A DNA stretch of 64,000 bases from a virus (Duplodnaviria > Caudoviricetes). The translations under genes and the position numbers were made by a program. A model generated the notes under the pieces. It was given only the letters and a program-made list of their open reading frames with translations, was not told where the DNA came from and searched no databases. Location: IMG/VR virus record IMGVR_UViG_3300007513_000003; one strand, given 5' to 3'. Every line of letters begins with the position of its first letter. The first letter of the stretch is position 1. This document shows, piece by piece, positions 1 to 64,000 of this stretch.

Positions 1-650
1 GCAGGGCATTTATATAATTTATTTTTATATATTGTTGGAGAATTTGGTGATCCACATACTCTATGTGCTCCTATATAATTGTCGTTATTTGCTGGATATA
101 TATTCGCACCTTCTCCCATGAACGGACGCCTAAATTCTCCAAACAAGTTCATATGCCATTTAATATTAGTATTCTTATCAATTAATTTAATAAGTTTATC
201 AGGCGGATCAAACGGTATGCCATCTATTTTCCAATCAGTTTGACTTAAAAAGAATTTAATACTATCTATATATTTCTCAGGAGGAGGGCGATAGTGTAAA
301 CTAGTTTGTATTAATACATTATTAACTTCTTTACACCATTGGTATAACGCCGGACGAGACTTATAATGGAATCCATTGGTAATAAACTTAATACGAGATT
401 TTGGAAAGTACTCCCTTACGCCATATAACCATTGTTGGAAATCTTTGTTTAGTAGTGGTTCACCTCCCATTAGATTGATTTCTTTTGGTTTAATGCGTAG
501 ACTCCACTCCCTTAACCATTGTTCGCCCTCCTTCCAAGAAACATGTCCTTTACGATCATAATTAGACAACGTAATACAACCCTTGCAAGATAAACTACAT
601 GCATACTGTACCATTATATCAATATAATTTAGATCATATTTTTTCATCAT
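1..650 (-). CDS. Radical SAM protein (truncated by left window edge; absent from ORF track)
   Basis: Manual translation from ATG at 650: MMKKYDLNYIDIMVQYACSLSCKGC (CxxxCxxC), later MGGEPLL and FITNG motifs; reading frame continues to the window edge. Confidence 0.85.
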   Translation of the reverse strand, partial: MMKKYDLNYIDIMVQYACSLSCKGCITLSNYDRKGHVSWKEGEQWLREWSLRIKPKEINLMGGEPLLNKDFQQWLYGVREYFPKSRIKFITNGFHYKSRPALYQWCKEVNNVLIQTSLHYRPPPEKYIDSIKFFLSQTDWKIDGIPFDPPDKLIKLIDKNTNIKWHMNLFGEFRRPFMGEGANIYPANNDNYIGAHRVCGSPNSPTIYKNKLYKCP

Positions 651-1362
651 TTTGTATTTTTTCTTGTAATTCTATTTGCATTTTTTCTGTAATAGTAATG
701 TCTAAGTATTTTCCAATTTGTTCTAAACTATTAATAATATTTTCATATTCAATACACAAGTTGTTATCTTTTTTCTTATGCTTTGTTTGTAAATCATTAT
801 TCCAATCATTTTCAAGTTGTTCTCTATTCTCATCAGTTAGTTCTTTTCCTTGAGATGCTAGAAGTATGTCAATTGTGTTCATTGAAAAGTGTGTATTAAC
901 AAACCAATCTCTATTGCCTACATCCTTTTCCAATTGCTGAAGCATACCAAAGAATTCCAACTGAGTAGGTTGGGGCTGCATCCAAACTTTATCTTTAATA
1001 TTACACAAAACTCTTTTGTGGCCTTCTTCTGTTCTCGGATATAAAATGTTTACAAACTTATAATTCTTAAAATATTGTCCTACGGCATCTTCCCTGTAAT
1101 GTGTAGGAACTACAACATACTTGCTGTCATCTATTCCAGTCAAATCGCCATTATCACCGTAATCATTAAAACAACGATCAATACTAAAATCCATTCTAAG
1201 CATATGCTGATTAAAAATGTCATGTACTTTTGTACGATTGCCAACTTTTCGTCGCACTAATGTATTACATTCTTCTGCTTTGCTTATAATGTATGATAAA
1301 AATTCGCCGCCGCCGCCGTGTGGATAGCAGACAAAAATATATTTAAAACTATTGAAGGACAC
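634..1362 (-). CDS. Sulfotransferase-like / P-loop-like hypothetical protein
   Basis: N-terminal YPHGGGGEFL resembles the 5'-PSB loop; C-terminal IEYENI..LEQIGKYLDI resembles the sulfotransferase YEdL motif. Confidence 0.4.
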   Translation of the reverse strand: MSFNSFKYIFVCYPHGGGGEFLSYIISKAEECNTLVRRKVGNRTKVHDIFNQHMLRMDFSIDRCFNDYGDNGDLTGIDDSKYVVVPTHYREDAVGQYFKNYKFVNILYPRTEEGHKRVLCNIKDKVWMQPQPTQLEFFGMLQQLEKDVGNRDWFVNTHFSMNTIDILLASQGKELTDENREQLENDWNNDLQTKHKKKDNNLCIEYENIINSLEQIGKYLDITITEKMQIELQEKIQNDEKI

Positions 1363-1373
1363 ACTATTACTTA

Positions 1374-1808
1374 TTAGCGTTTGCGGCCTTGATGAAAAAT
1401 ATCATCCTCTGTTACGATACGAAATTGTATGCCTTGTCGTTGACACCATTTATAGGCTGCTTCCCATTTTGCATGGTTAACTGCGACACTTGCTTGATTA
1501 TATTTACTACGGCCGGCGCGTTCTTTCAATGTTTGGCTTTTGGGTTTTATTTCTATTAATTCTGCGCGTCTTCCGCTTTTGCCTTCGTATATGATTAAAA
1601 AATCTGGAACATAAACAGTTTGTCTGCCTGTTAAAGGATTACGATATGGAATCTTCATTGGTTCGCTTGCCCATTCAGTTACTGACGGGTGGTTGTCACA
1701 GAATTTCATAAAGGCAAACTCCCAACCACTTCTATAAGTTGGTGAACCTTTTCCTACATATTTTTTATTATTTTTGGGAATGAATTTCCCTTGGGCATAT
1801 TTTGCCAT
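1374..1808 (-). CDS. gp4: Head completion protein, TnsA-like endonuclease fold
   Basis: YRSGWE..FMKFCD..PSV.EWASE..IPY....YVPDF..ELIEIKP pattern of the T4 gp4 family. Confidence 0.85.
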   Translation of the reverse strand: MAKYAQGKFIPKNNKKYVGKGSPTYRSGWEFAFMKFCDNHPSVTEWASEPMKIPYRNPLTGRQTVYVPDFLIIYEGKSGRRAELIEIKPKSQTLKERAGRSKYNQASVAVNHAKWEAAYKWCQRQGIQFRIVTEDDIFHQGRKR

Positions 1809-1811
1809 AAT

Positions 1812-2219
1812 TTAAGCCAGTATTGTTCTTTTTACTGTACTATTTATTGAGCCATCTTTTTTAAAACCTAACACACTTGTTCTATTTCTTGTAGTATTAC
1901 ATAATATGCATAGAAGAGTATTTAATTTTATAGAATCTTTTACTTCTTCAAGTTGATTTATTAAATCTACTATATTTACATCCTGTTCTACAGCGATTTC
2001 CATTAATGTAATTGATAAATTTCTTTGAACAGATTCTTCATAACCTCTTCCCTTTAAAAAACCGATAACAATATCATATTGGGCCGGATCAACTGATTGA
2101 ACTTTTGTATAATAATTATTAAAGAACTTTTGCCTTTTGTCGTCAACACTTAATTTGCCTGAACTAGTTTCATTTATAGGTTGTGCTGTATTTTTATAAT
2201 AATTTGTATAATTAGGCAT
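1812..2219 (-). CDS. Hypothetical protein in tail operon
   Basis: 135-aa ORF packed tightly between co-oriented structural genes. Confidence 0.6.
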   Translation of the reverse strand: MPNYTNYYKNTAQPINETSSGKLSVDDKRQKFFNNYYTKVQSVDPAQYDIVIGFLKGRGYEESVQRNLSITLMEIAVEQDVNIVDLINQLEEVKDSIKLNTLLCILCNTTRNRTSVLGFKKDGSINSTVKRTILA

Positions 2220-2224
2220 TGTTA

Positions 2225-3235
2225 TTAACCTTTAATTCCTTTAATTATTTCCTGTGCTTTTCTAACGGTGGCAGTAGGAAATGCGTGTGATGCGTTTTTA
2301 ACAACCTGCTCTATTGTAGACGGCAAAGAAGACCCAAATGCAGATTGTATTAAATTCTGACTATCAAATGCTTCAATTTGTGCCGCGGTTTGTACTGCTG
2401 TATTTAATATATCATATGGATTTTTATCAGGAATAGAATCTAATACTCCACGCAACCCTGATATTATTGATTCACTGCTTGCTCCAAGTCCGTCTGCAGT
2501 GGATCCTGGAAGTCTGTCATAACCAGCAGCCCCAAAATTTGGAATCTGTGCCACGGGGATATCTGCATATGTATACGCATCATAACTTATAGCAATATTA
2601 CTTTCCTTGGGACCAGAGCCGTCTGATTGATCATGGGACCCATGAGAGAATTGGGTTACGATAGGATTTTTTAAACTATATCTACTTCCTATTCCTTTTG
2701 ATAAAGAATATATTTGTATTTCTTTAATTAAATTTGTTCCTTGCAAAGTAAAGTTAGAATCTAAACCCCAACTCAATAATGCACTTGAACTTGCTTCCTG
2801 ATAGGTGTCTTTTAATCCTGATGTTCTAATACCATATTCACCATCGGCCTTATTCCCGTCAGAAGTGTAGTGGTTATAAACATTTGAAAGAAAGTTTCTA
2901 ACATTATTTGCGTTATCATCATGAAATACGATGTTTACACCGTTATACGCAACACCTGTATAATTAAAAGACTTTCTATTGTATTGTTTAAGTTCCTCTA
3001 CATCAAAACTAACACCTGGTAGATCAACAGACTTTACCATAAAGCCTACTTCATTGTCTTGATAATTTAATGTCTTTGCAGAACTATCTAAAATAAAAAC
3101 ACAATGATATAAAAATCTAAACTTAGGTGAAAGTCTGTAATTAGAATGTGTGTAAAGGTTACTTGCGTGGCGGTAGTCCTTCATAAAACCGCCGGCCCCA
3201 ATACCACGCAAATAATTGTTAAGATACGATGCCAT
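2225..3235 (-). CDS. Tail tube-fold protein (gp19 paralogue / tube initiator-like)
   Basis: VKSVDLPG.SF.VEE..QYNRK....G..Y..V.I.FHDD pattern; directly downstream of the tube gene. Confidence 0.6.
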   Translation of the reverse strand: MASYLNNYLRGIGAGGFMKDYRHASNLYTHSNYRLSPKFRFLYHCVFILDSSAKTLNYQDNEVGFMVKSVDLPGVSFDVEELKQYNRKSFNYTGVAYNGVNIVFHDDNANNVRNFLSNVYNHYTSDGNKADGEYGIRTSGLKDTYQEASSSALLSWGLDSNFTLQGTNLIKEIQIYSLSKGIGSRYSLKNPIVTQFSHGSHDQSDGSGPKESNIAISYDAYTYADIPVAQIPNFGAAGYDRLPGSTADGLGASSESIISGLRGVLDSIPDKNPYDILNTAVQTAAQIEAFDSQNLIQSAFGSSLPSTIEQVVKNASHAFPTATVRKAQEIIKGIKG

Positions 3236-3239
3236 TAAA

Positions 3240-3848
3240 TTAGCCTGTCGCTACTGAACCTGCTCCTCTTGATACGGGCGCACCAACACCATTACCAATC
3301 GGTGTGTTCAATGCGTTATCATATCTAATTGACATTGTAATTGTTGCTGGGTCACTTGCTGTATAAGTCAAGTCATTATAATTTACGTTTTCAATATAGC
3401 AACCGTACAATTCCCATGTTTCTAGAACACCCGGGGCTGTCGCACCGTTACCACCGTCAAGTACTTCGTACTTTAGTGTAAACTTGTAATCAATACCAGA
3501 TACTGAACTCATTTGCTCGAAGAAGTCGAACTGCTTCTGCATTTGTTCACCTACTCGGCGAGTCATCTCACCGTTTACATCATCACGTAGATTAATTGTA
3601 ACTGGTTCCCATGTATGTTTACCAAGAACATTAATTCTTGAGTTGTAAACATCTATAATTTGATTCTCAAAGGATGCTGTTGGTCGAGTAATATCCATTA
3701 CATTCTTTGTGATTTCTGATCTCGGAGTAGTAACGCCAAAGTTTTCCATTATCGCTCTAAAGCGATATTTCAATTTCGGCATCAAAGTACCTTGAGATCC
3801 GGCTCCACTAATTGGAACTGTGAATTTTGTTAATGACGCTACGGACAT
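3240..3848 (-). CDS. gp19: Tail tube protein
   Basis: LMPKLKYRFR, GKHTWEPVTINLRDD, WELYGC, ITMSIRYDNA; follows the sheath gene. Confidence 0.85.
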   Translation of the reverse strand: MSVASLTKFTVPISGAGSQGTLMPKLKYRFRAIMENFGVTTPRSEITKNVMDITRPTASFENQIIDVYNSRINVLGKHTWEPVTINLRDDVNGEMTRRVGEQMQKQFDFFEQMSSVSGIDYKFTLKYEVLDGGNGATAPGVLETWELYGCYIENVNYNDLTYTASDPATITMSIRYDNALNTPIGNGVGAPVSRGAGSVATG

Positions 3849-3880
3849 ATTATTCTCCTATTTCTTTTATTTATCTATGT

Positions 3881-3908
3881 ATTAGGGGTGGTTTTTGCCA
3901 CCCCTAAT
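3881..3908. other. 11-bp perfect stem-loop between sheath and tube genes
   Basis: ATTAGGGGTGG-TTTTTG-CCACCCCTAAT; no U-tract follows on the coding (-) strand. Confidence 0.7.
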
Positions 3909-3921
3909 CATTGTTTAAACT

Positions 3922-6900
3922 CTATAGAGCCGCGATTTCTCCTGTATTCTTCAATCTTACTGGAATATAAATGAACTCTAACGCCTTAATTGGCTCAATT
4001 GCTACGTCAACGTATAATTCGTTACGATCAATTCTAGCCGGGGTGTTATTAGTTTCATCACATACTACCAAGTAATCACCAATTGCTCGCTTAGCCAATA
4101 GTTCATTACAAAATGAATCAATTACACCCTTAATTTCGTTACGGGTTAATTCATCATTGGGTTCGAAAATAAATGGTTTTGCGATAAGATCTAGTTGACG
4201 TCTCATGTAAGACACGAGTCTTGAAACGTTAACTCTATCAATTGCGGAAGATGTAGAAGAGCGGGTCTTATTACCAAAGTTCATCAAACCACTGCCATTA
4301 ATAAATGTTAATGGATTAATGTTATCAGTATATAATACGTCACGTAGTCCTTCTCTAACTGCAATGCTGTTAAACTCTCCTGATCCATCAATATAACCAA
4401 TTGCTGTAGCATTGGAAATTTTTCCTCTGTTTGTGCCTGCGGCCGCAAACCATGGATAACCGACACTATCATTATAAGCAAATGTGCGTAATATCATATG
4501 ACTTGCCGGAACAACAATTTTGTTACCTGCTAGGTCATTTGATAACCCTGATGGGTAGTAAACTGACATATATTCATTATTAGTTACTAGGCCATCTTCA
4601 CCGTTATCTTCGGCTGCATTAGAGTTTTTACTCCATACTTGAATTTTCGCAGAATTATCTGCTAAACGGAACGGAGTATCACCAATAACGTGAGCAGTTT
4701 CTTTTCTATCTACGTTCAATGTAGTCATATTTGATAGCAATTCTGGATATCCAGGGGCGGCAAGTAAGTTAAATTGACGTTGCTCTTCACGAATATCTGT
4801 ATTTGCATCAACCGCTGATTTCATTGCGGCAACAACGACTGCACGTTGGGCCTTGCGACCTGCGTATAGTGTTCCATTAGATTTTGTGCCTGACTTGTTT
4901 GTCCAACGATCTGGATAATAAGTAGCAACAGATTCGCTTGACATACGTGGGTTACCTGAAGAATATTTTGATGTTGTAACAAAATCTTTCTTATATTCTT
5001 TTACTGTATAACCACTGCGTCTTGTATTCCATAGCAACATACCACGTGGATATGACGCAGGATCTGGAGCATCCGGATCTAGGAAATCATCGCTTAATAA
5101 ATCTGCAATACTTGATGCAGTACCAGCGCCAGTGCCACTTACTTTAGCGGCGGCCGCTGTTTGCCATCTTGCATCAGCAAATAAAACACCATTTGATGAT
5201 GTTTGATCTGTTGTATCAATTAGAATCCATTCACCACCTTGTCTACGATAAATCTTAGGATAATTATCTAAGTCAGATGTGTTGACCCAAATATCACCAT
5301 TTACAAGTGCTGTTTCATCAGATTGTGTTAGTGGTTCAGCGGCTGCAAAAATTGGGCCAGCTGGATCTGTTACACTTAGATCATATCCACGATAATCTGT
5401 TGAAACATTTTGGTAACCTTTCCATGTTGTACCATCATGAACCATGATGTCAGCAACAAGTGTTGTGTCATACCATAAATCACCTTCAGCAGGATCTGTT
5501 GTAGGTGTTGTTAATGATGCTTCATATGTTAACTCTTCCCAGTTTGTACCAATTAGGTCACCATTTGGCAGCGTATATACATTAGATAATGAAGCAGAAA
5601 TACTAGCATCTGCCACACCCGTTAGTGGTGTGCCTGATGTATCGCGTAGTACTAAGTCACCACCTTTAGCATGAATTAGTGACACTGCACCTGATGTTTC
5701 AATTTTAGCCGAAACATCTGTAATACCTGCGGCGCTGACTGCTGTTACAAAAGCTGTTGCAGTAGTGCCAGTCAAAGTTACAGTTGTACCATTAATAGTG
5801 AATGTTTCTGTAGATGTGAATGTTGGTGATGTGTTAGTACCAGTAACAACAAGCTCGCCGGCCGACTTGCGTCGATATGGTTTAAATGTTACTTCATCCA
5901 CTGAATCAACATCAGTATCAACCATTATCGAGCCTACTGTTATAGTTCTTGGATCAGTACCACCTAAACTTGTTGTAGCGACTGTTATACTATCATAAAC
6001 GCTTGGGGCTTTTGCTTCCCATAACCCAGTTGTTGATGAATATACTCTAAATTTAATATTATTACCGTTAGATCCGCCTAAATTGCCATCAAGTTTAACC
6101 CACATACTACCAGTCGGTGCTTCGTTTGCGGCGCCTGGTGTCCAAGGTGGCGGAGATGTATATGATGCTTCGCTCATCAACGGACCAAAATAGGTATCGG
6201 CAGTTATGCCCATGTCTGCAAGTGCAGTACCTGAAACGTTTGCAAAAATAGCAGATCTATCAGCGGATCCGCCTGCGGCTGATGAACCAATAATATATAT
6301 TTCTAAAACACCACTATTGTTATATGCCTGAACACCCTTTCTTGCAGTTGCAAGACCGTCAAACGTGGTATTAATATTGTTAACAATATCAGCAACGCCT
6401 GTACCAGTAAATGTAATAGTTGTACCATTGATACTAAACGCGTCACCAATGTTCACCGCACTTGGTGTAACTGAAATTGCTGGGAAACTTGATGCCCATG
6501 ATGCATTTCTTGTTGCTTCAGAATGTGGAGAGTCAGTTGCAGTACCTGAACCAACTGCTACCCATGTGTTACTGCTATTTTTATAATATACAGCATTGTT
6601 TGTTGTTGCTGTAACAATTGCGTAATCACCTATAGAACCAAATGAAGCATTTGGAATATAGGATGGACTACCTGTGTGCTCTGTAGCACAAATTTTAGGT
6701 ATTGTATATGTAAATGTATCTGTTGTGGCATTCCATACATGTAAACCCCACACTGTATTTGTTAAATTTAACCAATGTGTGCCGTTAACTGGGGTACCTG
6801 TTGGCGCCGTTGCAGAGCCTGTTAATTTGCTTAAATCAATATCTGCTCTTAACACGTATGCTCTATTAGCAATACCTAAATATGAATACGCGGCATGTAA

Positions 6901-7179
6901 GCCGTATTCGTTTAATTCATAGCCATGCAACATTGTTCCAGAAGTACTACTATAAAAAGTAGGAGTACCATATGTTGTAGCTAATTCTAGTTGTGAAGTA
7001 AGTAGCTGAACCTTGCCGGCATTCGCCGCTGTTGTTCCGGATGCTGTGCCTGATCCAGAAGCTTGTAACTTATTTTGTGCAGTTGCTACTAATATTAGTG
7101 GAACTGTACCTGGATCTGATGTAACATACGCGGATTCATTGGTTACAGTAACTTCAACACCTGGAGATACTAAAGCCAT
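3922..7179 (-). CDS. gp18: Tail sheath protein with large internal insertion
   Basis: MALVSPGVEV start; C-terminal LLAAPGYPE, YPWFAAAGTNRG, LYTDNINP, DRVNVSRL, FIFEPND..TR, IEPIKALEFIYIPV. Confidence 0.95.
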   Translation of the reverse strand: MALVSPGVEVTVTNESAYVTSDPGTVPLILVATAQNKLQASGSGTASGTTAANAGKVQLLTSQLELATTYGTPTFYSSTSGTMLHGYELNEYGLHAAYSYLGIANRAYVLRADIDLSKLTGSATAPTGTPVNGTHWLNLTNTVWGLHVWNATTDTFTYTIPKICATEHTGSPSYIPNASFGSIGDYAIVTATTNNAVYYKNSSNTWVAVGSGTATDSPHSEATRNASWASSFPAISVTPSAVNIGDAFSINGTTITFTGTGVADIVNNINTTFDGLATARKGVQAYNNSGVLEIYIIGSSAAGGSADRSAIFANVSGTALADMGITADTYFGPLMSEASYTSPPPWTPGAANEAPTGSMWVKLDGNLGGSNGNNIKFRVYSSTTGLWEAKAPSVYDSITVATTSLGGTDPRTITVGSIMVDTDVDSVDEVTFKPYRRKSAGELVVTGTNTSPTFTSTETFTINGTTVTLTGTTATAFVTAVSAAGITDVSAKIETSGAVSLIHAKGGDLVLRDTSGTPLTGVADASISASLSNVYTLPNGDLIGTNWEELTYEASLTTPTTDPAEGDLWYDTTLVADIMVHDGTTWKGYQNVSTDYRGYDLSVTDPAGPIFAAAEPLTQSDETALVNGDIWVNTSDLDNYPKIYRRQGGEWILIDTTDQTSSNGVLFADARWQTAAAAKVSGTGAGTASSIADLLSDDFLDPDAPDPASYPRGMLLWNTRRSGYTVKEYKKDFVTTSKYSSGNPRMSSESVATYYPDRWTNKSGTKSNGTLYAGRKAQRAVVVAAMKSAVDANTDIREEQRQFNLLAAPGYPELLSNMTTLNVDRKETAHVIGDTPFRLADNSAKIQVWSKNSNAAEDNGEDGLVTNNEYMSVYYPSGLSNDLAGNKIVVPASHMILRTFAYNDSVGYPWFAAAGTNRGKISNATAIGYIDGSGEFNSIAVREGLRDVLYTDNINPLTFINGSGLMNFGNKTRSSTSSAIDRVNVSRLVSYMRRQLDLIAKPFIFEPNDELTRNEIKGVIDSFCNELLAKRAIGDYLVVCDETNNTPARIDRNELYVDVAIEPIKALEFIYIPVRLKNTGEIAAL

Positions 7180-7244
7180 AATCTTTTTCCTCGTATAAAA
7201 TTTTAATTAAAATTCTACATCTATATAGATGTATTTGTTACCAA

Positions 7245-7255
7245 TATTTATTTAG
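7245..7255 (-). promoter_or_regulatory. Late-type promoter (tandem TAAATA) for sheath operon
   Basis: Minus strand CTAAATAAATA about 65 nt upstream of the gp18 start. Confidence 0.55.
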
Positions 7256-7282
7256 ATTTCCGGAATTTAGTGCCATACGAAG

Positions 7283-7684
7283 GTGCCCAAAGGGCAAAGA
7301 AAAGGGTTCATAAAAATAAATACTCTCGTGAAACATAGCGAAAGACCGCTCTGTCGTTGCGGTATGCGACCAGTAGCAATAAATTATTATAAAAAAGGCA
7401 ACCCGCATTACAGATCAAGGTGTGATAAGTGCGCTCGAAAAGCAAAAAAACTTCGAACCACACCCAAGACAAATTGGAAGTCTAGTGGATATAATAAAAA
7501 AAACTACTGTGAAAAGTGTGGCTTTAAAGCAGACCACACAGTACAACTAGATGTTTATCACCAAGACGGAGATAGGAAAAATAATAATTGGAAGAATTTA
7601 AAAACAGTTTGCGCTAACTGTCATAGATTATTATACGCTACTGGTAAGGGATGGAAGCAGGGTGATTTAATTCCTGATTTCTAA
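7283..7684 (+). CDS. HNH endonuclease-like protein with N-terminal zinc ribbon
   Basis: CRC..C.KC, CEKCG, LDVYHQDGD..NN...NL.TVCANCH. Confidence 0.75.
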   Translation: MPKGQRKGFIKINTLVKHSERPLCRCGMRPVAINYYKKGNPHYRSRCDKCARKAKKLRTTPKTNWKSSGYNKKNYCEKCGFKADHTVQLDVYHQDGDRKNNNWKNLKTVCANCHRLLYATGKGWKQGDLIPDF

Positions 7685-8311
7685 ACACAATGCTTTAACT
7701 GATTCTTCAAGCGATTGCAGAGTGCTATTGTTTTTAATAGTATAATCCAAATCACACCCAACCCAAGAATATTCTGATGCATGTACTTTTGGATACACTA
7801 ATGGCATCATTAACTCATGCATAGGTTCATCACGCTCTGCATTATCTGCAACTGCTGTACTCCACCATTCGGGCTCTGTACCGCGTTTTACACGTATTAT
7901 CTTTCCATCTAGTCTTTTTATTAGATCAATCTCATTGGGAAAGCGTGTATCAGTAATAATAACGTTGTGTTCAGCAGTAGTTAGTTTCTTTTCTAAACTT
8001 AACAACCATATATCGTCGTGAAACTTATTACGCCATAAATCTGTGCCGCATACTTGTAGAGCAAGTCGTGGAGTAAAGTCAGGCATGTCTAGTTTATTTG
8101 CCCACCATTCGTCTACTGTTTCGCGCCATTCTCTGCTTTCTTTCGTGTCGCCTTCTAGCATGGCACGATCCCATTGGAATACAGAGGCAAGTGAATCTTT
8201 TAATGAGTCAGCAAAACTTCCTCTAATCCATGTTTCTCTACTATTATCGATAAGATAATTTGCGACAGTGTCTTTACCACAGCCTTTGAATCCTACTAGT
8301 CCTATAATCAT
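7667..8311 (-). CDS. gp1: Deoxynucleoside monophosphate kinase
   Basis: IIGLVGFKGCGKDT P-loop, SFADSLKD, TPRLALQ..GT, IITDTRFPNE, HASE. Confidence 0.92.
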   Translation of the reverse strand: MIIGLVGFKGCGKDTVANYLIDNSRETWIRGSFADSLKDSLASVFQWDRAMLEGDTKESREWRETVDEWWANKLDMPDFTPRLALQVCGTDLWRNKFHDDIWLLSLEKKLTTAEHNVIITDTRFPNEIDLIKRLDGKIIRVKRGTEPEWWSTAVADNAERDEPMHELMMPLVYPKVHASEYSWVGCDLDYTIKNNSTLQSLEESVKALCLEIRN

Positions 8312-8322
8312 ATGTTTAAATG

Positions 8323-8400
8323 TTATTGTGTTTTATTGTGAATGTAGAGTGTTGCCGCTACGAGTGCGACTACTACCATGATAAAAATCACGGTTCCCAT
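8323..8400 (-). CDS. 25-aa single-TM peptide (unannotated)
   Basis: MGTVIFIMVVVALVAATLYIHNKTQ preceded by AGGAG RBS; fills the gap between gp13 and the kinase. Confidence 0.6.
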   Translation of the reverse strand: MGTVIFIMVVVALVAATLYIHNKTQ

Positions 8401-8427
8401 CTGTGGTTCTCCTGTGTGTGTGTAATA

Positions 8428-9189
8428 TTATCCAATGACGAATGACATCGGTGTGCCACCATCTTCAAAGTTTTGTAATTGTAATGCTAGATCAACCATC
8501 TCTTGTTGGCCTTCTGCTTTTAATTCACTACCATTCATCGTTGTACCACCTTGTGGTCCAGCGATTGTAGCAAATTTGGAACGTGCTTCGCCGAGTATTT
8601 GCTTGCACATTGCGAGTGTATAATCTTCTATCCATTTCTTTGTCATATGGTGTTGAATTATATTTTCAAGTGGTTTTTGGTTATATAACCAAAGTAATAC
8701 GCTTTCAGTGTCACCGTCAACTTTACGAACGATTGTAAGTTTTTTAGTTACTGAATCCCATGTATAATTAATAAATCCACCAAACATTCTTGATGCTGTT
8801 TCTTGATATCCAGCAAATAATTCATATGTTGCTAAACCACCTACTCTACCTGCCTGTAGCATATACATATTCATGTAACCTGCTTCGAATGGCTCAAAGT
8901 TTGAAGCACCTTCACCACTTGTGCTACCAATAGTTCTTCTAAATATTTGTCTAACTTCTAAAATATTATCGTCTAAAAAATACTCTTGTTTATTTTTCTC
9001 TAATGTTAAAAAGCCATAAGACTCTTCAACACTGTTAGCACTCATTTGACGATATCTGTTAACAGCATTGTTTAATGCTACTTCCAAATGCTCGTTGTCT
9101 AGTTCAATATCAATGATTCTCTCACCTAAACGTAATCTAACATTTGTGAATAACGCATTTTTAAGTTTGGTTAATTCTTTTGTTGCCAT
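8428..9189 (-). CDS. gp13: Neck protein (head-tail adaptor)
   Basis: VRLRLGERIIDIELD, W..DYTLA.CK..LGEARSKF..I.GP.GG...NG..LK.EG, PMSFVIG. Confidence 0.85.
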   Translation of the reverse strand: MATKELTKLKNALFTNVRLRLGERIIDIELDNEHLEVALNNAVNRYRQMSANSVEESYGFLTLEKNKQEYFLDDNILEVRQIFRRTIGSTSGEGASNFEPFEAGYMNMYMLQAGRVGGLATYELFAGYQETASRMFGGFINYTWDSVTKKLTIVRKVDGDTESVLLWLYNQKPLENIIQHHMTKKWIEDYTLAMCKQILGEARSKFATIAGPQGGTTMNGSELKAEGQQEMVDLALQLQNFEDGGTPMSFVIG

Positions 9190-9200
9190 ACATATATTTA

Positions 9201-10433
9201 TTAGATTACCTTAAGTAATATAGTATCAGAGTTTACCCTCCCGTTAAGTTTCGTGTCTGTGGTGGTCAATTCATCTAAGAACTTGCGTAAAGCAACCTTG
9301 CCCGCACTCTTAAACTCTTTTAGCGAGTCTTCTGGCTTACGCAATGTTTTTTGTCTGCTTAACTTCTCGTCAAAACCTATAATAGTAGTGCCTTTAATGC
9401 TTAACCCTGTGCCATCCCTAGCCATACCCTTTGGATCAATGTTAGAGGCAACATACTTGCCAATCTTGCGATTCTTTGTGTTGTAAACCCAAAGTTCGTT
9501 AGCACCAATTATGTCTTTTGGATCTATCGAGACAAGTTTTAGTTTTTCGTCCTGTATTTTATACTTAATCTTGCCAATCAACTTCTCTTTGCTTAGTGCT
9601 TTCTTCTTACGCACCTTGCGAGTTGCTTTTTGTAGATTAGCATGATGCTCAGCGTCTGCAACAATAGCAGAGTAAAAAGCAAGTAACTTCTTTAACTCTG
9701 ACTTTTTATATGGATAGCCTTCTAATAATTGTGCTTCCATCTCATCTTCTTTATCTACACCATTAATTAATAGTGTAAGATCCGCAATCTCATTCTCAAA
9801 CATCCTAGGAATAAGTCCGGCCGCTTTGCCAGATATGTTATGTGTTTGTAGCAAAGTGGACAATTTGAAATCTGACTTAAAGCCATTGGCAATCATGTCG
9901 TCAACAGCACCTTCAATGTACTCGCCAACAAAATTGTTTATTTTCTCTATCATGCGATCCTGAATAGAGATAACTTGAGCCGCTTTTGGTTTCTCTTTTG
10001 GCTTTGCGGTATCCTCTCCCCAGCCTTGTGGATTTTCAATAGACTCGACAATTATGCGAATTCTCTTTTTAAGTCCAGCGAGAAGATTATCCATTGGCGG
10101 AGCGCCTTTGAGTAGCATACGAGCAACGGAGCCGGCAGTAATACCAATTTGGTAATCTGGCGCATCCTTTATTGCCGCAATTGCCACTTTATCAACAACC
10201 TTTTGCGATTTCATCCATTCAATAAGCGGTTGCTTACTGTCCTTGAACGTGTGGTGATAATTATAAAAATTGAGGCCTTGCGTAATACGCAGGTTAATTT
10301 CAGTTTTTATTTCGTCGTCCAAATCTAGTATTTCTTCAGACGTAAAACTTACATCATCCCACGTAGGCTCTGCAAATGCTCCGTCAACTTTTTTAGATAC
10401 TCGTTTCTTTGCTTTTTTCTTTTTAGCGGCCAT
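9201..10433 (-). CDS. Hypothetical 410-aa protein with Lys-rich N-terminus
   Basis: Long ORF, GGAG RBS, preceded by a consensus sigma70 promoter; no function recognised. Confidence 0.8.
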   Translation of the reverse strand: MAAKKKKAKKRVSKKVDGAFAEPTWDDVSFTSEEILDLDDEIKTEINLRITQGLNFYNYHHTFKDSKQPLIEWMKSQKVVDKVAIAAIKDAPDYQIGITAGSVARMLLKGAPPMDNLLAGLKKRIRIIVESIENPQGWGEDTAKPKEKPKAAQVISIQDRMIEKINNFVGEYIEGAVDDMIANGFKSDFKLSTLLQTHNISGKAAGLIPRMFENEIADLTLLINGVDKEDEMEAQLLEGYPYKKSELKKLLAFYSAIVADAEHHANLQKATRKVRKKKALSKEKLIGKIKYKIQDEKLKLVSIDPKDIIGANELWVYNTKNRKIGKYVASNIDPKGMARDGTGLSIKGTTIIGFDEKLSRQKTLRKPEDSLKEFKSAGKVALRKFLDELTTTDTKLNGRVNSDTILLKVI

Positions 10434-10472
10434 AATTTTACTCCATAATATGAATATATAGTGCTAAATAGT

Positions 10473-10501
10473 ATTATATAGACAAATCCGAAAAAAGTCA
10501 A
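10473..10501 (-). promoter_or_regulatory. Sigma70-type promoter
   Basis: TTGACT-N17-TATAAT upstream of 9201..10433. Confidence 0.8.
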
Positions 10502-10545
10502 TAAAATACACTATATAAGTGTTTAATTAATAAGAGTTTTTTATA

Positions 10546-11748
10546 ATGCCAAGATTATCGCTATGGAAACCGACCAAAGGTAACGATTTTAAGTTCATGG
10601 ATAATCGCATCCGTGAGCAATTTATCATTGGTGGCACTGGAGTTAATGTTCACAAATACCTAGGTCCAGTTAACCAAGGCAACACAAAGAAGGCTGATCA
10701 ACCATTATACGAAAACCAATCCGTATCTAACATACAAGATCTATTGTTTATGGAAAACAGAGATCGAAAATATGAAAAAGACGTTAATTTTATGAAGGGA
10801 CTCTATAACGTACAAGATATAGATTTTGATTTATCTCAATTTGGCTTGTTTTTGCAAAACGATACTATATTCATTACGTTCCATCTTAATGATATGGTTG
10901 ATATTTTAGGCAGAAAGTTAATTAGTGGCGATGTTATTGAACTTCCGCATCTTCAAGATGATCATGCCTTAGAAGATGAAGAAGTTGACAAAGTATACGA
11001 AAGTTTAAAACGATACTACGTAGTTCAAGATGGAAACCGAGCCGCAGAAGGGTTTAGCCAAACTTGGTATCCTCATTTATGGCGAGTTAAATGTACACCA
11101 CTTGTTGATGCACAAGAATACAGAGATATTATTGGCGATATTACTTCAGGCGTCGATGGAGAGGATGATACACTAAAAAGTATTTTAAGTGATTATAGTA
11201 AGAACTTAGAAATTAATGATGCCGTAGTTAAGCAAGCAGAAGCAATGGCTCCATATGTACAAGATGTAGTAGACGGTAGAAGTGGTTACGACACAACACG
11301 TTTTTGGATTGCGCCATCGAAAGACGACGGATCTATATTATTAGTTTCTGCAGATGATGGTTCACTTACTTCTGATGCTGAGAAAGAAAGTGCTGACGTA
11401 TTTTATGGAATGTCTGAAGAAAAAATTAGTCATTACTTGGCAGGCGACGGGGTGCCACCAAATGGAGCGCCGGCGACACTTTTAACAAGTTTCCCTGCTA
11501 CTCCTGTTAAGGGAGAATACGTATTACGTGTAGATTATATGCCTAATAGATTGTATATTTTTAATGGCAAAAAATGGGCATTCGTTGAAGATAATGTTCG
11601 TATGCAAATTACTAACTACACAGATCGTTATACATATAGAACTAAAACGTTTAATGATAAGACTTCTATTACTTTAGCAGACGGCAGCGAAGTAAAAGCA
11701 CGCCAAAGTTTATCTAATGTACTACGTGCAAGAGAGGATGAAGAATAA
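10546..11748 (+). CDS. gp14: Neck protein (head closure)
   Basis: IQDLLFMENRDRKY, DFDLSQFGLFL, ITFHLNDM, SGDVIELPHL; immediately upstream of gp15. Confidence 0.75.
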   Translation: MPRLSLWKPTKGNDFKFMDNRIREQFIIGGTGVNVHKYLGPVNQGNTKKADQPLYENQSVSNIQDLLFMENRDRKYEKDVNFMKGLYNVQDIDFDLSQFGLFLQNDTIFITFHLNDMVDILGRKLISGDVIELPHLQDDHALEDEEVDKVYESLKRYYVVQDGNRAAEGFSQTWYPHLWRVKCTPLVDAQEYRDIIGDITSGVDGEDDTLKSILSDYSKNLEINDAVVKQAEAMAPYVQDVVDGRSGYDTTRFWIAPSKDDGSILLVSADDGSLTSDAEKESADVFYGMSEEKISHYLAGDGVPPNGAPATLLTSFPATPVKGEYVLRVDYMPNRLYIFNGKKWAFVEDNVRMQITNYTDRYTYRTKTFNDKTSITLADGSEVKARQSLSNVLRAREDEE

Positions 11749-11792
11749 TGCATATCTATAAAAGAGTATGGTTTAAAAAGGAGGATAAGTAG
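11748..11792 (+). CDS. 14-aa mini-ORF bridging gp14 and gp15
   Basis: MHIYKRVWFKKEDK; its ATG overlaps the gp14 stop (TAATG), its TAG ends immediately before the TTG at 11793, and it contains the AGGAGG RBS. Confidence 0.35.
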   Translation: MHIYKRVWFKKEDK

Positions 11793-13246
11793 TTGGATTT
11801 TTTTACGATGGGCAAATAAGACGATACATGGCCCAATTCATTCGTCTCTTATCTCACTTTTATGTTGAAACCGGAAAAGACTCAGATGGTAACTCTGCGT
11901 TAATAAGAGTTCCTGTTACATACGGTGATATCTCAAGACAGGTAGCAAGCATTATTCGCAAAAATAGTGAAAACGCACTTAATACTGTTCCGCGTGTTTC
12001 TTGTTATATCACTGGTATACAGTATGATCGTGATAGAATAATGGCTCCTTCTCATGTAGATAAAATTCACATTAAAGAACGATTTTATAACAAAGACACA
12101 GGCAAATATGCAGCTGGGCCTGGAGATAGTTATAGTATTGAACGTAGTATGCCAAGTCCATATAAATTAACAGTTAATGCTGACATATGGACAAGCAACA
12201 TGGAACAAAAACTGCAACTTACAGAGCAATTATTTTACATGTTTAATCCAAATCTAGAAATACAAACGACAGACAATTATGTAGACTGGACTTCTATATC
12301 ATATGTTGAACTTACTGATATTAGTTTTAGTAATAGAACTGTTCCTGTAGGTACTGAAGATCAAATTGATATTGCTACACTAACATTTGAAATTCCTGTA
12401 TGGGTTAATCCTCCGGCTATTATTAAACGCCTTGGTGTTATTTCTAAGGTTGTTATGGGTATATTTGATGGTAGCGGAAACTTAGCAGATAGTGTACTTG
12501 ATGAAACAAAACTAATGGGTAGCAGACAATATTTTACACCACTCAATTATGGTGTATTATTATTAAACGGCGAACTTAAAGTATTAAGTGTTGGCGAACC
12601 AATAAGCGGAGACACAAAAGAAGATGTAACGTTTGATCATATTCCAATAAAATACGGTGACGATATTCCATGGAAACAAGTTATATCGCAATTTGGTGAT
12701 CTTAAAGACGGTATTAGCCAAGTTAAATTATTAACTAATTTTCAAAACACAACCGGAGGAGTTGATGATTTCTCAGAAATTGTTGGTACTGTAGAATACG
12801 ATTCAGATGATGACTATATATTAAAATTTACTGTAGACACAGATACTATTCCAACAAATACACAAACTGCTATTAATGCAATTATTAATCCTCTTAAAAA
12901 TGTTCCTGGTGGTGGTTTACCTGCCGCAACTACAGGTCAGCGTTATCTAATATTAGAAGATATTGGTGACTCTGCTAATACGGACGGTGCTGATGGTTGG
13001 AAGGGCGCAGCCGATTTAGTAGCAAGTAAGTTTGATATTATTCAATATGATGGCACAAACTGGGTTGTAAGTTTTGATGCTAGTGCTAATAAAGGCATAC
13101 ACTATGTAACAAATACTAAAACAGGCATTCAGTATAAGTGGACAGGTGCTATTGACGAGGATATTCCTACAAATACAGGTGAATGGATTAAATCATACGA
13201 AGGTGAATACACCGCAGGATTGTGGTCTATTTTACTGTTACCATAA
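11793..13246 (+). CDS. gp15: Tail sheath terminator; natural start probably TTG 11793 but out of frame by 1 nt in a T7 run (first in-frame ATG 11828)
   Basis: FYDGQIRRY N-terminal motif upstream of the ATG; VPVTYG, PRVSCYIT..YD..R, QLTEQLFYMFNP, IDIATLTFEIP. Confidence 0.8.
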
Positions 13247-13268
13247 TATATAACTAATAATTATTATT

Positions 13269-13691
13269 ATGAAGCAAGTTACCGGGGCCGGCGGTATTTT
13301 CTATTGTCGCGATACAAAACAATTTTTATTTCTATTACGAAACGACACAAAATATAAACACAAATGGGGATTTCCAGGTGGCAAAATAGAAGCAGGGGAG
13401 AGCACCATTGATGGATTACAAAGAGAACTTACTGAAGAAATAGGAATAGTACCTGCTATAGAAAAAATTATTCCCATAGAATTTTTTACTTCGGATGACG
13501 GACACTTTTTCTACCATACTTTTATACTAATTGTTGAAACCGAGTTTATACCGAATTTAAATAATGAACACTGTGGGTATGCTTGGGTAACTATGGAAGG
13601 ATGGCCAGCACCATTGCATCCGGGTGTTTTCTCTACATTAAAATTAGACTCTATTAAAGACAAAATTAAAGTTATAGTAGAAACTATTTAG
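13269..13691 (+). CDS. Nudix hydrolase
   Basis: Nudix box GGKIEAGESTIDGLQRELTEEIG. Confidence 0.92.
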   Translation: MKQVTGAGGIFYCRDTKQFLFLLRNDTKYKHKWGFPGGKIEAGESTIDGLQRELTEEIGIVPAIEKIIPIEFFTSDDGHFFYHTFILIVETEFIPNLNNEHCGYAWVTMEGWPAPLHPGVFSTLKLDSIKDKIKVIVETI

Positions 13692-14434
13692 ATATCAGCC
13701 TCGATAATAAATTGCTTTAAATGTATTTGTCTAAGATTTCGATGCCATTTCCATTCATCTGGCATTACTTCTTCCATACCCGCAACAGTTACTCTAATAA
13801 AATCTACGTCTGTATACGTATTAAAAACTCTAGACATATTATTAATCCAAACCGCATCGCCAGGATTTTCATCTGTTGGTCCATAATGCTGAGTGCCAGC
13901 ATATACATTATTATTGATTGTAGCATCCGTAGATTGATTATCAAATCCTAACATATATATTTTTTTGTGGCCATGAAAACAAGCAAGATATACTGCGGTT
14001 GCACCACAATTCATACGAGGATCATGTGGAATAAGAGAAACATGTTCAGGATGTCTTAACAAACAGGATGCTCTGCCAAACACTACATTGTTTTCTGCAT
14101 AGCCTTCATCAATTATGTCATTAATGATATCAGAATTTGTTGCTACTAAAAAATCTGGAGACCAATCTTGATATATTTTATTACAACCATAGCATTGCCC
14201 TTTATTTTTACCCAAATGTCCACCGCCCGCTGTTGAAAGATAGCTTAACTTAAATGTTGACATTGATGTTCTTGATTTTCCATTGCCTACAACATAAGCA
14301 ACACTATTGTGATCACTATTAGGAATTGTATTAGGAATCCAAAATCTATCTTGGTGTTTTCTGCCATTTTTAACTGTAACACCAGAAACAATATATTCAC
14401 CATCATAATCATCAATGTAACGAGCAACCGACAT
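13688..14434 (-). CDS. DUF115/MptE- or sialyltransferase-like protein
   Basis: YVVGNGKSR, YGCNKIY, PDFLVA, CGATAVYLA...HKKIYMLGFD pattern. Confidence 0.5.
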   Translation of the reverse strand: MSVARYIDDYDGEYIVSGVTVKNGRKHQDRFWIPNTIPNSDHNSVAYVVGNGKSRTSMSTFKLSYLSTAGGGHLGKNKGQCYGCNKIYQDWSPDFLVATNSDIINDIIDEGYAENNVVFGRASCLLRHPEHVSLIPHDPRMNCGATAVYLACFHGHKKIYMLGFDNQSTDATINNNVYAGTQHYGPTDENPGDAVWINNMSRVFNTYTDVDFIRVTVAGMEEVMPDEWKWHRNLRQIHLKQFIIEADI

Positions 14435-14465
14435 GCTAAATCTCCTATATTATATTATTTATTTT

Positions 14466-14498
14466 ACAAAAAGTAAGGGGGACTTTCGCCCCCCTTAC
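14466..14498 (-). terminator. Rho-independent terminator after long fibre gene
   Basis: Minus strand GTAAGGGGG-GC-GAAA-GT-CCCCCTTAC followed by TTTTTGT. Confidence 0.85.
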
Positions 14499-14538
14499 CA
14501 TACAACTTAAAAATGTAAGTTAAAACTAATAATGTAAC

Positions 14539-17500
14539 TTATAGTCTGCCTACAACAACTTCGATGATACCTGAAGTACCGTTGAAGTCTTCTAGTGCCT
14601 TACCAATGACTGAACCTAAACGTGGGTTTGCTTCAGCTTTAGCATAGCCTTCGCCTGCGGAAACTAGCATGTCACCCTTACGGATTGTGCCTGTTACCTT
14701 AACAGGTACACGACCTGTTAGTGCTACTGCTACGTTTGTGCCTTCCAAACCTTCGTTCATTAGGAAGCCTGGGTTTGTACTTACTACACCAGCAATACGT
14801 GAATCCATTGAATCAGATGTCATTGTTACTTCTGCGTCGCCGCCGAAGGAAACAACAGTACCTGGCTCGTAGATTACGTCACTTGTGTAACGTTCTGCCA
14901 AGTCAGCGTATTGTGCTGATGTTGAAATACCGTTGAAGGTTGTTGCATAAACTGTTGCAAACTTATTATCAGACTGACCGACATCACCTACACCGTTTGT
15001 ACCACTCTTAGTAATACTTTTAATCTCATTAGCAGCTGGTGTTGTCCCATCACTCTGGAAAACTTGTAGAGTGTTTGAACCGCTATCTTTAAGTACTAAG
15101 TCACCAAAGTATATTGAATCTCCCGAAAGATAAAGGTCACGCCACTTGTCGCTTGAGCCACCTAGGTCAAACCCTGTTGTTCCATTAGAGTCAACACTAG
15201 GTAGTAGAGCAGAACTTGTTAAAGTCATGATCTCTGTGCCACCTACGTCAAAGCGGATGATATCTTCGTCTGAAGACTCTTCTACTTGGACCTTAGTATC
15301 ACCGTCAGCATCTTCTAATGCGTTAACAGATGTTGTTGTAGTGATTTCACGAATTTCAATTGCATCACCATTAGCAGGTGCTTCTGTAAATGTAATTGTT
15401 GTTCCGCTAATACCATAAGCTGTTGTTGGTAATTGTACAACACCATTAACAGTAACAATACAACCAGCAGTTGTAAGATCTGAGTTTAGACCTGTAAAAT
15501 CTGTTGTTGTGCCGTCACCAGTTTTGGTTTCACTTCTTACGACTGTAAATTCAGTTGTAGCACCTTTCCATGAAGAACCATTATAATATTCAAAATTACT
15601 GTTTGTTGAATTATAACGGAACATACCAGCGGCTGGTGAGCCTGGACGCTGTGCAGTTGTACCTGAAGGTAGTACCATTGATTCTGTTGAAGAACTCATA
15701 TCAAGTACTGAACCTGCGTTAGGTGTTGCTGTTAACAAGCCAATTGCGTCGTTACCAGCGTCAAGATAGAACATGTTAGCATTGCCTGATGATTCAATAC
15801 GGAAGTCGTTGTCACCACCACTCTCGTTAAAGACAGCGGCATCGTCAACACCAAATGTTGTGCCATCATAAGTAATGTTTGCTTCTGCTTGTACTGCTGA
15901 AGTACCATTACCTGTTAGTAGGCTGTTAGCGGTTAAGGATGTTGCGCCTGTACCACCTTGGTCTACTGCTACAGTAGTACCTTCCCATGTACCTGAAGTA
16001 ATTGTACCAACAGTTGCTAGTGAACTTGCTGATGTAACGTTGTTCAATGTGTCAAGTGCTGTTTCGAAGTATGTCTCGAAATCTGTTAGTGCTACTTGAA
16101 CCATTGTGCCACCGTCATTGACAACTACACGGTCTGCGTCTGCTAATGTTGTAGAAGTTGCAGCTGTGTCACCATCAGCGGCCGCTGTAAGTTCAGCGGC
16201 TGTAGGTGTTACACCTAATGTTACTAATTGTGCGGCTGCATTGGCGTCATCCAACAATGCTTTACCAGCTGCTGTTAGGTCATATACTGCGGCTGTGCCG
16301 GAACCAGTAAACTGGATACCTTTATCAGCTGCGGAAGTTAGACCTGCGATTGCGGCTAGTTCTGCGTCATATGCCTGTACATGTGTACCAATTGTTAAAC
16401 CTAGTGAAGCACGAGCAGTTGAGCCTGTTTCTAATACGAAATTAGAACCATCACCAACAATAATACCGCCATCTGTTACTGCAAGACCTGCGACATCTGC
16501 TAGTTGTGCGTCATATGCCTGTACATGTGTACCAATTGTTAAGCCTAGTGAAGCACGAGCAGTTGCGCCTGTTTCTGCTGTCCAATTGGAGCCATCACCT
16601 ACGATGATGTTACCGTCTGTTACAGCCAAGCCAGCAATGTCTGCAAGACCTGCGTCATATGCTTGTACATCTGAACCAATTGCTACGCCCATGGTTGTAC
16701 GTTGGGCGGCGGCATCAGCATCGTCTAACAATGCTTTACCAGCTGATGTTAGGTCATATGTTGAAGCAGTGCCTGAACCAGTAAATTGGATACCTTTATC
16801 GGCTGCAGATGTTAAACCAGCAATGGCCGCCAATTCAGCGTCATATGCTTGTACATCTGTACCAATTACTAGACCCAATGTTGTACGTTGAGCCGCGGCG
16901 TCAGCGTCATCCAACAACGCTTTACCTGCGGAAGTCAAGTCATATACTGCGGCTGTACCACTACCTGTGAACTGAATACCTTTATCAGCGGCTGATGTTA
17001 AACCAGCAATAGCAGCTAGTTCTGCATCATATGCCTGTACATCAGAACCAATAGCAACACCTAGGTTTGTACGTGCGTCGGATGCTGTTGAAGCACCTGT
17101 ACCACCGTGTGCTACACCTACGTCTGTGCCTTCCCATGTACCTGTACCAATTGTACCAACGGATGCTAGACTTGTTGCAGATGTAATACTGTTTTGTGCG
17201 GCTGTTGTAATTGTACCTTCGACGTTACCAAAGATTACATTACCTACTGTACCAGAAGCAACCTCGCCTGAGATTGTTGCGTCAGGGATAAATGTAAACT
17301 TGCTTACGGAATCGTCGTAACCGAAGAAACCAACTTTAGCGGTTGAACCATTGTGCCATCTAAACTCAATACCACGGTCCTTGTCATCATCTGAACCAGG
17401 AGCAGTATCACCACCTAATGTCATAATTGGATCATCTAGTGTTGTAACTGTGGAGTTTACAGTTGTTGTTGTACCGTTAACTGTTAAGTCACCGGAAATA

Positions 17501-19497
17501 ACAACGTCACCTGTACCATCTGGTGTAAGTGTAATGTTACCATTTGTGTCTGTTGAACTAATAACGTTTCCATCAATACGGATGTTATCAGCATTCAACT
17601 GACCTGAACTTAGTGCTGTTAGGCCTGATACTGTTGCGTCTAATGCGACACTAATATCATTATCAGATACTGTTGTAGTAATGTTATTACCACCAGTAAA
17701 GGTTAGTGTATCTGTACCAACTGTTACACCATCATCTGAACCTGAATCAGCGGCAACTGTTAATGTGGCTGAACCAACTTGTGAATCAACATATGCTTTA
17801 ATTGATTGTTGTGTAGCAAGTGCTGTTGCACTGTCACTACCCATTGCGTCCTCATCTAAGATTGATGACACTGTAGCACCTGAAGCAAGTGTTAAGTCTT
17901 CGCTAATTACTACTGAACCGTCGGAAGCGATAGTAAATTTATCTGTACCGTCGGAAATTTCAACAGTTATTAGGTTTGCTGTTTGTGAGCCTACACCTTT
18001 AACTGCTAGTGTAATCTCGTCTGTTGTATCACCAGTGATTGTTGCACCGGCGGCTACTACCAACTGATCGTTGGCTGTTAGTGTTGTAAACGTACCAGCT
18101 GCTGGTGTTGATCCACCAATTACTGAGTCATTTACTGTTCCACCACTAATAGTTAGGTCATTGTCAACGTATGCATCAGCAATTGCTGTGCCGTTCCATA
18201 CGCCTGTACCAATTGTACCAACTGTGGCTAGTGATGAAGCGGAAGTTACATTATTTAATGTATCTAGTGCGCTTTCGAAATATGTTTCGAAATCTGTTAG
18301 GGCAACTTGTACCATAGTACCGTCATCGTTAACAACTACACGATCAAACAATTCAAGTGTTGTTGCTGTTGCGGCTGTGTCGCCGTCTACGATATTCAAC
18401 TCTGCGGTTGTTGATGTGATATCATCTAAAGTATTAAGTTCAGCTGCGGTTGCTGTTAAGCCAAGTGTTACTAATTGAGCGGCTGCGTTAGCATCATCAA
18501 GTAGCGCCTTACCTGCGGCTGTTAAGTCGTAAGTAGCGGCTGTACCTGAGCCTGTAAATTGGATACCCTTGTCGGCCGCTGATGCTAAACCAGCAAGAGC
18601 TGCTAGTTCTACATCGTATGCCTGTACGTCTGTACCAATTGCTAGGCCTAGTGATGTTCGTGCTGTTGCACCTGTTTCTAATGTGAAGTTAGAACCATCA
18701 CCAACGATAATGCCGCCATCTGTTACTGCAAGACCTGCGACATCTGCTAATTGTGCGTCATATGCCTGTACATGTGTACCAATTGTTAAACCTAATGATG
18801 CTCTTGCTGTTGCACCCGTTTCTAATACGAAATTAGAACCGTCGCCAACAATAATGCCACCGTCTGTTACAGCAAGACCTGCGACATCTGCTAATTGTGC
18901 GTCATAGGCTTGTACATCTGAGCCAATTGCTAGGCCTAGGTTTGTACGTGCGTCAGAAGCTGTTGATGCGCCTGTACCACCAGCTGCCACAGCAACGTCA
19001 GTTGCTGACCAAACACCTGTGGTAATTGTACCTACAGATGCTAGTGATGTAGCAGATGAAATAGTATTTTGAGCCGCTGTTGTAATAGTACCTTCAATAT
19101 TGCCAGCAATAATGTTTGCTTGACCTGCAACGGATATGTTACCTGCGGTACTACCAGTTTCTGTTGTTGTGATAAAGTTAAATTTATCTGCGGATTCGTC
19201 CCAAATTAAACCTACGTTGGTATCGTCACCACGTTCTACAACAAAACCTGAGTCAACTGCGCCTGAGCCAGAAGCGTTTGCACTGAATACTAATAGAGGA
19301 TCTTCAATAGACATATTTGTAGTGTCAACAGTTGTTGTTGTACCATTAACAACAAGGTTGCCAGAAACAGTTAGGTTTGATCCGTAAGTCATGTCATCTT
19401 CTAACTTACTACCAGCGATAGCGGCAGAAGCTGCGATTTTGGCATTACTAACGGCACCATCCGTAATCTGATCTGTATCTATTCTAGTTAAAGCCAT
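14539..19497 (-). CDS. Long tail fibre with internal repeats and C-terminal intramolecular-chaperone (peptidase G2/S74-like) domain
   Basis: 1652 aa, Ala/Thr/Gly/Asp-rich; VQAYD repeats; C-terminal YADLAERY..YEPGTVV..GVVST.P..VALTGRVPVKV..KGDMLV..IGKALE. Confidence 0.8.
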   Translation of the reverse strand: MALTRIDTDQITDGAVSNAKIAASAAIAGSKLEDDMTYGSNLTVSGNLVVNGTTTTVDTTNMSIEDPLLVFSANASGSGAVDSGFVVERGDDTNVGLIWDESADKFNFITTTETGSTAGNISVAGQANIIAGNIEGTITTAAQNTISSATSLASVGTITTGVWSATDVAVAAGGTGASTASDARTNLGLAIGSDVQAYDAQLADVAGLAVTDGGIIVGDGSNFVLETGATARASLGLTIGTHVQAYDAQLADVAGLAVTDGGIIVGDGSNFTLETGATARTSLGLAIGTDVQAYDVELAALAGLASAADKGIQFTGSGTAATYDLTAAGKALLDDANAAAQLVTLGLTATAAELNTLDDITSTTAELNIVDGDTAATATTLELFDRVVVNDDGTMVQVALTDFETYFESALDTLNNVTSASSLATVGTIGTGVWNGTAIADAYVDNDLTISGGTVNDSVIGGSTPAAGTFTTLTANDQLVVAAGATITGDTTDEITLAVKGVGSQTANLITVEISDGTDKFTIASDGSVVISEDLTLASGATVSSILDEDAMGSDSATALATQQSIKAYVDSQVGSATLTVAADSGSDDGVTVGTDTLTFTGGNNITTTVSDNDISVALDATVSGLTALSSGQLNADNIRIDGNVISSTDTNGNITLTPDGTGDVVISGDLTVNGTTTTVNSTVTTLDDPIMTLGGDTAPGSDDDKDRGIEFRWHNGSTAKVGFFGYDDSVSKFTFIPDATISGEVASGTVGNVIFGNVEGTITTAAQNSITSATSLASVGTIGTGTWEGTDVGVAHGGTGASTASDARTNLGVAIGSDVQAYDAELAAIAGLTSAADKGIQFTGSGTAAVYDLTSAGKALLDDADAAAQRTTLGLVIGTDVQAYDAELAAIAGLTSAADKGIQFTGSGTASTYDLTSAGKALLDDADAAAQRTTMGVAIGSDVQAYDAGLADIAGLAVTDGNIIVGDGSNWTAETGATARASLGLTIGTHVQAYDAQLADVAGLAVTDGGIIVGDGSNFVLETGSTARASLGLTIGTHVQAYDAELAAIAGLTSAADKGIQFTGSGTAAVYDLTAAGKALLDDANAAAQLVTLGVTPTAAELTAAADGDTAATSTTLADADRVVVNDGGTMVQVALTDFETYFETALDTLNNVTSASSLATVGTITSGTWEGTTVAVDQGGTGATSLTANSLLTGNGTSAVQAEANITYDGTTFGVDDAAVFNESGGDNDFRIESSGNANMFYLDAGNDAIGLLTATPNAGSVLDMSSSTESMVLPSGTTAQRPGSPAAGMFRYNSTNSNFEYYNGSSWKGATTEFTVVRSETKTGDGTTTDFTGLNSDLTTAGCIVTVNGVVQLPTTAYGISGTTITFTEAPANGDAIEIREITTTTSVNALEDADGDTKVQVEESSDEDIIRFDVGGTEIMTLTSSALLPSVDSNGTTGFDLGGSSDKWRDLYLSGDSIYFGDLVLKDSGSNTLQVFQSDGTTPAANEIKSITKSGTNGVGDVGQSDNKFATVYATTFNGISTSAQYADLAERYTSDVIYEPGTVVSFGGDAEVTMTSDSMDSRIAGVVSTNPGFLMNEGLEGTNVAVALTGRVPVKVTGTIRKGDMLVSAGEGYAKAEANPRLGSVIGKALEDFNGTSGIIEVVVGRL
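16214..17040 (-). repeat. Fibre repeat block 2 (B-B-A-A-B)
   Basis: A unit 48 aa (VQAYDAQLADVAGLAVTDG...), B unit about 62 aa (VQAYDAELAAIAGLTSAADKGIQFTGSG...); boundaries approximate. Confidence 0.9.
18460..18915 (-). repeat. Fibre repeat block 1 (A-A-B)
   Basis: Same A and B units as block 2; boundaries approximate. Confidence 0.9.
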
Positions 19498-19521
19498 TTA
19501 TTTTTCTCCATTCCTATAAAA

Positions 19522-19650
19522 AAGTCTTATATAAGACTTAATATACCATATATACATATTATGGAATGATTCTGTCTGCAATTGCAGACAGATCCTTTAA
19601 ATCTAACGTTATTGAGAGATATAAAGGTCATCTATATGCTCGAGCATATA
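19522..19650. promoter_or_regulatory. Cluster of three perfect palindromes in fibre-gene leader
   Basis: AAGTCTTATATAAGACTT 19522-19539; TCTGTCTGCAATTGCAGACAGA 19571-19592; TATATGCTCGAGCATATA 19633-19650. Confidence 0.7.
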
Positions 19651-19795
19651 CAGTATGCCTATATTTAAATGGATTTATGGAGAAATAGTGTTAGCACATA
19701 TATACTAACTAAGGCGTTTAAATTAACGATTTTAGTAGCATATAACTATTATAGTAGCATATTATTTTCATTTTACGTGCAAGACTAGAGTTATT

Positions 19796-20863
19796 TTAAT
19801 ATAAATCAGATGATATATCGAAGGCGCATGTTGAACTAGAACGATTTCTAAAACTCTTTATAAACTCAGATTGTAAATTAATATGTGAACCGTATTGAAA
19901 TATTAACCGTTCCATTTGAAAACAATTACTAAGCCAAAAATATGTATTATGTTTGTTTTTTGTATGTTCCAAAAGTTCCTCAATGTGTTCATTATTAAAA
20001 AGATCTAATTGTTTATATACTACATTTAACTTTAAAAACTTATTCCAGTATTGTTTTAGTTCTAATGATGTAATATTGTTTTCACTAATATATTTTTCAA
20101 TTGTGCGATCGCCGTCTTGAATTCCTACTAAATTTGGATTTGCCTTTACGAATTTATTTGTTAAAAGTTTAAAGGATTCTATTTCACCATCCCAGTTATT
20201 TTTTAGATATTGTTGCCACTTTATTGCGGCAGGACTAATATCAAACATTAAAACATTTGTGTTGTCTGTAAAATAATCCTGTCCTAACAAAATATAAGTT
20301 TTTAATCCACCACATACGCCTATATAATTGTCAAACTTATATGCAAACTTATGTGATATATTAACTTCTTCTGTGTTTATAATGTAGTATCCATCTGTTA
20401 AATTTCTCACAGCTTCACGTAATTCAAATGCGAATGGTTCTACTTCTTGAGGCATTGGATTATCTAAATTTTCCATTAACCTTTTTATATCACTGTAGTA
20501 GTTTTCTGGGTAGCAATATGCTTTTAATATTTCTATTTTATTAGAAAATGTTTTTGTTGGTATATACGCTTCTTTATCAGTTTCGAGTAGTTTACAATTA
20601 ATTAAAAACCAATTTTCATTTCCTATTACTGCTTCGTTTGATTCGTCAATGCATTGGTCAAAAATTGATCTATCCCAAAACACATGCCCTGCTTTTATAA
20701 CAAAAATATAATCTTCATCTGCTTTAACAATAGGGTCTGTATCATTTTGCAAGTGTATAGGATATCTCTGCTGAACACAAAATTCTGTAAAATCACATAA
20801 TCTGTCTGCTATATTTTTACAATTTTTATCTGTAATTCTAAGCAATATTAATTTGACTTTCAT
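19796..20863 (-). CDS. Hypothetical protein; C-terminal half weakly methyltransferase-like
   Basis: YIGVCGG..VLMFDISPAAI..YKQLDLF..YFWLSN resembles Rossmann SAM-binding elements. Confidence 0.35.
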   Translation of the reverse strand: MKVKLILLRITDKNCKNIADRLCDFTEFCVQQRYPIHLQNDTDPIVKADEDYIFVIKAGHVFWDRSIFDQCIDESNEAVIGNENWFLINCKLLETDKEAYIPTKTFSNKIEILKAYCYPENYYSDIKRLMENLDNPMPQEVEPFAFELREAVRNLTDGYYIINTEEVNISHKFAYKFDNYIGVCGGLKTYILLGQDYFTDNTNVLMFDISPAAIKWQQYLKNNWDGEIESFKLLTNKFVKANPNLVGIQDGDRTIEKYISENNITSLELKQYWNKFLKLNVVYKQLDLFNNEHIEELLEHTKNKHNTYFWLSNCFQMERLIFQYGSHINLQSEFIKSFRNRSSSTCAFDISSDLY

Positions 20864-21521
20864 AACTGGTTAAAACAATATTATTAAATTGATCTGTTTC
20901 TGCACCATGTACAATAATATGATATCTATCTTCACTACTATTGTTTATAACACAATGGTCATATGCAATGTTAAAATGAATTATACTGCCTGTGTTTTCA
21001 AATGGAACTATTCCATTTTCTGTAATTAGATGACAGTCTTTTGGGTGATTAAGGCTGAAGTTAACTGCTCTACTAGGATTATCTTCTCTAAGTCCGTCAT
21101 AATGCACATCAACATATCCGCCGGGCTCAAGTAACATAATTCTTAATCTATCATATGCACTAAAAGGAAATGTATTTTTAAAATAATTTGTTGTTATAGG
21201 ACAATGATTAGATGCGTTTGTCCACACTCTAAGAGTGTCGTTGCTATAGCCATGATCTTGCGGTGGTCCAGTTATGTGATCATCAATTCCGTGTAAACAA
21301 ATACTTTTCCAGCCTTGTGACTGATCATCGCGATGTTCTACAAACATATGTTTTATGTTCTTTGCTTCTTCAAGCATTTCTTTAAACGGGGCATCTATTT
21401 GTAGTTTTAACCATGGATATTTACATTCCCAATTAACCCAATTGACAGGATCTTTGTCACTTGGAATCGGTTCGTAATTCCATACTTTGTCTTTATTTTG
21501 TAAGTAGAATTCTTTTATCAT
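20838..21521 (-). CDS. 2OG-Fe(II) oxygenase, Asp/Asn beta-hydroxylase-like
   Basis: WKSICLHG, RLRIMLLEPGGYVDVHYD (HxD), DHCVIN.S.EDRYHII (distal His, Arg). Confidence 0.8.
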   Translation of the reverse strand: MIKEFYLQNKDKVWNYEPIPSDKDPVNWVNWECKYPWLKLQIDAPFKEMLEEAKNIKHMFVEHRDDQSQGWKSICLHGIDDHITGPPQDHGYSNDTLRVWTNASNHCPITTNYFKNTFPFSAYDRLRIMLLEPGGYVDVHYDGLREDNPSRAVNFSLNHPKDCHLITENGIVPFENTGSIIHFNIAYDHCVINNSSEDRYHIIVHGAETDQFNNIVLTSYESQINIA

Positions 21522-21546
21522 AGAACATTTAAATATTTTTATTAAC

Positions 21547-22824
21547 TTATATTAAGTCTGCCCAAGATCCATTTTCATAGCCTTGGAATTTGTTATCTGT
21601 AGTATTGTAAATAATCATACCGTTGGCAGCCGATAATGAGTTTCTTTGTGTTGTTGTCATGCTTGCTAATTGTACCGCATTAGCAAAAACTGTTGCACCA
21701 GTAGTCATCGTAGCAACTTCGGTACCGGCTGTCGCAAAACGAATTGTATCTTCGTCAGTACTTGCTTCTACTCTTATTCTTGTATCATTATCAGCATCCG
21801 CAATTAAATTTTGTGTACTAATTAATGAAGTACTAAAAATTCTTACTTCTACAATGTCATCAGTGTGTGGTGCTTCTACCATTGTAAGCGTTGTGCCACT
21901 TACACTATATGCTGATGTAGGTTGTTGTAAAGCACCGTTAATATTAACGATAGTACCGTTTGTTGTTGCTGACGAACTCAGTGTAAATGCAGTTGTTGTA
22001 CCGTCGCCAGTAAATGAGTCACTTGATACTAATGCATAATTACTTGCTTCTAAATCAACCCAAGAAGTACCATTATAGTATTCCATTTTATTACTAGTGC
22101 TGTTATAACGAAAATCGCCCGCTGATGGTGATCCTGGTCGTTGTGCTGTGGTGCCATTTGGCATTGCTATAGAATTTGTGCCTACAATTTGTAATTGTCC
22201 TGTTCCATCTGGATCAATTTGTATATTACCGTTTGTTGTGCTTGTTGACATTACATTTGTTGAGAATGTAAAATCTCCCAAGTCACCGCCTACGCCAAAG
22301 TCACCTGTGTATCTCGCACCACTAATATAAACACTCTTGCCTGTAAAACTTACGCCATTAGGCAAGTTTGTACTAATAAAGTGTAATACGCCACTTTGAT
22401 AATCAAAAAACCATTCGTCGTTATTACCAGAACCTGTAGCAAATACCTGTGTGCCTCCAGACGCGGCAGATCCAGCACTACTGCTAGTGTGTATATAAGC
22501 TTTTACTTGGTATGTTGAACCAATTTCAGGTGATATCCAATCTGTTAGTCCTGTTTTCCAAGTTCTATTCGCTGTTGATGTAATATCTTCTGTGCATTCT
22601 TGTGGGGCACTTGTCGTGTATACAGTTACAACCTCGGAGCTTGATCCTGGTATTGTGCTAGGAATACTTGAAGCCTCCTTCCAAACTTTGTCGCCACGTA
22701 GCAACAACGAACTTGAAATCGCTTCGTTAGGCGCCTTTTTAAGTGCGTTTGTATCTGTTTTGGTAGCACCGTAACCTAGTTTTTTCCATAGGTAGTCAAT
22801 TTTTTGGCTATCTGAAATGGCCAT
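21547..22824 (-). CDS. Virion structural protein (fibre/baseplate-associated)
   Basis: Shares GTT.QRP..G.FRYN and GDG.TT.F modules with the long fibre. Confidence 0.6.
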   Translation of the reverse strand: MAISDSQKIDYLWKKLGYGATKTDTNALKKAPNEAISSSLLLRGDKVWKEASSIPSTIPGSSSEVVTVYTTSAPQECTEDITSTANRTWKTGLTDWISPEIGSTYQVKAYIHTSSSAGSAASGGTQVFATGSGNNDEWFFDYQSGVLHFISTNLPNGVSFTGKSVYISGARYTGDFGVGGDLGDFTFSTNVMSTSTTNGNIQIDPDGTGQLQIVGTNSIAMPNGTTAQRPGSPSAGDFRYNSTSNKMEYYNGTSWVDLEASNYALVSSDSFTGDGTTTAFTLSSSATTNGTIVNINGALQQPTSAYSVSGTTLTMVEAPHTDDIVEVRIFSTSLISTQNLIADADNDTRIRVEASTDEDTIRFATAGTEVATMTTGATVFANAVQLASMTTTQRNSLSAANGMIIYNTTDNKFQGYENGSWADLI

Positions 22825-25800
22825 TATGAAGCCTCCCCTATGCTTATCGCAGTCACTGATTCACCGCTTGCTAGTGCTATTCTTACCAATACGACATTGC
22901 CTGTAGCATTGGACATATTCTCTGAGCCAAGTGTCATTGTATAGCCACCACTTAGTGATGTGCCTGTTGCAATTCTGTCACCTGATGTAAACGCACAGCC
23001 ATTACTGCCGTTACCGCCATTGCCTGTATCACTGCCCGGAACACCACTACCACCATATGTTGTACTTGAATCTATCCATCCATTTAGTCCACTAGCACTA
23101 TCAATTGCAGTGCCTGGTGCGGCAATCCATAATCCACTTATGCCTGAACTTGATGTAATGTTAATATCAAAGTTAGCAACAACTTGTCTACGGAAAGCAA
23201 ATGTAAAGTATTGTGTTCCCGTATCAGCACTACGATCAGGTCCTACTGGTAGGAAGCCTGAACTATAATCTGTTACATCGTATTTTAAAACACCAAGTCT
23301 AATTGTTGCTTCTTTTGTTCCACTAACACCTGGATCACTATTTTCAGAATATAAATCGTTAGTATAAAAATTTGTTGCACCGTTAAAACTAGGTGTGTTT
23401 GTTGTGTCGGCATTAAAATCAAATACACGTTTGCCATCATCTGTATACGTGCCGTTGCCTAAACTATCTGCTACAGCAATGGTCTGTTCAACAATACCAC
23501 TCTGTGATGATCTGTGTACTTGAATATTAGTTGTGTTTTCAACATAACTACTTGTTCCGTTACAGTTGGATGCTCTTACTTTTACTCTGTCAACTGTTCT
23601 TACGCTACTTGTTGTAATAGGTACTGAAAGAGATCCTATCGTGTATGCAGACGCAACGCCAGTATCAGCATTTGGTATACCGCCTGTTAGCATTGAACTT
23701 GCACCATCAATTTGTGCGTAAGTATAGTTTGAATTAGTAGTTGCCGCGCTACTTGTACTTTCTTGGTTTGTTCCGTTATCTACTTCAACGACTGATGACG
23801 TATCTCGGTAGGCTTGTCCTGTTAAATCACTAACCTGTACACCAGTTAAAGTAAGTGTTGGACTTCCTGTGTTATAATATGGTATACCAGAAACATATCT
23901 TTTTGTGCCGCCAGTTCCTTCAGACAATGTGCCAGAATCATCTATAGTAGGCGTTGCTGTTATATCATCATATACAACAGAAACATAGTTTGTATTACCT
24001 GTTGCACTGTGTTCTAATCTTTCGTCATTTACACCTACTGTATAACTTGCAAGTGCTTGCGTAATTTTGGCATCAAACGTTTGATAAAATCCTGTTGGAT
24101 AAGTTGCTGAACTAATTGTGTCGTTAGCATCACGTTGGTCACTTACAACAAGCGAGGTAAATGTTCCATTCTCGTTCAATGCTGTTGTAAATGTTTTATT
24201 ACCTTTATCAACGCCGTTAACAGTTGCAGTTAGTGTTCCACTCAAACCATTGTAAGCATTAGCAATAACATTTGTGTCAATTGTGCCACTTGTATATCGT
24301 CTTGCTGTAGTTGTAGTCAACGCCGCGCCCGCAACCAATGGATTACTCGTACTGTTATCTGCAAATCCAGCACAAAGTTTTGGACTTGAGCCTTGGTATG
24401 AATCACTCAACGTTAGCGATTTAGTACTCAAATTCGCTGGTGCAGATGGCGTTGCATTCATTTGGAACACAATACTTGAATCTGAATCTGACTGTAATGT
24501 TAAATCAGGAGTTCCGTTTGCTGTAAAGGCTAATGTGTAATTGCCTGCTGATTCACCTGCATAATCATGATCTAATGTTGCGCCTATAGAACCAGCACTT
24601 ACACCATCTTCAGTAGGAGTGTCGTTTGTACTACCATCACCCCAATTATATACATAATCATCTGCGTTTTGTGATGTGTTTGTTGCTCTTACTAATGCTC
24701 TATTATTTCCATTGTAGTCTGTGTAATCATAAATGTCATATTGATTGTCACCAGATCTATCACTTGTTGTTACTGCTGTGGCCGCAATGTTTGCTCTAAC
24801 ATCTGGTTCAACGTGAACTGTAAAGTTAGAACTAATAAATGGACTACTTGTATGATTACTAATAACTCTCAAGTTACCAGTATAATTTCTTGCTGTTCCT
24901 GATGCTTGGTCGCTTGGACTCAACGCAAACGTGTGACTAATAGTGTTACCAGTGTCACCACTTCCGCCTGTACCAACATTTACTGTTGTATCTGAAGTTC
25001 CATCGCCCCATTGGTATTCATATTGAATACCATATGTTGCATAACTGCCAATTGTTGCTTCAGTATTATTAGTAAAGGTAATCGGTAATCCACTAGTACT
25101 TTCTTCGTTAATACCTGTTGTCGCACTTAATGATACTTCAGGAGTATGTGTGTCATAAATTTTATATGCGACATTGTCACTAGTTGGTATTACTGATGGA
25201 TCAGCAGTATTATGACTGTCTAGTGTTAGTATAACTGTTCTTGTTATTTCTTGTTCTGAAATTTCCGTAAACGTATGGTCAAGTCTTGCGCCGGCAGAAC
25301 CACCTGCGGCACTATCACTTGAAATAACATTGTCGCTACTACCATCGTCCCAATCCCAAGTGTATTGAATTGTAGCACCGCCAATGTTTGTTGTATTATT
25401 ATCAAAGTAAACTTGGTCACCGTCATCCCAATATGTAATTGGACTACCGCCTGATGAAGCGGCATATGCGGCAAAACTAACAACCGGGTTAGCAGTATAG
25501 ATAATAATATATCCCGCTCTTAATTTAGTTGCGGTGCTTCCTGTTCCACAGCCACTATTGTTATATGCAGTGACCTCTACATCAAATGGTGATCCTACGT
25601 TAGAACTATATGTATGTGTTGGAGTACTGTCTGTTGTTCCTGTTGTTGTGTTACCATCGCCCCAATCAATAGTGTATCTATTTGCGTTTCCTGTGGCAGT
25701 AATAGTTAGTGTTACAACAAGTCCTGCACCACCTACTGTTTGGTCAGCAGTAAAGTCTACTTCCTTAACAAAAGTACTATTACGAATGTTTTCAACAACT

Positions 25801-26270
25801 TCGTTTAAATCATCAATAGCATCTACAACTAATGTAGACGATGTCCAATCTAAATACGCACTGCACGTTGTTAAGCTGCCATCTGTTGGTGTACCTAATG
25901 TAAGTGTGCCACCGCCTAGGCCTGCTATTTGAGTATCTACATATGCTTTGTTTGCCGCATCTGTACCTGCTACCGGAGTTGCTACATCTTCAACTACTTT
26001 ACTAGAAACAGAAATAATACCCGTGCCGTTAGCATTTAGTATTAAATTACCATTTGTATTTGTTGTAGTGATTGTATTGGTATCAATTTCAATGTTACCA
26101 ACTTGTAGATCGCCGGCAATATCCAACGAGTACCCCGGGGCAGCTTCGTTAATACCAATACGTGAGTTAGTTACATCTAGATATAATAAGTCTGTTTCAA
26201 ATGCCAAGTCAGTGCCTTGTCTGACTAGATTTGGTTGTAACATTGGTCCCGAGACGCGACCTATAGCCAT
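22824..26270 (-). CDS. Virion structural protein with four PKD-like domains
   Basis: YTIDWGDG, YTWDWDDG, YQWGDG, YNWGDG, each followed by an H(T/D)(Y/F) strand. Confidence 0.7.
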   Translation of the reverse strand: MAIGRVSGPMLQPNLVRQGTDLAFETDLLYLDVTNSRIGINEAAPGYSLDIAGDLQVGNIEIDTNTITTTNTNGNLILNANGTGIISVSSKVVEDVATPVAGTDAANKAYVDTQIAGLGGGTLTLGTPTDGSLTTCSAYLDWTSSTLVVDAIDDLNEVVENIRNSTFVKEVDFTADQTVGGAGLVVTLTITATGNANRYTIDWGDGNTTTGTTDSTPTHTYSSNVGSPFDVEVTAYNNSGCGTGSTATKLRAGYIIIYTANPVVSFAAYAASSGGSPITYWDDGDQVYFDNNTTNIGGATIQYTWDWDDGSSDNVISSDSAAGGSAGARLDHTFTEISEQEITRTVILTLDSHNTADPSVIPTSDNVAYKIYDTHTPEVSLSATTGINEESTSGLPITFTNNTEATIGSYATYGIQYEYQWGDGTSDTTVNVGTGGSGDTGNTISHTFALSPSDQASGTARNYTGNLRVISNHTSSPFISSNFTVHVEPDVRANIAATAVTTSDRSGDNQYDIYDYTDYNGNNRALVRATNTSQNADDYVYNWGDGSTNDTPTEDGVSAGSIGATLDHDYAGESAGNYTLAFTANGTPDLTLQSDSDSSIVFQMNATPSAPANLSTKSLTLSDSYQGSSPKLCAGFADNSTSNPLVAGAALTTTTARRYTSGTIDTNVIANAYNGLSGTLTATVNGVDKGNKTFTTALNENGTFTSLVVSDQRDANDTISSATYPTGFYQTFDAKITQALASYTVGVNDERLEHSATGNTNYVSVVYDDITATPTIDDSGTLSEGTGGTKRYVSGIPYYNTGSPTLTLTGVQVSDLTGQAYRDTSSVVEVDNGTNQESTSSAATTNSNYTYAQIDGASSMLTGGIPNADTGVASAYTIGSLSVPITTSSVRTVDRVKVRASNCNGTSSYVENTTNIQVHRSSQSGIVEQTIAVADSLGNGTYTDDGKRVFDFNADTTNTPSFNGATNFYTNDLYSENSDPGVSGTKEATIRLGVLKYDVTDYSSGFLPVGPDRSADTGTQYFTFAFRRQVVANFDINITSSSGISGLWIAAPGTAIDSASGLNGWIDSSTTYGGSGVPGSDTGNGGNGSNGCAFTSGDRIATGTSLSGGYTMTLGSENMSNATGNVVLVRIALASGESVTAISIGEAS

Positions 26271-26301
26271 ATTATTCTCCGTTTAAAAATACTTTATACC
26301 G

Positions 26302-26309
26302 TATTTATA
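26302..26309 (-). promoter_or_regulatory. T4-type late promoter TATAAATA
   Basis: Exact consensus about 30 nt upstream of 22824..26270. Confidence 0.7.
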
Positions 26310-26322
26310 TAGAGTTTAATTA

Positions 26323-26754
26323 TTAAACTGTGTCGAATCCGCTTAATGCTACAATAACATGACTGTTAGGCGGGGCAGATGTAAATGTAATAGTTGTTCC
26401 TGATACTGTGTAAGCAGAATCTGGTTCTTGGAAAATGTTATTAATAAAAATAAGAATATTGTTTTCGTCAGCAGGCGCAGAGGATAACATATTAAATGCC
26501 GTTGTTGAGCCATCGCCAGTGTCTGTATCTTTAGTAATAGTCGTAGTGCCGTTAATTCTTATTTGATTCCAAGTGCCTAAATGATATGTTTCTAATCCAC
26601 CTGTTGTGACATTAAATCTAACCATCCCAGAGTCTGCTATAGCAGATCCTGGTCGTTGATTCGTAGTTCCTATAGGAATTCGTATGGCATTTGTTCCACC
26701 AAGATTGAATAATTCCTGAGTAAAGTATTCTGGATTTGTACGATCAAATGGCAT
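26323..26754 (-). CDS. Small virion structural protein
   Basis: Built almost entirely from the two modules shared with the fibre genes. Confidence 0.6.
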   Translation of the reverse strand: MPFDRTNPEYFTQELFNLGGTNAIRIPIGTTNQRPGSAIADSGMVRFNVTTGGLETYHLGTWNQIRINGTTTITKDTDTGDGSTTAFNMLSSAPADENNILIFINNIFQEPDSAYTVSGTTITFTSAPPNSHVIVALSGFDTV

Positions 26755-26758
26755 AATA

Positions 26759-27157
26759 TTATAAACTCATATAGTTAACAAAAACATTTACAGGTACTGT
26801 CGCCGGCGAACCAGACCAATTGGTAGATGAGTTACTTGCATCATCTAAATCAATATAAAATTTATCACCATTTGTTAATAGCCACTTATTGGCAGTAAAT
26901 CCTGTTATAGTGTTTACATGTAAATTTGATCCAGTAGAGATAGGAACTGCAAAACCTCCCGCTTTGGATGAATCATATAATAAATTATTAACTGTTACAG
27001 AGTCACCGCTGGGAACTAAATTCAATGCCCAATTAAAAAATGAGTCGGCGTGACTATCCGTATTAAAAATAATTATATCTGTAACAGCAACATTGCCTGA
27101 TGCAGTAAAAATTGCTGTTGAAGAATTGTTTGTTACATTTGTTATTGTGACTGCCAT
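26759..27157 (-). CDS. Hypothetical virion protein
   Basis: Beta-rich 132-aa ORF within the structural operon. Confidence 0.55.
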   Translation of the reverse strand: MAVTITNVTNNSSTAIFTASGNVAVTDIIIFNTDSHADSFFNWALNLVPSGDSVTVNNLLYDSSKAGGFAVPISTGSNLHVNTITGFTANKWLLTNGDKFYIDLDDASNSSTNWSGSPATVPVNVFVNYMSL

Positions 27158-27160
27158 AAA

Positions 27161-28042
27161 TTATCCACCAAATACTAAAGCATAAGCAATTGCTTTACTC
27201 TTACTTATCATTTCTCCACTTGTTGTGTTATTTACGAAATATAGTCCTGTGCCACCACCGCTTGGTGTTTTGGAATAAATTTTATTAACAGATACTGTAG
27301 CACCTGGATCACCGCCTTGATCAGTAAAATCTAACTGTACTGAAACGCTGGCCGCTTTGGATAATACAATATTACCCGTTCCATTTGGCGTAAGAGTAAT
27401 ATTACCATTTGTGTTAGATGAAATAATATCATTTGCATTAATATTAATATTATCTACACTAAGTTCACCTGTTATAGTAACAGCATTTGTTCCATTATCA
27501 AATACAATGTTTGAACTACCAGCAAGAGTTCCACTATTATTATATTGAATATTAGTATTAGCACCACCTGGGGTTGGTGACCCTGCCGCAGTATCTACAT
27601 ATGCTTTGATAGATTGTTGTGTTGCTAAAGCAGTAGCACTATCACTTGCCATATTATCTTCATCTAATATGTCGCTAATAGTAACACCATTAACAGTTAA
27701 ATCACCTGTTGTTGTAACAGAAAGTGCTTCTAAGTCTGCTAATCCCGAGCCGAGTTTAAAACTCCATTTGTCTGTAGTTTCATTCCAAATCAATGATGTA
27801 TCGTCAGAAGTGCCTCTTTCAATTACAACACCTGCTGTTCCAAGCGTAACACCTGCTCCTGATTCATTCTTGTTTAATACAATTGTATTATCTTGAATGT
27901 CTAAATCTGTTGTATTAACCGTGGTAGTAGTTCCAGTAACAACTAAATTGCCTGTTACTTGAAATGCATCTGCTGTAATATTAACATCATTTGAACCAAC
28001 GTTGATATTATAATCGCTGTTAACTCTTAATTCCTTTGCCAT
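27161..28042 (-). CDS. Short fibre-like structural protein
   Basis: Shares LVVTGTTTTVNTT, ILDEDNMASDSATALATQQSIKAYVD and SNTNGNITLTPNGTG segments with the long fibre. Confidence 0.65.
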   Translation of the reverse strand: MAKELRVNSDYNINVGSNDVNITADAFQVTGNLVVTGTTTTVNTTDLDIQDNTIVLNKNESGAGVTLGTAGVVIERGTSDDTSLIWNETTDKWSFKLGSGLADLEALSVTTTGDLTVNGVTISDILDEDNMASDSATALATQQSIKAYVDTAAGSPTPGGANTNIQYNNSGTLAGSSNIVFDNGTNAVTITGELSVDNININANDIISSNTNGNITLTPNGTGNIVLSKAASVSVQLDFTDQGGDPGATVSVNKIYSKTPSGGGTGLYFVNNTTSGEMISKSKAIAYALVFGG

Positions 28043-28066
28043 ATTTCGTGATTTCCAATGTTATAT

Positions 28067-28074
28067 TATTTATA
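28067..28074 (-). promoter_or_regulatory. T4-type late promoter TATAAATA
   Basis: Exact consensus just downstream of a terminator and 25 nt upstream of the 28042 start. Confidence 0.75.
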
Positions 28075-28084
28075 CAAATTTTAG

Positions 28085-28112
28085 AATAGAAAAGGGGCCG
28101 ATGGCCCCTTTC
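28085..28112 (-). terminator. Rho-independent terminator
   Basis: AAAGGGGCC-ATC-GGCCCCTTT then TCTATT on the minus strand. Confidence 0.75.
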
Positions 28113-28136
28113 CTGTATTGATCGTAAGAATATCAA

Positions 28137-28598
28137 TTAAGCGTCTTCTGTCCAATCGTCGTCGTCTACACCGACTAGTGTATTGTCGTCGCCTGCTTCC
28201 TCGACTTGTGCCGCACCGTCTGTTAGATCTACTGTGAAGTTCCATGGAACTTTACTGCCATCATATGCGTTTGAACCTGTAGCAGTCGGAGCTGCTAATG
28301 TTGCTGTACGGCCAGAAATTTTACTTGCTAGGTATGTTTCACCATCATCCATTTTAAATGAAATTGACATCTCACCTGATGCTAGGTTTGCTGGTAAATC
28401 ATCCCAAGTTAAAGTACAAGTATGTAATCCTGCTGTTTCGATTTCTTCAACAACAAAACGTTTACTTGCTTTTTGTTTAACAATATAACCTTCTTTAACA
28501 CCGCCGCCGCTGTTAAAGTTAACTTTGATTTCGTTACCGCCGGCTGTTGGGCCTACGCCCGCGACACCGAAGTATCTTTTATTAAGTGGTCTACCCAT
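28137..28598 (-). CDS. Hypothetical protein downstream of major capsid (probable virion protein)
   Basis: 153 aa, AAGGAG RBS, own late promoter and terminator. Confidence 0.7.
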   Translation of the reverse strand: MGRPLNKRYFGVAGVGPTAGGNEIKVNFNSGGGVKEGYIVKQKASKRFVVEEIETAGLHTCTLTWDDLPANLASGEMSISFKMDDGETYLASKISGRTATLAAPTATGSNAYDGSKVPWNFTVDLTDGAAQVEEAGDDNTLVGVDDDDWTEDA

Positions 28599-28696
28599 TT
28601 TATTTCTCCTTTTAGAAGTCCGTTGCGGGTTTTAACCGCTACGAGGAAGGTTAATCCCCATAAACTTACTACCCATTAGTAAGCATTACTATTTAG
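28599..28696 (-). promoter_or_regulatory. Late promoter (CTAAATA 28690-28696) plus structured ~90-nt 5' leader
   Basis: Several hairpins including CUUCU-AAA-AGGAG over the RBS. Confidence 0.5.
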
Positions 28697-28698
28697 TC

Positions 28699-28727
28699 AA
28701 GAAAAACCCCCCAAATAATGGGGGGTT
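28699..28727 (-). terminator. Rho-independent terminator after major capsid gene
   Basis: AACCCCCC-ATTATTT-GGGGGGTT then TTTCTT. Confidence 0.85.
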
Positions 28728-28750
28728 ATCTTTACAAAAAATTCTAAACC

Positions 28751-29923
28751 TTATGCAAATGATAGGTTTGATACTGCAATTGTTTGTAGGTAGTCGCCAG
28801 CATTACCTAGTGATGATGCTGTGTTTGTTAGTGCAACATAACCATAACGTGTCATGAAGCCTACGACTGGCTCGAATGTATCTGGATCTAGTACTGTACC
28901 AGATGACATTAGAGGAATGTATGGGCAGTAGAAAGCAGCTGCGTCTGCTTCGCTTGAACCCTTGTAGCCTACTAGTACTGCTGTATCATCAGCTGCGTAT
29001 GTATCAACATAGATCTTCATTGTACCATTTAGTGTGCCAACCATCTTTTGGTTAACTGGTGCTTCGAATGAACCTTCTGTTGTACGTGCAAATGCACTTG
29101 TTGAAGCGGATTGGATAACTGTTAGTGCTTGTGGTGAAACGACTGCCCAGTTACCTGCACCACGACGTGTGCGTTGTGCAATTGTGTTGGCTGCGCGGTT
29201 CATTAGAACTGCTAGAGCGGCGTGCTCGTCACCAACGTATGTTGCTGTACCTGATACTGCGTTTTGATCATATGGATCACCTGCTGTTGCGATACTACGT
29301 AGTGAACGTAGGATCTCTTGATCAATTTCTGCAGTAATTTCTTGTGCTAGTGCTGACATGATTTCTGCTTCCATGTCAATACCGTGCATTGAGTTAGCAT
29401 CTTGAGCAGCTTCGAAAGTCCAACGTGCTGATAGCTTACGTGTCTTTGCTTCAACTGGTTGCTTCAAGATTTGGATGCTTAGACGGTTACCGCCTGTGCC
29501 TTCGTTAGCAGATGTTGAACCTGCTGTATCAGCAGATGCAACGTTACCTGAGTAACCTTCAGCAACTTTGAATGGGCTTAATGCTTCTTCGCCTGCTGTT
29601 GTGTTACCACCTGCGTTACCTGTGAATGCATCAGCGTAACGTACTCTCAATGTGTGAATTTGTCCTACTGGACCTGCCATTGGTTGAACACCAACGATTT
29701 CGTTAGCAATTACTGATGGCATTACGCGGCGGATTACTGGTAAAATTACGCGGTTAAGTGTAGCAACATTACCTGATGTTGATGCGCCGGCTGTAGCAGC
29801 CTCTGTCAAATAGCCTTTTGTATTCTCTAGAGTTACTGCCATTGTACTACGAGTTGAACCTGAAAGACCTTCTAATAGTGCGTCTTTAGTTTCACTCCAG
29901 TTTTCATTTAATAGTTCTGACAT
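28751..29923 (-). CDS. gp23: Major capsid protein
   Basis: VGVQPMAGPVGQIHTLR, EAKTRKLSARWTFEAAQD, EITAEIDQEI, FYCPYIPL, FEPVVGFMTRYG. Confidence 0.97.
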   Translation of the reverse strand: MSELLNENWSETKDALLEGLSGSTRSTMAVTLENTKGYLTEAATAGASTSGNVATLNRVILPVIRRVMPSVIANEIVGVQPMAGPVGQIHTLRVRYADAFTGNAGGNTTAGEEALSPFKVAEGYSGNVASADTAGSTSANEGTGGNRLSIQILKQPVEAKTRKLSARWTFEAAQDANSMHGIDMEAEIMSALAQEITAEIDQEILRSLRSIATAGDPYDQNAVSGTATYVGDEHAALAVLMNRAANTIAQRTRRGAGNWAVVSPQALTVIQSASTSAFARTTEGSFEAPVNQKMVGTLNGTMKIYVDTYAADDTAVLVGYKGSSEADAAAFYCPYIPLMSSGTVLDPDTFEPVVGFMTRYGYVALTNTASSLGNAGDYLQTIAVSNLSFA

Positions 29924-29954
29924 TTTTAGTCTCCTAAACTCCTTAATTATAAAT

Positions 29955-31055
29955 TTATAATCCTGCTAACTTCTTGATATCAACAATGTTGGAAGTGTTT
30001 GGTGTTTCTTCAACTTGCTTTTCAACAGGTTGGCGATCACCAGTTACTTCTTTCTTTACTGACTCAGTAAGTTTGCGTTTAATACCAGTGCCATCGCCAT
30101 TAATAACTGCTGGCAGGTATTTGTCAAAAGATGCTTTAAGTTTATCAGTTTGTACTGACTCAAGTAAACTTTCCATAACCTCTTTCTTCTCTTTCGCCAA
30201 TGGTGAAAGAAGTTGAGAGAGTGTTTCTTTACGGTTTGCTTGGTCATTAATAACGTTGATTTCACTCATTTTTGTCTCTACGAGTGCATCCTTTTCTTCA
30301 ATTGTTTTATTGGCTTCTGCCAATACACCTTCCATTTCTGAAAGTTGCTTGTTGAGTTTTGCAACTTCAGTATTCTCATTCAAATATGAATGTGCATACT
30401 CTGCGGCAAAAGCTTCAAATAATTGACGTCCAAAGTTATTCTCACGAGCACTTTGAATATCTTCTTTAAGTTGTGACATCTCACCCTTAATAGTTTTAGT
30501 GACAGTCTCTTCAACCATCTTAGCACTACGCTCGATAAATGTTTTCTTAAGTTCGGCTAGTTTTGTTTTTGCTTCAGCAACTAACTTAACTTTTGTTTCA
30601 ACTACGTCTTTCTTGTCTTCGTTGAATTCAACAATCTCTTCGCTTAATGCTTTGATTACGAAATCTTCTAGTTTCTGCATTGTTTGAGCCTGTGTGCCTC
30701 TATCAGCACGGAACTCATTCATTTCAGTTGCTAGATTTTCTGTTACGAACTTGCTTAGAAGATCGGCATGCTCTGTTACTGCTGTCTTGTATGCTACTCG
30801 CTCAGCTAGTAGTGCTTGCTTGTCTTCTACAAACTCGTTGATTTCTTGTTTTAGAGAATCTGTAACCATTGTATCTAGGGCTTCGACAATCGCCTCCTTA
30901 TCGTGCTCATATCTCTTTGCAAATTCTTCGCGTAACTCGGCCTTGTTTTGCTCAGTGGCTTCTACCAACTTTGCATCCCAAGCTTCCTGGAGTTCAACTT
31001 GAACTTCCTCGGAGATAATATTGTTTTCGATAAGTGGTTTGAATACGTCTAACAT
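29955..31055 (-). CDS. gp22: Prohead core scaffold protein
   Basis: Coiled-coil, Glu-rich, located between protease and capsid genes; FEAFAAEY segment. Confidence 0.85.
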   Translation of the reverse strand: MLDVFKPLIENNIISEEVQVELQEAWDAKLVEATEQNKAELREEFAKRYEHDKEAIVEALDTMVTDSLKQEINEFVEDKQALLAERVAYKTAVTEHADLLSKFVTENLATEMNEFRADRGTQAQTMQKLEDFVIKALSEEIVEFNEDKKDVVETKVKLVAEAKTKLAELKKTFIERSAKMVEETVTKTIKGEMSQLKEDIQSARENNFGRQLFEAFAAEYAHSYLNENTEVAKLNKQLSEMEGVLAEANKTIEEKDALVETKMSEINVINDQANRKETLSQLLSPLAKEKKEVMESLLESVQTDKLKASFDKYLPAVINGDGTGIKRKLTESVKKEVTGDRQPVEKQVEETPNTSNIVDIKKLAGL

Positions 31056-31064
31056 AATGCTCTC

Positions 31065-31688
31065 CTAAATTTTTAGGTCCTTTATGAGACGCAAAATACT
31101 CTCTTTGAGATATTTTTGCGCCTTTTGATTCTCACGTACTTCAGCCGCCATCTCAAGCACTCTATGACCGCCTCTCATGTTTAAAAGGCCTTCATAAATT
31201 GCTGTTGGATATGCTTCTGGAGCACTTGGTTGCGCCACTACGTCAATAGTGACAATTTCAAATTCTGAAACATCGCCAGAAGATTCACGGACATTGCCGC
31301 TACCTCTGGATGAAACTCCTAATTTAACACCTGACTCAAGCATAGTTTTGACTAAGTTACCCATTGGTGTTGGTAGTACTTTCATCTTACCATAACCGTT
31401 GGGTCCATCCATCCACATTTCTGTAACCATGTGGGATACACGATCTAAGTTAATCTTAAGATCGTCTGGATGATCAACTTCGCCTAGTACTGAGTTTCCT
31501 TGATTGATTTGCTCATTTAATGTTGATACTGCGGTTTGAATTTCAGAGACAGGATATACACGCTGATTTGCATTCTTTACACCACCTTGAATGCAAATAC
31601 CCTTCATGTATAGATTCTTGCCTTCTGAATCAGTCTCAGTTACCATGCGAGCTTGGTCAAATGTCAAGTGTTCTCTTAGATAAGTCAT
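31065..31688 (-). CDS. gp21: Prohead protease
   Basis: KNANQRVYP, LGEVDHP, VSH, GVSSRGSG, TIDVVAQPSAPEA. Confidence 0.95.
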   Translation of the reverse strand: MTYLREHLTFDQARMVTETDSEGKNLYMKGICIQGGVKNANQRVYPVSEIQTAVSTLNEQINQGNSVLGEVDHPDDLKINLDRVSHMVTEMWMDGPNGYGKMKVLPTPMGNLVKTMLESGVKLGVSSRGSGNVRESSGDVSEFEIVTIDVVAQPSAPEAYPTAIYEGLLNMRGGHRVLEMAAEVRENQKAQKYLKESILRLIKDLKI

Positions 31689-31700
31689 GTTTTTTATCCG

Positions 31701-32429
31701 TTATACTTTCTTCATGTCTGGTTCAGTTGACATGCCCATATCTGATGATGATGGGTCTGCTGAACTTGAACCTTCTCCTGATGACATTGCACCTGGTTCG
31801 TTTGCGTCACCTTGTGGCTTACCACCTTTGGCAACAGGTGATGAACCTTCGCCAGCGCCACCCTTAGGTGCAGGAACTGCCTTTAGTTCAGCGCCTTCGG
31901 CAACTACATCTTCTTCTGACTCTTCTAGATCTTCTTCTGCTTCTTCAGCTGACTCTTCAACGGATTCTTCCATTTCTGGCTCCATGTAGTCGCCTTCTTC
32001 GTCGGCTTCTTCGCCTTCGTCGTCGCCAACTTCAGCCATTAACTTGTCGAATTCTGCTTGAAGTTCGTCAAATGCAGCTTCTAGATCACTAATTCTTTCA
32101 TCGGCTTCTTCGTCGGCTTCTTCGCCTTCGTCGTCACCTTCTTCTTCTTCGGCATCCATAGCATCTTCAAGTTCTTCACTTGCATCCTCTAGGGACATAC
32201 CTTCTTCGTCGCCTTCAATATCATTAACAAAATCTTCAACCTCTTCATCTGAGATTGCTTCTTCAACTTCTTCAATCTCTTCTTCGATTGCATCAAGATC
32301 TTGTTCGTCAATCAAGCCTTCATAAATGTCACGTGACTTTTCAACAACAATTTCATGGAAAAGTTCACGAGCTTTATCTTGCTCTTCATTGATAATATAG
32401 TCAAGCAACTGATTAAATTTATCACTCAT
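31701..32429 (-). CDS. Highly acidic prohead core/internal protein (start likely MSDKF at 32429)
   Basis: Glu/Asp-rich; AAGGAG RBS precedes the second Met; occupies the position of T4 gp67/68; 31-bp exact direct repeat at 31994-32024 and 32105-32135. Confidence 0.6.
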   Translation of the reverse strand: MSDKFNQLLDYIINEEQDKARELFHEIVVEKSRDIYEGLIDEQDLDAIEEEIEEVEEAISDEEVEDFVNDIEGDEEGMSLEDASEELEDAMDAEEEEGDDEGEEADEEADERISDLEAAFDELQAEFDKLMAEVGDDEGEEADEEGDYMEPEMEESVEESAEEAEEDLEESEEDVVAEGAELKAVPAPKGGAGEGSSPVAKGGKPQGDANEPGAMSSGEGSSSADPSSSDMGMSTEPDMKKV

Positions 32430-32548
32430 AGCGAAATCACTCCTTTTATATAAAAAGTTACAAAATATCAAATATATTTAAGTTAAAGGGGATATAAAGG
32501 CACTCAAATAGTACCAAAATGGTATGAAAACGGCAGAAAAGGGCAAAA

Positions 32549-32788
32549 TTACATTGGGACGTCTGCGCCAGCTGGCGCCGCGCCGTATTGTAACTTATAT
32601 TTCTCTGCGTCTTTAATTTTTTCTGCAGTTCTTAGTTCTGAAACCTTTCTAAGCTTATTAATTTGTTCTAGTGTTAGTCTTGTTTTACGAGTATTCTCTT
32701 TTTTAACAATAGTCTGATCAGAGTCCGAATCATAGCGACCGTTATCCTCTTTTTCTTCCAATTGTCCAAAAAGTTCTAGTAAAATCAT
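32549..32788 (-). CDS. Small hypothetical protein downstream of portal
   Basis: 79 aa in the head operon, preceded by TAAATA. Confidence 0.6.
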   Translation of the reverse strand: MILLELFGQLEEKEDNGRYDSDSDQTIVKKENTRKTRLTLEQINKLRKVSELRTAEKIKDAEKYKLQYGAAPAGADVPM

Positions 32789-32796
32789 AATACTAT

Positions 32797-34467
32797 TTAT
32801 GTTGTTGGTGCTGGTTCTAACTCAGGTGCTTCGCCACCTTCTATAGGTGCTTCACCCTCTATAGGCGCTTCATCACCTTCCGGAAGTTCAGGTTCCTCTG
32901 CCATAGACATATCAGAGTCTAATCCACCTGGTGTAATACCAACATTACGCATATCTGAACCATATACTTGGGATGCTTGATTGTTGCCTGTTTCCTCTTC
33001 CCACTTTTCTGTGTTTTCAATTAGTTCTTGCTCTGTTAGACCTAAGTAACGTGTTAGCAAGAAGCGTTTACTCATATATGGCAATTGTTCTAACTGCGTA
33101 AATGCAGAAATCTTTGTGTTATCCAACTCTGCTTGTCTATATGATGCAAAGTTCTGCGGCTCATTAAACTTAATTTCAAAAATACTATTGTCAATATTAA
33201 CACCACGTGTCTTTAAAAATAGTTTAAATTCTGTATCAACTGTACCAGAAATAATTGTTTGTAAACGTTTGCAGTATTCGTTGAATCTAAATTCTTGAAT
33301 TAATGCTGTGCCTACTCTACCATCATTATAAGCGGCGACACCTTCATCAGGTCCGGTTGGCAAATAACTTGCCGGAATACGCAATGCACGATATAATTTA
33401 TTTGTAAAATATCTTAAATCGTCAATTTGTCCTAGATTTTCACCTCCTGGTAATGTTTCGACTTTACTGCCTCTTCCTTCGCCCGTTTGTGGAAAGAAAT
33501 AATCTTCCATAATAGATAGTGGATTATATGTTGAATCCATCATTTTGGATCCACCACCTGTTGTAGTTGGAATTCTACGTTGGTGAATTTCATTCTTAAC
33601 ACGCTCAACAAAACCCATAGCCATGTGTGATGGCATATTACCTACGTCAATGTAAAATACACGGCGTTCCGGAGCACGTTGTACGCGGTAGATAATAATA
33701 GCATCTTCTAATAATTCTTTTTGTTTATATGTTTTAAAGATATTCTCTAAAATACTATTACCAAATGGCCAGGTGCCATCCATCTCTTCTGTTAAACTAA
33801 TATGAACAATATAATTAGCATCAATAGCAACGGCTTTTTTACCATATGTGTATTTGGAAGCATTTGCCATATTCTCTTGTGTTTGTGATCCTGTTCTACT
33901 CATTAGATTAGGAATAGTTGTACCACCTGTCTCCTTTTCTGTTGTTTGTAGAGTATCAAAATTAATTGCTAAATCACGAACAATATATTGTTCAATTTCT
34001 TTACCGGCACTTTCATCAACAACAATCTTTTCAACTTTGGCACAATCAACAAAGTGCCACTTTTGTGTTTCTGGATCACGAATAAAAAGTTGGTCACCGT
34101 ATTTTAGTGTGTTGCGGAAAAGTTTAAAAATTTTACGATCAAAACTTTGTAGATTATACCAGTGTTTTAATTGTGTATTTAAAATTTCCATTTCTGTTGC
34201 TGTCGCGTCATCATGGTAATGAACTTGGAATGCAATGCCTGATTCTGTATTTTGTTGTGTACAGAATTCTGCTAAAATATCAAGTGCTGAATTTACTTCA
34301 CTGTCTTGGTCCATTGCATCGTATTGAATATAACGCTCAATACGATTAGGATGCCCAGAGTAAACTTCAGGCAATACTGAACTATAATTTTTAAAGCCAA
34401 CGTCAGGAGTTCCATTTCTCATTGGAACTACATTGTTTGGTTGTGTGAAATATTTTTTCCAAGTCAT
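32797..34467 (-). CDS. gp20: Portal vertex protein
   Basis: IIIYRVQRAPERRVFYIDVGNMP, EDYFFPQTGEGRGSKVETLPGG, LYRALRIP. Confidence 0.97.
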   Translation of the reverse strand: MTWKKYFTQPNNVVPMRNGTPDVGFKNYSSVLPEVYSGHPNRIERYIQYDAMDQDSEVNSALDILAEFCTQQNTESGIAFQVHYHDDATATEMEILNTQLKHWYNLQSFDRKIFKLFRNTLKYGDQLFIRDPETQKWHFVDCAKVEKIVVDESAGKEIEQYIVRDLAINFDTLQTTEKETGGTTIPNLMSRTGSQTQENMANASKYTYGKKAVAIDANYIVHISLTEEMDGTWPFGNSILENIFKTYKQKELLEDAIIIYRVQRAPERRVFYIDVGNMPSHMAMGFVERVKNEIHQRRIPTTTGGGSKMMDSTYNPLSIMEDYFFPQTGEGRGSKVETLPGGENLGQIDDLRYFTNKLYRALRIPASYLPTGPDEGVAAYNDGRVGTALIQEFRFNEYCKRLQTIISGTVDTEFKLFLKTRGVNIDNSIFEIKFNEPQNFASYRQAELDNTKISAFTQLEQLPYMSKRFLLTRYLGLTEQELIENTEKWEEETGNNQASQVYGSDMRNVGITPGGLDSDMSMAEEPELPEGDEAPIEGEAPIEGGEAPELEPAPTT

Positions 34468-34543
34468 AATTATAATCTTTGTTTTATACTACTATTTACC
34501 CTATTTTATAATATATTTGTTGTATTGTGACTAGGGAACTGCA

Positions 34544-36856
34544 CTACCCGTATGTCGTCCCATCTTGCCCTGCTTCATTTGCTAATCCGTGCGGAGATCT
34601 TGCGTTCTTGTTTCCATTATCAATATTAACATTAACCTGATTATTTTTCTGTGCTTGCAATTGTTTTTCAGTAAGATCAACGAGTTTATCCAATTGTTGA
34701 GTTTGCTTTTTCACTTCTTGTAAGTTTTCATTAGCGGTATCTGACAAGCTTTTAGATGCTTCAGTTGCCCCAGTAGCAGATTCACCTGTTTGTGCTATGC
34801 CTGCCTCGGCCAAGGCTGATATCTTTGTGGAAAGTCCTGCATGGCGCGCATCTGCACTTGATGTTGCTACTTTTGGTTTTGCTACTGGTGTACCAGGTGG
34901 TGGAGTATTTGGTTTTACTACTGCTGTAGGTTTTGCTTCCGAAGTACCACCCAGCACATCCTTCCTTATGTCGACGCGATCTCCAGTCCCGCCAAACATT
35001 TCATGCATTGTGTCATACTGTTCTTGAATTAGATCTATAGATGTTTTCATAAAACCTGTAATTTTGTCACCTAATGTACCTGCCATTCTTGGAATAGTTC
35101 TGTAAGATACAAGTCCTTCGTCTTGTAGTTTTATTATCTCAGCTGAAAGTTCTTCATCAAACCCCGTTTTTTCTTTATAGGTTTTTAATTGTCCCTGGAC
35201 CCAATTGATCAGTCCATCATCAGCGTTAAAGATAGTATCCAAAAACAATTCCCTGGCGCCAACTGCTATCTCGTCTTTCAGAACTCTGATATCAGTTGTT
35301 AGTTGGGTAGCTGCATCACCAATCGTTCCTACGAGTTTCCCGTCGACAATTTCTGCGTCAATACCCATTGCTTGATCATAAAAATGTTCAAATGCTGTCG
35401 AAAAGTTTACTGATTCTGTATCAACTATCCCGGCATGTTTGGCATATGCGTCTTGAATTGCATTAAATTTTGTAGTGGTTGCCTGTGCAGCTTCGAACAA
35501 TGCTAACCCGATCGGTTGGCCAGCCGCGGCTAAAGGAGCAAAAGTATCTCTTGTTTTTTCTATGGCGTCTTCTAATTTGCCTAGACTTGCGTTAAAAATC
35601 TCGCCGGCGCCATCACCAGCAGATAACATATCTGAGGCTAGATCGTTATACATTTGTCCCATCGGAGTAGCCATCATCATTCTAGCCTCTTTACCTTTCG
35701 GAACAACACCTGCAACTCTGGCTTTAAAGATCTCAGCGGCCGCCGGGCCGCCTGTTTCCATTGCCTTCTTGAGCCCGTCTGTCATTGCAGCCTGTTGTTC
35801 TGGGCCCATGTTCATAATAGCCGCCTGGAATTGCGCGTCAGATGCCAATTTTTGTTGTTCTTTCGCTAGCCGATCTTTACTCTTACCAGTGAGTACTTCT
35901 AACTGTGATAATTGGTATATATAATCACCGGTCATATCTGCTTGCTCTTGAGCAGATAACGAACGAGTGCTATCAGCCAGAGAAGCATTATTCAGCATGG
36001 TTGCCGATAACTCTAATGCATCTTCTACATCCATACCCATCAATTCTATTGTGCGTCTAAACGACATTCCGGATGTTGTATGACGTCGGCCAACGTCTGA
36101 AAGTACGCCACCTAAAGTAACTAATCTTTCAGCACCTAGTTGTGCTGTTCCTCCAAACATAGACAATGTTTCAGAATTTCTTTTCATTAAAGCATTAAAT
36201 TCTGTTTGTGTCAAAGTTGTTGTTGTGATGGCCTTCGCATACGTTTCTAGACTTCTACCAAAAGGTATACCTGCTGTGGTTATCTCGTTTAGTCCATCTA
36301 AATATCCGCCGTACACTTCTTCAGCAATTCCGAGCGCCGCGCCGCCGGCGCCGCCCACAACAGAACCTACCATCGCACCGGCGCTGCCGAATCTAGCTCC
36401 CGCGGCACCGCCCAACCCAGCGCCGGCGGCCATAAAAGGAACCTTGGCAAGAATCGACTTAAAGACTCCCGCGATCGCAGACATAATACCACCTTGATCG
36501 TCATCCTTATCTTTGTCATCTCCATCTGAATCTGGCTTAGTTAGTTTTCCATCTTTAACAATTTTATCTATATTGCCCATCGCAATGACCATTGCTCCGG
36601 CGCTTGCGGAAAAGGTCATGCCGGCCTTGGTTATTTCTACAGCGGCACCGCCGAGAGATTTGGTCAATCCGTTTAATGCTTCTCCAAATGCCTCTGCACT
36701 ATCACCAGCATAGGATATTTGTTTTCCAGAAACCCTCGCAACTCGCGAAATGTAATTTAACTCTGTAGACGCACGATCCGCAGAGTCAGAGACACTTCTA
36801 AATAGCGCATCTATAGATCGTTTGGTTTCTCGTAAAATTGCGTCGTCGTCTGCCAT
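34544..36856 (-). CDS. Tape measure protein
   Basis: 770 aa, helical and Ala/Gly-rich with a Gly-rich hydrophobic segment; adjacent to the gp26-like gene. Confidence 0.65.
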   Translation of the reverse strand: MADDDAILRETKRSIDALFRSVSDSADRASTELNYISRVARVSGKQISYAGDSAEAFGEALNGLTKSLGGAAVEITKAGMTFSASAGAMVIAMGNIDKIVKDGKLTKPDSDGDDKDKDDDQGGIMSAIAGVFKSILAKVPFMAAGAGLGGAAGARFGSAGAMVGSVVGGAGGAALGIAEEVYGGYLDGLNEITTAGIPFGRSLETYAKAITTTTLTQTEFNALMKRNSETLSMFGGTAQLGAERLVTLGGVLSDVGRRHTTSGMSFRRTIELMGMDVEDALELSATMLNNASLADSTRSLSAQEQADMTGDYIYQLSQLEVLTGKSKDRLAKEQQKLASDAQFQAAIMNMGPEQQAAMTDGLKKAMETGGPAAAEIFKARVAGVVPKGKEARMMMATPMGQMYNDLASDMLSAGDGAGEIFNASLGKLEDAIEKTRDTFAPLAAAGQPIGLALFEAAQATTTKFNAIQDAYAKHAGIVDTESVNFSTAFEHFYDQAMGIDAEIVDGKLVGTIGDAATQLTTDIRVLKDEIAVGARELFLDTIFNADDGLINWVQGQLKTYKEKTGFDEELSAEIIKLQDEGLVSYRTIPRMAGTLGDKITGFMKTSIDLIQEQYDTMHEMFGGTGDRVDIRKDVLGGTSEAKPTAVVKPNTPPPGTPVAKPKVATSSADARHAGLSTKISALAEAGIAQTGESATGATEASKSLSDTANENLQEVKKQTQQLDKLVDLTEKQLQAQKNNQVNVNIDNGNKNARSPHGLANEAGQDGTTYG

Positions 36857-36899
36857 AATAATATGCGTATATTATAAAATAAGGTAAATATCGCTATAT

Positions 36900-36907
36900 T
36901 ATTTATA
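36900..36907 (-). promoter_or_regulatory. Late promoter TATAAATA for tape measure (divergent TAAATA on + strand nearby)
   Basis: Exact consensus in the divergent intergenic region. Confidence 0.65.
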
Positions 36908-36929
36908 CATCAAATTTTGAGGATTTCAA

Positions 36930-37769
36930 ATGAGTAGTTTATTAGAACAATATTATCGCCAACCTGAGATTTATATCTCATTACCTAACGAAGGTAAATT
37001 TTATCCTGCAGGATCTATAGAAATTTCCGAATCCGGCGAGATTCCTGTTTTTGCTATGACAGCCAAGGATGACATTGTACTTAAAACGCCTGATGCTTTG
37101 ATATCAGGTGAAGCAATTGCACAAGTTATAAAAAGTTGTGTTCCTGCTATTAAAGATCCATGGCAAGTACCTGCTACTGATATTGATTTCATTTTAGTAG
37201 CAATTCGAATTGCGTCTTATGGTAATGACATGGAATTGAATTTTTCATGTCCTAAATGTGAAGAAAAATTTGATTATCAAATAGGTTTAGAATATTATAT
37301 TAATAAACTAGGTGATATATCCTTTGAACCTGAACAAATCTTAATTCCTTATGGCCAAGTTAAAATACATATTAAACCATTAAATTATTTGGATTTGTCG
37401 TTAATTCAAAGACGCACATTCGAAGAACAACGTGCAATTGAGGCAGTGGGTTCAATGGAGGAAAAAACAGAAGAAGAAAAGCAAGAAATGTATAATGAAA
37501 TACTAAATACAATGACCGATATAAACATCAACGCTATTTCTTCAGGTGTTAAAGCAATTGAACTTCCAGATGGCACTATGGTTGATGATCAAGAAGAAAT
37601 TATTAATTTTGTTAATAATTCTAGTGTAAGATTATTCAAAAAAATTACAGGCGCTATTCAAGAAATTAAAGACAAAACAGTATTAGACCCTATTGATGTA
37701 AAATGCCCTGAATGTTCCCATGAGTTTACTAGTCCTATAATTTTTGATTACGCAAATTTTTTCGCCTAA
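36930..37769 (+). CDS. gp26: gp26-like baseplate hub / tail assembly chaperone
   Basis: ISLP..G.FY, MTAKD...L, DIDFILVAIRIASYG, two CPxC motifs, ends DYANFFA. Confidence 0.7.
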   Translation: MSSLLEQYYRQPEIYISLPNEGKFYPAGSIEISESGEIPVFAMTAKDDIVLKTPDALISGEAIAQVIKSCVPAIKDPWQVPATDIDFILVAIRIASYGNDMELNFSCPKCEEKFDYQIGLEYYINKLGDISFEPEQILIPYGQVKIHIKPLNYLDLSLIQRRTFEEQRAIEAVGSMEEKTEEEKQEMYNEILNTMTDININAISSGVKAIELPDGTMVDDQEEIINFVNNSSVRLFKKITGAIQEIKDKTVLDPIDVKCPECSHEFTSPIIFDYANFFA

Positions 37770-37993
37770 GGCTTCTATCATTAAAATACGAAGAAATATT
37801 AGAGTTAATTACTAATTACGAAAATCAGGTAGAAGCCATAAAAAAAGAAATATACAGTTTTGCATGGCATATGCGAGGTGGATTTACTATCAATGAGATG
37901 TTCAACACTTCCGCAAAGGAAAGAAAAGTACTTTCTGACATTATTGAAGAACATATGAAAACAACAAAACAATCAGGTTTACCATATTTCTAA
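37760..37993 (+). CDS. gp51/gpT-like ORF in -1 frame without its own start codon; likely expressed by -1 frameshift
   Basis: FRLRLLSLKYEEI...WHMRGGFTINEMFNTSAKERKVLSDIIEEHM..; slippery A-AAT-TTT-TTC at 37754-37763. Confidence 0.7.
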   Translation, partial: FRLRLLSLKYEEILELITNYENQVEAIKKEIYSFAWHMRGGFTINEMFNTSAKERKVLSDIIEEHMKTTKQSGLPYF

Positions 37994-38109
37994 TGGAACA
38001 AGAGAACGAAAAAAAGCAGAATGAAGGCTTAGGATTACTTGGGGCAATATTCAGTCTATTCATCGGCTACAAAGCAGGCAAGAAAGCTGGTAAATGGCCC
38101 TGCATTTAA
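37993..38109 (+). CDS. 38-aa membrane peptide (unannotated)
   Basis: MEQENEKKQNEGLGLLGAIFSLFIGYKAGKKAGKWPCI; TAATG coupling to the upstream ORF. Confidence 0.55.
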   Translation: MEQENEKKQNEGLGLLGAIFSLFIGYKAGKKAGKWPCI

Positions 38110-38133
38110 ATAATTTAACGTAAGTATTAATAT

Positions 38134-38150
38134 ACCAGGCGTCGCCTGGT
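38134..38150. terminator. Hairpin between convergent small ORFs
   Basis: ACCAGGC-GTC-GCCTGGT; U-tracts weak. Confidence 0.45.
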
Positions 38151-38163
38151 GTCGGATTAAAAA

Positions 38164-38277
38164 CTAAATGACTTTTATATGCATTTTAGTTTTTTTGCCT
38201 ACGTTGTAACCTATTCCAAATGATATTGCTATCACTGTACAAATGGCTAGTATATGCCAGATTAAAAATGAGCTCAT
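38164..38277 (-). CDS. 37-aa membrane peptide (unannotated)
   Basis: MSSFLIWHILAICTVIAISFGIGYNVGKKTKMHIKVI with AAGGAG RBS. Confidence 0.65.
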   Translation of the reverse strand: MSSFLIWHILAICTVIAISFGIGYNVGKKTKMHIKVI

Positions 38278-38309
38278 TTTATTCTCCTTGTGAATTATTT
38301 CTTGCTTGG

Positions 38310-48600: not shown

Positions 48601-48730
48601 AAGTGAAAAAAATGAGGTTATACACAATAAATATGGAAATAATGTACCAAGTTGGAAAAAAACTGGCTACTTATTAGATATTATTTCAGAAAAAGAATCT
48701 ACGACTACCGGCGGTGGTGGCGGATTCTAA
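45665..48730 (+). CDS. Baseplate hub protein (gp27-like) with long C-terminal extension
   Basis: Located between gp53 and gp5; MEIVGDPGYI, GYYRVWEVNSVFQGGEFTQTIEA; low-complexity tail after about aa 680. Confidence 0.55.
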   Translation: MTNGDPNLQVVADKPVPAPDNILHQFTNYTYKISLLSFKTVQNYNDLAEKGSWDWAHANIPKICYTLFSSGGILNDGSEILPARHPKFELDFYIESMTTSGLMGMNSNSRATNLMDLSMAVVEPTGTTLLDRFHEVLTEDGGNWTEKPLLVQIDFLGYDEEGKNVRIKPATRWIPVRIANLDFNITAEGTNYSLEFIMMAVLEADNNPITQSLNLKTIKGKQIQDIFKHLEKEFNREQTDRTTGSFTAGIKPNEAGTWAPKTQEFADSIEFRIGTGGGPAANRLKSAKISPNVAKQTLLKVVPSGHETVARGERGRQTPPKEKFKNDSALRYYGERSDYKIEISAPGQSMLSLVEKVIRDSTYITDQLADNKPLGKVSEAKEVLKDPNKGLDWFKITYVKILKEFDNIRNKYARHTLIQIDPYKVVDPEVTGGKAKPGQNGVRNVARSYDYIYSGQNLDIRNLDLTFNNSFILAMAGVATGNASADQAIIPEEESNVAPDAGNRQDQQSKVAGGQNIKPKSKKFIQDPHATSKQRTGATLMENLYRTPGSDMMSVTMEIVGDPGYIQQDGVLTMATPNKTGAGGGTNGHDPKNGAILCDLDDAHFYLLFKTPRDYDEATGLADFSSSAGGSTLSGYYRVWEVNSVFQGGEFTQTIEATRIYNQWRENIDNPEKNTELMSNDEANNYDFEDAKAAANQLITPGSAEVANEAAVGLDAFGGTGVAPTPMDADEFAGTPLTVKEEMKNRQLTAEAIEVNNEFAGIEGPFPVTETSSSKNFVNPHADFNTAALQNRPQTAAEFRASEASRFGSPSIAQSSGTLASELSTTGSELTPIRPNPADASGPVTFSNSSPAEPYRSSPSFSAGGPVEQYRSSPSFVTTTGGTVLPTPQGNPVGTVALDRHPNISTYETSDQTTVANNDTIMGVERQTIINAGLAAGAGVLAVASLHPAGRIIRAGVAAAAAVLSGTQLAHAWERGNSASEKNEVIHNKYGNNVPSWKKTGYLLDIISEKESTTTGGGGGF

Positions 48731-48745
48731 TAACAGGAAAACACA

Positions 48746-50296
48746 ATGCCTGGTCAATCAGATTATAATAATAAACCAAAAAAGCCAACACCCGGCCTTC
48801 CAACGAGTTCTCGTGATTATTCTGCAAAAGTAGATCCAGGTCCTTATATAGGAATAGTAAAAGGCTATGGCGACGACAGTGGTATGAATCGTATTGGTGT
48901 TTATATTCCAGCATTGGCCGAACAACGGACGTCAAATCCCCACTCTAAATACGATAAAACAGAACAAGAAAGTAATGTAATATTATGTTCATTAGCCTTG
49001 CCGTTTTACGGAAGAACAAATAATTTAGATGTAGGATCTGCAGGCCAATATGAAACAACCACTAAATCTTATGGTATGTGGTTGCCTACTCCTGATATTG
49101 ATACACAAGTTATGGTGGTCTTTGCAGAAGGAATACTTGAAAATGGATATATTATTTCTTATATACCTGATGCATTGATGTTACATATGGTGCCAGGTAT
49201 AGCAGCCTCCCCGGCATTTGCAAAGTCTAAGTCTACAACGAACGCAGGCATCACATCACCAAATTTTGAAGTACCTGTTGCAGAGTATAATAAGTTACAA
49301 GTAAAAAGTTTTGATAAATCCACTGCTTGGAAGAATGTTGAAAAGCCGGTGCATCCTCTTTTTGATACATTGCTTGCACAAGGATTGGAGGCAGATTATG
49401 TCAGAGGCATTAGTACGTCAAGTGCCCAGCGTGAAAGTCCTTCTAACGTATTTGGTATTTCAACACCTGGACCATTGGACTATGATTATGGATCCATTAA
49501 ACAAGGTTTAATTACTGAAAATAGTACAGGATATGATTGGCCTTATAATAGAAAGTCTGGACATACATTTGTTATGGACGACGGTGATCAACAAGGCCTT
49601 AGCCAACTTATTAGACTACGCACAGGAACAGGACACCAAGTTTTACTAAGTGATGACGGTGGAACAATTTACTTAGGAACTGCAAGTGGCAGTGCTTGGG
49701 CAGAATTAAGAAATGATGGCTCAGTAGATGTGTTTAGTGCTAGAGATATTAGCGTTCACGCAGAAGGAAATGTTAATATGTTAGCAGATGTTGATGTTAA
49801 TATACAAGCAGGTGAAGATGTTAATATTTTAGCAGGCCATAATTTTAAAATTGAAACAAATCCGGCCGGGGTTGAAGGCAAGGGCCACGCACATATATAT
49901 GTCAATGGTAACATGAAAACATATGCGGCCGGCACATTTAACATGTCGTCGACAGGTTGGTTTAACATTACATGCAAAGAAGCAATCAGTGTTACAAGTA
50001 CAGCATGTATCTATGTTAAAAGTGGCGGCGGTGCTAAGTACCCTATAAAACTCAACACAGAAGCAGGCAACGTTGCTGAAGAACCAACCAAGGTACCTGT
50101 ATATGAAAATAACTGGGTAAACAAGGGAGAATCCAACACACACGGCGGTAAACGCTATGCTGTTGATGGTAGTTACTCTTATTATACCGCAATGCAACGT
50201 GTTCCGATGCACGAGCCAGATCCAAGAATTAACCAATCAAAGAAAAAGGAACCTAAAGCAGGAACCACCTCACATATTGCTGATAGTAGTAATTAA
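48746..50296 (+). CDS. gp5: Baseplate central spike (OB-fold plus beta-helix; no lysozyme domain recognised)
   Basis: GPYIGIVK, YGMWLPTPD..V.V.F, SGHTFVMDDG, IRLRTGTGHQ, SVDVFS..DIS.HA. Confidence 0.75.
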   Translation: MPGQSDYNNKPKKPTPGLPTSSRDYSAKVDPGPYIGIVKGYGDDSGMNRIGVYIPALAEQRTSNPHSKYDKTEQESNVILCSLALPFYGRTNNLDVGSAGQYETTTKSYGMWLPTPDIDTQVMVVFAEGILENGYIISYIPDALMLHMVPGIAASPAFAKSKSTTNAGITSPNFEVPVAEYNKLQVKSFDKSTAWKNVEKPVHPLFDTLLAQGLEADYVRGISTSSAQRESPSNVFGISTPGPLDYDYGSIKQGLITENSTGYDWPYNRKSGHTFVMDDGDQQGLSQLIRLRTGTGHQVLLSDDGGTIYLGTASGSAWAELRNDGSVDVFSARDISVHAEGNVNMLADVDVNIQAGEDVNILAGHNFKIETNPAGVEGKGHAHIYVNGNMKTYAAGTFNMSSTGWFNITCKEAISVTSTACIYVKSGGGAKYPIKLNTEAGNVAEEPTKVPVYENNWVNKGESNTHGGKRYAVDGSYSYYTAMQRVPMHEPDPRINQSKKKEPKAGTTSHIADSSN

Positions 50297-50344
50297 TCTA
50301 CCTAGGTTAATAGTAGCATATTATTAAAAACACTAAATATTAGC

Positions 50345-50734
50345 ATGGCGATTACATACAAAGGCTTCAATACACAAGGTAAAAAGTTCTCTAATTCTTT
50401 CACATTAACCGGGTTTGATATTGCTAAACAGGATCTTACAAACCATTTTAATATAAGAAAGGGAGAGAAATTACAGTTACCTGATTTCGGCTCTATAGTT
50501 TGGGATATGATTTATGAGCCTTTGAATGAGACTACAATTGAAACAATTAGACAGGATATACAAACGATTCTGGCATATGATCCAAGAATAGAAGGAAATG
50601 ATATTGTAGTCAGACAAGTTGAACAGGGTTTAATAATAGAATTAAATTTGACATTTATTCCGGACCAAATAATAGAACATTTGTTAATAGAGTTTGATAC
50701 AGAAACAACCCGAGCTACATTGAGTACAGTATAA
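50345..50734 (+). CDS. gp25: Baseplate wedge subunit
   Basis: DL.NHFNIRKGEK...PDFGS..WD.IYEPL, YDPRI. Confidence 0.85.
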   Translation: MAITYKGFNTQGKKFSNSFTLTGFDIAKQDLTNHFNIRKGEKLQLPDFGSIVWDMIYEPLNETTIETIRQDIQTILAYDPRIEGNDIVVRQVEQGLIIELNLTFIPDQIIEHLLIEFDTETTRATLSTV

Positions 50735-53700
50735 TGGCACTAACAACACGACAAAATAATATATATAGCGCAGAAGATTGGCAAGTGTTATACCAATCTT
50801 TTATTAATGCTGATTTTGAAAGTTATGATTTCCAAACATTGCGTAAGTCAATGATTGATTATATCAAAACATATCATCCTGAAGATTTTAATGATTATAT
50901 TGAAAGTTCAGAATTTATAGCATTAATTGACTTACTTGCGTATGTAACACAAAACATTAGTTACAGAGTAGATTTAAATGCTAGAGAAAATTTCCTAGCA
51001 ACTGCAAGTCGCAGAGAAAGTATTTTAAGACTTGCTAGACTAGTAAGTTATAACGCAAAGCGTAGTATAAATGCTAGTGGATTATTAAAATTATCAAGCA
51101 TTTCTACAACAGAAGATGTTTATGATTCCAATGGTGAAAATCTAGCAAATAGTAGAATTGAATGGAATGACCCCAACAATGTAGATTATACTGAACAAAT
51201 TAATTTAATACTTAATGCCGCAATGGTAAATTCTCAGAGAATAGGAAACCCTAACAGTTCTAAAACATTGAACGGCATATTAACAGAAGAATATGAAATT
51301 AATATACCATCTGGAACTATCCCTGTGTTTCCATTCACAACTAATATTGATGGAGTAAACATAGATTTTGAAATAGTTAGTGCCACTTTTCAAAATGCAG
51401 ATTTTATATATGAAAAAGCACCTAGCAATGTTGCGCCTTTTGGTTTTCTATATAGGAGTGATGGCAAGGGCAATGGCAGTGACAATACGGGATTTTTTGC
51501 GTACTTCAAACAAGGTACGCTACGATCATCTGATTTCAATATTGACCAAGCAATTCCTAATAGACAAGTTTTAATTAATACCAGTAACGTTAATAATAAT
51601 GATGTATGGCTATATGAATTAGATTCCAATAATGATTTGTATAGATTATGGACACAAGTTCCTAGTGTGGTCGGCAATAATGTAATATATAATAGTTTGG
51701 CCAAAGATATAAGAACATTATACAGTGTAACGTCACGCGAAGCGGATCAAATTTCATATATATTTGGAGATGGTATCTTCTCAGATATGCCTCGGGGAGG
51801 TTTTAGATCTTATTTTAGACAAAGTAACGGATTAACATATGATATTAATACAGATGATATGCAAGGTGTTACGTTAAGTGTCACTTATTTAAACAAGTAT
51901 AATATAACACATACCTTAACCATGGTATTTGATTTACAACAGCAGATTTACAATGCGGCAGAAAGAGAAACAATTGAAGATATTAGAACAAATGCACCGC
52001 AGGCCTATTACACACAAAATCGTATGGTAAATGGTGAAGATTATAATATATTCCCAGTCACGGCAACAAATGAAATCATAAAAGCAAAAGCGGTTAACAG
52101 AACATCCAGCGGTATATCACGTTATTTGGATGTTGTAGATCCGTCTGCAAAATATTCATCTACAAATGTATTTTGTGAAGATGGAATATTATTTGAAGAA
52201 ATATTTACTAATAACTTTGATTTTGAGTTTGTAAACGAGATGGACATATTGCGAATTATTCGTGATAGAATAGAACCCATCTTACGTGACGTTGGTAGTA
52301 AACAATACTATTATAAAAAATATTCTAGAATAACAGTTGCAACCACGACGTGGGAGCAATCAACAACCGGCACCAATTTAAGTACAGGTTATTTTAAAAA
52401 TAATATTGGATCACCTGTGCCATTGGGGTCATCAGCACCTGATGCAAGAAAATGGTTAACAAATAACTCACTAGTTAAGTTTAATGCACCATCTGGAAAA
52501 TACTTTAAAGCAGATGGTAGTTTGCATACAGGCTCAGTTAGCGCGCCAGGAACATTTAGCTCTATATGGGCAATGATTAAAAATGTTGTAGGCGACGGTA
52601 TGAATGGTGGCGTAGGTAATTTGTCAAATGGCAGTGGCCCGGTAACGTTAACAGAGAAAATTGGTGATGGTGCAGAAGTCGCAGAGATTATTCCACAGTT
52701 TGACACTGATTTGTCTTCATCAATTGAAACAGCAATGTTAAACAAAATCTTTAATCACGAAGAATTTGGTTTACGTTTTGATCTTAACGACAGAGAATGG
52801 TATATTGTATTAGCAGAAAATTTAAACGTTTCTGATAACTTTGGATTTGGATATGCCGGTGACACGTCGGGATTGCGTAAGGACGCAAGTTGGATGATTC
52901 GTTTTAAAAGTACTGGCGTGATGTATACAGCAACTTATAGAGGATTAAACTATAGTTTTGAAAGTGATTTAGAAACAAGATTTTATTTTGATGACTCACT
53001 TAAAATTTATGATTCTCGTACAGGACAAACAGTAATAGATTATGTTAATGTATTTAAAATGAACAGTAAGCCTGATGCAAATGACGCATTAGAAGAAGAT
53101 TACATCTGGCAAATTTATGGGCTGGATACAGAATTTACAGGCAATACTAATACACGCAGAGTTCTAGTTACTTTCTTAGATAGTGACGACGACGGTATAC
53201 CTGATAATCCTGATCAGTTTACATCTATTGTTGATCCTAGTGTTAATCCAAATAACAAACTAGTATTTTTTGAAAAATTTACAGAAGCAGACGGTGGCCA
53301 ACAATATAGATTAACTAAAAAAACAATTAATTTAGATTATGATTTAGAAACAAATTTACCATCCGACACATCAATTTTTAAAGATGGTGAAGTTATATAT
53401 TTGACGTTAGATAAGAAGTTTAAAGTTAATAATTCATCTGATAGTACTCTTTTAGACAGTACAGATTATCTAACATATGTAGGTAGAAAAGACTTATACT
53501 TTAATTATAAACACAACTCACCAAGTGATAGAAGAATTAATCCAGGACTGAGTAATATTATTGATTTATACATTTTAACACAATCATATAATGATCAGTT
53601 TGTGCGGTATATTCAAGATAATACAGGTGTTGTTACTAAACCAGAAACAAGTACTACAACAGAATTGGCAACACAATTTGGTAGTTTATTAGAATATAAA

Positions 53701-54129
53701 ATGTTGAGTGATGAAATTATTTTTCATCCGGTAAAATATAAGGTATTATTTGGTAGTAAAGCAGATGCTAATTTACAAGCACAATTTAAAATAGTAAAAA
53801 ATCCAAATTCTCCAATTACTGATTCTGAATTAAAAACAAGAACTGTAGACGCATTCATTGATTATTTTGAAGACGAAAATTGGGATTTTGGAGATACTTT
53901 TTATTTTACAGAATTATCAGCGTTTGTTCATCATGAATTAGCGCCGCACGTAGCGACCATTTTAATTGTACCTACTGGCACAAACCAAAATTTTGGTAGT
54001 TTATTTGAAGTTGAATGTGCTAGTGATGAAATTTTTATAAGTGATGTAAAAGTAGATAATATTGAGATTATAGATGCTGTCACTGCATCTAAGATTAGAG
54101 CAAGTGGCACAATTGTAACAAGTGCATAG
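50734..54129 (+). CDS. gp6: Baseplate wedge subunit
   Basis: DFESYDFQTLR, DLNARENFLATA.RRES..RLA, ETIEDIR.NAP..Y.TQNRMV..EDY. Confidence 0.85.
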   Translation: MALTTRQNNIYSAEDWQVLYQSFINADFESYDFQTLRKSMIDYIKTYHPEDFNDYIESSEFIALIDLLAYVTQNISYRVDLNARENFLATASRRESILRLARLVSYNAKRSINASGLLKLSSISTTEDVYDSNGENLANSRIEWNDPNNVDYTEQINLILNAAMVNSQRIGNPNSSKTLNGILTEEYEINIPSGTIPVFPFTTNIDGVNIDFEIVSATFQNADFIYEKAPSNVAPFGFLYRSDGKGNGSDNTGFFAYFKQGTLRSSDFNIDQAIPNRQVLINTSNVNNNDVWLYELDSNNDLYRLWTQVPSVVGNNVIYNSLAKDIRTLYSVTSREADQISYIFGDGIFSDMPRGGFRSYFRQSNGLTYDINTDDMQGVTLSVTYLNKYNITHTLTMVFDLQQQIYNAAERETIEDIRTNAPQAYYTQNRMVNGEDYNIFPVTATNEIIKAKAVNRTSSGISRYLDVVDPSAKYSSTNVFCEDGILFEEIFTNNFDFEFVNEMDILRIIRDRIEPILRDVGSKQYYYKKYSRITVATTTWEQSTTGTNLSTGYFKNNIGSPVPLGSSAPDARKWLTNNSLVKFNAPSGKYFKADGSLHTGSVSAPGTFSSIWAMIKNVVGDGMNGGVGNLSNGSGPVTLTEKIGDGAEVAEIIPQFDTDLSSSIETAMLNKIFNHEEFGLRFDLNDREWYIVLAENLNVSDNFGFGYAGDTSGLRKDASWMIRFKSTGVMYTATYRGLNYSFESDLETRFYFDDSLKIYDSRTGQTVIDYVNVFKMNSKPDANDALEEDYIWQIYGLDTEFTGNTNTRRVLVTFLDSDDDGIPDNPDQFTSIVDPSVNPNNKLVFFEKFTEADGGQQYRLTKKTINLDYDLETNLPSDTSIFKDGEVIYLTLDKKFKVNNSSDSTLLDSTDYLTYVGRKDLYFNYKHNSPSDRRINPGLSNIIDLYILTQSYNDQFVRYIQDNTGVVTKPETSTTTELATQFGSLLEYKMLSDEIIFHPVKYKVLFGSKADANLQAQFKIVKNPNSPITDSELKTRTVDAFIDYFEDENWDFGDTFYFTELSAFVHHELAPHVATILIVPTGTNQNFGSLFEVECASDEIFISDVKVDNIEIIDAVTASKIRASGTIVTSA

Positions 54130-54137
54130 GAAATACC

Positions 54138-57100
54138 ATGGCAATAAGAAAAACTGTTAATCTATTACCAAATCAGTTTCAAACTGAAGTTAATAAGAAA
54201 TTTTTAAATTCAACCTTGGATCAATTACTGTCTCCGGGAACATTGGATATCGTTAATGGATTCGTTGGTAGACGTGATGTTGATAATTTTAAAACTACTG
54301 ACAGTTACTTATTAGAATCAACTGCTGATAGAACAAATTATCAGTTAGAACCTGCATTTACCATTAAAAAGGATGCAGCTAATCTTCGATTTACGGACCG
54401 ATTGCACTCCGGAACTAGTCACGTTCTTGGACAATCTGCATATGACTACGCCGCAACATATATTGATTTAATCAATGCAGTAAAATCAAGAGGCGGCAAT
54501 AGTTTTGATCATGATAAAATATTTTCTAGTGAATATTATGTCTGGACCCCTCCAATTGACTTAGATAAAATTACTAGTTACGCAAGATATTTTTGGTTAC
54601 AGGACGGCCCTGATGTTGTTGAAATTACAGATAAATTAAATATTGATTCAGAAGTGTTAGGTAAAAAGAACTTTACTACTACCACTGGAAATATAAAATT
54701 TACTAACGGGTTGAAAGTTAAATTTACTCATGCAGACACCCAGCCCACAACTTATTATAATAAAGAATATATAGTTGCAAATGTAGGTAAAAGTATTGAA
54801 CTCATTGAATGGAATAGTTTAATTACACCAGAAAGTAATGTCTATTCTTTAGGCAAGGATTATATCACAATTAAACCTGGATCAATTGACGGAAACCAGT
54901 GGAGTAACAATAATCGCTGGTTCCATGAAGATATCATTGCCAAAACAGCGGAATATAACAAAACGGTTCCAGTGTATAATTCAGCCTTAAGAGCAAAACG
55001 CCCTATTATAGAATTTGATAAAGATCTAAAATTATATAATTTTGGTGTATCTAAGTTAACAAATGTTGATCTTGTTGACACTCTTTTTACAGATGCGTTT
55101 TCTAATTTAGAAGGTTCGGCTAAAGCAGGCACCTTTATTGATGGCGTTGCTGTTGAAGCAGGCCAAAAAATTGTTTTCACAAAAGATGAAGATTCATTTG
55201 TTAATGGTTTTATATATGAAATACAAATCGTAACTATCGGCGGCGTTGAAACTATTCATTTAGAGAAAATTACCACAGTGGCTGACCCTGTTGAAGGGAA
55301 TACGTTAATTGCTAAATTGGGCAATAATGCCGGGAGCCAATGGTATTATAAAAACAACGCATGGATAAAAGGACAAATAAAGTCAAAATTAAACCAAGCC
55401 CCATTGTTTGATATGTTTGATAATGCTGGTAATAGTTTTTCTACATATACTAATAGTAAATTTGCTGGAACAACTGTTTTTAGTTACGCTATAAATTCGG
55501 CAGGTGTTGCGGATACAGAGTTAGGGTTTGGGTTAACATATAGAAATTTTAATAACATCGGAGATATTGTTTTCCACGATAACATTATTAAAGATAGTTT
55601 TGTGTATACATCAGATGTTTTGAATAATATTTCTGCTAATATAAGATTGGCAAAGGGATTCTTGCATAAGTCAACCAGTATTACACAATATAACGTGCTT
55701 AACAATTGGACAAAGGCGCCTTTTGAAAGTAGACAATTTGTCCAACAAACAATTTCTGTCGGAACTGAATTGAAGCAGTTTAAAGTTACAACAACACCAA
55801 AAGCAGAAACAATTGCAAAAAATTTAATAGTAACGGTTAATGGAAAATTACAAGTAAAAGGTGATAACTCTGAAACTACAAAAGATTTTTATATTGTAGT
55901 AAATGATGGCGTACAGTTTATAAACTTTACTAGAGATCTAGTTAAAGAAGACATTGTCGTAATAAAATCTTATACAGATGATTTAATTGAAACTTTAGTA
56001 GACGGAGAAACATATACTATTCCGATTAACCTAAACAATAACCCACTTAATAATTTAGATACAACAACTACATTTACGCTTGGCCAGATTAGAGACCATG
56101 TAGGAACATGTGTTGAAAATAGTTTGGATTTTGACGGAGTGTTTTTTGGTTATAATAATTTGCGTGACATCGGTGATATTAATACGTTAGGAGTAAAAAT
56201 TATTCAAAACTCTGCTAGTTTGGCCAAGGCGGGTTATATCTTAACAAATAACGAATATGACTTCTTTGCTTCTATAGATCACGCAGAAATAGAATATAAT
56301 AAATTTAAGAATTTATTCCTTCAAACAGCTGACAAATTGCAATATAATGACAATCCAGCAACATTTGTTGATTTAATCTTAATTACAATGTTTGCTGGTA
56401 AAAATAGTACAATGCCTTATTACGATAGTGATATGGTACCATTTTCAACAGATAATACAGAAACAACTTATGTTGTTTTTGATATTGATAATAAAAAGTT
56501 TGAACTTAAAAGAACATATAACGACACTACACCAGGCCAAACAGCTGTTTTAATTTATCACAATGATGTACTATTAATTAAAGATCAAGATTACACTTTT
56601 TCTACAACAACACCATTTGTAACATTGACAGATTCTGTTACTTTGGTAGCGAATGATAAGATTAAATTAGTAGAATATAATACGACACTTGGCAATTTCA
56701 TACCACCAACGCCAACTAAGTTAGGATTATATCCAAAATATACTCCTAAAAAATACACAGATAATTCCTATGTAACATCGATATCGGCAATTCAAGGACA
56801 CGATGGCTCTATTATTCCAGCGTATGGGGACTACAAAGATGACGTTTTATTAGAATTAGAAAAGAAAATTTATAATAATATTAAGGCTACATATAATAAA
56901 GATTTACTTAGTAAATTTGAAATCATACCAGGTCATATAAGAAAACTGCCATTCACATTAGACGATATTAATATTATTACATCTGCGTTTTTGTCACAGT
57001 GGGCATACCGCAATAATGTTAACTATACTGATAATACACATTATGACTCATCAAATCCTTATACGTGGAATTACAGTTTAGTAAAAAATAAACTTAACTC

Positions 57101-60100
57101 GTCTGAATTTTTGCCAGGTTCTTGGAGAGGTATTTACAAATACTTTTATGATACAGATCGCCCACATTCTCATCCGTGGGAAATGCTTGGTTTTTTTGAG
57201 AAACCGAGTTGGTGGGAGAAAGAGTATGGGCCAGCACCGTATACAAAAGACAACCTAATATTGTGGCAAGATTTAGAAGATGGTAAAATTGTAAGTGGTC
57301 CTGATGCCGGCACTTATGACAAATATAAACGCACCGGAATGGTTGCAAATTATATTCCAGTAGATTCATCAGGCGCGCTATTAAATCCACGTGAGATAGG
57401 CCTTACAGGTGTAATTGATACAGATACCACTAGTGATTGGAAAGCGGGGGACGATGGCCCGGCTGAAACTGCGTGGAAGAGATCTAGTAGTTATCCCTTT
57501 GCAGTGCAAAAACTATTTGCATTAACTAAACCTGCAAAATATTTTGAATTGATGTATGATGTATCTAACGTAACAAAAAATTTAGTTGGGCACTATGTAG
57601 ACAAAGATACAGGGTTATTCCTTGTTCCCAATTCCGTAAAGACAAACGGGTTTGTTAATACAGATAAATCAATTGATTATACTCTTGGTTATGGCAACTG
57701 GTTAGTTGATCATGCAAAATATTTAAGTAGTGATACTGTAAAACTTAACACAAATTTAAATACTTTAAGTCTTAATTTGGCTTATAAGATAGCCGGATTC
57801 ACAGATAAAGAAAAATTAAAAATTATATTAGAACAAATTTCACCTACTAGATCTTCTAATGACATTTTTGTGCCACAAGAAGATTATTCTTTATACTTGC
57901 TTGAAGGCAAACCCTTAGCAAAAATAAATTATTCAGGCTTGTTAATTGAAAGAACACACACCGGATACATTATTGACGGTTATTCAGTTGATACTCCTTA
58001 TTTTAATATATTAAAAAGTATTACTACATCTGGTAATACAAGACAGGTATCTGTTGGAGGAATACAACTTGATTCAATTCCATATGAACTAGGTAAAGAA
58101 TATGCTATTGGTCAAGTTGTGGAAGTAGGTCAAAATACTTTCTATATTGTTAACGCTGAGTTTACAGCAACAAATAATTTTGATGATGATAGACAATATT
58201 TAACTAGTACACCAACAGTTCCTACACAAGGAGGAATCACTGTACTTCATCATGATGATTTTCAAAGCACCACTACAAAAGTACCTTATAAAACAGAATA
58301 TAACACTATACAAGATGTATATGATTTCATTATAAGTTATGGAAGATATTTAGAATCTGTTGGCCTAGTATTTGATAATGTTAGCGATGATTTTGGCCAA
58401 ATTGAAGACTGGGACAATTCAGCAAGGGAATTCTTATTCTGGACTCAGGCCAACTTTGGTCCAGGGTCATTAATAACAATGAGTGCTGGTAGTAATACTT
58501 TCAAATTTAACTTAAACCAAACACAAGTTAGCAATTTAGTAAGTAATATTTTACCTTCTTCTGTCATTAACCAAAATAAACAAAGAATAGCAATACAAGA
58601 TCTTTTCTATTATAGAGAAGATAACATGTTCCAACTAAGTTCAAGTGAAGAAGTGGATGGCATATTTGCTTGTACTTTAAATCCAATACAAACAGAACAT
58701 TTATTAATTCTTGAAAATGAAACAGTATTCAAGGATGTTATTTGGAATTTAACAACAGGCAGTAGACAGAACAGAATTAAGTTAGTTGGATATAAAACAA
58801 GATTGTGGGATGGTACACAGCAATTACCGGGTTATATATTACTAGACGATAGCGTAGAAGTTTGGAATGTTAATTATTCTTATCAGATAGGAGATATTAT
58901 AAAATTTAAAAATAAATTTTACGCCACTAACGTAAGTCATTCTCCTACAGATCTAACAGAATTGGGTAAGTTTGATTTTAGCAAATGGAAACTTTTAGAT
59001 AAAGTAGAAACAGGACTACTGCCTAACTTAGATACTAAAGCAGACCAATTTAGAAGCTTTTATGAAGTTGAAGAAGATGCTAGAATGTCTAGTCTAGACA
59101 AGTTATCCACTAATCTAATAGGATATCAAAGTAGAAGATATTTAGAAAACTTACAAATTGACGACACGGCGCAAAAGAAATTTTACCAAGGTTTTCTTAA
59201 AGAAAAAGGTACAAGTTCTGTAGTTAATAAACTATTAAGAGCAAAAGTTCCTGCTTTAGATACAACAATTGACTTATATGAAGAATGGGCATTTAGAATT
59301 GGTGAATATGGTTCAGTAGACAGTACACAGACAATTGATCTATATTTAGAAGAAAATAAATTTAAAGAAAGTCCTGATTTAATTGAACTCATTAACTCAG
59401 ATGAGCAATATAAAGATATTCACATCACTGTTCGTCCTGAAGATTTGCATCAACGACCACAAGAACCTTTATATTATAGCAAAAATATATTTAAACATAA
59501 AACAGATAATATTAGTAACAGACTAACATTGCCTACAGCGGGCCATGTAAGAACTGATGACTCCGAGCACTCTGTATTAACACTTTCTGATTGGGTTTCA
59601 TCTAACATAATAACAATAACAGAATCTATCGATATACAAACAGAACTACTCGGAAGAAAAAGCTATACAACTAATGATTCTGTACAATTATATAATGGTT
59701 CCGTAGTATTCTTTAGTAGTTCACAGATTACGCCGTCTAGTTATAAAGGTAAGAATTTTGTAGTATCCGGTGTAGGCGAATCAATACAACTTACCGAAAA
59801 AACAGAATTTTTAAATTCTTTAAAAATTGGTGACAAAATTTGGGTAGCAAATGCTGATAGTTACCCGCCACAATTTGAAGAAGATTCAAAAGATTGGGCA
59901 ATGTATAGGATTACTAATGCAAATAATTCACCTATAGCAGTGGCTAAAGATAATAATAATGAATTAACTGTCACATTTACATACCCAATTGGAAAAATTC
60001 TTGAAGGTGATTATATTATTCTAAGAAAATTTTATAACACAGCAGACCAGTCAATTGACTTCAGTGGTGTTTATAAAGTTAAAGAAAATTTACTTTCTTC

Positions 60101-63100
60101 TAGAACATATACTTTAAAATTACACGCAAACACGTCTGTGGGACCGTTAAACGGGTTGGGAGATTCTTTAGCACCGACTCCGACTCGCGGTGAAATTTTA
60201 TTATTAACAAATTCTCGTTATGCTAGTTCTAGTGATTTATATAGCGATGCCGGACCTAGATATGGATGGTTAGATGGGGATTTGGCTTGGATTGATGACT
60301 ATAACGATACAGGAAAATGGGCAGTACTTGAAAAGAAGAATCCATTTACGTTGAGAGAACAACTTTATCCTACCGGCAAGCCGGCTAATACTGGATTTGG
60401 TCAGGCTATCTCAACCAACAAGGATACATCTACGCTGTTGGTTGGATCTGTACATGACGGCACGTCAGCCGGTAATATTGAACAATGGACAAGAACTATT
60501 AAAACAGTCTTTGATGTAACAAGTATTTTTGTAAGTGGAGATGGCTCACTAACATCAGGACATTTAAGTGAATCAGGATTTTTATTAACAATTAATACAG
60601 ATGGTTTACCTAAGCCTGCACCATTTGGTGTATTTCCTAGTGATGCTAATCCTAATAGAATTAATAGTAAAACTTTTGAACATACGTTTAATATACGTGT
60701 TGGTACAAATACTACTACAAGCTCCCCAAAAGAAATTGGTCTAGGCGGCATTGGCATTGCAGCCAATGGTGTAACTTTTGTAAGTCCAATTATTGACGGG
60801 AATTTGACAAACGACACAGGGCCAGCAAAAGGCGTAGCACCAGGCAATTGGAAATGGAACGCGATAGTAAACAGAACAAATTTGGGATTAGACGCGAGTG
60901 ACGGCCACCCACAAGAAGATGGTGAGTATCATTACCATAGTGGTAAGTTTTTAAGCCAATGGAATAGCGGAGTCTATACAGAAAATAATTATTATAATAA
61001 CACGAATTACAGCGGAGACCATTGGAGACATGCAGATGGACACTCTAAGATTATAGGCTACGCATACGACGGTTATCCAATTTATGGACCATTCGGTTAC
61101 CAAACTCCTGGAAATTCTACAACAACACCTGTACGTATGACATCTTCTTATCGTACACACTCATCACCGTTAAGTGAAAGAGGATACAATTATACAGTTT
61201 ATCCTGTTGGTTCATTTATAGAAGATCATTATTATTTAGATGGTGTCGGAACTTTAGACAAACACAATGGTCGTTATTGTGTAACCCCTGATTATCCTGA
61301 TGGCACCTATGCATACTTTTTAACTATAAAAGTAGACGGAACTCCTGTATATCCTTATATCGTAGGACCTACATTTAAAGAACAACCTGTTTTAGAAACA
61401 GACACAGTGCCTAGTGATCCAGGAGGAAGTAACACACAAACAATTAATATTGCACCTACCAACTTTACTTTTGATAGTAATATAGTAGATGGCACTAAAC
61501 TTTATAACAGTGGTTTGTTGGGGTGGCAGTTTGACAACACGAAAGAACATGATTACTTAGTTACTTCTGCACCAGGTAGTAATTCTAAAGAAGGCTATGC
61601 GATTATCTTAAAACAAAAAGATGATAAAACATATGAAGCGTTTGACGTATTGCGATCACCGTCGCCTACAACTAGCGGCTTTTTTGGATATGATGTTTCT
61701 ATTAGTAATAATGGATATCTAGTAGTTGGTGCGCCGGGAGAATTAAAATCCTATGTTTACAAATTAGTAACAGGAATAACTTCTTCTAGTGAGTTCTTTA
61801 ACGGTACAGGCGCCACACCTACATTTGCTACAACAATATCATATGGTGACGATAAAGAAATCACTGTTTATGTGGATGGCCATATTAAAATTCAAGGTTT
61901 GGATTACACATTAGCACCTGGCAGTATTACTTTTATAAGTGGATTCCCGCCAATTGGTTCTAACAATGTAGAAATGCGTAAGGGAAATTACTATAATTTG
62001 ATACAAACATTATCGGGTGTTAGCGGAACAGACTTTGGTAGAAGTGTTGCTATAACTGATGATGGCGCATACGTATTTGTTGGCCAACCAAATATAGAGA
62101 AAAGCGGAAACTTGCAAGTAGGTTCTACTAAGGTATACGGAAAGTCACCGAATGATTCATTTAATGAAGTCCAAGAATTGACCAGTGGCGTAACATCTGA
62201 ACTTGAATTTTTTGGAAAACAAGTAGAAGCAGGCGCATTCGGGCATATTGTTGCTGTTGGTGCTACCGGCGCTGATTATGCATATATAAATGAAACAGCT
62301 AAACTTGCTGTTAACACAGGTGAAGTAGATTACTTTATTGATTATGCTAGAGTGTCCGGCACACTTACCGGCACTGTGGCTAATCCAACGGTTAGTATAG
62401 GCGATCAAATTGTTATAAATGGAACACAAGTTACATTTACAGGCACTGCGTTGGCCGATGTAGTGCAAGATATTAATGATGCTGGTATGTATTTTGTTAC
62501 TGCGGAAAGCACATCAGATAATAAATTAAAAATTACTAGCACCAGCACCACTACAAATAATAAACTTGCTGTTACAGTAGGTAATACAAATGGTGTAGCA
62601 GTGTTTACAGCACTAGGAATTACACCTTATGAATTTAAAGCATCGTTAGTTCATCCTGATGGTTTTCAGAATGCATTTTATGGTGAGCGAATTAAATTTA
62701 ATGAAGACGCCTCTAATATTTTAATTAGTAGTCCTGTATCAAATTCAATTGTTGATCTTAATATGGACAATTCTTTAACAACGTTTGACCAAGGAAATAC
62801 ACTTATAAGTGATGAACAATTAGAATCAGGATCTGCGTTAATATATGATATTAATAGTGATATGTCGTATTCACTATTGCAACGATTAGATTGGAAAGAA
62901 CGTAGACAATATGACAAATATGGCACAGGTATTGGTCTAACAAATAATACAGCTTTTATAGGTGCTCCTGGCGATGATTATTTTGAAATTGAAGAAAAGA
63001 CCGGCGATGGAGTAACTACAGCGTTTGCAATTACCGGTCAATATAGTACAGATAAAATTGAAATTTTTATTAATAATAAAAAAATTCTAACAGGCTTTAC

Positions 63101-64000
63101 TAGTGACAACGCTTCACCTAACAGTACTATTACATTTGATACTGCTCCAGTTGCATACACCATTAAAATTTACAAGTATACATCTAATACAGGGTCAGTT
63201 ATAGAAGCAATAAACACGGGAGACAAGGACGCTTGGACTATTAAACGACAAGAAACTAATAAAATTGATATTGATAACATTAACCAAGTGTTTACATATG
63301 ATCATAAAAATAATAAGTTTATAGAGTATGTGGAAGTTTTAGATCCTGTTAAAGGAAAGATACCAGGAATAGCAGATCAAGAAATTAGTTTCAAAACGTT
63401 TTATGATCCTGCTGTTTATAATACTGCTTCAAACCTACTAGTGACAACTAATTCTAAACACCATTGGGGGCCAAACGAAGTTGGCACATTGTGGTGGGAT
63501 TTAACAAATACAAAATATGTTGATTATGAGCAGGGTGATCTGGAATATAGAAAAAATAATTGGGGTAAGCTATTTCCAGGAACACAAATCAATATTTATG
63601 AATGGGTTGAGAGTGATACGTTACCATCAAATTATGTATCATTGTTAGGTGATGGGAATCCTAAATTTGTTGATGATAGTGCATATGTTGAATATGTTAG
63701 AAAAGATGAAGCAACTGGACTATTAGAACCAGTATACTATTATTGGGTTGCTAATAAAACTACTGTGCCGCCTATACCTAGAACATATTTGAATGCAGCT
63801 GGCCAAATTAGATTTACATCGCGAGGTAAAGAAATTGAGTTGAATAGTTTTATTCCGGCCGCAACAAGAAAACTTCCGGCTGACACAGTAGCAAATATTA
63901 TTAAAGATCCTGCAGGTTATGGGTTAAAATATATTGGATTAGTAGATCAAAATGCTATTGTTGGATATAATCTAAATAAAAATTTGGTTAACGATAACAT
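54138..64000 (+). CDS. Giant baseplate/wedge structural protein (>3280 aa, runs off window; absent from ORF track); contains FG-GAP-like propeller repeats and a YHYH domain
   Basis: ATG 54138 (MAIRKTVNLLP); spot translations at 60361, 60901, 61681 and 63961 are in the same frame; GEYHYHSG, IIGYAYDGYPIYGPFG, YPDGTYAYF; FGYDVSIS..LVVGAPG. Confidence 0.85.
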   Translation, partial: MAIRKTVNLLPNQFQTEVNKKFLNSTLDQLLSPGTLDIVNGFVGRRDVDNFKTTDSYLLESTADRTNYQLEPAFTIKKDAANLRFTDRLHSGTSHVLGQSAYDYAATYIDLINAVKSRGGNSFDHDKIFSSEYYVWTPPIDLDKITSYARYFWLQDGPDVVEITDKLNIDSEVLGKKNFTTTTGNIKFTNGLKVKFTHADTQPTTYYNKEYIVANVGKSIELIEWNSLITPESNVYSLGKDYITIKPGSIDGNQWSNNNRWFHEDIIAKTAEYNKTVPVYNSALRAKRPIIEFDKDLKLYNFGVSKLTNVDLVDTLFTDAFSNLEGSAKAGTFIDGVAVEAGQKIVFTKDEDSFVNGFIYEIQIVTIGGVETIHLEKITTVADPVEGNTLIAKLGNNAGSQWYYKNNAWIKGQIKSKLNQAPLFDMFDNAGNSFSTYTNSKFAGTTVFSYAINSAGVADTELGFGLTYRNFNNIGDIVFHDNIIKDSFVYTSDVLNNISANIRLAKGFLHKSTSITQYNVLNNWTKAPFESRQFVQQTISVGTELKQFKVTTTPKAETIAKNLIVTVNGKLQVKGDNSETTKDFYIVVNDGVQFINFTRDLVKEDIVVIKSYTDDLIETLVDGETYTIPINLNNNPLNNLDTTTTFTLGQIRDHVGTCVENSLDFDGVFFGYNNLRDIGDINTLGVKIIQNSASLAKAGYILTNNEYDFFASIDHAEIEYNKFKNLFLQTADKLQYNDNPATFVDLILITMFAGKNSTMPYYDSDMVPFSTDNTETTYVVFDIDNKKFELKRTYNDTTPGQTAVLIYHNDVLLIKDQDYTFSTTTPFVTLTDSVTLVANDKIKLVEYNTTLGNFIPPTPTKLGLYPKYTPKKYTDNSYVTSISAIQGHDGSIIPAYGDYKDDVLLELEKKIYNNIKATYNKDLLSKFEIIPGHIRKLPFTLDDINIITSAFLSQWAYRNNVNYTDNTHYDSSNPYTWNYSLVKNKLNSSEFLPGSWRGIYKYFYDTDRPHSHPWEMLGFFEKPSWWEKEYGPAPYTKDNLILWQDLEDGKIVSGPDAGTYDKYKRTGMVANYIPVDSSGALLNPREIGLTGVIDTDTTSDWKAGDDGPAETAWKRSSSYPFAVQKLFALTKPAKYFELMYDVSNVTKNLVGHYVDKDTGLFLVPNSVKTNGFVNTDKSIDYTLGYGNWLVDHAKYLSSDTVKLNTNLNTLSLNLAYKIAGFTDKEKLKIILEQISPTRSSNDIFVPQEDYSLYLLEGKPLAKINYSGLLIERTHTGYIIDGYSVDTPYFNILKSITTSGNTRQVSVGGIQLDSIPYELGKEYAIGQVVEVGQNTFYIVNAEFTATNNFDDDRQYLTSTPTVPTQGGITVLHHDDFQSTTTKVPYKTEYNTIQDVYDFIISYGRYLESVGLVFDNVSDDFGQIEDWDNSAREFLFWTQANFGPGSLITMSAGSNTFKFNLNQTQVSNLVSNILPSSVINQNKQRIAIQDLFYYREDNMFQLSSSEEVDGIFACTLNPIQTEHLLILENETVFKDVIWNLTTGSRQNRIKLVGYKTRLWDGTQQLPGYILLDDSVEVWNVNYSYQIGDIIKFKNKFYATNVSHSPTDLTELGKFDFSKWKLLDKVETGLLPNLDTKADQFRSFYEVEEDARMSSLDKLSTNLIGYQSRRYLENLQIDDTAQKKFYQGFLKEKGTSSVVNKLLRAKVPALDTTIDLYEEWAFRIGEYGSVDSTQTIDLYLEENKFKESPDLIELINSDEQYKDIHITVRPEDLHQRPQEPLYYSKNIFKHKTDNISNRLTLPTAGHVRTDDSEHSVLTLSDWVSSNIITITESIDIQTELLGRKSYTTNDSVQLYNGSVVFFSSSQITPSSYKGKNFVVSGVGESIQLTEKTEFLNSLKIGDKIWVANADSYPPQFEEDSKDWAMYRITNANNSPIAVAKDNNNELTVTFTYPIGKILEGDYIILRKFYNTADQSIDFSGVYKVKENLLSSRTYTLKLHANTSVGPLNGLGDSLAPTPTRGEILLLTNSRYASSSDLYSDAGPRYGWLDGDLAWIDDYNDTGKWAVLEKKNPFTLREQLYPTGKPANTGFGQAISTNKDTSTLLVGSVHDGTSAGNIEQWTRTIKTVFDVTSIFVSGDGSLTSGHLSESGFLLTINTDGLPKPAPFGVFPSDANPNRINSKTFEHTFNIRVGTNTTTSSPKEIGLGGIGIAANGVTFVSPIIDGNLTNDTGPAKGVAPGNWKWNAIVNRTNLGLDASDGHPQEDGEYHYHSGKFLSQWNSGVYTENNYYNNTNYSGDHWRHADGHSKIIGYAYDGYPIYGPFGYQTPGNSTTTPVRMTSSYRTHSSPLSERGYNYTVYPVGSFIEDHYYLDGVGTLDKHNGRYCVTPDYPDGTYAYFLTIKVDGTPVYPYIVGPTFKEQPVLETDTVPSDPGGSNTQTINIAPTNFTFDSNIVDGTKLYNSGLLGWQFDNTKEHDYLVTSAPGSNSKEGYAIILKQKDDKTYEAFDVLRSPSPTTSGFFGYDVSISNNGYLVVGAPGELKSYVYKLVTGITSSSEFFNGTGATPTFATTISYGDDKEITVYVDGHIKIQGLDYTLAPGSITFISGFPPIGSNNVEMRKGNYYNLIQTLSGVSGTDFGRSVAITDDGAYVFVGQPNIEKSGNLQVGSTKVYGKSPNDSFNEVQELTSGVTSELEFFGKQVEAGAFGHIVAVGATGADYAYINETAKLAVNTGEVDYFIDYARVSGTLTGTVANPTVSIGDQIVINGTQVTFTGTALADVVQDINDAGMYFVTAESTSDNKLKITSTSTTTNNKLAVTVGNTNGVAVFTALGITPYEFKASLVHPDGFQNAFYGERIKFNEDASNILISSPVSNSIVDLNMDNSLTTFDQGNTLISDEQLESGSALIYDINSDMSYSLLQRLDWKERRQYDKYGTGIGLTNNTAFIGAPGDDYFEIEEKTGDGVTTAFAITGQYSTDKIEIFINNKKILTGFTSDNASPNSTITFDTAPVAYTIKIYKYTSNTGSVIEAINTGDKDAWTIKRQETNKIDIDNINQVFTYDHKNNKFIEYVEVLDPVKGKIPGIADQEISFKTFYDPAVYNTASNLLVTTNSKHHWGPNEVGTLWWDLTNTKYVDYEQGDLEYRKNNWGKLFPGTQINIYEWVESDTLPSNYVSLLGDGNPKFVDDSAYVEYVRKDEATGLLEPVYYYWVANKTTVPPIPRTYLNAAGQIRFTSRGKEIELNSFIPAATRKLPADTVANIIKDPAGYGLKYIGLVDQNAIVGYNLNKNLVNDN

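Follow-up and report, generated by a model that had tools for sequence, protein, structure and literature searches.

Pairs of tail-assembly chaperones made by frameshifting are a hallmark of long-tailed phages, and T4-type phages are, to our knowledge, not counted among those that have them. The locus studied here raises the question of whether a gp26-like gene of the T4 type encodes one protein or two. It lies in a 64,000-nucleotide stretch of IMG/VR virus record IMGVR_UViG_3300007513_000003 (hereafter the window), for which the initial annotation had proposed that a -1 frameshift fuses a gp26-like ORF to a gp51-like ORF beside the tape measure gene, and that the two are the counterpart of the lambda G/GT pair. 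Our analysis suggests that two proteins, one short and one long, are very probably made from this tail-baseplate assembly gene of an uncultured marine giant phage, because some ribosomes would move back by one base at a conserved U UUU UUC run. That the gene uses programmed -1 frameshifting is, in our judgment, highly likely.

We examined the layout of the gene. The 0-frame ORF (36930-37769, + strand) encodes a short form of 279 aa and is preceded by a Shine-Dalgarno (SD)-like GAGGA (36919-36923, + strand), 6 nt 5' of its ATG. Its 3' end reads GCA AAT TTT TTC GCC TAA, and the short form ends in ..DYANFFA. Both of the overlapping heptamers that had been pointed out at the ORF end were found in place: T_TTT_TTC (37757-37763, + strand), which has the X_XXY_YYZ pattern in 0-frame phase and is the proposed site of a -1 tandem tRNA-Phe slip, and the formal heptamer A_AAT_TTT (37754-37760, + strand), which only about half of the relatives have. 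The TAA stop of the 0 frame (37767-37769, + strand) follows one codon past T_TTT_TTC. The open stretch of the -1 frame runs from 37748 to 37990 and is closed by a stop at 37991-37993. The extension (37763-37993, + strand) comprises 76 codons and the stop when base 37763 is read twice by a slip on T_TTT_TTC; the 77 open codons of the initial annotation are obtained by counting from A_AAT_TTT. A slip at either heptamer would give the identical protein, a predicted long form of 354 aa made of codons 36930-37763 and 37763-37990.

The short form belongs to the Pfam family PF12322 (T4_baseplate; 67.8 bits against a gathering score of 24.5, E = 1.5e-18), and the gene scored 65.3 bits in a genome-wide search with PF12322. 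It also matched phrog_150, "baseplate hub" (E = 2.1e-19). Two CxxC pairs (C107/C110 and C259/C262) are kept in at least 29 of 32 distinct loci, and F277 and F278, which form the ..FF motif where the PF12322 domain ends, are invariant across these loci. The AlphaFold2 model of the short form had a pLDDT of 86.9. No match was found when the PDB was searched with the sequences of the short form and T4 gp51, or when the locus was compared with phage records by blastn.

Next, the slippery site was compared among the 32 distinct loci, which derive from 45 IMG/VR loci together with Atu_ph07, PA5oct, SE_PL, RaK2, 121Q, and CBB. T_TTT_TTC was in phase and invariant in every one of the 32 relatives (25-73% protein identity), as was an open -1 frame, the conservation that the initial annotation had named as its check. 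At the codon level, the two Phe columns of the slip site were fixed (TTT in 32/32 and TTC in 32/32), and the other 29 of 31 conserved columns with degenerate codons all showed synonymous variation. The first extension codon was always CGN and never AGR, the codon before the heptamer always ended in T (AAT in 16 of 30 loci), and the length of the T run stayed at 6-8 across 35 lineages. The 0-frame stop lay 1-11 codons past the heptamer in the relatives, with unconserved residues in between. The ..FF motif is also a conserved feature of the protein, as seen in T4 gp26, which ends in ..EFFELL, so that coding explains part of the T run but not the invariant codon choice. These results indicate that the heptamer is conserved beyond chance, because it is invariant in 32 distinct homologous loci and only its Phe columns are fixed. 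The one metatranscriptome contig on the gene covers 37221-37382 only.

We then analyzed the -1 extension as a protein. It is conserved from its first codon, the one sharing the C of the heptamer, with a mean column identity of 59%, indels that are whole codons, and a length of 70-78 aa across relatives. R1, W35, M37, R38, R54, and T68 are invariant, and the pattern W.MRGGFT..EM.N....ER.VL..II.E, noticed earlier, is present. A profile search with the extension gave 510 protein matches, among which were proteins of 319-351 aa that carry the extension in frame at the C-terminus of a PF12322 body (PF12322 in 20/20). These in-frame long genes follow a short PF12322 gene in tandem, in the same synteny, and differ from the present gene at the junction (..xFRxK..) by more than a one-base indel. 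The model of one such in-frame homologue by AlphaFold2 reached a pLDDT of 90.8. The extension is a gp51-tail-like helical domain, and the in-frame fusions and T4 gp51 indicate that this domain belongs on a PF12322 body.

Existing annotations treat this region differently. In KVP40 (KVP40.0327), cyanophage S-PM2 (S-PM2p208), and pelagiphage HTVC008M (gp022), the same -1 ORF is found at the same position, gp51-like and preceded by an in-phase T_TTT_TTC or T_TTT_TTT. There, the extension is annotated as a gene of 45-57 aa for a "gp51 baseplate hub assembly catalyst" that starts independently from an internal ATG, and not as a frameshift extension; the heptamers are unannotated in the GenBank records of all three. 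Most records of the jumbo clade annotate nothing or an arbitrary piece of 40-59 aa. The frameshift is unannotated in six GenBank records of relatives, which bears out the expectation that standard annotation would miss it. Neither the literature nor database records yielded a report of a gp26/gp51 frameshift, and the CBB, phAPEC6, and PA5oct papers contain no mention of frameshifting and no usable peptides for the gp26-like gene. The annotators had already seen the likeness of the small ORF to the C-terminus of T4 gp51.

These annotations imply another explanation, in which the -1 ORF forms a small gene of its own, translated from its own start or by termination-reinitiation behind the gp26-like gene. 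KVP40 and S-PM2 have an ATG 3-4 codons past the heptamer that overlaps or abuts the gp26 stop, so that separate initiation is conceivable there and in some other relatives, and the first start falls within codons 1-10 in 9 of the 32 loci, all of the jumbo type. However, the first ATG, GTG, or TTG in the -1 frame of the window is ATG 37871, at extension codon 37 (the initial annotation had placed it at about the 38th codon of the frame), after 36 conserved residues and without an SD-like motif. The first start lies past codon 10 in 21 of the 32 loci, the PA5oct extension lacks a start codon altogether, the position of the start is not kept among the loci, and all of the early starts lack an SD-like motif. 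A separate gene would also leave the invariant TTT-TTC codon choice unexplained, and it fits poorly with conservation that begins at the C of the heptamer and with a domain that in-frame fusions and T4 gp51 carry on a PF12322 body. We regard this explanation as improbable.

Slippage during transcription is a slightly poorer candidate still. Here, RNA polymerase would insert an extra U when copying the T6 run, and the frames would be fused in the mRNA; a homopolymer does stand at the junction, and the same protein would result. Efficient polymerase slippage usually needs about 8-9 or more T, for which T6 is short, and the run never exceeds 6-8 T in the 35 lineages. The conserved feature is moreover a phased X_XXY_YYZ that includes the flanking T and the C, which are relevant to tRNA re-pairing. 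Lastly, the T6 run could be an assembly error or the gene could be broken with a disused 3' part, as homopolymers are error-prone and the window is a metagenome assembly. However, 32 distinct assemblies have the same T6, six of them from cultured isolates. A contig from a sequencing run of the possible source study spans the slip site with zero differences, and another, from a ~97% identical strain in another study, covers 37748-37898 without indels; since the contigs of these two further runs agree, the T6 run is not an assembly error. Decay is at odds with the protein-level conservation of the extension and with in-frame homologues that are not one-base variants of this gene. Artefact and decay are effectively refuted.

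An RNA stimulator of the proposed frameshift was also sought. In the 60 nt 3' of the heptamer, the minimum free energy was -3.4 kcal/mol (z = +0.6) with a stem of only 4-5 bp, and the weak candidate hairpin (CUUC 37772-37775 with GAAG 37790-37793; 37772-37793, + strand) is not convincing as a stimulator. Other clades have stems of 7-11 bp on the same 5' arm, 5-7 nt past the heptamer, in two registers. A single RNA stem common to all clades was not found, nor was an SD-like element upstream of the heptamer. Lacking a convincing stimulator, frameshifting may be of low efficiency or may depend on, for example, the nearby stop codon.

We next compared the two predicted forms with the proteins of T4. 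T4 gp26 (208 aa) and gp51 (249 aa) both match PF12322, and by this family membership gp51 is a gp26 paralogue that additionally has a C-terminal tail. T4 thus has two PF12322 genes, whereas each of the complete genomes of Atu_ph07, PA5oct, SE_PL, and RaK2 has a single one. Like the short form, T4 gp26 (..CPECG..EFFELL) comes to its end at the ..FF motif; gp51 goes on beyond the PF12322 domain, and its tail aligns to the -1 extension but is ~25 residues shorter. A profile of the fused product aligned with the gp51 family through the junction to gp51 residue 247 (E = 6e-5, probability 65%). When tail was compared with tail, the score was 16.4 against 10.0 ± 2.0 for column shuffles, and 0 of 150 shuffles reached it; against a T4-like tail profile, the extension gave P = 5e-4. 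The S-PM2 extension matched T4 gp51 residues 212-246 (E = 6e-5). Alignment by hhalign of the extension with whole T4 gp51, without the N-domain context, fell on an unrelated segment (probability 2.9%), and that with T4 gp28 gave no match. We hold with moderate confidence that the extension is homologous to the T4 gp51 tail, and the S-PM2 bridge strengthens this. The claim that the extension is gp51-like holds, with gp51 itself being a PF12322 protein whose tail aligns to it. In T4, 26 and 51 are two divergently transcribed genes; gene 26 has GAG TTC TTT GAG, with no slippery site, and the -1 frame after it is not open. In a tree, the T4 26/51 split was separate from the jumbo-type tandem duplication, with uncertain rooting. 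T4 gp26 and gp51 have both been described as chaperones of hub assembly, with gp51 not being part of the virion (PMC3004832).

The neighbors of the gene were also inspected. The adjacent gene (34544-36856, - strand) is divergent from the gp26-like gene and encodes an Ala/Gly-rich protein of 770 aa, a probable tail tape measure protein (TMP); it is followed by the gene for the T4-type portal protein gp20 (32797-34467, - strand; PF07230, E = 1.3e-107). This order of portal, TMP-like, and gp26-like genes is kept in relatives. By language-model features, the 770-aa protein was nearest to tape-measure clusters (0.94), the annotators of RaK2 noted the tape-measure similarity of its homologue, and its homologues are found among the virion proteins of PA5oct, 121Q, and CBB. 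In PA5oct, the gp26-like homologue carries no ESI-MS/MS virion flag and the TMP-like neighbor is flagged, which is an indirect hint that the gp26-like protein may be absent from the virion. The 770-aa protein had no function assigned by Pfam or PHROG and no BLASTP match to T4 gp29; KVP40.0326 likewise had no BLASTP match to gp29 and no Pfam match. With these searches blank, the tape-measure identity is drawn from the features above, which are weaker leads, and the neighbor is probably the tape measure protein. The proposal that the gene stands beside the tape measure gene is therefore sustained as to adjacency, but the two genes are divergently transcribed. In HTVC008M, the genes for the tail tube, gp26, and the extension lie on one strand, followed by one further gene and then one annotated "putative tail tape measure". 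In KVP40, tail tube, gp26, and extension are followed on the same strand by a large gene for a 656-aa hypothetical protein.

Taken together, the following course of translation can be proposed. Most ribosomes would stop at TAA 37767 and release the 279-aa gp26-like protein. A fraction would slip by -1 at 37757-37763, with tRNA-Phe in the P site (UUU) and in the A site (UUC), and would read the -1 frame to 37993. The resulting 354-aa protein would share 278 N-terminal residues with the short form and add a 76-aa helical domain like that at the C-terminus of T4 gp51. The short form would then be the counterpart of T4 gp26, and the long form that of gp51. Both the slippage itself and its rate are what we infer from sequence.

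If the frameshift is real, hundreds of phage genomes misannotate this locus, as a truncated gene accompanied by nothing or by an arbitrary small "gp51" ORF. In that case, gp26 and gp51 would be a short and a long partner that follow a fixed-ratio logic as G/GT do, which opens experiments on the assembly of the hub and the tape measure, and the locus would be a natural case of recoding and gene duplication repeatedly replacing each other for the same two proteins. A wider reading can be offered tentatively, at somewhat less than even chance. In it, the PF12322 short/long pair is the T4 superfamily counterpart of lambda G/GT, serving as assembly chaperones of the hub and the tape measure; a -1 frameshift on U_UUU_UUY is common and probably ancestral, being found in jumbo Rak2-like phages, schizo-T4 vibriophages, cyanophages, and pelagiphages; and gene duplication replaced the frameshift separately in T4 proper, in Campylobacter CP220-like phages, and in one uncultured jumbo clade. 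Were this true, the tail-chaperone frameshift that seems "missing" in T4-type phages would have been in full view all along, and the essential gp51 would be explained as a long form of the GT kind.

Finally, we compared the locus with known frameshifted tail genes. A conserved -1 frameshift is reportedly found among the tail assembly chaperone genes, with lambda gpG/gpGT as an example; P2 E/E+E' is said to slip on TTTTTTG, and U_UUC is reportedly one of the A-site motifs that slip more readily in E. coli. The initial annotation saw a resemblance of the extension to gpT-type chaperone tails; a resemblance to gpT or gpG families was not supported. Neither the short form nor the extension matched a tail assembly chaperone or Phage_tail_T family in Pfam or PHROG, and a Pfam search of homologues of the extension gave no match in 22 of 22. 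In a fold comparison, YqbN (3klu; Z = 5.2 over 101 residues, rmsd 4.0) and the HK97 chaperone (2ob9; Z = 4.3 over 79 residues, rmsd 3.8) were at noise level, being among 2748 chains with Z >= 2. Foldseek found no match in the PDB for the long-form model at E <= 0.001, and a wide VIA-align search with the short-form model returned generic helical hairpins (residues 150-210) and no tail assembly chaperone. As no family match was found and the folds were at noise level, the G/GT reading stays an analogy of logic. In the proposal that gp26/gp51 are the G/GT chaperone pair made by frameshifting, the frameshift part has strong evidence, and the G/GT part was not supported beyond analogy. The gp26-like protein is roughly double gpG in size and has Zn-ribbon-like CxxC pairs, and, unlike in lambda, the TMP-like gene here is divergent and not downstream on the same strand. 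The likeness consists of a -1 slip at a heptamer close to where an assembly-protein gene ends, of two products that share an N-terminus, one short and one extended at the C-terminus, and of a gene that adjoins the tape measure gene. By analogy with lambda G/GT, which serves the tape measure protein, the short/long pair may act as assembly chaperones of the complex of hub and tape measure. In KVP40 and HTVC008M, the gene order on one strand resembles lambda V-G-T-H. These comparisons suggest that what the locus has in common with lambda G/GT is its logic and, among T4-like relatives, the order of genes, rather than demonstrated homology.

The gp26-like gene (36930-37769, + strand), preceded by GAGGA (36919-36923, +), encodes a protein of 279 aa that matched PF12322 (T4_baseplate, E 1.5e-18) and phrog_150 "baseplate hub" (E 2.1e-19). 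Its 3' end reads GCA AAT TTT TTC GCC TAA, where the heptamer T_TTT_TTC (37757-37763, +) is in the X_XXY_YYZ phase of the 0 frame and overlaps a second formal heptamer, A_AAT_TTT. From 37748 onwards, no stop interrupts the -1 frame before the TAA at 37991-37993 (+). Slippage on the T-run would yield 278 + 76 = 354 residues, with a junction (..DYANFF/RLRLL..) identical for both heptamers. Within the 76 codons after the slip, hereafter the extension, the first ATG, GTG or TTG is an ATG at codon 37 (37871), without a Shine-Dalgarno-like motif. The initial annotation was thus correct on the gene end, the two heptamers, the open -1 frame and its late first start. The DNA belongs to a 201,690-bp IMG/VR record (estimated ~57% complete) and is present in seawater and marine metagenomes from three studies.

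The initial annotation had proposed checking homologous loci for the heptamer and the open -1 frame, and both were conserved. By tblastn, 96 phage records were matched, all of jumbo myoviruses (25-33% identity), and 45 loci (32-73% identity) were recovered by scanning IMG/VR; conservation was assessed in 32 distinct sequences, six of them from cultured isolates. TTTTTTC was found in the same phase at a conserved ..FF motif in 32/32 sequences, with the 0-frame stop 1-11 unconserved residues past it (in 14 of 30 loci, one sense codon separates heptamer and stop) and the -1 frame open for 70-78 codons. In the codon alignment, the two slip-site Phe columns were fixed (TTT 32/32, TTC 32/32) and the preceding codon ended in T in every case, whereas synonymous variation was seen at each of the 29 remaining conserved positions with degenerate codons (e.g., Asp GAT 21/GAC 11; Cys TGT 26/TGC 6). 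Codon 1 of the extension was always CGN, whereas another invariant Arg was freely AGR or CGN. The extension was conserved at the protein level from codon 1, with a mean column identity of 59%, whole-codon indels only, and six invariant residues (R1, W35, M37, R38, R54, and T68).

Loss of the heptamer together with a conserved, RBS-bearing start for the downstream ORF, the outcome that the initial annotation had named as contrary, was not what we observed: the heptamer was universal and the starts were scattered. The first start of the -1 frame fell at codons 1-10 of the extension in 9 loci, 11-30 in 13, and beyond 30 in 8; in 2 loci, it preceded the extension, in the part of the -1 frame that overlaps the 0-frame gene, and the PA5oct frame has no start codon. 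No Shine-Dalgarno-like motif was found at the early starts in the loci surveyed. An assembly error at the T-run was ruled out by the number of independent assemblies, and also by indel-free contigs crossing the site in two further runs, one of which represents a ~97% identical strain from a separate study. The most likely mechanism would be a tandem -1 slip of two tRNA-Phe on U_UUU_UUC. Transcriptional slippage on the T6 run could also give the long product, but it would not need the phased flanks, and we regard it as very improbable. No convincing stimulator of ribosomal slippage was found in this phage, in which the 60 nt downstream fold with -3.4 kcal/mol (z +0.6) and a best stem of 4-5 bp. 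In other clades, stems of 7-11 bp begin 5-7 nt past the heptamer and share a 5' arm (R-L/I-L codons) with two different 3' arms. No conserved upstream Shine-Dalgarno-like element was found across the loci.

PF12322 was matched by both T4 gp26 (208 aa, E 9e-64) and gp51 (249 aa, E 4e-52). T4 has two copies of the family, as against a single copy per genome in the complete sequences of Atu_ph07, PA5oct, SE_PL, and RaK2. Unlike the gene described here, T4 gp26 ends ..EFFELL on GAG TTC TTT GAG without a slippery site and is directly followed by gene 25, and gp51 continues for ~50 residues past the PF12322 domain. The resemblance of the -1 frame to gp51, claimed in the initial annotation, was supported by tail alignments. 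A fused-product profile aligned with a nine-homologue gp51 profile in a single alignment, from residue 60 through the junction to gp51 residue 247 (E 6e-5, probability 65%), and the extension alone scored 16.4 against the gp51 tail alone (column shuffles, 10.0 +/- 2.0; 0/150 reached 16.4).

The classical T4-like phages S-PM2, HTVC008M, and KVP40 each carry a single PF12322 gene whose ..FF end is encoded by an in-phase T_TTT_TTC or T_TTT_TTT. Their -1 ORFs (57-63 aa) gave nearly gap-free alignments with gp51 tails; the S-PM2 extension matched T4 gp51 residues 212-246 (E 6e-5), and the jumbo extension profile matched the T4-like tail profile (P 5e-4). In GenBank, these ORFs are annotated as separate 45-57 aa "gp51 baseplate hub assembly catalyst" genes. 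Likeness to the C-terminus of T4 gp51 is already noted in the KVP40 record and so is old knowledge; the frameshift reading is absent from all three records. Because the in-phase heptamer and the -1 "gp51" ORF occur together in these single-copy phages, the frameshift, judging from sequence, probably reaches beyond jumbo phages and occurs widely across the T4 superfamily.

A profile of the extension alone was searched against 1.84 billion representative proteins and matched 510 at E <= 1e-3, including 200 at E <= 1e-10. The matches formed two classes: short ORFs (40-100 aa) called from arbitrary starts, and 319-351 aa proteins with the extension as an in-frame C-terminal domain. PF12322 was present in 20/20 of the in-frame long proteins examined, and their junction (..xFRxK(I/L)..) lacks the slippery run. 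The long genes directly follow a shorter PF12322 gene, 287 or 294 aa long and without the extension, on the same contigs and with portal/tape-measure-like synteny kept, indicating that some relatives encode both forms as two tandem genes. One tandem short gene (L064:411-1295) still ends AAT TTT TTC ACT .. TAA, with a -1 frame that closes at once, and may preserve a post-duplication vestige of the slippery site. In a tree of the shared domain, T4 gp26 and gp51 grouped together (support 99), and the tandem short genes fell within the frameshift clade (support 97), which excluded the in-frame long genes. This tree, with its root unplaced and long branches meeting, suggests separate duplications. 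Campylobacter phage CP220 has two PF12322 genes ~9 kb apart, one short and one long with an in-frame gp51-like tail, ..PFEREIFISLI.. (..LYPFEREIFISLI..), and seems to have arrived independently at a two-gene arrangement, the third such case.

The gp26-like gene was said to lie beside the tape measure gene; the adjacency holds, and the neighbor is probably a tape measure protein. This upstream, divergent 770-aa Ala/Gly-rich protein (34544-36856, -) adjoins a T4-type portal gene (32797-34467, -; PF07230, E 1e-107), and the order portal, ~720-830 aa protein, gp26-like gene is shared by Atu_ph07, PA5oct, SE_PL, RaK2, 121Q, CBB, and uncultured relatives. It matched no Pfam family or PHROG function and had no detectable similarity to T4 gp29 (PF25671). 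The tape measure assignment is based on language-model features (nearest tape-measure clusters, 0.94), the similarity noted by the RaK2 annotators for its homologue, and homologues that are virion proteins; the jumbo-clade family appears to be unnamed in the Pfam and PHROG libraries. A relative in GCA_015689235.1 has a 1015-aa T4-type portal in which an intein (PF14890) splits PF07230 into two halves.

Downstream, the nearest relative (L005, 73% identity) has a DUF6875/DUF1415-like gene (L005:4064-4603, +) whose ATG overlaps the extension stop (TAATG). This overlap, also present in L025, hints at translational coupling of the downstream gene to the -1 frame. In the window, the homologue (59% identity) is inverted (38310-38879, -), and a 38-codon ORF starting MEQE.. 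(37993-38109, +) is the sole remnant at the old gene start. Between them, a GC-rich inverted repeat (CCAGGCG..CGCCTGG-like, 38137-38157) may be a bidirectional terminator or mark the inversion boundary.

The model of an in-frame long homologue (pLDDT 90.8, pTM 0.85) placed extension helices at 266-275, 279-308, 313-317, and 321-341; the short-form model reached pLDDT 86.9. No solved relatives of either were found by sequence or Foldseek, and the BFVD matches, with E as low as 1e-17, were baseplate-hub and gp51-like proteins. A wide structural search gave, for the N-terminal part, the tail assembly chaperone structures YqbN (3klu, Z 5.2) and that of HK97 (2ob9, Z 4.3) at noise level, and neither appeared in the search with the short-form model.

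The comparison with lambda G/GT therefore rests on logic, not homology. As in lambda, two products would share an N-terminus through a -1 slip, and the gene adjoins a probable tape measure gene. The assembly role of the T4 counterparts gp26/gp51 (PMC3004832) also counts towards the likeness. In KVP40 and HTVC008M, the tail tube, gp26, the extension, and a large downstream gene follow on one strand; the last is annotated as a putative tape measure in HTVC008M and has no assigned function in KVP40. As predicted for standard annotation, 0/6 GenBank records of jumbo relatives annotate a frameshift, and no report of it was found in full-text searches and papers on the RaK2 group, PA5oct, CBB, phAPEC6, P1, and the T4 tail. 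A -1 frameshift yielding short and long tail-assembly proteins is known; what is new here is its probable occurrence in another protein family and another lineage, with gene duplication documented in its place in some relatives.
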